Assembly: GCA_964016885.1 (NCBI GenBank) | Contig: OZ024749.1 | Location: 12,958,001 to 13,022,000 of the forward strand | Length of the DNA: 64,000 nucleotides | Reading direction: 5' to 3' | Origin: Eledone cirrhosa | Lineage: Eukaryota | Shown here: positions 1 through 64,000 of the stretch, piece by piece | Position numbering within the stretch: position 1 is the first letter of the stretch | How the letters are laid out: each line of letters starts with the position of its first letter | Made by a program: the position numbers and the translations under genes | The notes under the pieces: generated by a model | The model's input: the letters and a program-made list of their open reading frames with translations, nothing else | The model's database searches: none | Told to the model about the DNA's origin: nothing

Positions 1-15222: not shown

Positions 15223-15283
15223 CGCACACACACACACATACACACACATATATATATGTATATGTATTATGTGCAGAAGAATG

Positions 15284-15331
<48 letters not shown>

Positions 15332-15490
15332 CGTGCGTGTATATATAATGTATATCCATATATACATATATGTGTGTATGTATGTATATGTATATGTGTA
15401 TATATACATATATTATATGTATTGTGTGCATAAGTATGTACATATATATGTATGTATGTATATATATATATATGTATATATGTATATATG

Positions 15491-15537
<47 letters not shown>

Positions 15538-15835
15538 TTATATATACATATATTTACATATATGTATATATACCTTCCATATGTGACGTGTAGAAACAAT
15601 GTGGGTGTTGTAAATGACAAATAATATAAGAATCTTTCTCCCCCTCCCCCCTCTCTCTCTTTTCTACTTTCTTTCTATCTCTCCCTCTTTCTCCCTCCCT
15701 CTCTCCCTCTGTCGCTATGTATCTCCGTCTCGCCCTCCTCTCTCTCTACCACCCCCCTCTCTCTCTCTGACGTGATCTGAAGAACATGAAGACTTTCAGG
15801 AACCGTTACTAAACTATATGAGATAAGCCTCACTG

Positions 15836-17655
15836 ACTGTTGTTGTTACTGTTGTTGTTGTTACTGTTGTTGTATTTGTTGTTACTGTTGTTGTTGTTGT
15901 TACTGTTGTTGTTACTGTTGTTGTTACTGTTGTTGTTGTTACTGTTGTTGTTGTTGTTACTGTTGTTACTGTTGTTGTTGTTACTGTTGTTGTTGTTGTT
16001 GTTGTTGTTACTGTTGTTGTTACTGTTGTTGTTACTGTTGCTGTTACTGTTGTTGTTGTTGTTACTGTTGTTGTTACTGTTGTTGTTGTTGTTACTGTTG
16101 TTGTTACTGTTGTTGTTGTTGTTACTGTTGTTACTGTTGTTGTTACTGTTGTTGTTGTTGTTACTGTTGTTGTTGTTACTGTTGTTGTTACTGTTGTTAC
16201 TGTTGTTGTTACTGTTGTTGTTGTTGTTATTACTGTTGTTGTTACTGTTGTTGTTGTTGTTACTGTTGTTGTTGTTGTTACTGTTGTTGTTACTGTTGTT
16301 GTTGTTGTTGTTACTGTTGTTGTTACTGTTGTTGTTGTTATTACTGTTGTTGTTACTGTTGTTGTTGTTGTTACTGTTGTTGTTGTTGTTACTGTTGTTG
16401 TTACTGTTGTTACTGTTGTTGTTGTTACTGTTACTGTTGTTGTTGTTGTTGTTACTGTTGTTGTTACTGTTGTTGTTGTTGTTACTGTTGTTGTTGTTGT
16501 TGTTACTGTTGTTGTTACTGTTGTTGTTGTTACTGTTGTTGTTACTGTTGTTACTGTTGTTGTTACTGTTGTTGTTGTTGTTACTGTTGTTGTTGTTACT
16601 GTTGTTGTTACTGTTGTTGTTGTTACTGTTGTTGTTACTGTTGTTACTGTTGTTGTTACTGTTGTTGTTGTTGTTACTGTTGTTGTTGTTGTTGTTACTG
16701 TTGTTGTTACTGTTGTTGTTGTTGTTACTGTTGTTGTTGTTGTTGTTGTTGTTACTGTTGTTGTTACTGTTGTTGTTGTTACTGTTGTTGTTACTGTTGT
16801 TGTTGTTGTTACTGTTGTTGTTACTGTTGCTGTTACTGTTGCTACTGTTGTTGTTGTTGTTGTTACTGTTGTTGTTACTGTTGTTGTTGTTGTTGTTACT
16901 GTTGTTGTTGTTGTTGTTACTGTTGTTGTTACTGTTGTTGTTGTTACTGCTGTTGTTACTGTCGTTGTTGTTGTTGTTACTGTTGCTGTTGTTGTTGTTA
17001 CTGTTGTTGTTACTGTTGTTGTTGTTACTGTTGTTGTTACTGTTGTTGTTACTGTTGTTGTTACTGTTGTTACTGTTGTTGTTGTTGTTACTGTTGTTGT
17101 TACTGTTGTTGTTACTGTTGTTGTTGTTGTTACTGTTGTTGTTGTTGTTGTTGTTACTGTTGTTGTTACTGTTGTTGTTGTTACTGTTGTTGTTGTTGTT
17201 ACTGTTGTTGTTACTGTTGTTGTTGTTGTTACTGTTGTTGTTACTGTTGTTGTTACTGTTGTTGTTACTGTTGTTGTTACTGTTGTTGTTGTTGTCACTG
17301 TTGTTACTGTTGTTGTTACTGTTGTTGTTGTTGTTACTGTTGTTGTTACTGTTGTTGTTGTTACTGTTGTTGTTGTTGTCACTGCTGTTACTGTTGTTGT
17401 TGTTGTTACTGTTGTTGTTACTGTTGTTGTTGTTGTTGTTGTTACTGTTGTTGTTGTTGTTACTGTTGTTGCTACTGTTGTTGTTGTTGTTACTGTTGCT
17501 GTTACTGTTGTTGTTGTTGTTACTGTTGTTGTTGTTGTTGTTGTTACTGTTGTTGTTACTGTTGTTGTTGTTGTTACTGTTGTTGTTGTTACTGTTGTTG
17601 TTGTTGTCACTGTTGTTGTTACTGTTGTTGTTGTTGTTGTTACTGTTGTTGTTAC

Positions 17656-17686
<31 letters not shown>

Positions 17687-19515
17687 ACTGTTGTTGTTAC
17701 TGTTGTTGTTGTTGTTGTTACTGTTGTTGTTGTTGTTACTGTTGTTGTTACTGTTGTTGTTGTTGTTACTGTTGCTGTTACTGTTGTTGTTGTTGTTACT
17801 GTTGTTGTTGTTGTTGTTGTTACTGTTGTTGTTGTTGTTACTGTTGTTGTTGTTACTGTTGTTGTTGTTGTTGTTGTTACTGTTGTTGTTACTGTTGTTG
17901 TTACTGTTGCTGTTACTGTTGTTGTTGTTGTTACTGTTGTTGTTACTGTTGTTGTTGTTGTTACTGTTGTTGTTACTGTTGTTGTTGTTGTTACTGTTGT
18001 TGTTGCTACTGTTGTTGTTGTTGATGTTACTGTTGTTGTTACTGTTGTTGTTGTTGTTACTGTTGTTGTTACTGTTGTTGTTGTTGTTACTGTTGTTGTT
18101 ACTGTTGTTGTTGTTACTGTTGTTGTTGTTGTTACTGTTGTTGTTACTGTTGTTACTGTTGTTGTTACTGTTGTTGTTGTTGTTACTGTTGTTGTTGTTA
18201 CTGTTGTTGTTACTGTTGTTGTTGTTACTGTTGTTGTTACTGTTGTTACTGTTGTTGTTACTGTTGTTGTTGTTGTTGTTACTGTTGTTGTTACTGTTGT
18301 TGTTGTTGTTACTGTTGTTGTTGTTGTTACTGTTGTTGTTGTTGTTACTGTTGTTGTTGTTGTTACTGTTGTTGTTACTGTTGTTACTGTTGTTGTTGTT
18401 ACTGTTATTGTTGTTGTTGTTGTTGTTACTGTTGTTGTTACTGTTGTTGTTGTTGTTACTGTTGTTGTTGTTGTTGTTACTGTTGTTGTTACTGTTGTTG
18501 TTGTTACTGTTGTTGTTACTGTTGTTACTGTTGTTGTTACTGTTGTTGTTGTTGTTACTGTTGTTGTTGTTACTGTTGTTGTTACTGTTGTTGTTGTTAC
18601 TGTTGTTGTTACTGTTGTTACTGTTGTTGTTACTGTTGTTGTTGTTGTTACTGTTGTTGTTGTTGTTGTTACTGTTGTTGTTACTGTTGTTGTTGTTGTT
18701 ACTGTTGTTGTTGTTGTTGTTGTTGTTACTGTTGTTGTTACTGTTGTTGTTGTTACTGTTGTTGTTACTGTTGTTGTTGTTGTTACTGTTGTTGTTACTG
18801 TTGCTGTTACTGTTGCTACTGTTGTTGTTGTTGTTACTGTTGTTGTTACTGTTGTTGTTGTTGTTGTTACTGTTGTTGTTACTGTTGTTGTTGTTACTGT
18901 TGTTGTTACTGTCGTTGTTGTTGTTGTTACTGTTGCTGTTGTTGTTGTTACTGTTGTTGTTACTGTTGTTGTTACTGTTGTTACTGTTGTTGTTGTTGTT
19001 ACTGTTGTTGTTACTGTTGTTGTTGTTGTTGTTGTTACTGTTGTTGTTGTTGTTGTTACTGTTGTTGTTACTTTTGTTGTTGTTACTGTTGTTGTTACTG
19101 TTGTTGTTACTGATGTTGTTACTGTTGCTGTTGTTGTTGTTACTGTTGTTGTTGTTGTTGTTACTGTTGTTGTTACTGTTGTTGTTGTTGTTGTTACTGT
19201 TGTTGTTGTTGTTGTTGTTACTGTTGTTGTTGTTGTTGTTGTTACTGTTGTCGTTACTGTTGTTGTTGTTACTGTTGTTGTTACTGTTGTTGTTGTTGTT
19301 ACTGTTGCTGTTGTTGTTGTTACTGTTGTTGTTACTGTTGTTGTTGTTACTGTTGTTGTTACTGTTGTTGTTACTCTTGTTGATACTGTTGTTGTTACTG
19401 TTGTTACTGTTGTTGTTGTTGTTACTGTTGTTACTGTTGTTGTTGTTGTTACTGTTGTTGTTACTGTTGTTGTTACTGTTGTTGCTCTTCTTGTTACTCT
19501 TGTTACTGTTGTTGT
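15836..19515. repeat. 3.7-kb (GTT)n array punctuated by ACT triplets
   Basis: Pure 3-nt register of gtt runs separated by act. It produces the poly-L, poly-N/S and poly-T/V pseudo-ORFs. Confidence 0.95.
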
Positions 19516-19769
19516 AACTGGTGGTGTTATTGTTATTTTTATTGTTGCTGTTTATTGTATTTCTCTTGTTTTTTACGATCTCAGTGTTGAAGACGGAGAT
19601 GCTAATGGTTTCATTACCGCCATCAACATCATCATCATCATCACCATCTTCTTCATCCTCGTCATCATCATCATCACTATCACCACCCCCTTGATCACCA
19701 TCATCCTCATCATCATTATGTTCATCACCGCCATATTGGCCAGACACATCTAATCGTTCTAAAACACGT

Positions 19770-20518
19770 AGATCTGATTGGCTGGCCACATGATACGGCT
19801 CTCAAACATTGGTTGGTGACATCATACCGTACTTAGATGCCAAGCTCTGATTGGCTGGACACATCGTACGGCTGTCAGATACAATATTCTGATTGGCTCG
19901 TCACATTATACGGTCCTTTGCTGCCAAACTCTGCTTGTGTTGACATATCCTACAGTTTTTAGACACTGTGTTCTGATTGGCTCAGGATATCCTATGTTCC
20001 TTAGAGACCAAGTTCTGATTGACTAGACACCAGATTATGATTGGCTGGTGACATCCTACTATCATTCGACGCCAAGCTCTGATTGGCTAGACATATTACC
20101 GTCCTTAGAGTCTATGTTCTGATTGACTCAGGATATCCTGTGGTTCATAGATGCCAAGTTCTGATTGGCTGTTAACATCCTGCGGTCCATAGACACCAAT
20201 ATCTGATTGGGTCGTGACATCCTGTGGTGCATAGATGCCAAGTTCTGATTGGCTGGTAACATTCTGCGGTCTATAGATATCAATATCTGATTGGCTGGTT
20301 TACATCCTGCGGTCCATAGATGCCAAGTTCTGATTGGCTGGTTTACATCCTGCGATCCACAGATATCAATATCTGATTGGCTGGTGACATCCTGCGGTCC
20401 ATAGATGCCAAGTTCTGATTGGCTGGTAACATTCTGCGGTCCATAGATACCAATATCTGATTGAGTCGTAACATCCTGTGGTCTTTAGATGCCAAGTTCT
20501 GATTGGCTTGAAAACATC
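19770..20518. repeat. 42-bp minisatellite with a CTGATTGG (inverted CCAAT box) in nearly every unit, about 18 units
   Basis: Unit ctgattggctggtaacatcctgcggtccatagatgccaagtt. ctgattg starts at 20161, 20203, 20245, 20287, 20330, 20373, 20415, 20457 and 20499. Confidence 0.92.
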
Positions 20519-21159
20519 TTACAGCTTTGAGACACCAAGCTTACAAAGGTGACAATTAGGTATAAGGGAGGGCGGAAGGAATATATCTTCAGCTAGCCTA
20601 ATTGCATGTGAGAAAGCGAGACCACTGAAAGGACCCAAAAGTTTGGTGGTTGAGGTGTTAAACCGGAAGTACAGAGGATTTAGTGAACCATACCAGTAGA
20701 TCTCAGCGGGATTTGAACTCAAAACTCGAGCAACAGGGAAAAAAGACTACAAAGTAACTACTTTGTCCGAGAGTGTGAATGGTTCCGCGGGTCCACCTAT
20801 AACTTGTGGTGAGACATGCTGCTTCTTCAAAGTCCGCCACAACCACCATAATAACAATAACCACAACCACTACCACAATTACCACCCTCCATTACCTCTT
20901 ACAACCACCACCACCACCTCCACCAATACCACCGCCACTACTACCAACATCACCACCACCTGCACTACGACCACAAACACCATCAACTACTATATATGTG
21001 TGTGTGTGTGTGTATGTATGTGAATGTATGCATTTAGTGTGTGTGTGTGTGTTTGTGTGTGTTTGTGTGTGATAGAAACAAACATCACAAATACAAACAC
21101 AGACACACACAAAACAACATCTAAATAGGAGGGATAGAGTGGTGGAGAGGACAGGAAGA

Positions 21160-21572
21160 GAGAAAGTGGTGAGAGAGAGGGGGAGGTGAGAGAGAGAAAA
21201 ACAGGTGAGAGACAGAGAGGGGAAGGTGAGAGAGAGAAAACAGAAGGAGAGAGACAGAGAGGGGGAGGTGTGAGAGAGAGAGGGAGGTGAGAGAGAAAAA
21301 CAGGAGAGAGACAGAGAGGGGGAGGTGTGAGAGAGAGAGGGGTAGGTAAGAGAGAGGAAAACAGAAGATGAGAGACAAAGAGGGGGAGGTGTGAGAGAGA
21401 GAGGGGGAGGTGAGAGAGAGAAAAACAGAAGGAGAGAGGGAGAGAGGGGGAGGTGAGGGAGAGAAAAACAGAAGGAGAGAGACAAAGAGGGGGAGGTGTG
21501 AGAGAGAGAGGGGGAGGGTGAGAGAGAGAGGGGGAGGTGAGAGAGAGAGAGGGGGAGGTGAGAGAGAGAAAA
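21160..21572. repeat. GA-rich minisatellite (gagagagagggggaggtg / gaaaaacagaaggagaga modules)
   Basis: Recurring modules visible directly in the sequence. Confidence 0.8.
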
Positions 21573-22055
21573 GCAACATGAAGGATGTTGAATAGGTTTA
21601 ATTAAATCTTCTTCTGTGTGTGGCAACTGTTCACTTAGGTAGCCATTGTCGAATGACATGTACATCCATTATGGCGGATTTCAGGCCTGTGAAAATGACA
21701 TTGTCAAAGGTGTAGGGGGGAAGGATTAGGGGTAGATGAGAGGGGGAGGGGCTTGAATAGGCTGTATGATTTCCTATATTTCGTGTTTGGCCACCGTCTC
21801 TCTCTTTATTTGTCTATCTATCTACCTACCCAACCTACTTATCTATCTACCTATCTATTTATCTATCTATATATTTATTTGTATATTTGTATATTTGTAT
21901 ATATAATATCTATATATTTATTTGTATATTTATATATTTATTTGTATATGTGTATATTTGTACATAAAAGAAACATATATATTTATTTGTATATTTTTCT
22001 ATCTATATGTCAGTCTGTCTGTGTATCTATATATCAAACCCTATCAATCCATTTG

Positions 22056-22376
<321 letters not shown>

Positions 22377-22443
22377 ATATATATATATATATATATATAT
22401 TTATTAAAATAACAGATTAAAGTTTAAGCAAATTTATTATTAT

Positions 22444-22517
<74 letters not shown>

Positions 22518-22593
22518 GAGGAGACAACTACGCAGTGAGATAGACATAGTCATAGAGACATTGACAAAATCACACATTGAGGTAGATAGATAG

Positions 22594-22620
<27 letters not shown>

Positions 22621-22629
<9 letters not shown>

Positions 22630-23085
22630 AGTGTAATTTTCTACACAAAACGAAGGTTATAGAGAAAATTGAGGTTGGTAATGGCACATGGAATATATAA
22701 GAGACAGAATACTTTTTTGTGAAAAAACATAATTTTATAAGGTAAGGTAATAATAAAGGGTATAAAAAATGACCGGTTTCGATGGGTCTGCAAAAGCCAT
22801 CTTTTCAAATGTTGATTAATATTAAGAAAAATTAATAATACGAAGAGTTAAAATTTGAGACTTGAAAATTCAAGTATAAAATTCATTGTGGGATTTCATA
22901 GCAGTTTTCATCTAGGTAGCAACAACAGGTTGACTGCTGTGTCCCTTTCTGGTAGTGAATGAGAAGTTATTTGGGGTGTGGGTTATTTTATAAAGGTCAG
23001 ATTTAGCAATAGCCAGCTGCTGGTCAGTGAGGGGGTGGAAGCAATATACACACACATACCTTCATCCACACATACATACACATAC

Positions 23086-23120
<35 letters not shown>
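22621..23120 (-). repeat. 3' pseudo-LTR of PLE-1
   Basis: Appears identical by eye to 27382-27884. Confidence 0.92.
22765..22814 (-). ncRNA. Minimal hammerhead ribozyme (U3-A8 core variant) in the 3' pLTR
   Basis: Reverse complement: TTGAAAA-gatgg-cttttgcagac-ccatc-GAAA-ccgg-TC. 5-bp stem II, palindromic CCGG stem III, GUC triplet. Stem I is weak. Confidence 0.7.
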
Positions 23121-23132
<12 letters not shown>

Positions 23133-23247
23133 CACACATACATACACACACACATACATATACATACACACATACACACACACACACATATATATACACA
23201 TACACACACACACATATATATACACATACACATACATCCAGATACAC

Positions 23248-23297
<50 letters not shown>

Positions 23298-23847
23298 ACA
23301 CATACATACACACACACATATATATATACATACACACATACAAACATACACACACACACACACACACACATATATGTACACACATACACACACATATATA
23401 TACACACACACACACACACATGCATATATATATATATATACACATACGCATACATCCAGATACCCACATACATACACACACACACACACACACGCGCACA
23501 CACAATACATACATCCACATGCACACACATACTCACACACACACACACACACATACATACACCCACACACAGAGAAATGGCCTTCAAATATATATATATA
23601 CATATATACACACACAGACACATATATTTTTTCCATAATATAAGAAGTTGGGGCAGTGAAATTAAAATAATTCTGTGTGCGCATATATATATAGATATAC
23701 GTGTGTGCACGTGCAGGGTTTAACATGGATGTGTTGGTCACACAAAGGCATGGTCTGTCAATGAATAAACCTGATTCTACAGAATTGGTCTCTGGTCTTT
23801 AATAGTAGTGATTCCGTGCGTATGTGTGTTTATATTTTATGACAATT

Positions 23848-26124
23848 CTATTGGGGTGATAACCCGTTTAGTTTTGGTTTAAATTTGTTAAGGAATAGAT
23901 TTTCTTTGTTTATTCTTTGTTGTTGTGTGAACGAATCTGAGCACTTGTAGAAGGGGAAGATTTTAAAGTTGGGTAGTGTCATTCCTGCGCAGTTCGCAAT
24001 ATGGCTGCTCAAGGGGATTTTTCTTGTGTTAGCGTCCCGGATTTGTTGGCGGTGGATGGTCATTCTTTTGCGTAATGAGGTGCCCGTCTGTCCTATGTAG
24101 TTGTGTTTGCACCCACCGCAAGTTATTGCGTAAATCAAGTTCTCCGAGTTGCAGGTGAAATTGTTTTTTACTGTAAATGTTTGGCCATCTTTGAATGTAA
24201 ATGTTTGTCCTTCAGTGAGGTAGAGGCACGTTCCACAGTTTGTTCTACCACATTTGGTAACTGTAGGGTTGAGGATTGGTTTGGGTATATTTGGTCCAGT
24301 GAGAATGCGTTTAAGTGATTTGGGTTGTCTTTTACTTTTAAGGATCTTGTGTGTTTCAAGAATAGACTTCATTTTTGCATCTTTAAGTAGGATGGGGAGG
24401 TTTTTGTGTAGGTGATCAAACATTTCGGTATTTCTGGGGTTGAAAGTGGATACATATGGCAGGGTGTTGAGTGTGGTTTTCTGTTTTGGATTGTTAAGTT
24501 GATGGGGATTTAGGTGTTTTGCCCTGTCTATTCCATTGTTGATTATTTCAAGTGGAAAGGCTCTTAAGATAAGGGTGTCTTTTAGTTCCTTTAGTCTTTG
24601 CTCCCGTTTAGGTGGATCTGATACTATGGTACATACACGTTTGGCCAAATTGTAAGGAATGTTAAGTTTTGTATGTTTTGGGTGACTTGATGTGAAAAAG
24701 AGGTATTGCTTGGAATCTGTGGGTTTATAGAATATATCTGTATCTAATTTCCCGTCTATTACAGAGATGAGAATATCCAAGAAGGCTAATTCCTTAGGAT
24801 TGGATTCCATTGTGAATTGTATGTTATTATCTATGTTGTTTATCATGTTTTTAAACGTAGTAAGTGAGTTCATGTCTTCTTGCCATAGGATAAAGCAGTC
24901 GTCTAGATATCTTTTCCAATTGGCTTTGAGGTGTGTGTGGAAAGAGTCTCCAAATAAGAGAAGGGACTGACTGTATATTTGTTGTTCATGGAATCCCATG
25001 ACTAGGTTGGCATATGTGGGTGCTACTTTCGTGCCCATTGCCGTACCTGATACTTGTCTGTATGTTGAACCATTGAATGTGAAGTAGTTATTTTGTAGGA
25101 TAAAGCGGAGTCCGTCAGTGATAAAATCTGTGTTGATGCGTGTCGGTATTTCTGATGGGTGTGTGTTAAGCCAGTATTGGACTGCTGTTATTCCATAGTT
25201 GTGAGGTATGTTTGTGTAGAGGTTTATTACGTCAAAGGAGACAAGAATTGTATTTGCACTTACTGTTTTAGGGAGGTGTTTCAGCATGTCAAGGTCATCT
25301 CGTATGTAGCTCTGTATATGTTGTAGAAAGGGTTTCAGTAGGATGTCCAGAAAGTTGCTAAGTCTGTGGGTTTCACATGTAGGGCCTGCTATAATTGGCC
25401 TGAGTTTTAGGTCTTCTGGTGGTGTTAGTTCAATGTAATTGTTGGTTGAGGTGTCACATGCATCGTTTATGGGTTTACATTTGTGAAGTTTCGGTAAGCC
25501 GTAAAAAGAGCTTGTATTGCATTTGAAGTGGCTTATATAGTTAAACTCTTTTGTGGTTAAGCTGTTGCGGTATTTATTCAGTAAGGTCAAAAGGTTCCCC
25601 ATTGTTTTGGTGTGTTTGTAGTTTTCTGTTTTTTCATAGTATGTGTTGTTTTCTAAAATGTTAAGTGCGAGGGTCCTATAGTAGTCCGTATTCATAATCA
25701 CAACAGTACTGCCTTTATCGGCTTCTTTGATAGTTATCTCAGGGTTGTTTCTAAGTGTGAATAATTCTTCCCATTCGTGTGTAGATAGGTTTGATTTCGT
25801 GTGTTTATTTGTAATTGTTTCATAGGGAAAGTTGGTGATGTGTTCGCAGTACGTGTCCAGTGCTTTATTTCTTCCCTTTTGTGGGCAGAAATTGCTTTTA
25901 TTTCTAACCAGTGATTCGTCTTCAGTGTTGGTGTCGTTGTGGAAGAATTCCGTTAGTCGCAGCTTTCGGCAGTATTCCATGATGTCATCCTTCATTTCGG
26001 GGAAGTTTGGTTTACGTGGTGTAGGTGTAAATTTCAGGCCCTTACTTAAAATGTTGATTTGTGTGTTGGTTAGAGGTGTCTTTGAGAGGTTGATTATTTT
26101 TGGTTTCTCCTGAGGGGGGGCCAT
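23848..26124 (-). CDS. PLE ORF2: reverse transcriptase + Cys-rich linker + GIY-YIG endonuclease (758 aa from ATG; may be translated as an ORF1 fusion)
   Basis: RT motifs ADKGSTVVIM, FYGLPKLHK, LRPII, SFDVINLYTNIP, GTAMGTKVAPTYANL, WKRYLDDCF, FLDI and KPTD...SSHP. Linker CGRTNCGTC. Endonuclease LIYAITCGGC..NYIGQT..R..H..H..E. No stops. Confidence 0.96.
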   Translation of the reverse strand: MAPPQEKPKIINLSKTPLTNTQINILSKGLKFTPTPRKPNFPEMKDDIMEYCRKLRLTEFFHNDTNTEDESLVRNKSNFCPQKGRNKALDTYCEHITNFPYETITNKHTKSNLSTHEWEELFTLRNNPEITIKEADKGSTVVIMNTDYYRTLALNILENNTYYEKTENYKHTKTMGNLLTLLNKYRNSLTTKEFNYISHFKCNTSSFYGLPKLHKCKPINDACDTSTNNYIELTPPEDLKLRPIIAGPTCETHRLSNFLDILLKPFLQHIQSYIRDDLDMLKHLPKTVSANTILVSFDVINLYTNIPHNYGITAVQYWLNTHPSEIPTRINTDFITDGLRFILQNNYFTFNGSTYRQVSGTAMGTKVAPTYANLVMGFHEQQIYSQSLLLFGDSFHTHLKANWKRYLDDCFILWQEDMNSLTTFKNMINNIDNNIQFTMESNPKELAFLDILISVIDGKLDTDIFYKPTDSKQYLFFTSSHPKHTKLNIPYNLAKRVCTIVSDPPKREQRLKELKDTLILRAFPLEIINNGIDRAKHLNPHQLNNPKQKTTLNTLPYVSTFNPRNTEMFDHLHKNLPILLKDAKMKSILETHKILKSKRQPKSLKRILTGPNIPKPILNPTVTKCGRTNCGTCLYLTEGQTFTFKDGQTFTVKNNFTCNSENLIYAITCGGCKHNYIGQTGTSLRKRMTIHRQQIRDANTRKIPLSSHIANCAGMTLPNFKIFPFYKCSDSFTQQQRINKENLFLNKFKPKLNGLSPQ

Positions 26125-27359
26125 CGAGTATCCTGGTATTTCAGGCTTTTCCCTAAAAAAGGAATGTAGTTTTGTGTGTGATTATATTTTGTTGGTCTGT
26201 TGCGTGTGGGTCTGTAGCTTGTTGTTTCATGAGGGTGAATGTGATGGTGGGGGTGGTATGTGTTGTGGTTGTTGATGAGCAAGGGTTCTGTTGTTGGTTC
26301 ATGTGGTCTGGGTGCGTTATTTCTGTGGTACAGAGTGTTGAGGCTGGGGGGTTGTCTTTTGTTGGATTGAGGGTGATGTCTGGTGTGGTTGTGGGTAAGT
26401 TCTGTTGTGATTTCAAGTGGCCTGGGTGGATTTCTTCTGAGGAATGTGGTGTGTGTGTTGTGAGTTGGATCTATGTTATTTCGTCGTTGGTTTATGTAGG
26501 GGGCATTTCTACGGAAACCTGTGTTGTGGTGGTTGGGTGTGTTTCTTTTGGTGTAGTTGGCCGTATTTGGTTTGTGTTGGTGGGGGATGTGCCTGTGGTT
26601 AGTGTGTGTTGGGTTTGGTGGTGTAAATGTGTCTGTTGTAGTTCTTGTTATGTTCAAATGCTTTATAAAGGGGTTACCTGTTTGGTGCGTCCTTTTAAAG
26701 TCTTCTTCATATTTGAGGAACCAGTTTTCGGATTTTTCCCACCGTTTAAGGGAAATGGTTTCTGCATTCTCGCAGTCCTGTTTCCACGATTTGATTAAAT
26801 TTTGTAGGGTTGTTCCCTCGGCCTTTTTAGTGCATTCTTCCTCCATATTTTTATCAGTATCCTTATACTCTTGCTCGTTTGAGGTGGCCCTTAATTTTAG
26901 GAGTTCTATTTCCATGTTTATCCTGTTGAGTGACATTTGTTCACGGAGTTTTCTTTCTGGTTCAGGTTCGTTTGTAATATGCTTTATTTGGAATTTACGT
27001 GGTAAAACTATCGGTGTTGAGTTAATCCATTTTTGGTAAATTCCAGCTTTGTTGAGGTTTTTTATCATATTCCAGAAAGTGAATTTTCTGGTTTTTAGAT
27101 GTTTTTTCCAGAGGTGTCCCATTTGGTTTTTGATATGGAGCAATGTCGTTTGTTCTGTGTTGGTATTCATAAGTTTTTCGATGGAGTTGCATACGTTTTG
27201 AACGTTTAAATAAATTTGGTTGTCAGTCGGTGTGGTGGTTTGGGGTATATCCTGTTTTTTTGTCAGAATGGTGAGTTTTCCATTTATCTCTTTTAGGATT
27301 TTCAGGATTTCCTCATTGATATTGGAGTTTGAAGTGGTGTTGTCTTGTTCCAGTGCCAT
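26094..27359 (-). CDS. PLE ORF1: 421-aa protein with helical/coiled-coil N-terminal two-thirds and a His/Asn/Thr/Pro/Arg-rich disordered tail; function unknown
   Basis: Long non-repetitive ORF starting ~22 nt after the 5' pLTR and overlapping ORF2. Heptad-like segments ILKILKEINGKLTIL and LNRINMEIELLKLRA. Confidence 0.85.
   Translation of the reverse strand: MALEQDNTTSNSNINEEILKILKEINGKLTILTKKQDIPQTTTPTDNQIYLNVQNVCNSIEKLMNTNTEQTTLLHIKNQMGHLWKKHLKTRKFTFWNMIKNLNKAGIYQKWINSTPIVLPRKFQIKHITNEPEPERKLREQMSLNRINMEIELLKLRATSNEQEYKDTDKNMEEECTKKAEGTTLQNLIKSWKQDCENAETISLKRWEKSENWFLKYEEDFKRTHQTGNPFIKHLNITRTTTDTFTPPNPTHTNHRHIPHQHKPNTANYTKRNTPNHHNTGFRRNAPYINQRRNNIDPTHNTHTTFLRRNPPRPLEITTELTHNHTRHHPQSNKRQPPSLNTLYHRNNAPRPHEPTTEPLLINNHNTYHPHHHIHPHETTSYRPTRNRPTKYNHTQNYIPFLGKSLKYQDTRWPPLRRNQK
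26154..26160 (-). promoter_or_regulatory. Candidate -1 ribosomal frameshift slippery heptamer U UUU UUA
   Basis: ORF1 reads CCT TTT TTA GGG AAA (PFLGK). The -1 frame TTT TTT AGG GAA AAG CCT GAA ATA CCA GGA TAC TCG ATG is open into ORF2. Confidence 0.7.
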
Positions 27360-27381
27360 TTTCCGGATTTGCGTAGGTTAG

Positions 27382-27848
27382 TATATATGAAAAGTGTAAT
27401 TTTCTACACAAAACGAAGGTTATAGAGAAAATTGAGGTTGGTAATGGCACATGGAATATATAAGAGACAGAATACTTTTTTGTGAAAAAACATAATTTTA
27501 TAAGGTAAGGTAATAATAAAGGGTATAAAAAATGACCGGTTTCGATGGGTCTGCAAAAGCCATCTTTTCAAATGTTGATTAATATTAAGAAAAATTAATA
27601 ATACGAAGAGTTAAAATTTGAGACTTGAAAATTCAAGTATAAAATTCATTGTGGGATTTCATAGCAGTTTTCATCTAGGTAGCAACAACAGGTTGACTGC
27701 TGTGTCCCTTTCTGGTAGTGAATGAGAAGTTATTTGGGGTGTGGGTTATTTTATAAAGGTCAGATTTAGCAATAGCCAGCTGCTGGTCAGTGAGGGGGTG
27801 GAAGCAATATACACACACATACCTTCATCCACACATACATACACATAC

Positions 27849-27884
<36 letters not shown>
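27382..27884 (-). repeat. 5' pseudo-LTR of PLE-1 (direct), with a hammerhead copy at about 27528-27577
   Basis: Direct repeat of 22621-23120, truncated in the internal TA microsatellite. Confidence 0.92.
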
Positions 27885-27888
<4 letters not shown>

Positions 27889-28229
27889 CTAAATCTGACC
27901 TTTATAAAATAACCCACACCCCAAATAACTTCTCATTCACTACCAGAAAGGGACACAGCAGTCAACCTGTTGTTGCTACCTAGATGAAAACTGCTATGAA
28001 ATCCCACAATGAATTTTATACTTGAATTTTCAAGTCTCAAATTTTAACTCTTCGTATTATTAATTTTTCTTAATATTAATCAACATTTGAAAAGATGGCT
28101 TTTGCAGACCCATCGAAACCGGTCATTTTTTATACCCTTTATTATTACCTTACCTTATAAAATTATGTTTTTTCACAAAAAAGTATTCTGTCTCTTATAT
28201 ATTCCATGTGCCATTACCAACCTCAATTT

Positions 28230-28234
<5 letters not shown>
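27884..28234 (+). repeat. Inverted pseudo-LTR of PLE-1, with a hammerhead copy at about 28082-28130
   Basis: Reverse complement of 27424-27774. ttgaaaagatgg...ccatcgaaaccggtc is readable on the plus strand. Confidence 0.92.
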
Positions 28235-28268
<34 letters not shown>

Positions 28269-28941
28269 CTATTTATCTATCTCCCTAAATGTGTGATTTT
28301 GTCAATGTCTCTATGACTATGTCTATCTCACTGCGTAGTTGTCTCTCCTCACCCCTCTCTCTCTCTCCCTCTCTTCTATTTTTACTTAGTGTGAAGACAT
28401 AATTTAGAAAAACAGTTATGTCCAGTGAAGAGAAAATGGTGTTTATTTAGTCAACGTTGTGTGATTGAAAGACCTATAAAAAGGGGGAGGTGAAACAATA
28501 ACAACTGAACACGCACGCACACGCACACACATACACACACCAACATATAGATACATATATATATACACATATATATATAGAGAGATATATACGTATATGT
28601 AAAATACTCATGTTTTTTTCCATTTTGTATGCATTTCAACCATACAACTTTGACTACACACTCACACAAACATACATATACACACACACATATATATGTA
28701 TATATATATATACACATACATACATACATACATACATACATACATACATACATACATACATACATACATACATACATACACATATATATGCATACATGTA
28801 AACATACATAGTTGCCTACATAATTATGATAAAATAAAAATACAACTTGGAAGTGGAAAAAAAAACGAAAGAGCTTTTAGTTCCATAGATGTAATTATTT
28901 CTTCACAAGATTCCACATATATTTTGGTTAGGATCTCTCTC

Positions 28942-28982
<41 letters not shown>

Positions 28983-29291
28983 ATATATCTCACTCTGTCT
29001 TTCATTCTCTGTCAGTCTCTCGGTCTATCTCTCTCTCTATATATATTTATCTCTCTCTGTCTCTCACTCTATCTGTGTATTTCTTACTCTGTTTCTCTCA
29101 GGTTCTCTCACTCTCTCTCTCCCCCCCCTCTCACGCTCACTCTCTCTCACTCTCTCCCCCTCTCTCTCTCCCTCTCCTGACATTAATTCATGTGTCACAG
29201 CTCACAGCTCATGTCATTCGGACAATCATTGCAGGATTTGGGAATTACGAAGAACGGAAGTAACGTAATAAAGAGCGGGAAGAAGATACTG

Positions 29292-29478
29292 ATGGTGGTG
29301 GTGGTGGTGGTGGTGGTGGTGGTGGTGGTGATGGTGGTGGTGGTGGTGGTGGTGGTGGTGGTGGTGGTGGTGTCGGTGGTGGTGGTGGTGGTGTCGGTGG
29401 TGGTAATGGTGGTGGTGGTGGTGGTGCTGCTGGTGGTGGTGGTGGTGGTGGTGGTGGTGGTGGTGGTGGTGGTGTCGG

Positions 29479-29509
<31 letters not shown>

Positions 29510-30290
29510 GGTGGTGGTGGTGGTGGTGGTGGTGGTGGTGGTGGTGGTGGTGGTGTCGGTGGTGGTGGTGGTGGTGGTGGTGTCGGTGGTGGTGGTGGTG
29601 GTGGTGGTGTCGGTGCTGGTGGTGGTGGTGCTGGTGGTGGTGGTGGTGGTGTCGGTGGTGGTGGTGGTGATGGTAATGGTGGTGGTGGTGGTGGTGGTGG
29701 TGGTGGTGGTGTCGGTGGTGGTGGTAGTGGTAGGGATATTGGTGGTGGTGGTGGTGGTTGTGGTGGTTGTAGTGGTGGTGGTGGTGGTTGTGGTGGCGTT
29801 GGTGGTGGTGGTGGTACTGGTGGTGGTTGTAGTAGTGGTGGTGGTGGTGGTGGTGGTGGTGATAAAGGTAGTGGTGGTGGTGGTACTGGTGGTGGTGGTG
29901 GTGATGGTCGTGTCGGTGGTGGTGTTGGTGGTGGTGTTTCTGTTGGTGGTATTGGTGATGATATTGGTAGTGATGGTAATGATCAGGGTAGAGTTGGTTC
30001 TATTGGTATTGCAGGTGGTAGTAGTGGTAATGTTTGTGGTTATGGTATTGATGGTGGTGAAAGTAGTGGTGGTAGTGGTAGAGATGGCAGTGGTTGTGGT
30101 GGTGGTAGATATGTTGTTGGTGTTCTTGTTGTTGTCGGTGGCGGTGGCGGTGGTAACTGTGGCGATAATGTTATTGATAGTGGAGGTGAGGCTGTTATTG
30201 GTTGTGGTGGTTGTAGTGGTGGTAACTGTAGTGACAGTGGTATTGATGGTGATGGCAGCGGTGATTGTGGTAGTGGTGGTGGAGGCGACA
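29292..30290. repeat. (GGT)n array grading into degenerate GT-rich triplets
   Basis: Seen directly. Followed by an (ACC)n-rich tract at about 30345-30585. Confidence 0.9.
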
Positions 30291-30721
30291 CTGATGTGCC
30301 AATCTAAATATCATCTTTGACATACAAATCTAACCACGTAGTACCCCCTACCACCACCACACCTCCACCTCCACTACCACCACCACCACAACTAGCACAC
30401 CACCACTATCACTTACATCACTACTATCACCACCACCACTACCACATCACCACAACTGCTACCACCACTACCACTTCCATCACTACTACCACCACCTCCA
30501 CCACCACCACTACTACCACCACCACCACCACCACCACTACTACCACCACCACCACTACCACTAACTACACAGCCACCGCCACCGTCACTTGCTGTTGTTT
30601 ATATTACATTTTAAACAACACCACTTCATATATGTACTTATATGTAGAAAGAAAGGTGGTGTTAAACATTCGCACACAGACACACACGCATACATACACA
30701 AACACACATACACAACAATAT

Positions 30722-30765
<44 letters not shown>

Positions 30766-30783
30766 CTTACACAAATATATGTG

Positions 30784-30826
<43 letters not shown>

Positions 30827-30879
30827 TTAGGTTTGTTGGTTTACCACTGGATAGAACTGGTCATTCCGTATGGTCAACC

Positions 30880-30914
<35 letters not shown>

Positions 30915-30918
<4 letters not shown>

Positions 30919-31207
30919 TCATCATCATTTTACGTCCGCTTTTCCCTGCTTGCAAGGGTGGGACGGGTCCTATTCAGCAAAGCATCTCTCCACTTGTCAC
31001 GGTCCCTCGTCATCTCCACCGTGAGCTTCAGCGATCTGAGGTCTGTTCTCACCCCCTCCGCCCATGTTTTTCGTGGTCTACCTCTACCACGTCTTCCTTC
31101 AACTGGCATTTCCTGGCACTTCTTCATCCATCGGTCATCTTCCATGCGCATGCCCATACCACCGTAGTCCATCACATGTCCATACCACCGTAGTCTCCTC
31201 TCCCGTA
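30915..31207 (-). mobile_element. RTE-clade LINE 3' end fragment
   Basis: VRERRLRWYGHV...EGRRGRGRPRKTW.E.VR.DL...DRDKWR, followed by a (TGA)n tail, embedded in (TA)n. Confidence 0.88.
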
Positions 31208-31271
31208 CATATATATATATATAGGATTTAGTAACATGAAAGATGAACAAACCTTCTTCTTTAATTTCTAA

Positions 31272-31320
31272 TTCACTTGATAAGATGGAGTACAATAATA
31301 CATCGAAACCGGTTGTATTT
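31272..31320 (+). ncRNA. Minimal hammerhead-like motif (U3-A8 variant) in a PLE pLTR remnant
   Basis: TTGATAA-gatg...catc-GAAA-ccgg-TT. Same architecture as the PLE-1 ribozyme, with a GUU triplet. Confidence 0.55.
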
Positions 31321-31976
31321 TATAAACATTATAAAAGTCCTTTTTTTAAAATGATCCTCTCATCTTTTCAAGAATGTCACTTTGACGAATCAAAGAAGAA
31401 AAAAAAGAGAAACAGATCCTTTAAATATACTTATCGTGCTATTTCCAATTCCACTTTCTCTCTCCTCCCTCCCTCTCTCCCGCTATTTATAAAGTGTGTA
31501 AATATGTATATATACATATACATATGTATGTATATGTATATATATATATGCATGTGTGCATGTGTATGTATATGCGCGGGATCATAGAAATAGTCGGGCT
31601 GGCTACCCGATGGCGCGGTTAAACCACTGGGAGTGAAGGACCCCTAGCCTTTGCCAGGACATTCTTCTAGGAGAAGGCAACTCAGGAAACTGGGATAACT
31701 CCGACATAAAACCTGCGGCTCAGTAGTTAGCGATGATGTTGATCTTTTCTTCTTTTCTGGTTACAGCTACTGTCTCTCAGAGAGTGGGATTGGCTCAGTG
31801 CACAGTCTTTCCTCACTTTGAAAAATATCTTCACGCACAGACATTGCACGATAGAATTAATTAATAATTATTGATAATGGTATATCGTGCAGTGGCTATA
31901 TTCGATAACGAGGGGACAGCCATCATATATATATATATATGTATATATATATGTTTATATATATATATAATATATA

Positions 31977-32059
<83 letters not shown>

Positions 32060-32061
32060 TA

Positions 32062-32166
<105 letters not shown>

Positions 32167-32232
32167 GTATATATATATATATACATATGTATATATATAT
32201 ATATACATATGTATATATACATATACATATGC

Positions 32233-32265
<33 letters not shown>

Positions 32266-32290
32266 CATATGTATATATATACATATATAC

Positions 32291-32352
<62 letters not shown>

Positions 32353-32473
32353 CGAAGGAAGTGTGGTAAGGAACCAGGTGGACCATAACGCACCAGAGTA
32401 CTCAATACTTAGGGTAGCAGAGTGGGTAATAGGAAAATCTTCCTATTACCGTCGGAGTCTTGAACATTTTCCA

Positions 32474-32503
<30 letters not shown>

Positions 32504-32508
<5 letters not shown>

Positions 32509-32864
32509 ATTAAATAAATGGAAAACTATATTTATAAAACCATATTTATTTCATTATATATATTTCGGGGATATCACTGCTAGCGTAAACCTCTTCAAAT
32601 GAAGTTGATGTTTATTACGGTATGTCGAATATATTTATCTATATATTTATCTATAAAACTGTTTATATTGTATTTTGTCTGATGAAGGCATAGCATATTG
32701 TTAATATGATATCCCCGAAATATATATAATGAAATAAATATGGTTTTATAAATATAGTTTTCCATTTATTTAATATTGTAAATATACTCCAAATATTTGT
32801 CGAGTGCTTTTATATCAGTTATAAATATTTACTAGTTGTAACCCAACAATTTTAAATATAACTT

Positions 32865-32870
<6 letters not shown>
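32504..32870 (+). mobile_element. PLE pLTR-like remnant with inverted 5' piece and hammerhead-like core at about 32674-32730
   Basis: 32504-32575 is the reverse complement of 32707-32780. Core CTGATGA...catattgttaatatg...ccccGAAAtata. Related pieces at 40149-40280 (minus) and 52772-53070. Confidence 0.6.
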
Positions 32871-32895
<25 letters not shown>

Positions 32896-33030
32896 AGTGA
32901 AAATGGAACGGGAACAAAACAGAGAGGCAGTACGAGCAAAGGTTTATTAGTTTCACGCTCTTGAGAGTTTTGGGGGGGGGGGGGGGGGGGACTACAAATA
33001 ATATATATATATTTATATATATAAATATAT

Positions 33031-33077
<47 letters not shown>

Positions 33078-33318
33078 CTATATATACATATATATATATG
33101 AGAGAGAGAGAGGGAATTATTTATTTATATATATAAATATATATATATTATTTGTAATCCCTTCTTTACTCATTATATATTCAACACCTACACACTGTCT
33201 CTCTGTATATATCCAGTCAATATAAACACACTGTCTGTCTATATATCCAGTTAACATCTTCACAATGTTTATCTATCTATCTGTCTATCTACCCGTTGTT
33301 CGATAAATGGAACAACCT

Positions 33319-33700
33319 GTGAGTATTCCACAGAAACGTGTACCCTTAATTTAATTCTCATGTAGATTCAGTGTGACATGGCGTGTGATAAGGCTGACAC
33401 CTTTGAATTGCATGTACAGTCTATCTTGTATTATATTGTATGTGGTTGAGTATTCCACTATTACTTGTACTCATAACGTAATTCTCAGGGAGATTCAGTG
33501 TGACAATATTGGCTCCTTTGTATTACAGGTACCGTCCATATGACGGGCTTCCAGGCAGTTTCCATCTATCCAATTTCACTAACAAGGCATGGGTCGGCCC
33601 TCGATGTTATGGTAAAGGATATTTGCCCAAGATACTTCCCTGGGGGAATAACTGAGGACCGAATGAATGCGAAGAGAACTTGTTAACTATTTAGTCATAT
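33319..33700. repeat. Degenerate interspersed-repeat cluster: two copies of a gagtattccac...attctca...gattcagtgtgaca motif, then a minus-strand SINE-like piece
   Basis: Internal duplication 33320-33415 vs 33447-33530. The 33545-33700 piece is the reverse complement of the family at 35935-36010. Confidence 0.5.
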
Positions 33701-34435
33701 GGTTTATTCAGATATTGAACATATATAAATAAATAAAAACGGTACTCACTACACAAGGTAGGGTTATATTGAATATTCGGGTGTCTTTTGTGGTTATAAA
33801 AACAGAAAAGGAAGGGAAAAGCAAGGGTCCTAGGGTCACAGAAGAATGGGGAGGGGAAGGTAGAGGGTGATGGGCTCTTGGCCTAGGGCGAGGCGGTACT
33901 TCGCCTCGCGGACAAGACACGGCCGTGAACTATCGTCGTATCCCTGAGAAATGTGAGTCCTTTACTCACTTCCTTTGTCACCATGACAACTAGGAAATAA
34001 ATATTCCGAAACTGCAGAGAGAAGAGAAAGAAGAGAGGAGAAGAGAAAAGAAATAAAATAAGTCTTACTACAATAATAAATCTGTGTAGTAACAAGATGA
34101 ACCAATAAAAAATCGATAGTTGCCGCCATATGCCAAAATCTCATGTTATCGGAAAAGCAAACCGTTCTATTTCGACTGCGATTTATCAGTGCAAACATTA
34201 GAAGTGGATTTAACTGGGCTGATAGAATCTGAGAATCAGGAAGTTCTCTGCTGGAATCAATAAAGGTGTTTCGGTTTAATCTCGTCAAAAGAATTGAAAA
34301 GTTTTTATTACCTTGTGTCGTTAAGAAGTTATTCTATCACGAAGCAATTATTGGTAAAATAGATAACTTGACTGAGTCGTTAAAGAGACGGATTAAAAGA
34401 TATCTCAGGTTATTTATTCCGGATTATTATATTGC

Positions 34436-34512
34436 GTTCTGAGATCAAATCCTACCAACGTCAGCTGTGCCTTTCATCCTTTCCAGGTCGATAAATAAGG
34501 TACCAATCAAGA
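34436..34512 (+). mobile_element. Meta/MESC-core SINE fragment
   Basis: B-box-like gagatcaaatc, then gcctttcatcctttccaggtcgataaataaggtacca. Confidence 0.7.
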
Positions 34513-34554
34513 TCAATGGTCAATTCTCTCTCTCTCTCAGAAATTGGTGGTTTT

Positions 34555-34824
34555 CCAAGCGAGAAAGTTCCCTTCTGAGGCACAAGTCCAGGAAAGGTTG
34601 TTCGTGGAAGACCAGCAATCGCCCATGCATACCAGTCTCCCCTCTCCACACCACCGATGTTGTCCCAGGGACGTCGCAACTCATTTCTACGGCTGTGTCA
34701 ACTGGAGCAACGTGAAATAAAGTGTCTTGCTCAAGAACACAACGCAAAATCCGATCCGAGAATCGAACTCACAATCTCAGGACTGTAACCCTGACGCTCT
34801 AACCACTAAGCCATGTGGCTTCAC
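34555..34824 (-). mobile_element. tRNA-derived SINE, near full length
   Basis: Reverse complement has A box TGGCTTAGTGG, B box GAGTTCGATTC, then ttgtgttcttgagcaagacacttt. Confidence 0.8.
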
Positions 34825-35473
34825 ATAACAGGTGTGGTGTAACATTATAAACAGTTTAGTTGAGAGAATTAAATGAAAACTAATTAGGTTGAAACTAGGT
34901 TCTTAATAGGAGTTAAAATAGAAATATTATCTTAGAAATATCCACTTATGTATGTATATAACTAGGGACGAATGTATGTATGTATGTATGTATGTATGTA
35001 TGTATGTATGTATGTATGTATGTATGTATGTATGTATGTATGTATGTATGTATGTATGTATGTATGTGTGTGTGTATATATGTATGTATGTATATATGTA
35101 TGTATATATGTATGTATGTATATAAGTAGGGACGAATGTACGAATGTATAAATGTGTGTATGTATGTATATATGTATGTATATATATGTATGTGTGTGTG
35201 TGTGTGTAAGCCTATGCATGTATGTGTGTGTATATATATATATAATATATATATATAAAGCGACGAGGGAGGAGGATGAGATATAATTACATCATATGAT
35301 TTCTATTATGTTACTTAATTGTTCTCTTACAGTGACAGCGACAAGAAGGGACGTAAATAGATGGAACAACAAACACTACAAACACCAAAAGGCACCCCGT
35401 TGTCAGTAAATAAGGCACCAAGTCTAGGGTCGCCAGCGACACAACAGGATGATAGGTTATAAATGGTTTAGAA

Positions 35474-35742
35474 CAGAGGTTCTCAAACATTTGCCCCTCC
35501 CCCCTCAAAGCCAGGTATAAACCTCAGCAGCCCCAACCCTATTTCTAGACAGACTACCTACAAGAAAATTGTAAATAATATATAATAGATAAAATCGTTA
35601 ATATAATAAATAATATGATATATACTATGTATAAATAAATATTATATATTTATATATAATATGTATCATAAAATATTTAATATACTATTATATCATCTCT
35701 ACCCCCTCACAGCACCCTTAGGCTCCATTTTGAGAAACTCTG
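35474..35742. mobile_element. Non-autonomous hAT (Charlie-type) MITE
   Basis: TIRs cagaggttctcaaa / tttgagaaactctg. Imperfect 8-bp TSD gtttagaa / gcttagag. Confidence 0.7.
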
Positions 35743-35811
35743 GCTTAGAGGTTCTCTTCACAACTACAAGATTTAAGGTTCAATTCTACAGCTGGACGTC
35801 TTGGTATAAAG

Positions 35812-35925
35812 CAGTCATGGGTAAACTCTGACCCGCGAGCGGCATTCGGCCCATTTAGCCTTCTCAATAGCACCTCCCTCCCCGCCTTATGCGACCCACT
35901 GTTGGAAAAAGGTTGCCTATGCCAG
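35812..35925. mobile_element. Non-autonomous hAT MITE related to 8980-9146
   Basis: cagtcatgggtaaactctgacccgcgagc...tgcgaccc...ggttgcctatgccag. Imperfect TSD gtataaag / gtgtaaaa. Confidence 0.6.
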
Positions 35926-36170
35926 GTGTAAAATATCCTCACCACAGCGCCAGTCAGACCAACGTCTTGTGAGATTCATTTGGTTGATCGGAACTGTGTG
36001 GAAGCCCTTCGGTGGGGGAGGTGTGGCGTTCTCCGGTGGTTGTCTTAAAGGTCAATCCATCACCCCGATTTAACTTTACCAGAGCTGAGAGGGGGATACT
36101 TGTACAGAGTTCACCCTGTTGCAAGCAGCCAGTCCGTCGCCTTGAAACATTTCCTGGGTGCTGTCCTATC

Positions 36171-36243
<73 letters not shown>

Positions 36244-36283
36244 AGAGAGATAAATAAATAAATATATATATATATTCACAGAA

Positions 36284-36327
<44 letters not shown>

Positions 36328-36419
36328 GTGTATGTGTGTGTGTGTGTATACAGAGAGATAAATAAATATATACTCACAGAAATATGTATGTATGTATGTA
36401 AGTGTGTGTGTGTGTGTGT

Positions 36420-36468
<49 letters not shown>

Positions 36469-36619
36469 TGTGTGTAAGTATGTATATCGACGGTGTTGCC
36501 TATGTGTAGCGACGCTTGGAGATAAAGATAGATAAATAGATAGACAGTCAGACAGACAGACAGACAGGTATATAGATAGACAGACAGACAGGTATATAGA
36601 TAGACAGACAGACAGGTAT

Positions 36620-36669
<50 letters not shown>

Positions 36670-51352: not shown

Positions 51353-51538
51353 AATAATTGTTTCTACTTTTGGCACAAGGCCAGTAATTATCCCAGTGCA
51401 TTACTGGTACTTTATTTTATCGACCCCGTAAGGATGAAAGGCAAAGTTAACCTCGGCGGGATTTGAACTCAGATCATAAAGGGGCGTAACTCTATACGTG
51501 AAAGCATGGCGTCCGACCCTCTACCGATACTGCCAATC
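51353..51538 (-). mobile_element. Full-length SINE of the same family, tail-to-tail with 51152-51335
   Basis: Reverse complement of the preceding copy with scattered substitutions. Confidence 0.9.
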
Positions 51539-51976
51539 GACTTTGAAATAATAGCTTATCTTTATGACTGAATAACGCAGTCAAAATTTTTATATCCATT
51601 ATTAAAAATATCCTTTGGAGATGTATTTTTTATATTTTTTATATTTTAAATTTTATATTTGAACTGCACCCCTGCGCTTATTAATTTATACACTTTTGTA
51701 ATGCTTATGATATATGTCTTGCACTATACTTAACCTTTCTATAGAAGTATGTTTCTCTATAGCAGCATGTTTTCAAAATGTTTAATGCTTTGAGCTGCTC
51801 CTAATTTTATTTTATTGCATTTATATGATCATAATTTTCCATATGCTTCTTCTGCATTTGCTATCTTTTCTTATATAAATGTTGATACTTATGCTTACTT
51901 CCCATATTATGTGTCCTCCTAATATTCTTGTGACAAACTTCTGATATTATATTTGTGGTTCAACCTTCATTATATA

Positions 51977-52024
51977 TACTCCGATGAAAACAGCCTTGTG
52001 CTAGGCTGAAACGATCGTAAGTGA
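51977..52024 (+). ncRNA. Minimal hammerhead-like motif (CCGAUGA core)
   Basis: act-CCGATGA-aaac-agcct-tgtgct-aggct-GAAA-cgatcg-TA-agt. Palindromic CGATCG stem III and 3-bp stem I. Confidence 0.65.
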
Positions 52025-52736
52025 TTAAATGTTCTAAACACTCTTTGATTGTTGTTTATATATATATATATATATACATACATACACACACACATACATA
52101 CATACATACATACATACATACATACATACATACATACATACATACATACATACATACATACATACATACATTTGTATATATAGATGCACGTGCATATTGA
52201 ACCATATATAAATCTACATATACACACTCATATATAGACATGCCGCCATTTATATTTGATCCCCTTTTAAAGACCCCCATTAAAAGCCCGAGAATATTAA
52301 ACTAATTGTCTTCCACCCACTTTAGGGGGTCCCAACTAACTCCCTCTTTCTCCTTCTACACACCCTAAATCACTTAACAGATAAGGGCTCACCCTTAATT
52401 TATGTCTAGGTCTCTTATCCTCCCCAACCCCACACCGCAGGCAGCAATTTATTTATTTCACAATAAAGTTCCATCACTTGCGTTCAAAGTATCTCTCTAT
52501 CTACCTCTCTCTCTCTCTCTATCTATCTATCTCTATCACTCCCACTATCTATCTCTCACTCACTCAATCTATCTATCTATAAATGCGTGAGTGTTTACGT
52601 GTGTGTATGTGCGCCTGTGCGTGAATGTATTTGTGTACTGATGTTATCGAATTAAAACATGCAAAAAACTAAAACTAGTAGCCCGTTTTCTTAATTTAAT
52701 TTCCCCATGAAAGTAGCATTAATGCCTTCATCTGAC

Positions 52737-52775
<39 letters not shown>

Positions 52776-53538
52776 CAATATTAATAAATGGAAAATATCT
52801 TGATAAAACCATATTTTTTTTATTATACATATTCCAAGGACACAACATTTTAGTGTGCTTTCATCAGATAAAATATAATATTTGGTGTTAAGATACTGGC
52901 GTGCCTTAGCGTAAACTTACTAGTATAAACCCACTAACGACCGTAATAAAATTAAAATGGTATGATAAAGATATTTTCCGTCTATTAATATTGTTTATAT
53001 TAATAATATTCCGGTAAAAATGTGTAGAGTGCTTCAAATCTGTTATAAAATCAATTCTGTTGAATAATAATTAACAAGCCGTATAAGTCGGGATATATGC
53101 AGTAAAATCGTGTTAGACATTACTCACGATACTTGGGCTAGTAGAGTGTGGTAATATGAAGGATTTGGAACCCCGTTTCAACAGCTATTTCCTAACTTGA
53201 AGATGGCTGTTGAAACGGTAAGAGCTCAGCCGTAGGGGTCCCGAATCCTTCATATATATATATATATATATATATAACAAAGGAATTGTGGTAAGGAACC
53301 AGATGGACCATAACGCACCAGACTATTCAATACTTAAGGTAGTAGAGTGGAAATAGGAAACGGCATATATGTGTGCGTGTGTGTATATGTGTGTGTGTAT
53401 AGATAGATAGATATAGAAAGAGAGACAGAGAGAGTCTGCGGAAATATTACTACAGCCTTGAAAAAGGGTTGCTGAACACACAAGCCGAAACCGCTTGGCG
53501 CCACGGTTGGGATTGTTCATCTCTCTCTCTCCGCACCC

Positions 53539-53575
<37 letters not shown>

Positions 53576-53576
53576 A

Positions 53577-53630
<54 letters not shown>

Positions 53631-54119
53631 TTCGAATTTCTTTACAGCCGTTTACCATTGTATTCGCTTGAGTGAGATTGAGACTGAGAAAATGAAGTGC
53701 ATCATATAAAATGTCAAAATATTCGTTTATATTCTTCTTCCCTCTCCGACCCCTTCTCCTGGTCCTGTGCCCCTCATCATCCTCCTGCTTCTCCTCCTTC
53801 TCATCATCATCATCATCATCATCATCATTACTGTTTCATCATAATTATCATAATCATCATCTTTTTCCTCATCATCATCATCTTCTTTCTCTTCTTCAGT
53901 TCCACCTGCCCCTTAACCCCCTCCCTCCAATCCCCTCCTTCAACCTCCCTCCCCCTCCAATCCACCCCTCCAGTATAAAACAATGGCCGACTGATATTGG
54001 TTATAAACTATTATTATTCCCAATCAATAATAAGAAATATAATTTCCCCTAACATAATACCTGCAGGAAACTTACTTTAATCACAATGAAAACTTAATAT
54101 TCATTACTTTTATGATTAT

Positions 54120-54260
54120 ACTCTTTTACTGGTTTCAGTTATTAGACTGCGACCATGCTGGAGTACTGCCTTGTTCCCAACCGCAAACTTATTGTATATA
54201 TATATAAATCTAGAATTAACTTTTTTTCATGTTATTTCAGTTATTAGACTGCGACCATGT
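54120..54260 (-). mobile_element. SINE/LINE 3' tail fragments (partly duplicated) of the type ending the LINE at 48020-48418
   Basis: Reverse complement ggcagtactccagcatggtcgcagtctaataactgaaaccagtaaaagag. Confidence 0.6.
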
Positions 54261-54287
54261 AGGTAAGGCTTTCTTAACAATCAAATA

Positions 54288-54500
54288 ACCTTCAGACACA
54301 CTGGTAAGCGATCATCCACGAAGCTGCCAAGCCACATGCGGTCACTCAAAGATGCAGGCATGAATTTCTCCATTCAATGGAAAGTCCTAGTCAAATCCAG
54401 GTCATAAAGCAATGGATCTGTGTCCAGTAAGCTGTGTATAGATGAAAAAGTGAATATCTTGCAGAGGTTACGTAATAGTACTAGCCTTAACACAAGTTAA
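54288..54500 (+). pseudogene. Decayed C-terminal GIY-YIG fragment of a PLE-2-type element
   Basis: Hand translation FRHTGKRSSTKLPSHMRSLKDAGMNFSIQWKVLVKSRS*SNGSVSSKLCIDEKVNIL matches STTLARRIWELKD..YSINW...C.LC..E of PLE-2. Confidence 0.7.
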
Positions 54501-54793
54501 GGCTAGTTATCTAGTATCTGTTAATTAACTGAAAAGACCCGTGATAACTATAGATCTTACCAGAAATGAACTGAAACGAAAATTGCCTTCCCCCTGCATC
54601 AGTTCTCTCACTTGTCACCAAACTACCGCCGTCTGTCGCGCAGAATCCACTCACCTCATATACACTTCCGTTCTCATCGCAGCTGTACACAGGTTAAAAA
54701 TCTGTTTGGTGAAATGTACGTCCTCGAGTATGGTTTGCTAATTTGTTGTGAAACTATATCCTCCCAGTTTTCACCACAGTACATATATATATA

Positions 54794-54874
<81 letters not shown>

Positions 54875-55103
54875 ATGGTGTTACTAGAAAATGCACAAAG
54901 AATAACAGTTACATAAGATGAACAGCCAATTGTATCTTTACTTCGTCAGCCACTATACCAGCGTGTGTGTATGTGTGCCTGTATATGTATATGTGTGTGT
55001 GTATGTATGTATGTATGTATGTGTGTGTGTGTATGTGTGTGTAGTTGTTTTTCACCCAATTAACAAACCCTCATAGATCACCCACCAGCTTGCAGCTGTT
55101 TGT

Positions 55104-55148
<45 letters not shown>

Positions 55149-55674
55149 CACACATATACATATATACACAAATGCTCACACGTAAAAGCATACATACACA
55201 CATATACATGCATATATCCAAACATATATATATACACACACAGACATACACAGACATACACACATGCATCACGTACCCACACACCTACACACAGTGACGA
55301 CTGCATCTTCAACCAAATATCTCCCCCCCCCCATCCTCCCTCTTATAATTTATCTTCCTCTCCCTCACTCCATCCTACTCCCCCTTTTATCTTTCCATTT
55401 GCCCATCCCCATTTTCCTCCCCCTATGTCTCTTCTCTCCCCCTCTCTCTCTCCGTTACCACATGCAAAGGAAGTTATAGGGGGGATTGACACAATTTACT
55501 CTCGCTCTCTCCCACTCTCTCTCACTCTCTCTCTCTCTTTGCCTGTCTCTCTGTATCTCTCTCTCTCTCCCCCTCTCTCTCACAGTCATATCTGCTGCCT
55601 TAAGGGTGGCATCTCGCACAAACAGAAGGACAATTTTCATATTTACGCGTAATTAAGCCTGTACGAATTATAAC

Positions 55675-55717
<43 letters not shown>

Positions 55718-56286
55718 CATACATATATGCATACACACATATATACATACATAAACACATATATACATACATGCATACACACATATACATATATACACAT
55801 ATATATATATACACATATATTTATGTGTATATATGTGTATATATATACATAAATATATATATATATATATATATACATAAATATATACATATATATATAT
55901 ATATATATAATATATATATATATAAATACACACACACACACACATATATATATATACCTATGTGTGTGTGTATCTGTGTATACTTGTATGTGTGCATTAT
56001 ATTATACTTGAACACAAAAGTAACTGGTGACGTGTTGCTGTTGTAACTTACTATTGTCGGTCTGTCTGTCTGTCAGGCTGTGGTTGGTTGATAATGTGGC
56101 TAACCAAATACAGAGAGATAATAGCAATGGAAGTGAGAAATAGAGAGACCCTCCCCCTCCCTCCACATGTTACGTCACGTGCTTCACAAATATCTAATCC
56201 CTCTAATTGAACCGGCGAATGAGTCGTTAGAGCCCAGGACAAAATGCCTATACTCAGATTTGTTGCATATATATTTAAAACATATA

Positions 56287-56452
56287 CCATATTTCTCGGC
56301 GCCGAAGACGCTTCGTCCTCGAGGACGCACCCTAATTTTGACAACCAAAAATTTGAAAAAAAAATAATAAACAACTTTCGGTCTCCATGACGCATTGGTA
56401 GATTTTTAAGACTTTTATTAAAAAATAGCGTCTTCGATGCCGGGATATACGG
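56287..56452. mobile_element. Tc1/mariner (Tc2-like) MITE
   Basis: TIRs ccatatttctcggcgccgaagacgc / gcgtcttcgatgccgggatatacgg, flanked by TA on both sides. Confidence 0.72.
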
Positions 56453-56870
56453 TATACAAAATATATAGTAATAACAGTAAGGGGCATTTAGAACTTGATA
56501 GAATCTTAGGGGCACCATCCAGACAATCATTTGTGTATGTATGTATATATTGAAAACAATAAGTGCACAGGATAAAGACAACGGAAGAAACCACCGAAGA
56601 ACGGACATTCCTCTTCAGTGAACCTCTGGAAATCACTACAGTCTCGATTCTTAAAAATGATACTATTCATTCCATTGCACATATATAAATTTCGATTTAG
56701 GCGTGCTATTTAGAAAGACAAACGGGCTGCAGTTTGTCCATGATTGTTCTAAACTAAGAGTAATAACGTTCTTATCCTCAGCTGTATATCCCTTCTACGG
56801 CTCTCTGCTCCCTAAAATCAAATACCTCTCTAGTTAAATATATACAATAATGCACCATCTAAAGCAATAA

Positions 56871-57013
56871 ACCGCTACTACACTTTCGAATCATGTTTGG
56901 AAACTGAAAGACAAAGAAGAGATTATAATTCTATGGGTAGGGCTAGATATGGCACAAGTATTTAGGAACGGATAAAAATGCTGCCACTTAAGTTCTACAG
57001 AGAAACTTTATAT
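56871..57013 (+). pseudogene. Decayed C-terminal GIY-YIG fragment of a PLE-2-type element
   Basis: Hand translation TATTLSNHVWKLKDKEEIIILWVGLDMAQVFRNG*KCCHLSSTEKLY. Confidence 0.65.
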
Positions 57014-57400
57014 GCATTACGAGTTTAATGATGTAAGTTCGAGAAAAATAAAACAAAAACAAAAAAACAATAGTTTCAAAAACCAGAATCTATATTCTAG
57101 ATTTTTCCTTGGGAATTTAAAAGAAGTCGCCTATTGCCAGCTGGATGACAGAGGGCTTCAATGGTTTGCATCAATTACACCGTTGCATTCCTCTTATTTC
57201 CAAGGCATTGACGTAATAAAACCGAGAGCTAACGAAGCAATGGCCTGGGTGAGTTATAATCCCTGGTTATCTCTCAAATAAATAAACACATATATCAGAT
57301 TCTACACATTTCGAATACGAGCTTGAATTGAGAACATTTATGTTTTCGTATCCCTAAAATAAACCAAAATAAAACAACAACCTAACTAGCTATGCGTATT

Positions 57401-57461
<61 letters not shown>

Positions 57462-57615
57462 CATACACATATGTATGTATATATATATAGGTACATACAC
57501 ATATATATATATATATGTATGTATGTATATATTCAGAATAATAATAAATGAAGATATTCACATAATCAAAATATATGTTTTATGTATGTATATATATATA
57601 TGTGTGTGTGTGTGA

Positions 57616-57675
<60 letters not shown>

Positions 57676-58089
57676 AAACCAACCAGCCAACCAAAGGAAT
57701 AGCAGCAACAAATCCTAAAGCCCGCAAAAGCTGTTTGTTTTGTGATAAAAGTCTGAAGTGTGAAGTCGGGAGAGAAATGTCTGCCAAAATGAAGCTTTCT
57801 AGATTTCCGTGCCAATAATAATGGCAACATTGAATTCTTCAGCTCCTCTGAGCACATATATATATATCGTTCCTTTCTACATCTCACTTGACTCCCTTAC
57901 TTTAGGTGTGAGATTATATATCTATGTATATGTGTGTGAGAGTATATGTGAGTGTTTGTGTGCAGTGTTTGTATGTGAGTTTGGGTATGTGTGACGATTG
58001 TGTATGTACTAACATGGAGAGGATGTGGTGCGATGTGAAGTTATATACTCTGCATTCAATTGGAATATTTTGTATAAATGAATATGAGC

Positions 58090-58143
<54 letters not shown>

Positions 58144-58191
58144 CCATGATCTAATAAAATATTGTATATACATACACACACACACATATAT

Positions 58192-58307
<116 letters not shown>

Positions 58308-58389
58308 TAGATAGATTTCTTTATTAGCCACAGGGGCACAAAAGAAGGGGACAAATACAAAGGGGGAAGTTTACATACAATAAAAACGT

Positions 58390-58440
<51 letters not shown>

Positions 58441-58660
58441 GGATGATATATATATGTGATATATACATACATAAATATATGATATAGAATATATACATCG
58501 TGTTATATATATATAGGGGTGGAAGCAGATCCATGCCACTAAACTCTGTATCCCTCGCACCACCACCATCTTCATCGCCACCGTCATCATCTTCATCACC
58601 AACATCATCACACTGCTTGTGGTGATTGACGGGGATGGAGAGAGTGTGGAGGCCATTGCT

Positions 58661-61600
58661 ACTGTTGGTTGTAGTAGTGTTGGTTGTAGTAGTGTTGGTT
58701 GTAGTAGTGTTGGTTGTAGTAGTGTTGGTTGTAGTAGTGTTGGTTGAAGTAGTGTTGGTTGAGGTAGTGTTGGTTGTAGTAGTGTTGGTTGTAGTAGTGT
58801 TGGTTGAAGTAGTGTTGGTTGAGGTAGTGTTGGTTGAAGTAGTGTTGGTTGTAGTAGTGTTGGTTGTAGTAGTGTTGGTTGAAGTAGTGTTGGTTGAAGT
58901 AGTGTTGGTTGTAGTAGTGTTGGTTGTAGTAGTGTTGGTTGTAGTAGTGTTGGTTGTAGTAGTGTTGGTTGTAGTAGTGTTGGTTGAAGTAGTGTTGGTT
59001 GAGGTAGTGTTGGTTGTAGTAGTGTTGGTTGAGGTAGTGTTGGTTGTAGTAGTGTTGGTTGAGGTAGTGTTGGTTGTAGTAGTGTTGGTTGTAGTAGTGT
59101 TGGTTGAAGTAGTGTTGGTTGTAGTAGTGTTGGTTGTAGTAGTGTTGGTTGTAGTAGTGTTGGTTGTAGTAGTGTTGGTTGTAGTAGTGTTGGTTGTAGT
59201 AGTGTTGGTTGAAGTAGTGTTGGTTGTAGTAGTGTTGGTTGTAGTAGTGTTGGTTGTAGTAGTGTTGGTTGAAGTAGTGTTGGTTGTAGTAGTGTTGGTT
59301 GTAGTAGTGTTGGTTGTAGTAGTGTTGGTTGTAGTAGTATTGGTTGAAGTAGTGTTGGTTGAGGTAGTGTTGGTTGTAGTAGTGTTGGTTGAAGTAGTGT
59401 TGGTTGTAGTAGTGTTGGTTGTAGTAGTATTGGTTGAAGTAGTGTTGGTTGAGGTAGTGTTGGTTGTAGTAGTGTTGGTTGAAGTAGTGTTGGTTGTAGT
59501 AGTGTTGGTTGTAGTAGTATTGGTTGAAGTAGTGTTGGTTGAGGTAGTGTTAGTTATAGTAGTGTTGGTTGTAGTAGTGTTGGTTGTAGTAGTGTTGGTT
59601 GTAGTAGTGTTGGTTGTAGTAGTGTTGGTTGAAGTAGTGTTGGTTGTAGTAGTGTTGGTTGTAGTAGTGTTGGTTGTAGTAGTGTTGGTTGTAGTAGTGT
59701 TGGTTGTAGTAGTGTTGGTTGTAGTAGTGTTGGTTGTAGTAGTGTTGGTTGAAGTAGTGTTGGTTGTAGTAGTGTTGGTTGTAGTAGTGTTGGTTGTAGT
59801 AGTGTTGGTTGTAGTAGTGTTGGTTGAAGTAGTGTTGGTTGTAGTAGTGTTGGTTGTAGTAGTGTTGGTTGTAGTAGTGTTGGTTGTAGTAGTGTTGGTT
59901 GTAGTAGTGTTGGTTGAAGTAGTGTTGGTTGAAGTAGTGTTGGTTGTAGTAGTGTTGGTTGTAGTAGTGTTGGTTGTAGTAGTGTTGGTTGTAGTAGTGT
60001 TGGTTGTAGTAGTGTTGGTTGAAGTAGTGTTTGTTGTAGTAGTGTTGGTTGAGGTAGTGTTGGTTGTAGTAGTGTTGGTTGAAGTAGTGTTGGTTGAAGT
60101 AGTGTTGGTTGTAGTAGTGTTGGTTGTAGTAGTGTTGGTTGTAGTAGTGTTGGTTATTCTAGTGGTGGTTGTAGTAGTGTTGGTTGTAGTAGTGTTGGTT
60201 GTAGTAGTGTTGGTTGAAGTAGTGTTGGTTGTAGTAGTGTTGGTTGTAGTAGTGTTGGTTGTAGTAGTGTTGGTTGTAGTAGTGTTGGTTATTCTAGTGG
60301 TGGTTGTAGTAGTGTTGGTTGTAGTAGTATTGGTTGAAGTAGTGTTGGTTGAGGTAGTGTTGGTTGTAGTAGTGTTGGTTGAAGTAGTGTTGGTTGTAGT
60401 AGTGTTGGTTGTAGTAGTATTGGTTGAAGTAGTGTTGGTTGAGGTAGTGTTGGTTGTAGTAGTGTTGGTTGAAGTAGTGTTGGTTGTAGTAGTGTTGGTT
60501 GTAGTAGTATTGGTTGAAGTAGTGTTGGTTGAGGTAGTGTTAGTTATAGTAGTGTTGGTTGTAGTAGTGTTGGTTGTAGTAGTGTTGGTTGTAGTAGTGT
60601 TGGTTGTAGTAGTGTTGGTTGAAGTAGTGTTGGTTGTAGTAGTGTTGGTTGTAGTAGTGTTGGTTGTAGTAGTGTTGGTTGTAGTAGTGTTGGTTGTAGT
60701 AGTGTTGGTTGTAGTAGTGTTGGTTGTAGTAGTGTTGGTTGAAGTAGTGTTGGTTGTAGTAGTGTTGGTTGTAGTAGTGTTGGTTGTAGTAGTGTTGGTT
60801 GTAGTAGTGTTGGTTGAAGTAGTGTTGGTTGTAGTAGTGTTGGTTGTAGTAGTGTTGGTTGTAGTAGTGTTGGTTGTAGTAGTGTTGGTTGTAGTAGTGT
60901 TGGTTGAAGTAGTGTTGGTTGAAGTAGTGTTGGTTGTAGTAGTGTTGGTTGTAGTAGTGTTGGTTGTAGTAGTGTTGGTTGTAGTAGTGTTGGTTGTAGT
61001 AGTGTTGGTTGAAGTAGTGTTTGTTGTAGTAGTGTTGGTTGAGGTAGTGTTGGTTGTAGTAGTGTTGGTTGAAGTAGTGTTGGTTGAAGTAGTGTTGGTT
61101 GTAGTAGTGTTGGTTGTAGTAGTGTTGGTTGTAGTAGTGTTGGTTATTCTAGTGGTGGTTGTAGTAGTGTTGGTTGTAGTAGTGTTGGTTGTAGTAGTGT
61201 TGGTTGAAGTAGTGTTGGTTGTAGTAGTGTTGGTTGTAGTAGTGTTGGTTGTAGTAGTGTTGGTTGTAGTAGTGTTGGTTATTCTAGTGGTGGTTGTAGT
61301 AGTGTTGGTTGTAGTAGTGTTGGTTGAAGTAGTGTTGGTTGAAGTAGTGTTGGTTGTAGTAGTGTTGGTTGTAGTAGTGTTGGTTGTAGTAGTGTTGGTT
61401 GAGGTAGTGTTGGTTGTAGTAGTGTTGGTTGTAGTAGTGTTGGTTGAAGTAGTGTTGGTTGAAGTAGTGTTGGTTGAAGTAGTGTTGGTTGTAGTAGTGT
61501 TGGTTGTAGTAGTGTTGGTTGTAGTAGTGTTGGTTATTCTAGTGGTGGTTGTAGTAGTGTTGGTTGTAGTAGTGTTGGTTGTAGTAGTGTTGGTTGAAGT

Positions 61601-62060
61601 AGTGTTGGTTGTAGTAGTGTTGGTTGTAGTAGTGTTGGTTGTAGTAGTGTTGGTTGTAGTAGTGTTGGTTGAAGTAGTGTTGGTTGAAGTAGTGTTGGTT
61701 ATAGTAGTGTTGGTTTGTTGGTTGTAGTAGTGTTGGTTGTAGTAGTGTGGTTGTAGTAGTGTTGGTTGTAGTAGTGTGGTTGTAGTAGTGTTGGCTGTAG
61801 TAGTGCTGGTTGTAGTAGTGTTGGTTGTTCTAGTGGTGGTTGTAGTAGTGTTGGTTGTATTAGTGTTGGTTGTAGTAGCGTTGGTTGAGGTAGTGTTGGT
61901 TGTAGTAGTGTTGGTTGTAGTAGTGTGGTTGTAGTAGTGTTGGCTGTAGTAGTGTTGGCTGTAGTATTGCTGGTTGTAGTAGTGTTGGTTGTTCTAGTGG
62001 TGGTTGTAGTAGTGTTGGTTGTAGTAGTGTTTGTTGTTCTAGTGGTGCTTGTAGTAGTTT
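58661..62060. repeat. 15-bp tandem array (tggttgtagtagtgt)n, about 3.4 kb, with a 990-bp higher-order duplication
   Basis: Exact 15-nt register to about 61720. Rare variants recur 990 bp apart. Confidence 0.97.
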
Positions 62061-62132
62061 TAGTGGTATTTGTAGTTGTGGATGTAGTGCTGATGTGACT
62101 GACTTTCTACAGGTGTTTATAGATGAGATACA

Positions 62133-62960
62133 GGTGGTGATGGTGGTAGTGGTGATGGTGGTAGTTGTGGTGGATGTGGTGGTGTAGTGGTGGTGGTGGT
62201 GGTGGTGGTGGTGATGGTGGTGGTGGATGTGGTGGTGGTGGTGATGGCGGTAGTGGTGGTGGATGTGGTGGTGGTGGTGTAGTGGTGGTGATGGTGGTGG
62301 TGGTGGTGGGTGAGGTAGTGGTGGTGGTGGTGGTAGTTGTGGTGGATGTGGTAGTGGTGGTTGTGCTGGTGGGGTTAGTTGTGGTGGTGGTGGTGGTGGT
62401 AGTGGTGGTGGTGGTAGTTGTGGTGGTGGTGATGGTGGTGGTGATGGTGGTGGTGATGGTGGTGGTGATGGTGGTTGTGCTGATGAGGGTAGTTGTGGTG
62501 GTGTTGGTGGTGGTGGTGATGGTGATGGTGGTGATGGTAGTGGTGGTGGTGGTGGTGATGGTGGTTGTACTGATGGGGGTAGTTGTGCTGGTGTTGCTGG
62601 TGGTGGTGATGGTGATGGTGGTGATGGTAGTGGTGGTGGTGGTGGTGGTGATGGTGGTTGTACTGATGGGGGTAGTTGTGCTGGTGTTGGTGGTGGTGGT
62701 GGTGATGGTGGTGATGGTGGTGGTGGTAGTAGCGATGGTGGTGGTGATAGTGACGGTGGTGGTAGTGGTGGTGATGGTGGTGGTGGTGATTGTGTGGTTG
62801 TTGTTGCAGTTGTTATTGTTGTTGTTGATGTTCGCGTGGTTGGTAATGTTGGTGTTGTAGATGTTGAATGTAGTGGTGGTGTTGTTGTTGCTGTCGTTGT
62901 TGCTGTTGCTGTTGCTGCTGTTGTTGTTGTTGCTGCTGCTGGGGTTGCTGTTGTTATTGT
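62133..62960. repeat. Degenerate (GGT/GAT/GTT)n triplet array
   Basis: Seen directly. Confidence 0.85.
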
Positions 62961-63693
62961 TAAAGGTGATTACCAAAATGAGTCATCATATTTTTCGAAA
63001 ATCCTCCTATTGATTGGTAAGTGACCGTAAAGGTTAGTATTGAGTAATGGCGTCATCCACTAACTCCCTCTACCGACCACGACCCACAATACACCACTCC
63101 ACATCATTCCACACACCACTCCACATCATTCCACACACCACACTCCACATCACTCCTATAACGCCCTCTACCGACCAAACCACACACTACACACCACACC
63201 ACTACACACCACTTGTTACCACACACCACCCCACTTCACCCCTCTAGCGCCCTCTACCGACCATACCACACCATCACACCCCACTTCATCCCTTTAGCGC
63301 CTTTAGTATGCCCGACACAGCATACCACTCCACATCAGACACCACACCACACCCCACACCACATCAGACACCACACCACTCCACACCCCACCACACCACA
63401 CACCACTCCACATCAGACACCACACACCACACCACACACCACCCCACACCCCACACCATACCACTCCACACCCCGCACCACTCCACGCACCACACCACTC
63501 CACATCAGCCACCACACCATTCCACCCCCCACCCTACACCACACCCCACGTCACACCACACACGGCGCCACCACACCACAACTCCACACACCATACCACA
63601 CACCGCTCCACTACACTCCACTAACACTTTACAATACAAACAAGACATGCGCAGTAAAGACAAGCAATAGATGGACGATCAGACCATACGACC

Positions 63694-63710
63694 TGCCGCT
63701 AGATGGCGCT
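63694..63710 (+). promoter_or_regulatory. Candidate CTCF binding motif
   Basis: tgccgctagatggcgct matches the CCRSYAGRKGGCGC core. Confidence 0.4.
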
Positions 63711-64000
63711 TTGTGGTGTAAGCCGTCACATTCATATATTTCAATGGCGTTTATCATAGCCGACCTGTTAGATGGCTGTTGTTTAACCCTAGGTAGGCTC
63801 CAGGTCACTTCCGATCAAACAGGCAGACCTAGGATCAAATCACTTCCAGCCGTGACCATCACGTCGTTTACTCTTAGTTGCTTGGTTGTGTGTGTGCGTG
63901 TGTGTGTGTGAATGTGTGTGAATGTGTGTGTGAGTGTGAATGTGTGTGTGAATGTGCGTGTGTGTGAATGTGTGTGTGAATGTGTGTGCTTATAATCGTT

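Follow-up and report, generated by a model that had tools for sequence, protein, structure and literature searches.

How the reverse transcriptase (RT) of a retrotransposon is translated when its reading frame lies in the −1 frame of an upstream open reading frame (ORF1) is the question raised by a locus in Eledone cirrhosa, analysed here within a 64,000-nt stretch of contig OZ024749.1 (positions 12,958,001 to 13,022,000; hereafter the window). Because the heptamer T TTT TTA has been kept at the overlap of the two frames in the element's own family (family A), in three other families and in many relatives, RT is likely to be reached by a ribosomal slip, and we consider it very probable that the heptamer is a programmed −1 frameshift site through which an endonuclease-bearing Penelope-like element (PLE) links its ORF1 with the frame coding for RT and endonuclease. 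In family A, the split into two ORFs, their −1 offset and the U UUU UUA in phase with ORF1 are all fixed; families B, C and D share them at the nucleotide level, and in most ORF1 relatives the site can be traced as a terminal Phe-Leu.

The element and its class

The minus strand of the window carries a young, intact, endonuclease-bearing PLE, apparently of the Neptune/Nematis type. Its 3′ pseudo-LTR (22619–23126, minus strand), with a (TA)n tract at the end, is repeated directly as a 5′ pseudo-LTR (27382–27889, minus strand) at an offset of 4763, with 100% identity between 27382–27681 and 22619–22918 and 97% between 27790–27889 and 23027–23126. An inverted 5′ copy of 351 nt (27884–28234, plus strand) is 100% complementary to 27424–27774 and 22661–23011, and the element therefore shows both the direct and the inverted copies that mark endonuclease-bearing PLEs.

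ORF1 (26094–27359, minus strand; ATG at 27359) encodes 421 aa, comprising a helical N-terminal domain (about 27359–26625) and a low-complexity tail rich in N, H, T and R, which ends in IPFLGKSLKYQDTRWPPLRRNQK before the TAA stop at 26096–26094; its predicted structure is all-helical (pLDDT 81). Neither this protein nor any of 12 other ORF1 proteins was assigned to a Pfam family, a fold search against PDB and viral models gave no match at E ≤ 0.001 and an atlas search gave none, results that imply neither novelty nor absence. ORF2 occupies the −1 frame (23848–26181, minus strand; open 26181–23851, 777 aa from stop to stop) and contains an N-terminal IINLS motif (26097), an RT domain with YLDD at 24909–24898 (RVT_1 match, E = 4.6e-07), a CX4CX2C linker (CGRTNCGTC, 24252–24226) that fits the CX2-5CxxC motif of Neptune/Nematis and recurs in relatives, and a GIY-YIG endonuclease (24138–24091) with CCHH residues (LIYAITCGGCKHNYIG plus two His downstream in the translation). 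PF01541 was found in many RT relatives; an Rfam search produced microsatellite-driven matches only, all below the gathering score.

As set out in the available extracts of PMC8557442, Neptune/Nematis-type PLEs share with the window element an RT with C-terminal GIY-YIG, two Cys between GIY and YIG, the CX2-5CxxC linker, pseudo-LTRs with an inverted 5′ copy and a (TA)n target; the window element differs in its separate 421-aa helical ORF1, which overlaps RT at a conserved slippery site. The first-pass annotation had stated that endonuclease-bearing PLEs are usually given one ORF, and the available text bears this out, describing them with a single ORF (PMC8557442), or PLEs in general with one ORF and an endonuclease or two ORFs without one (PMC6431247). 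Two overlapping ORFs are nevertheless found in 4/4 families of this genome; possession of a single ORF describes canonical elements but does not define them. Killifish Neptune has two non-overlapping ORFs (PMC12602865), and esterases are reported from fish and mollusc Neptune-like PLEs (PMC5408684).

A coiled-coil-type ORF1, a frameshift and a pseudoknot are mentioned for one PLE type, its clade unstated, in the legend to Fig. 1 of Craig et al. 2021, as excerpted from the article and its preprint (PMC8557442). That type resembles ours in having a coiled-coil-type ORF1 parted from RT by a frameshift, and the two cases may overlap. It is reportedly Athena/Terminon. Athena elements lack an endonuclease and are telomeric, whereas the window element has an endonuclease and yielded no pseudoknot; its GIY-YIG domain and interstitial (TA)n site do not fit an Athena/Terminon identity.

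The overlap and its heptamer

Rereading the sequence places T TTT TTA at 26160–26154 (minus strand) in the X XXY YYZ phase of ORF1 (CCT TTT TTA GGG) and followed by GGGAA, as first annotated. The RT frame is indeed closed upstream by a TAA (26182–26184, minus strand), at a distance of 7 codons rather than about 8, and the heptamer does lie within the ORF overlap, which measures 85 nt rather than about 100; the predicted ORF1-RT-endonuclease fusion of about 1170 aa was recomputed as 402 + 768 = 1170 aa. Further along the minus strand are an ATG belonging to the RT frame (MAPPQEK, 26122–26124), a C7 run (26114–26120) that is a hot spot for insertions fusing or breaking single copies, and the ORF1 stop (26094–26096), 60 nt or 19 intervening codons past the UUA codon. 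U UUU UUA followed by GGG, with a structural ORF preceding a polymerase in the −1 frame, is also the arrangement of HIV-1 gag-pol in the available text of PMC4373837 and PMC5009743. Unlike HIV-1, the window element is a non-viral retrotransposon with no stable stem-loop past the site and an ORF1 without capsid-like match; the likeness is one of mechanism, not of descent.

Among the best family-A loci, the window's own included, the heptamer is present in 30/30 and the −1 offset in 29/30, and the heptamer is unchanged in 52 of 53 aligned loci. The first-pass annotation had allowed that most copies might prove to be fused in one frame; of 88 pattern-matched junctions, 79 have the standard length, six carry +1 and three +2, and since 79/88 keep the offset the split ORFs are no artefact. 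A copy-specific mutation or assembly error splitting a single ORF, for which the homopolymers at the junction might speak, is refuted by these counts, by contigs from three runs of one other sample that retain T6 at a depth of about 830–990, and by the ORF1 clusters described below, and deserves practically no credence. The four runs examined consist of contigs of unspecified kind and attest the DNA junction only; one low-depth contig has T7.

That T7, together with the recurrent frame-fusing insertions in the C run (6/88; four different insertions fuse the ORFs in loci L061–L064), could suggest instead that RNA polymerase or RT slips on T6/C7 and inserts a base, fused mRNAs or copies then supplying RT. 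The C run is, however, not common to families B–D, and nine aligned fused loci differ in their SNP backgrounds and carry several distinct insertions; no amplified fused lineage is apparent among them. Such slippage would need neither the Leu codon nor the phase, and polymerase slippage usually requires longer runs; we regard this route as very improbable.

Families B, C and D, which are 47–60% identical with saturated silent sites, retain the heptamer without a change of phase (38/41, 14/16 and 34/36 distinct junction strings, respectively, have it intact), so that T TTT TTA lies inside the overlap in 4/4 families of this genome. As a control, a codon common to all four families occurs in 0/6 invariant Phe and 0/15 invariant Leu columns of ORF2, in contrast to the TTT TTA of the junction in 4/4; the synonymous-choice probabilities are 0.025, 0.034, 0.013 and 0.050. 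In-phase [T/G]3 T3 N heptamers number 10 in 21,027 background codons across 23 elements, and none occurs in the 958 background codons of the window element. Judged by sequence comparison, the recurrence of the overlap heptamer in 4/4 families is more than chance. Lack of heptamer conservation, the other outcome that might have weakened the first proposal, was not seen either: heptamer and −1 offset persist across silent-site-saturated families and ORF1 clusters at 50% identity. The junction thus has an X XXY YYZ heptamer in phase within a −1 overlap and conservation beyond protein constraint.

ORF2 might alternatively be translated independently from the ATG at 26124, by termination-reinitiation or from a shorter transcript, the heptamer being a remnant or a minor route. 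In family A this ATG is followed by G and lies 28 nt before the ORF1 stop; 51 of the best 120 RT relatives, a score-ranked and gene-caller-dependent set, are predicted to start at a Met a short way upstream of the motif, 37 of them within 13 codons; and ORF1-stop/ORF2-ATG overlaps occur in the distant loci L130, L133, L138, L139, L143, L148, L150 and L151. Such an ATG is present, however, in only 1/12 clade junctions read as DNA. Families B, C and D have no ATG ahead of the RT motifs, their first RT-frame ATG lying 135, 36 and 15 codons, respectively, past the point where the conserved N-terminal motif begins, and family B would forfeit 135 codons of conserved N-terminus. Independent initiation would also leave the retention of the heptamer in silent-site-saturated families unexplained, and we consider it unlikely.

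The gag/pol-like strategy proposed at first pass is supported by the conserved heptamer, the −1 offset and the unfused copies, from which we infer the frameshift itself. Most ribosomes would finish ORF1 and yield the 421-aa protein, a helical domain with a disordered tail that probably serves in RNA packaging, and a minority would slip on tRNA-Phe/tRNA-Leu to make the 1170-aa ORF1-RT-endonuclease fusion. Slippage would thereby hold the two products in a gag/pol-like proportion and keep the enzyme attached to the particle.

Relatives beyond the genome

Eight close loci outside this genome read T TTT TTA (five), T TTT TTG (two) and A AAA AAC (one). An ORF1 profile search matched 1222 clusters (50% identity). 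Among 99 ORF1 tails compared at the protein level, 80 have Phe-Leu within their final 45 aa and 19 lack it, whereas it occurs in 4/93 one 45-aa segment earlier. The residue before Phe-Leu is K, E, Q, M or W in 0/80 cases where 16.9 were expected; codons for these residues cannot end in U. None of 150 ORF1 matches exceeds 1000 aa, that is, none is fused to RT, and the best 120 RT matches reach at most 803 aa with lengths up to 1327 searched. A quick tree of junction loci covered unlabelled loci only, with 19 of 69 rows (<380 aa) and family D left out. A pattern search of viral contigs gave 50 matches, none of them a relative.

The T run followed by AG could also be a 3′ splice acceptor, with ORF1 intronic and a spliced mRNA yielding RT. 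The sites of families A, B and C do read as pyrimidines plus AG, the next codon is one starting with G in 56/80 ORF1 tails, introns occur in PLEs according to the available text of PMC4209133, and true acceptor-like tracts stand directly ahead of the RT motif in L128, L137, L142, L145 and L154, which belong to another group. This reading fails in family D and other relatives, where AG is absent: D has T TTT TTA AC in 33/36 strings and AG in one, L186 and L124 read T TTT TTG T, and in 24/80 ORF1 tails the next codon cannot start with G. Splicing would account neither for the constant phase with respect to ORF1 nor for an ORF1 that stays open across the site, and G after U UUU UUA also promotes shifting in HIV-1 (PMC4373837, in the part available). 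We therefore hold splicing to be very unlikely.

In a distant group, 9 of 12 rows have an in-phase G GGT TTY where ORF1 ends, with G GGT TTT in place of T TTT TTA, and a shared hairpin is present. In the available parts of PMC5009743, G_GGU_UUU is counted with the shiftiest heptamers and U_UUU_UUA is identified as that of HIV. The ORF1 of this group shows no detectable likeness to that of the window (best E = 0.02) and a single assembly is the source of all 12 rows, for which reasons we treat it as a parallel case rather than a swap in the same gene. Many more distant relatives lack the heptamer and use other junctions, which makes the trait clade-limited.

Candidate stimulators and implications

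Downstream pairing, CCUG/CAGG or CCUGA/UCAGG, had been put forward as a stimulator. Both pairings are present, but the 4-bp stem (CCTG/CAGG, 26132–26145, minus strand) is unsupported in this role: folding of the 72 nt downstream of the heptamer is no more stable than that of shuffled sequences (dG −8.2, z = 0.0), the stem is not common to B–D, and 26142 G>A breaks one of its pairs in 6/53 family-A loci. As both pairings use one 5′ arm, they are alternatives and make no pseudoknot. No stable or shared downstream structure emerged in families A–C (z = 0.0, −0.4 and −1.6), family D has no 4-bp stem at all downstream of the heptamer, and a simple stem and H-type search (4-bp stems) of A–D found neither a stimulatory stem-loop 5–9 nt downstream nor a pseudoknot. 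The stimulator is thus likely not a stable RNA fold.

Among ORF1 relatives the spacing from site to stop is exactly 10 codons in 23/80 and 2–9 codons in 0/80, a peak of 11 codons (33 nt) from the Leu codon to the stop, and this pattern suggests a terminating ribosome as stimulator. Family C of this genome likewise has 10 codons between site and stop. The available text of Smith et al. 2019 reports that, in engineered E. coli reporters, a ribosome paused at a stop raises −1 shifting of its follower, with a sharp optimum spacing of 9 codons, 27 nt (PMC6815119). The spacing of the relatives resembles that system, which is bacterial and artificial, whereas the PLE case would be eukaryotic and natural, is deduced from spacing, and has 20 codons in family A. 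Distances from slip to stop show no two- or three-ribosome periodicity (13/40 near multiples of 10, 12 expected, P = 0.42), and a multi-ribosome queue therefore does not explain the 19-codon spacer of family A, in which, at 60 nt, the bare heptamer may suffice without a stimulator. In many relatives the stimulating role may fall to a ribosome that terminates 33 nt past the site: with the stop one ribosome length past the heptamer, it would make the following ribosome slip. More tentatively, and with rather more doubt than confidence, we suggest that a widespread PLE clade (>1,200 ORF1 clusters) might make its RT by structure-free, collision-programmed −1 frameshifting, with a stop 33 nt past U UUU UUA. 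If so, RT output would be tied to ribosome load, collision-programmed frameshifting would occur naturally in eukaryotes, and family A, with its longer spacer, would represent a derived state.

The fixed slip-to-stop spacing of the relatives offers natural constructs for studying terminating-ribosome stimulation of eukaryotic frameshifting, and the presence in a single genome of four young families, represented by dozens of nearly identical copies, should make testing easy. Among retrotransposons, PLEs are the closest relatives of telomerase. A conserved gag/pol-like frameshift would mean that a large group of them possesses an unrecognised, unannotated ORF1, and that their actual enzyme is likely to be a fusion protein exceeding by some 400 aa the RT ORF that annotation and biochemistry would use.

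Layout of the element and its ORF1/RT junction

A slippery heptamer joining two overlapping frames of a Penelope-like element (PLE) had been proposed in the first-pass annotation and is borne out by the sequence. On the minus strand, ORF1 runs from an ATG at 27359 to a TAA at 26096–26094 (421 aa), the reverse transcriptase (RT) frame is open from 26181 to 23851, and the heptamer T TTT TTA at 26160–26154 stands in the X XXY YYZ phase of ORF1, inside the 85-nt overlap and 7 codons downstream of the TAA that closes the −1 RT frame. Recomputed from the frames, the predicted −1 shift product is 1170 aa, in agreement with the size of about 1170 aa first suggested for an ORF1–RT–endonuclease (EN) fusion. 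Layout, phase and nucleotide-level conservation at the junction are observed directly, and we consider it highly probable that U UUU UUA is a programmed −1 frameshift site with abundant ORF1 protein and a minor fusion; tandem slippage on the heptamer would yield much ORF1 protein and little ORF1–RT–EN. Excerpts of PMC5009743 give U UUU UUA as the heptamer used by HIV and count G GGU UUU among the shiftiest.

The element encodes RT, a CX4CX2C linker and a GIY-YIG domain, has direct pseudo-LTRs (terminal repeats) spaced 4763 nt, and carries an inverted 5′ pseudo-LTR copy and (TA)n flanks; judged by the traits in excerpts of PMC8557442, its sequence is that of a Neptune/Nematis-type PLE. ORF1 residues 1–245 form five long helices in the predicted structure (pLDDT 81), for which a structure search found no fold match, and by analogy the protein is a putative RNA-binding scaffold. 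Pseudo-LTR depth at 27310–27830 is some 25–150 times ORF1 depth (runs X1–X3), an excess pointing to many solo or non-autonomous pseudo-LTR copies. The motif TTGAAAA-GATGG...CCATC-GAAA-CCGG-TCA at 27571–27530, with a copy near 22808–22767 (minus strand), looks like a hammerhead variant of minimal size whose helix III is palindromic; a search of Rfam returned no hammerhead, and the lowest-energy fold of this stretch is another hairpin. Elsewhere in the window lie long skewed tandem and simple-repeat tracts (1–7000, 16000–19000, 29200–30300 and 59000–63000) and, near 30930–31319, part of a further RT-element-like frame.

The junction across copies and families of the genome

All 40 scored matches to the window element in the 3.0-Gb genome are at about 100%. 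Among the best loci of its family (family A, the window's locus included), the heptamer is kept in 30 of 30 and the −1 offset in 29 of 30, and the heptamer is changed in 1 of 53 aligned loci (54 given). A copy-specific or assembly artefact as the source of the offset, with most copies fused in one frame, is ruled out: 79 of 88 exact matches to a junction pattern blind to shortened or much longer C runs are of standard length and not fused, the others having one (6) or two (3) extra bases in the C run. The T6 run is retained at a depth of about 830–990 in contigs of three runs from one sample, and T7 appears in one contig at a depth of only 4.9. Single copies do acquire fused frames by C-run insertions of 1, 7 or 16 bases, and nine aligned fused loci differ in SNP background. 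The C7 run itself (26120–26114, inside the overlap) expands often, by up to +16 (L061–L064 and L290–L296), and long runs also turn up at loose contig ends in a different sample, so some of them are real.

Searches with distant queries recovered three further PLE families (B, C and D) with ORF2 47–60% identical, all of which have CAT TTT TTA in ORF1 phase and RT in the −1 frame, so that heptamer and offset are conserved beyond family A. Of the distinct junction strings, 38 of 41 in B, 14 of 16 in C and 34 of 36 in D carry an unaltered heptamer. Silent sites are saturated between the four families; invariant ORF2 columns share one codon across all four at 0 of 6 Phe and 0 of 15 Leu. In family A the RT frame may additionally be translated from an ATG at 26124; no ATG precedes the conserved N-terminal RT motif in B, C or D, where the first RT-frame ATG lies 135, 36 and 15 codons downstream of it, respectively. 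The family D site reads T TTT TTA AC and lacks the AG required for a splice acceptor.

ORF1 relatives and the stimulation of the proposed shift

An ORF1 profile matched 1222 protein clusters (50% identity), and the best 150 of these include no relative above 1000 aa. After exclusion of 51 with fewer than 80 residues past the domain, 80 of the remaining 99 have, at the protein level, Phe-Leu within their final 45 residues, compared with 4 of 93 for the 45 that precede these. In none of the 80 does K, E, Q, M or W stand directly before Phe-Leu (16.9 expected), as demanded by a U as first slippery base. Phe-Leu to stop spacing is 1 residue in 5 clusters, 2–9 in none, exactly 10 in 23, 11 in 6 and longer in 46; an empirical null gives 42% at 2–9 and 3.8% at 10. 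The clusters are not independent data points, since a single clade holds 18 of the 23 at spacing 10; on the tree this label changes 10 times, versus 20.1 when shuffled, at least 6 changes being forced by well-supported branches. Since the spacers share just 9% identity, their length rather than their sequence is kept. In one clade (L115; P0192, P0201, P0232, P0252 and P0263) the ORF1 stop follows one residue past Phe-Leu, which makes the site stop-adjacent.

The downstream stem first suggested as stimulator is not supported: it shows no folding excess (dG −8.2, z = 0.0), its CCTG/CAGG and CCTGA/TCAGG pairings are mutually exclusive, nothing like it occurs in B–D (family D has no 4-bp stem downstream of the heptamer), and 26142 G>A breaks one of its pairs in 6 young loci. 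A structure-free −1 shift driven by a ribosome terminating at the ORF1 stop is conceivable, and we hold it tentatively, at somewhat less than even confidence. In E. coli reporters, a stop-paused ribosome boosts −1 shifting of the trailing one, with an optimum of 9 codons (excerpts of PMC6815119). Against such a stimulator, the spacer is 19 residues in family A, 20 in B and 23 in D, and no periodicity was found at longer slip-to-stop distances. For 80S ribosomes, a somewhat longer collision spacing is expected. In SARS-CoV-2, stop position acts via structure refolding (excerpts of PMC8168617). A further rival would be a signal, hidden or bound by protein, within the first 30 nt.

Known PLEs and the coupling of ORF1 to RT

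Endonuclease-bearing PLEs have one ORF in the excerpts of PMC8557442 and PMC6431247, whereas the window element has ORF1 and an overlapping RT–EN frame. The Fig. 1 legend of PMC8557442 and its preprint allows for a frameshift-separated PLE ORF1 with a pseudoknot, clade unspecified; Neptune-like elements with extra ORFs or domains appear in excerpts of PMC12602865 and PMC5408684, and those of PMC3846280, PMC5718144, PMC4209133 and 10.64898/2026.07.22.740005 do not mention programmed shifting. Within the literature covered, no paper describes a slippery site for any endonuclease-bearing PLE, which does not prove novelty. The frameshift/pseudoknot type in Fig. 1 of Craig et al. 2021 is reportedly Athena.

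Metagenome and genome contigs supplied 119 loci, from which we anchored 69 distinct junctions, A–C included. PLE contigs filed under bacterial genome records (L186–L229; P0014, P0044, P0047 and P0056), with proteins named as symbiont proteins, are likely host contamination. In the quick tree (50 rows), the group that contains the window element is supported at SH-aLRT 100; L117 and L119 are placed there by similarity. Eight loci from outside the genome belong to this group and have upstream DNA of sufficient length; they carry T TTT TTA (5), T TTT TTG (2) or A AAA AAC (1, with ORF1 broken). The heptamer is in phase in every one of them, and each lacks an upstream ATG. By sequence comparison, a strongly conserved −1 frameshift signal in this clade of endonuclease-bearing PLEs appears real.

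A distant group from a single assembly, its ORF1 without detectable relationship to the window ORF1, carries, in 9 of its 12 rows, an in-phase G GGT TTY lying 1–3 codons from the point where ORF1 stops. Eight of its loci (L163, L167, L168, L176, L177, L179, L180 and L184) share a small two-part hairpin 8–35 nt past the heptamer, which includes an internal loop and shows changed pairs; it is a candidate for the stimulator, though weak in each locus alone. Other distant groups lack the heptamer and have stop–start overlaps or acceptor-like tracts instead. Eight endonuclease-bearing relatives (L130, L133, L138, L139, L143, L148, L150 and L151), with ORF1 of up to 715 aa without a Pfam match ending 330–570 nt upstream of the RT motif, have an ORF1 stop that overlaps or closely follows an RT-frame ATG (ATGA, ATGAATGA), and are likely coupled by stop–start rather than frameshift. 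A sister group (L128, L137, L142, L145 and L154) has a pyrimidine tract and CAG 14–25 nt before the RT motif, neither ATG nor heptamer near it and, in L145, a 682-aa ORF ending 691 nt upstream; here splicing likely joins ORF1 to RT. Frameshifting, stop–start coupling and splicing would therefore represent three ways of coupling ORF1 to RT among related elements.

Follow-up and report, generated by a model that had tools for sequence, protein, structure and literature searches.

The window analysed here, 64,000 nucleotides of Eledone cirrhosa DNA (GCA_964016885.1, contig OZ024749.1, positions 12,958,001 to 13,022,000), carries a retroelement in which a first open reading frame (ORF1) precedes a reverse transcriptase (RT) frame with a C-terminal GIY-YIG endonuclease (EN) (Table 1). 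As the preliminary description had it, ORF1 is intact and lies within pLTR boundaries; it runs from ATG to TAA with no stop inside, and the two direct pLTRs around it are 100% identical. We also observe cysteines between GIY and YIG in the EN. The RT with C-terminal GIY-YIG, these cysteines and the CX2-5CxxC linker (defined for Neptune and Nematis in PMC8557442) are shared with the Neptune EN+ PLEs of the available text of that source, as are direct and inverted pLTRs, a hammerhead-like core and microsatellite flanks; together, these motifs point to a Neptune-type EN+ PLE. The putative hammerhead-like cores match the U3-A8 variant known for PLEs from the accessible part of PMC4209133, and an Rfam search returned 77 matches at E≤1, none of them a hammerhead and all below gathering scores. 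Copies of the element are dispersed over many chromosomes.

Table 1. Positions of the element's features in the window.
Feature	Positions	Strand	Basis
ORF1, 421 aa, ATG to TAA	26094..27359	-	ORF reading
ORF1 aa 10-79, two predicted amphipathic coiled-coil-like helices	27123..27332	-	AF2 (H10-35, H46-79)
ORF1 aa 76-233, core with three long helices (predicted), conserved	26661..27134	-	AF2, alignment; dN/dS 0.09-0.20
ORF1 aa 241-421, basic low-complexity tail, sequence weakly constrained	26097..26639	-	Net charge +18
RT + GIY-YIG frame, 777 codons stop to stop	23848..26181	-	Pfam RVT_1, E 4.6e-7
CX2-5CxxC linker (C-x4-C-xx-C), as in Neptune/Nematis	24226..24252	-	Sequence
GIY-YIG core (LIY...C-xx-C...YIG)	24091..24138	-	Sequence
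Candidate slippery heptamer T TTT TTA in ORF1 phase (F401-L402), RT opening in -1	26154..26160	-	Sequence, six families
In-frame ATG of RT frame, in the window's family only among six examined	26122..26124	-	12 codons past heptamer
C7 run, length unstable across genomic copies	26114..26120	-	Copy comparison
5' direct pLTR, ending 22 nt ahead of ORF1 ATG	27382..27886	-	505 bp, 100% identical to 22619-23123
Inverted partial pLTR, 5' end	27884..28234	+	351 bp, 100% complementary
3' pLTR, then (TA)n microsatellite	22619..23123	-	Sequence
Minimal hammerhead-like core, U3-A8 variant (putative)	27534..27571	-	Pattern match
Hammerhead-like core, further copy (putative)	22771-22808	-	Pattern match
Hammerhead-like core, further copy (putative)	28087-28124	+	Pattern match

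A young Neptune-type family has ORF1 as its conserved first gene

ORF1 is a genuine conserved first gene of a young Neptune-type PLE family. Searching the genome with ORF1 gave 2498 candidate places, of which 150 were scored and matched, the top ones among these at 100% identity with the same 427-codon open frame. Homologues form an unnamed family of 812 clusters at 50% identity (E≤0.001), and dN/dS is 0.09-0.20 in five of six comparisons of the N-terminal and core parts, the sixth being saturated. The genomic copies with their open frame, the dN/dS values and the clusters together show that ORF1 is no chance frame, and purifying selection on it is confirmed. Linkage to an RT, which had been set beforehand as a test, was found at 84 of 90 ORF1 loci (RT at most 1.5 kb downstream). 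A word-based search with residues 1-240 returned one homologue only.

ORF1 had been described as lacking any named domain, and Pfam indeed returns no family for it at E≤1. Across 150 family members the same database gave 20 families with one member apiece, and no RRM/CTD, capsid fold or CCHC knuckle family. Outside the genome, a metagenome scan gave no match with ORF1 patterns and two loci with RT patterns, one with ORF1 (L091) and one without (L092), and viral contigs gave no ORF1-type match.

The RT relatives carry PF00078 and PF01541, and the CX2-5CxxC linker pattern is present in all of the best 120. These 120 all measure 641-803 aa in a search that admitted 416-1325 aa, which lends support to the earlier proposal that the element could define a PLE subgroup.

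The junction between ORF1 and the RT frame

ORF1 overlaps the RT frame by 88 nt, with the RT in -1. Two overlapping ORFs are present in six families, in contrast to the canonical description of EN+ PLEs, Neptune included, as single-ORF elements (Craig et al. 2021, PMC8557442, in its available text). In families A (that of the window), B, C, D and E of the E. cirrhosa genome, and in the outside record L091, T TTT TTA stands in ORF1 phase and the RT opens in -1; families D and E were found via an RT query and not via ORF1, and the ORF1 cores of families B-E are 28-55% identical to that of family A. Families A and C have no other run of six T on the sense strand, and this one is kept in 94 of the 100 listed family-A copies. 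An assembly error at the junction is excluded: independent short-read contigs from runs X1 and X2 (depth ~840) span it without a gap (26122/26152-26742), and T6 recurs in the copies.

At the protein level the heptamer reads FL, and this dipeptide occurs within the last 45 residues of 65 of 78 ORF1 homologues of at least 340 aa, compared with 3.4 (maximum 10) in shuffled tails and with 2 and 3 in two windows further up. The preceding residue is K, Q, E, M or W in none of the 65, although these residues make up 22% of the tails; since their codons cannot end in T, this absence supports the heptamer. FL is missing from the other 13 homologues, one of which (P0068) runs in frame into RT-like sequence. 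A canonical X XXY YYZ heptamer thus lies in the upstream frame with the downstream ORF open in -1, from which we infer frameshifting at U UUU UUA.

The canonical stimulatory hairpin or pseudoknot 5-9 nt downstream was not found in five sequences, and no conserved structure was detected 3' of the heptamer in these (z -1.95 to +1.30), the sole value near -2 belonging to a copy that bears a deletion; this test covered local RNA structure. The ORF1 stop follows the heptamer by 19 codons in the window's family and by 19, 20, 10, 31 and 23 codons across the five families of the genome. Among the 65 homologues with FL, whose relatedness makes p-values for this too strong, the spacing is never below 10 codons and exactly 10 in 20, a value that fits one of the five families. 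An explanation of the stop as a by-product of the RT's KII codons fits families A, B and D and fails for C, E and L091.

The lack of a stimulatory structure would also suit an RT made separately: as with LINE ORF2, its translation would begin close to where ORF1 ends, through reinitiation or internal initiation, and the U-run would be kept for another reason. The RT's KIIN motif does have an in-frame ATG ahead of it in the window's family and also in the sister subfamily, and a start is called upstream of the IINLS motif in 50 of the best 120 RT relatives, so that reinitiation may contribute. Against this, the remaining 70 have no such called start by the same motif test, and no ATG precedes KIIN in five of the six families with DNA-level data: in families B-E, 14-134 residues separate KIIN from the first Met that follows it, and L091 has none in its 96 available codons. 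Reinitiation also leaves the phased FL of 65 of 78 homologues unexplained, and we regard it as unlikely.

RNA polymerase slippage on T6 would predict the same -1 layout with no need of a downstream structure, the added U turning a minority of transcripts into one fused ORF. A T7 run was seen in one contig of run X4, at a depth of 4.9, and may be an error. Slipped RNAs would be copied, so T7 would be expected in new insertions, and its absence from all 100 listed family-A copies counts against slippage, as does the conservation of the Leu codon and of ORF1 phase, neither of which pure slippage needs. This makes slippage quite improbable.

An intron within ORF1 could join its 5' part to the RT frame if TTTTTTAG, present in families A-D and in L091, served as a 3' splice site, and introns are known in PLEs (PMC8557442, available text). 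Family E, however, reads TTTTTTAAC in all three copies, without the splice AG, and in 19 of the 65 homologues the codon after FL cannot begin with G. Families A, B and C have no phase-2 GT donor in common, and a splice site has no reason to hold ORF1 phase; splicing is very unlikely.

Finally, the window's copy could come from a frame-broken subfamily of an ordinary single-ORF PLE, moved in trans, with ORF1 as its N-terminal extension. In-frame ORF1-RT copies of 1049-1181 codons do exist, with open frames above 1000 aa in 7 of 150 listed family-A copies; two of family D (L093, L094) also have open frames above 1000 aa. The in-frame copies arise from length changes of the C7 run, which occur on differing SNP backgrounds, and of 53 length variants 19 fuse the frames, 12 keep them and 22 break them, with no preference (p=0.23); the single-ORF copies stem from independent homopolymer slips. 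In addition, the window's closest copies have two ORFs, the frame offset is common to six independent families and the best 120 RT relatives all stay within 803 aa. Among 7992 candidates, a search for fused forms of 969-2765 aa found none, which is weak evidence.

In favour of this reading, the genome also holds a family with one frame only, whose N-terminal region is short and helical (L095, L102). When this one family was compared with the ORF1 core, hhalign gave a probability of 0.1-0.3%, equalled by 111 of 500 shuffles; the best local alignment pairs conserved Pro loops, and both regions are predicted to be helical, the single-ORF one at pLDDT 55. An ESM Atlas search with the latter yielded leads below 0.8 only. 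In this comparison of low power with one family, ORF1 shows no significant match to the N-terminal part of a single-ORF PLE; none of the three outcomes that the preliminary description had named as refuting was thus observed. The single-ORF reading is already largely refuted, and we consider it extremely improbable.

Predicted structure and role of ORF1

The AF2 model of ORF1 (pLDDT 91.4, pTM 0.76) has five helices and no strand of three or more residues; the predicted protein is a long helical bundle with a basic low-complexity tail behind it. The helices first described as heptad-rich are present in the prediction, with moderate heptads: a/d positions are hydrophobic at 5/8, 6/10, 5/10, 5/14 and 3/12 in the five helices. 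Residues 10-79 gave only generic coiled-coil matches among PDB sequences (best E 0.0009). The aromatic and basic core motifs quoted earlier are present, and W84, R91, P120, E131, R139, D169, W192, E200 and S203 of the core are each shared by 90% or more of the homologues in the alignment. The tail, said to be rich in His, Asn, Arg and Pro, is T/P/N/H/R-rich over residues 241-421. Its dN/dS is 0.79 against one sister copy, and the last 150 residues are net positive in 76 of 78 homologues.

Foldseek with the ORF1 model returned no match at E≤0.001 in PDB and BFVD, and the ESM Atlas no usable one. A VIA fold search found generic helical bundles (best Z 9.0-9.1) that barely cover residues before ~55, the best match being a three-helix bundle (Z 9.0, rmsd 6.4 over 124 residues). 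RRM/CTD, capsid and knuckle folds are absent from the fold-search lists, although a remote link may exist. This architecture is consistent with the oligomerising RNA-binding or chaperone protein suggested in the preliminary description, and the composition of the tail makes it likely that ORF1p coats or packages the element RNA.

Known systems and a proposed mechanism

LINE-1 ORF1p, encoded upstream of the RT/EN ORF, combines a coiled-coil N-terminus and a basic region with an RRM and a CTD, and LINE ORF2 is translated as a protein of its own and not by frameshift. ORF1 shares with it a coiled-coil-like N-terminus, a basic region and the place upstream of RT/EN; unlike LINE-1 ORF1p, no RRM or CTD is predicted in it. 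The HIV-1 frameshift site requires a stem-loop, whereas none follows the heptamer in the window, and ORF1 lacks both a Gag domain and a zinc knuckle. HIV-1 gag-pol, in the accessible part of PMC6547452, does share with the window's family the heptamer U UUU UUA, read as FLG in the 0 frame and FFR in the -1 frame, and the layout of a structural-type ORF upstream and an enzyme downstream. The heptamer likeness is convergent. By analogy, the window's organisation probably follows retroviral Gag/Gag-Pol logic and not LINE ORF1/ORF2 logic.

The PLE clade with an ORF1 frameshift and a pseudoknot is Athena. As far as the available sources describe them, the window's element resembles Athena/Terminons in that a coiled-coil-like ORF1 precedes a PLE RT, with an apparent frameshift between; unlike them, it includes EN in its RT frame, lies dispersed instead of at telomeres and yielded no pseudoknot. 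Within its available text, PMC6431247 reserves two ORFs to PLEs without EN (Athena/Terminons), and the Fig. 1 legend of PMC8557442 gives a PLE ORF1 as separable by frameshift with a pseudoknot (CC, coiled-coil), leaving the clade unstated. Unlike the Neptune elements in the same partial sources, the window's element has a separate ORF1, of 400-450 aa in its family, overlapping the RT in -1 at a conserved heptamer. Upstream ORF1s have been described for Chlamys-2/-5_cBra of Chara braunii, bearing a zinc knuckle of gag-like type (PMC8557442), and for the Fundulus Neptune repeat.CL27 (420 nt, non-overlapping, uncharacterised; PMC12602865); the available parts of these texts mention no frameshift for them. 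A literature search with Repbase and subscription journals outside its coverage found no description of frameshifting in EN+ PLEs.

We consider it rather likely that the window holds a two-ORF Neptune-type PLE in which a -1 frameshift yields free ORF1p and a minor ORF1-RT-EN fusion, the basic tail coating the RNA. ORF1 would then probably occur both on its own, as a free protein, and as the N-terminal part of the fusion. Most ribosomes would stop at the end of ORF1 and release the 421-aa protein, while for a minority a -1 slip at U UUU UUA would lead to an ORF1-RT-endonuclease fusion of ~1170 aa, leaving ORF1p in excess over RT. The ORF1p tail would bind the element RNA, and self-association of ORF1 may draw the fusion into the particle as Gag draws Gag-Pol. 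Because no RNA structure follows the heptamer, we tentatively propose that the pause could be caused by termination of a preceding ribosome at the ORF1 stop, which in many relatives lies 10 codons past the heptamer. A broader and rather doubtful extension is a large EN+ PLE lineage whose structural proteins would be a family apart, without kinship to Gag or LINE ORF1p. These proteins would form a particle around the element RNA and incorporate RT by way of the -1 fusion. Ribosomes queued behind a terminating one would trigger the slip without RNA structure, the distance from the heptamer to the ORF1 stop being about one (or two) ribosome lengths.

Among retroelements, EN+ PLEs stand closest to telomerase, and the question is how their RNA-protein complex assembles. 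This assembly becomes testable with a conserved ORF1 family that has a confident structural model and with copies that are young and intact. If the frameshift is true, consensus proteins of this lineage that start at the RT miss 400 residues at their N terminus, and studies of translation would gain a useful natural system in which frameshifting is controlled without a stem-loop.

Element layout and the ORF1 protein family

The preliminary description placed an intact ORF (ORF1) within the pseudo-LTR (pLTR) boundaries of a Penelope-like element (PLE), and this is borne out, with ORF1 flanked by two identical direct pLTRs of 505 bp each and an inverted pLTR copy of 351 bp at the element's 5' end. 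By pattern match, every pLTR of the element contains a minimal U3-A8-type hammerhead-like core, a variant known from PLEs (PMC4209133, accessible part). Downstream of ORF1 lies an intact 777-codon frame comprising RT, a CX4CxxC linker and a GIY-YIG endonuclease (EN), and it is from these sequence motifs that we assign the element to Neptune or Nematis, following the definitions in the accessible part of PMC8557442. The genome of Eledone cirrhosa is 3.0 Gb in size and rich in microsatellites. Elsewhere in the window, a further hammerhead-like core of the same type is found in a different pLTR-like fragment, a near-perfect hairpin adjoining the 3' pLTR probably represents the inverted ends of another repeat, and a tandem satellite comprises ~87 units of 95-97% identity.

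Features of the element and its surroundings, in window coordinates
Feature	Position	Strand	Basis
ORF1, intact, 421 aa	26094-27359	-	frame reading
RT frame, RT + GIY-YIG	23848-26181	-	
Heptamer	26160-26154	-	
C7 run	26114-26120	-	
Overlap after the heptamer	26097-26153	-	comparison with copy L048
Further U3-A8 hammerhead-like core	31277-31314	+	
Hairpin, ~98 nt	22271-22368		
Second PLE-like element	41990-44417	+	motifs
Tandem satellite, 79 bp	from 1		

ORF1 is a genuine protein gene and belongs to a conserved, unnamed family. Near-identical copies are abundant in the genome (best, 100% identical; 150 scored of 2498 candidates), and a profile built from four sequences matches 812 clusters at 50% identity, 396 of them at E<=1e-10. 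Homologues measure at most 553 aa among the 150 matches listed of these 812 clusters, and the 10 checked for names are called only "hypothetical protein." Purifying selection, which the preliminary description had set as a test, is evident in the N-terminal part or core, with dN/dS of 0.09-0.20 in five between-family comparisons and saturation in a sixth; for the tail, a single comparison yields 0.79. This tail is basic and of low complexity, as it is in 76 of 78 long homologues. For residues 1-240, AlphaFold2 (150 sequences) predicts five long helices (pLDDT, 91.4), and the best structural matches of the model are generic three-helix bundles (rmsd 6.4 over 124 residues; Z 9.0, low enough for the search tool itself to advise caution with helical bundles).

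The junction between ORF1 and RT

The RT frame is -1 relative to ORF1, with an 88-nt overlap, and residues F401-L402 of ORF1 are encoded at T TTT TTA, the same heptamer as in HIV-1 gag-pol (PMC6547452, accessible part). We observe this heptamer in the same phase and offset in an outside record (L091) and in four further families of the genome (B to E, with D and E recovered by an RT query), whose ORF1 cores are 51, 55, 33, and 28% identical to that of the window. Individual copies deviate from heptamer or offset (L034, L045, and L047), and L046 is decayed. FL is present within the last 45 residues of 65 of the 78 homologues that, among the 150 listed, reach 340 aa or more (shuffles, 3.4; maximum, 10), counts that are not independent trials because the homologues share descent, and the preceding residue is compatible with a T-ending codon in every case. 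The ORF1 stop lies at least 10 codons from the heptamer in all 65 homologues and exactly 10 in 20 of them; the spacing in the genome's own families, however, is 19, 20, 10, 31, and 23 codons.

Since phase, offset, and heptamer are all explained at once, -1 ribosomal frameshifting at the heptamer is our best reading of how RT is made, and the sequences lead us to regard it as quite probable, even though the lack of a conserved hairpin or pseudoknot downstream of the heptamer counts against it. A ribosome terminating at the ORF1 stop may serve as the block behind which the slip occurs; stop position can tune -1 frameshifting in SARS-CoV-2, via a different proposed route (PMC8168617, accessible part). 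For some elements, RT may instead be translated by reinitiation, since 50 of 120 RT relatives have a called start ahead of KIIN, the first conserved motif of the RT frame. The window's family has an ATG there; however, it is the sole exception, and the other five of six families have none. Splicing at the junction could also join RT to ORF1, but family E lacks an AG in 3 of 3 copies, an AG is impossible in this phase for 19 of 65 homologues, and there is no phase-2 donor in common among families A, B, and C.

Among 100 junctions listed of 188 in family A, the window's own, 94 have T6, 5 a substitution, 1 T5, and none T7 (counted by eye). Polymerase slippage would yield fused transcripts, but no T7 copy appears among the listed insertions. 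Two runs of a single sample yield contigs that confirm the window's frame at a depth of ~840, and T7 is seen in one contig of another run at a depth of 4.9. Frames exceeding 1000 codons occur in 7 of 150 listed copies, all seven due to a lengthened C-run 30 nt downstream, on differing SNP backgrounds. Of 173 C-runs, 100 were listed, and 47 of these match the reference in length; the remaining 53 leave 19 frames fused, 12 unchanged, and 22 broken. Because the fused ORF1-RT copies arise on different backgrounds and the length variants are split in this way, the fused copies look like decay products rather than a master element. Length changes of the C7 run affect 53 of 100 listed copies, mostly those where the preceding G is C, and extend it to more than 20 C in some; the nearby T6 changes length in 1 of 100. 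Compared with L048, the overlap after the heptamer retains LKYQDTRWPPL unchanged in the ORF1 frame and is altered in the RT frame, and DTRW is retained in family B; selection may act separately on the short end of ORF1.

A two-ORF variant of EN+ PLEs

Linkage of ORF1 homologues to a PLE RT, also set as a test, holds for 84 of the 90 loci that match ORF1, each with an RT N-terminus on the same strand no more than 1.5 kb away. The other six lack such an RT, and the one inspected (L047) is interrupted by other sequence past the junction. All of the best 120 RT relatives measure 641-803 aa (length window allowed, 416-1325 aa), and the ORF1 profile found no match in them. Six RT relatives (P0170, P0200, P0203, P0212, P0260, and P0273; 44-49% identical) are filed under clam bacterial symbionts and are likely host DNA in those assemblies. 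One ORF1 homologue, P0068, continues in frame into RT-like N-terminal sequence and may be either a broken copy or a variant in which the two are fused.

A single ORF is what PMC8557442 (accessible part) gives for canonical EN+ PLEs, whereas two overlapping ORFs are present here, with RT in -1. The accessible part of PMC6431247 assigns two ORFs only to PLEs without EN, whereas here GIY-YIG lies in the RT frame. The Fig. 1 legend of PMC8557442 describes an ORF1 set apart by a frameshift with a pseudoknot, the clade being unnamed, and a fish Neptune has an uncharacterised ORF1 of 420 nt (PMC12602865, accessible part). The accessible parts of PMC5408684, PMC3846280, PMC4700185, and PMC5718144 contain nothing on this junction. 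No description of such a junction was found in the literature searched; Repbase and two Athena papers lay beyond the search's reach and could affect novelty.

The genome also harbors a single-frame PLE family (L095, L102, L096, L097, and L112; RT 27-29% identical), again with the CX4CxxC linker, in which the place of ORF1 is taken by an N-terminal region that is short and helical and by a proline-rich spacer. The second PLE-like element in the window has two overlapping frames (539 and 274 aa) without a Pfam match and, from its RVRWKA, KADKT, and WFNP motifs, is presumably a Hydra-type PLE.

The short helical N-terminal region found in single-ORF PLEs could conceivably be a remote relative of ORF1. 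For the role of ORF1, Gag/Gag-Pol and LINE ORF1p serve as analogues. On the basis of this likeness, together with position, frameshift-implied stoichiometry, and architecture, we lean toward a model in which ORF1p would be produced in excess over RT, its basic tail would bind the element's RNA, and its helices would self-associate, drawing in the ORF1-RT-EN fusion. As the preliminary description had proposed, ORF1 could define a PLE subgroup, and its family likely distinguishes an EN+ PLE variant that has two ORFs and probably uses frameshifting.
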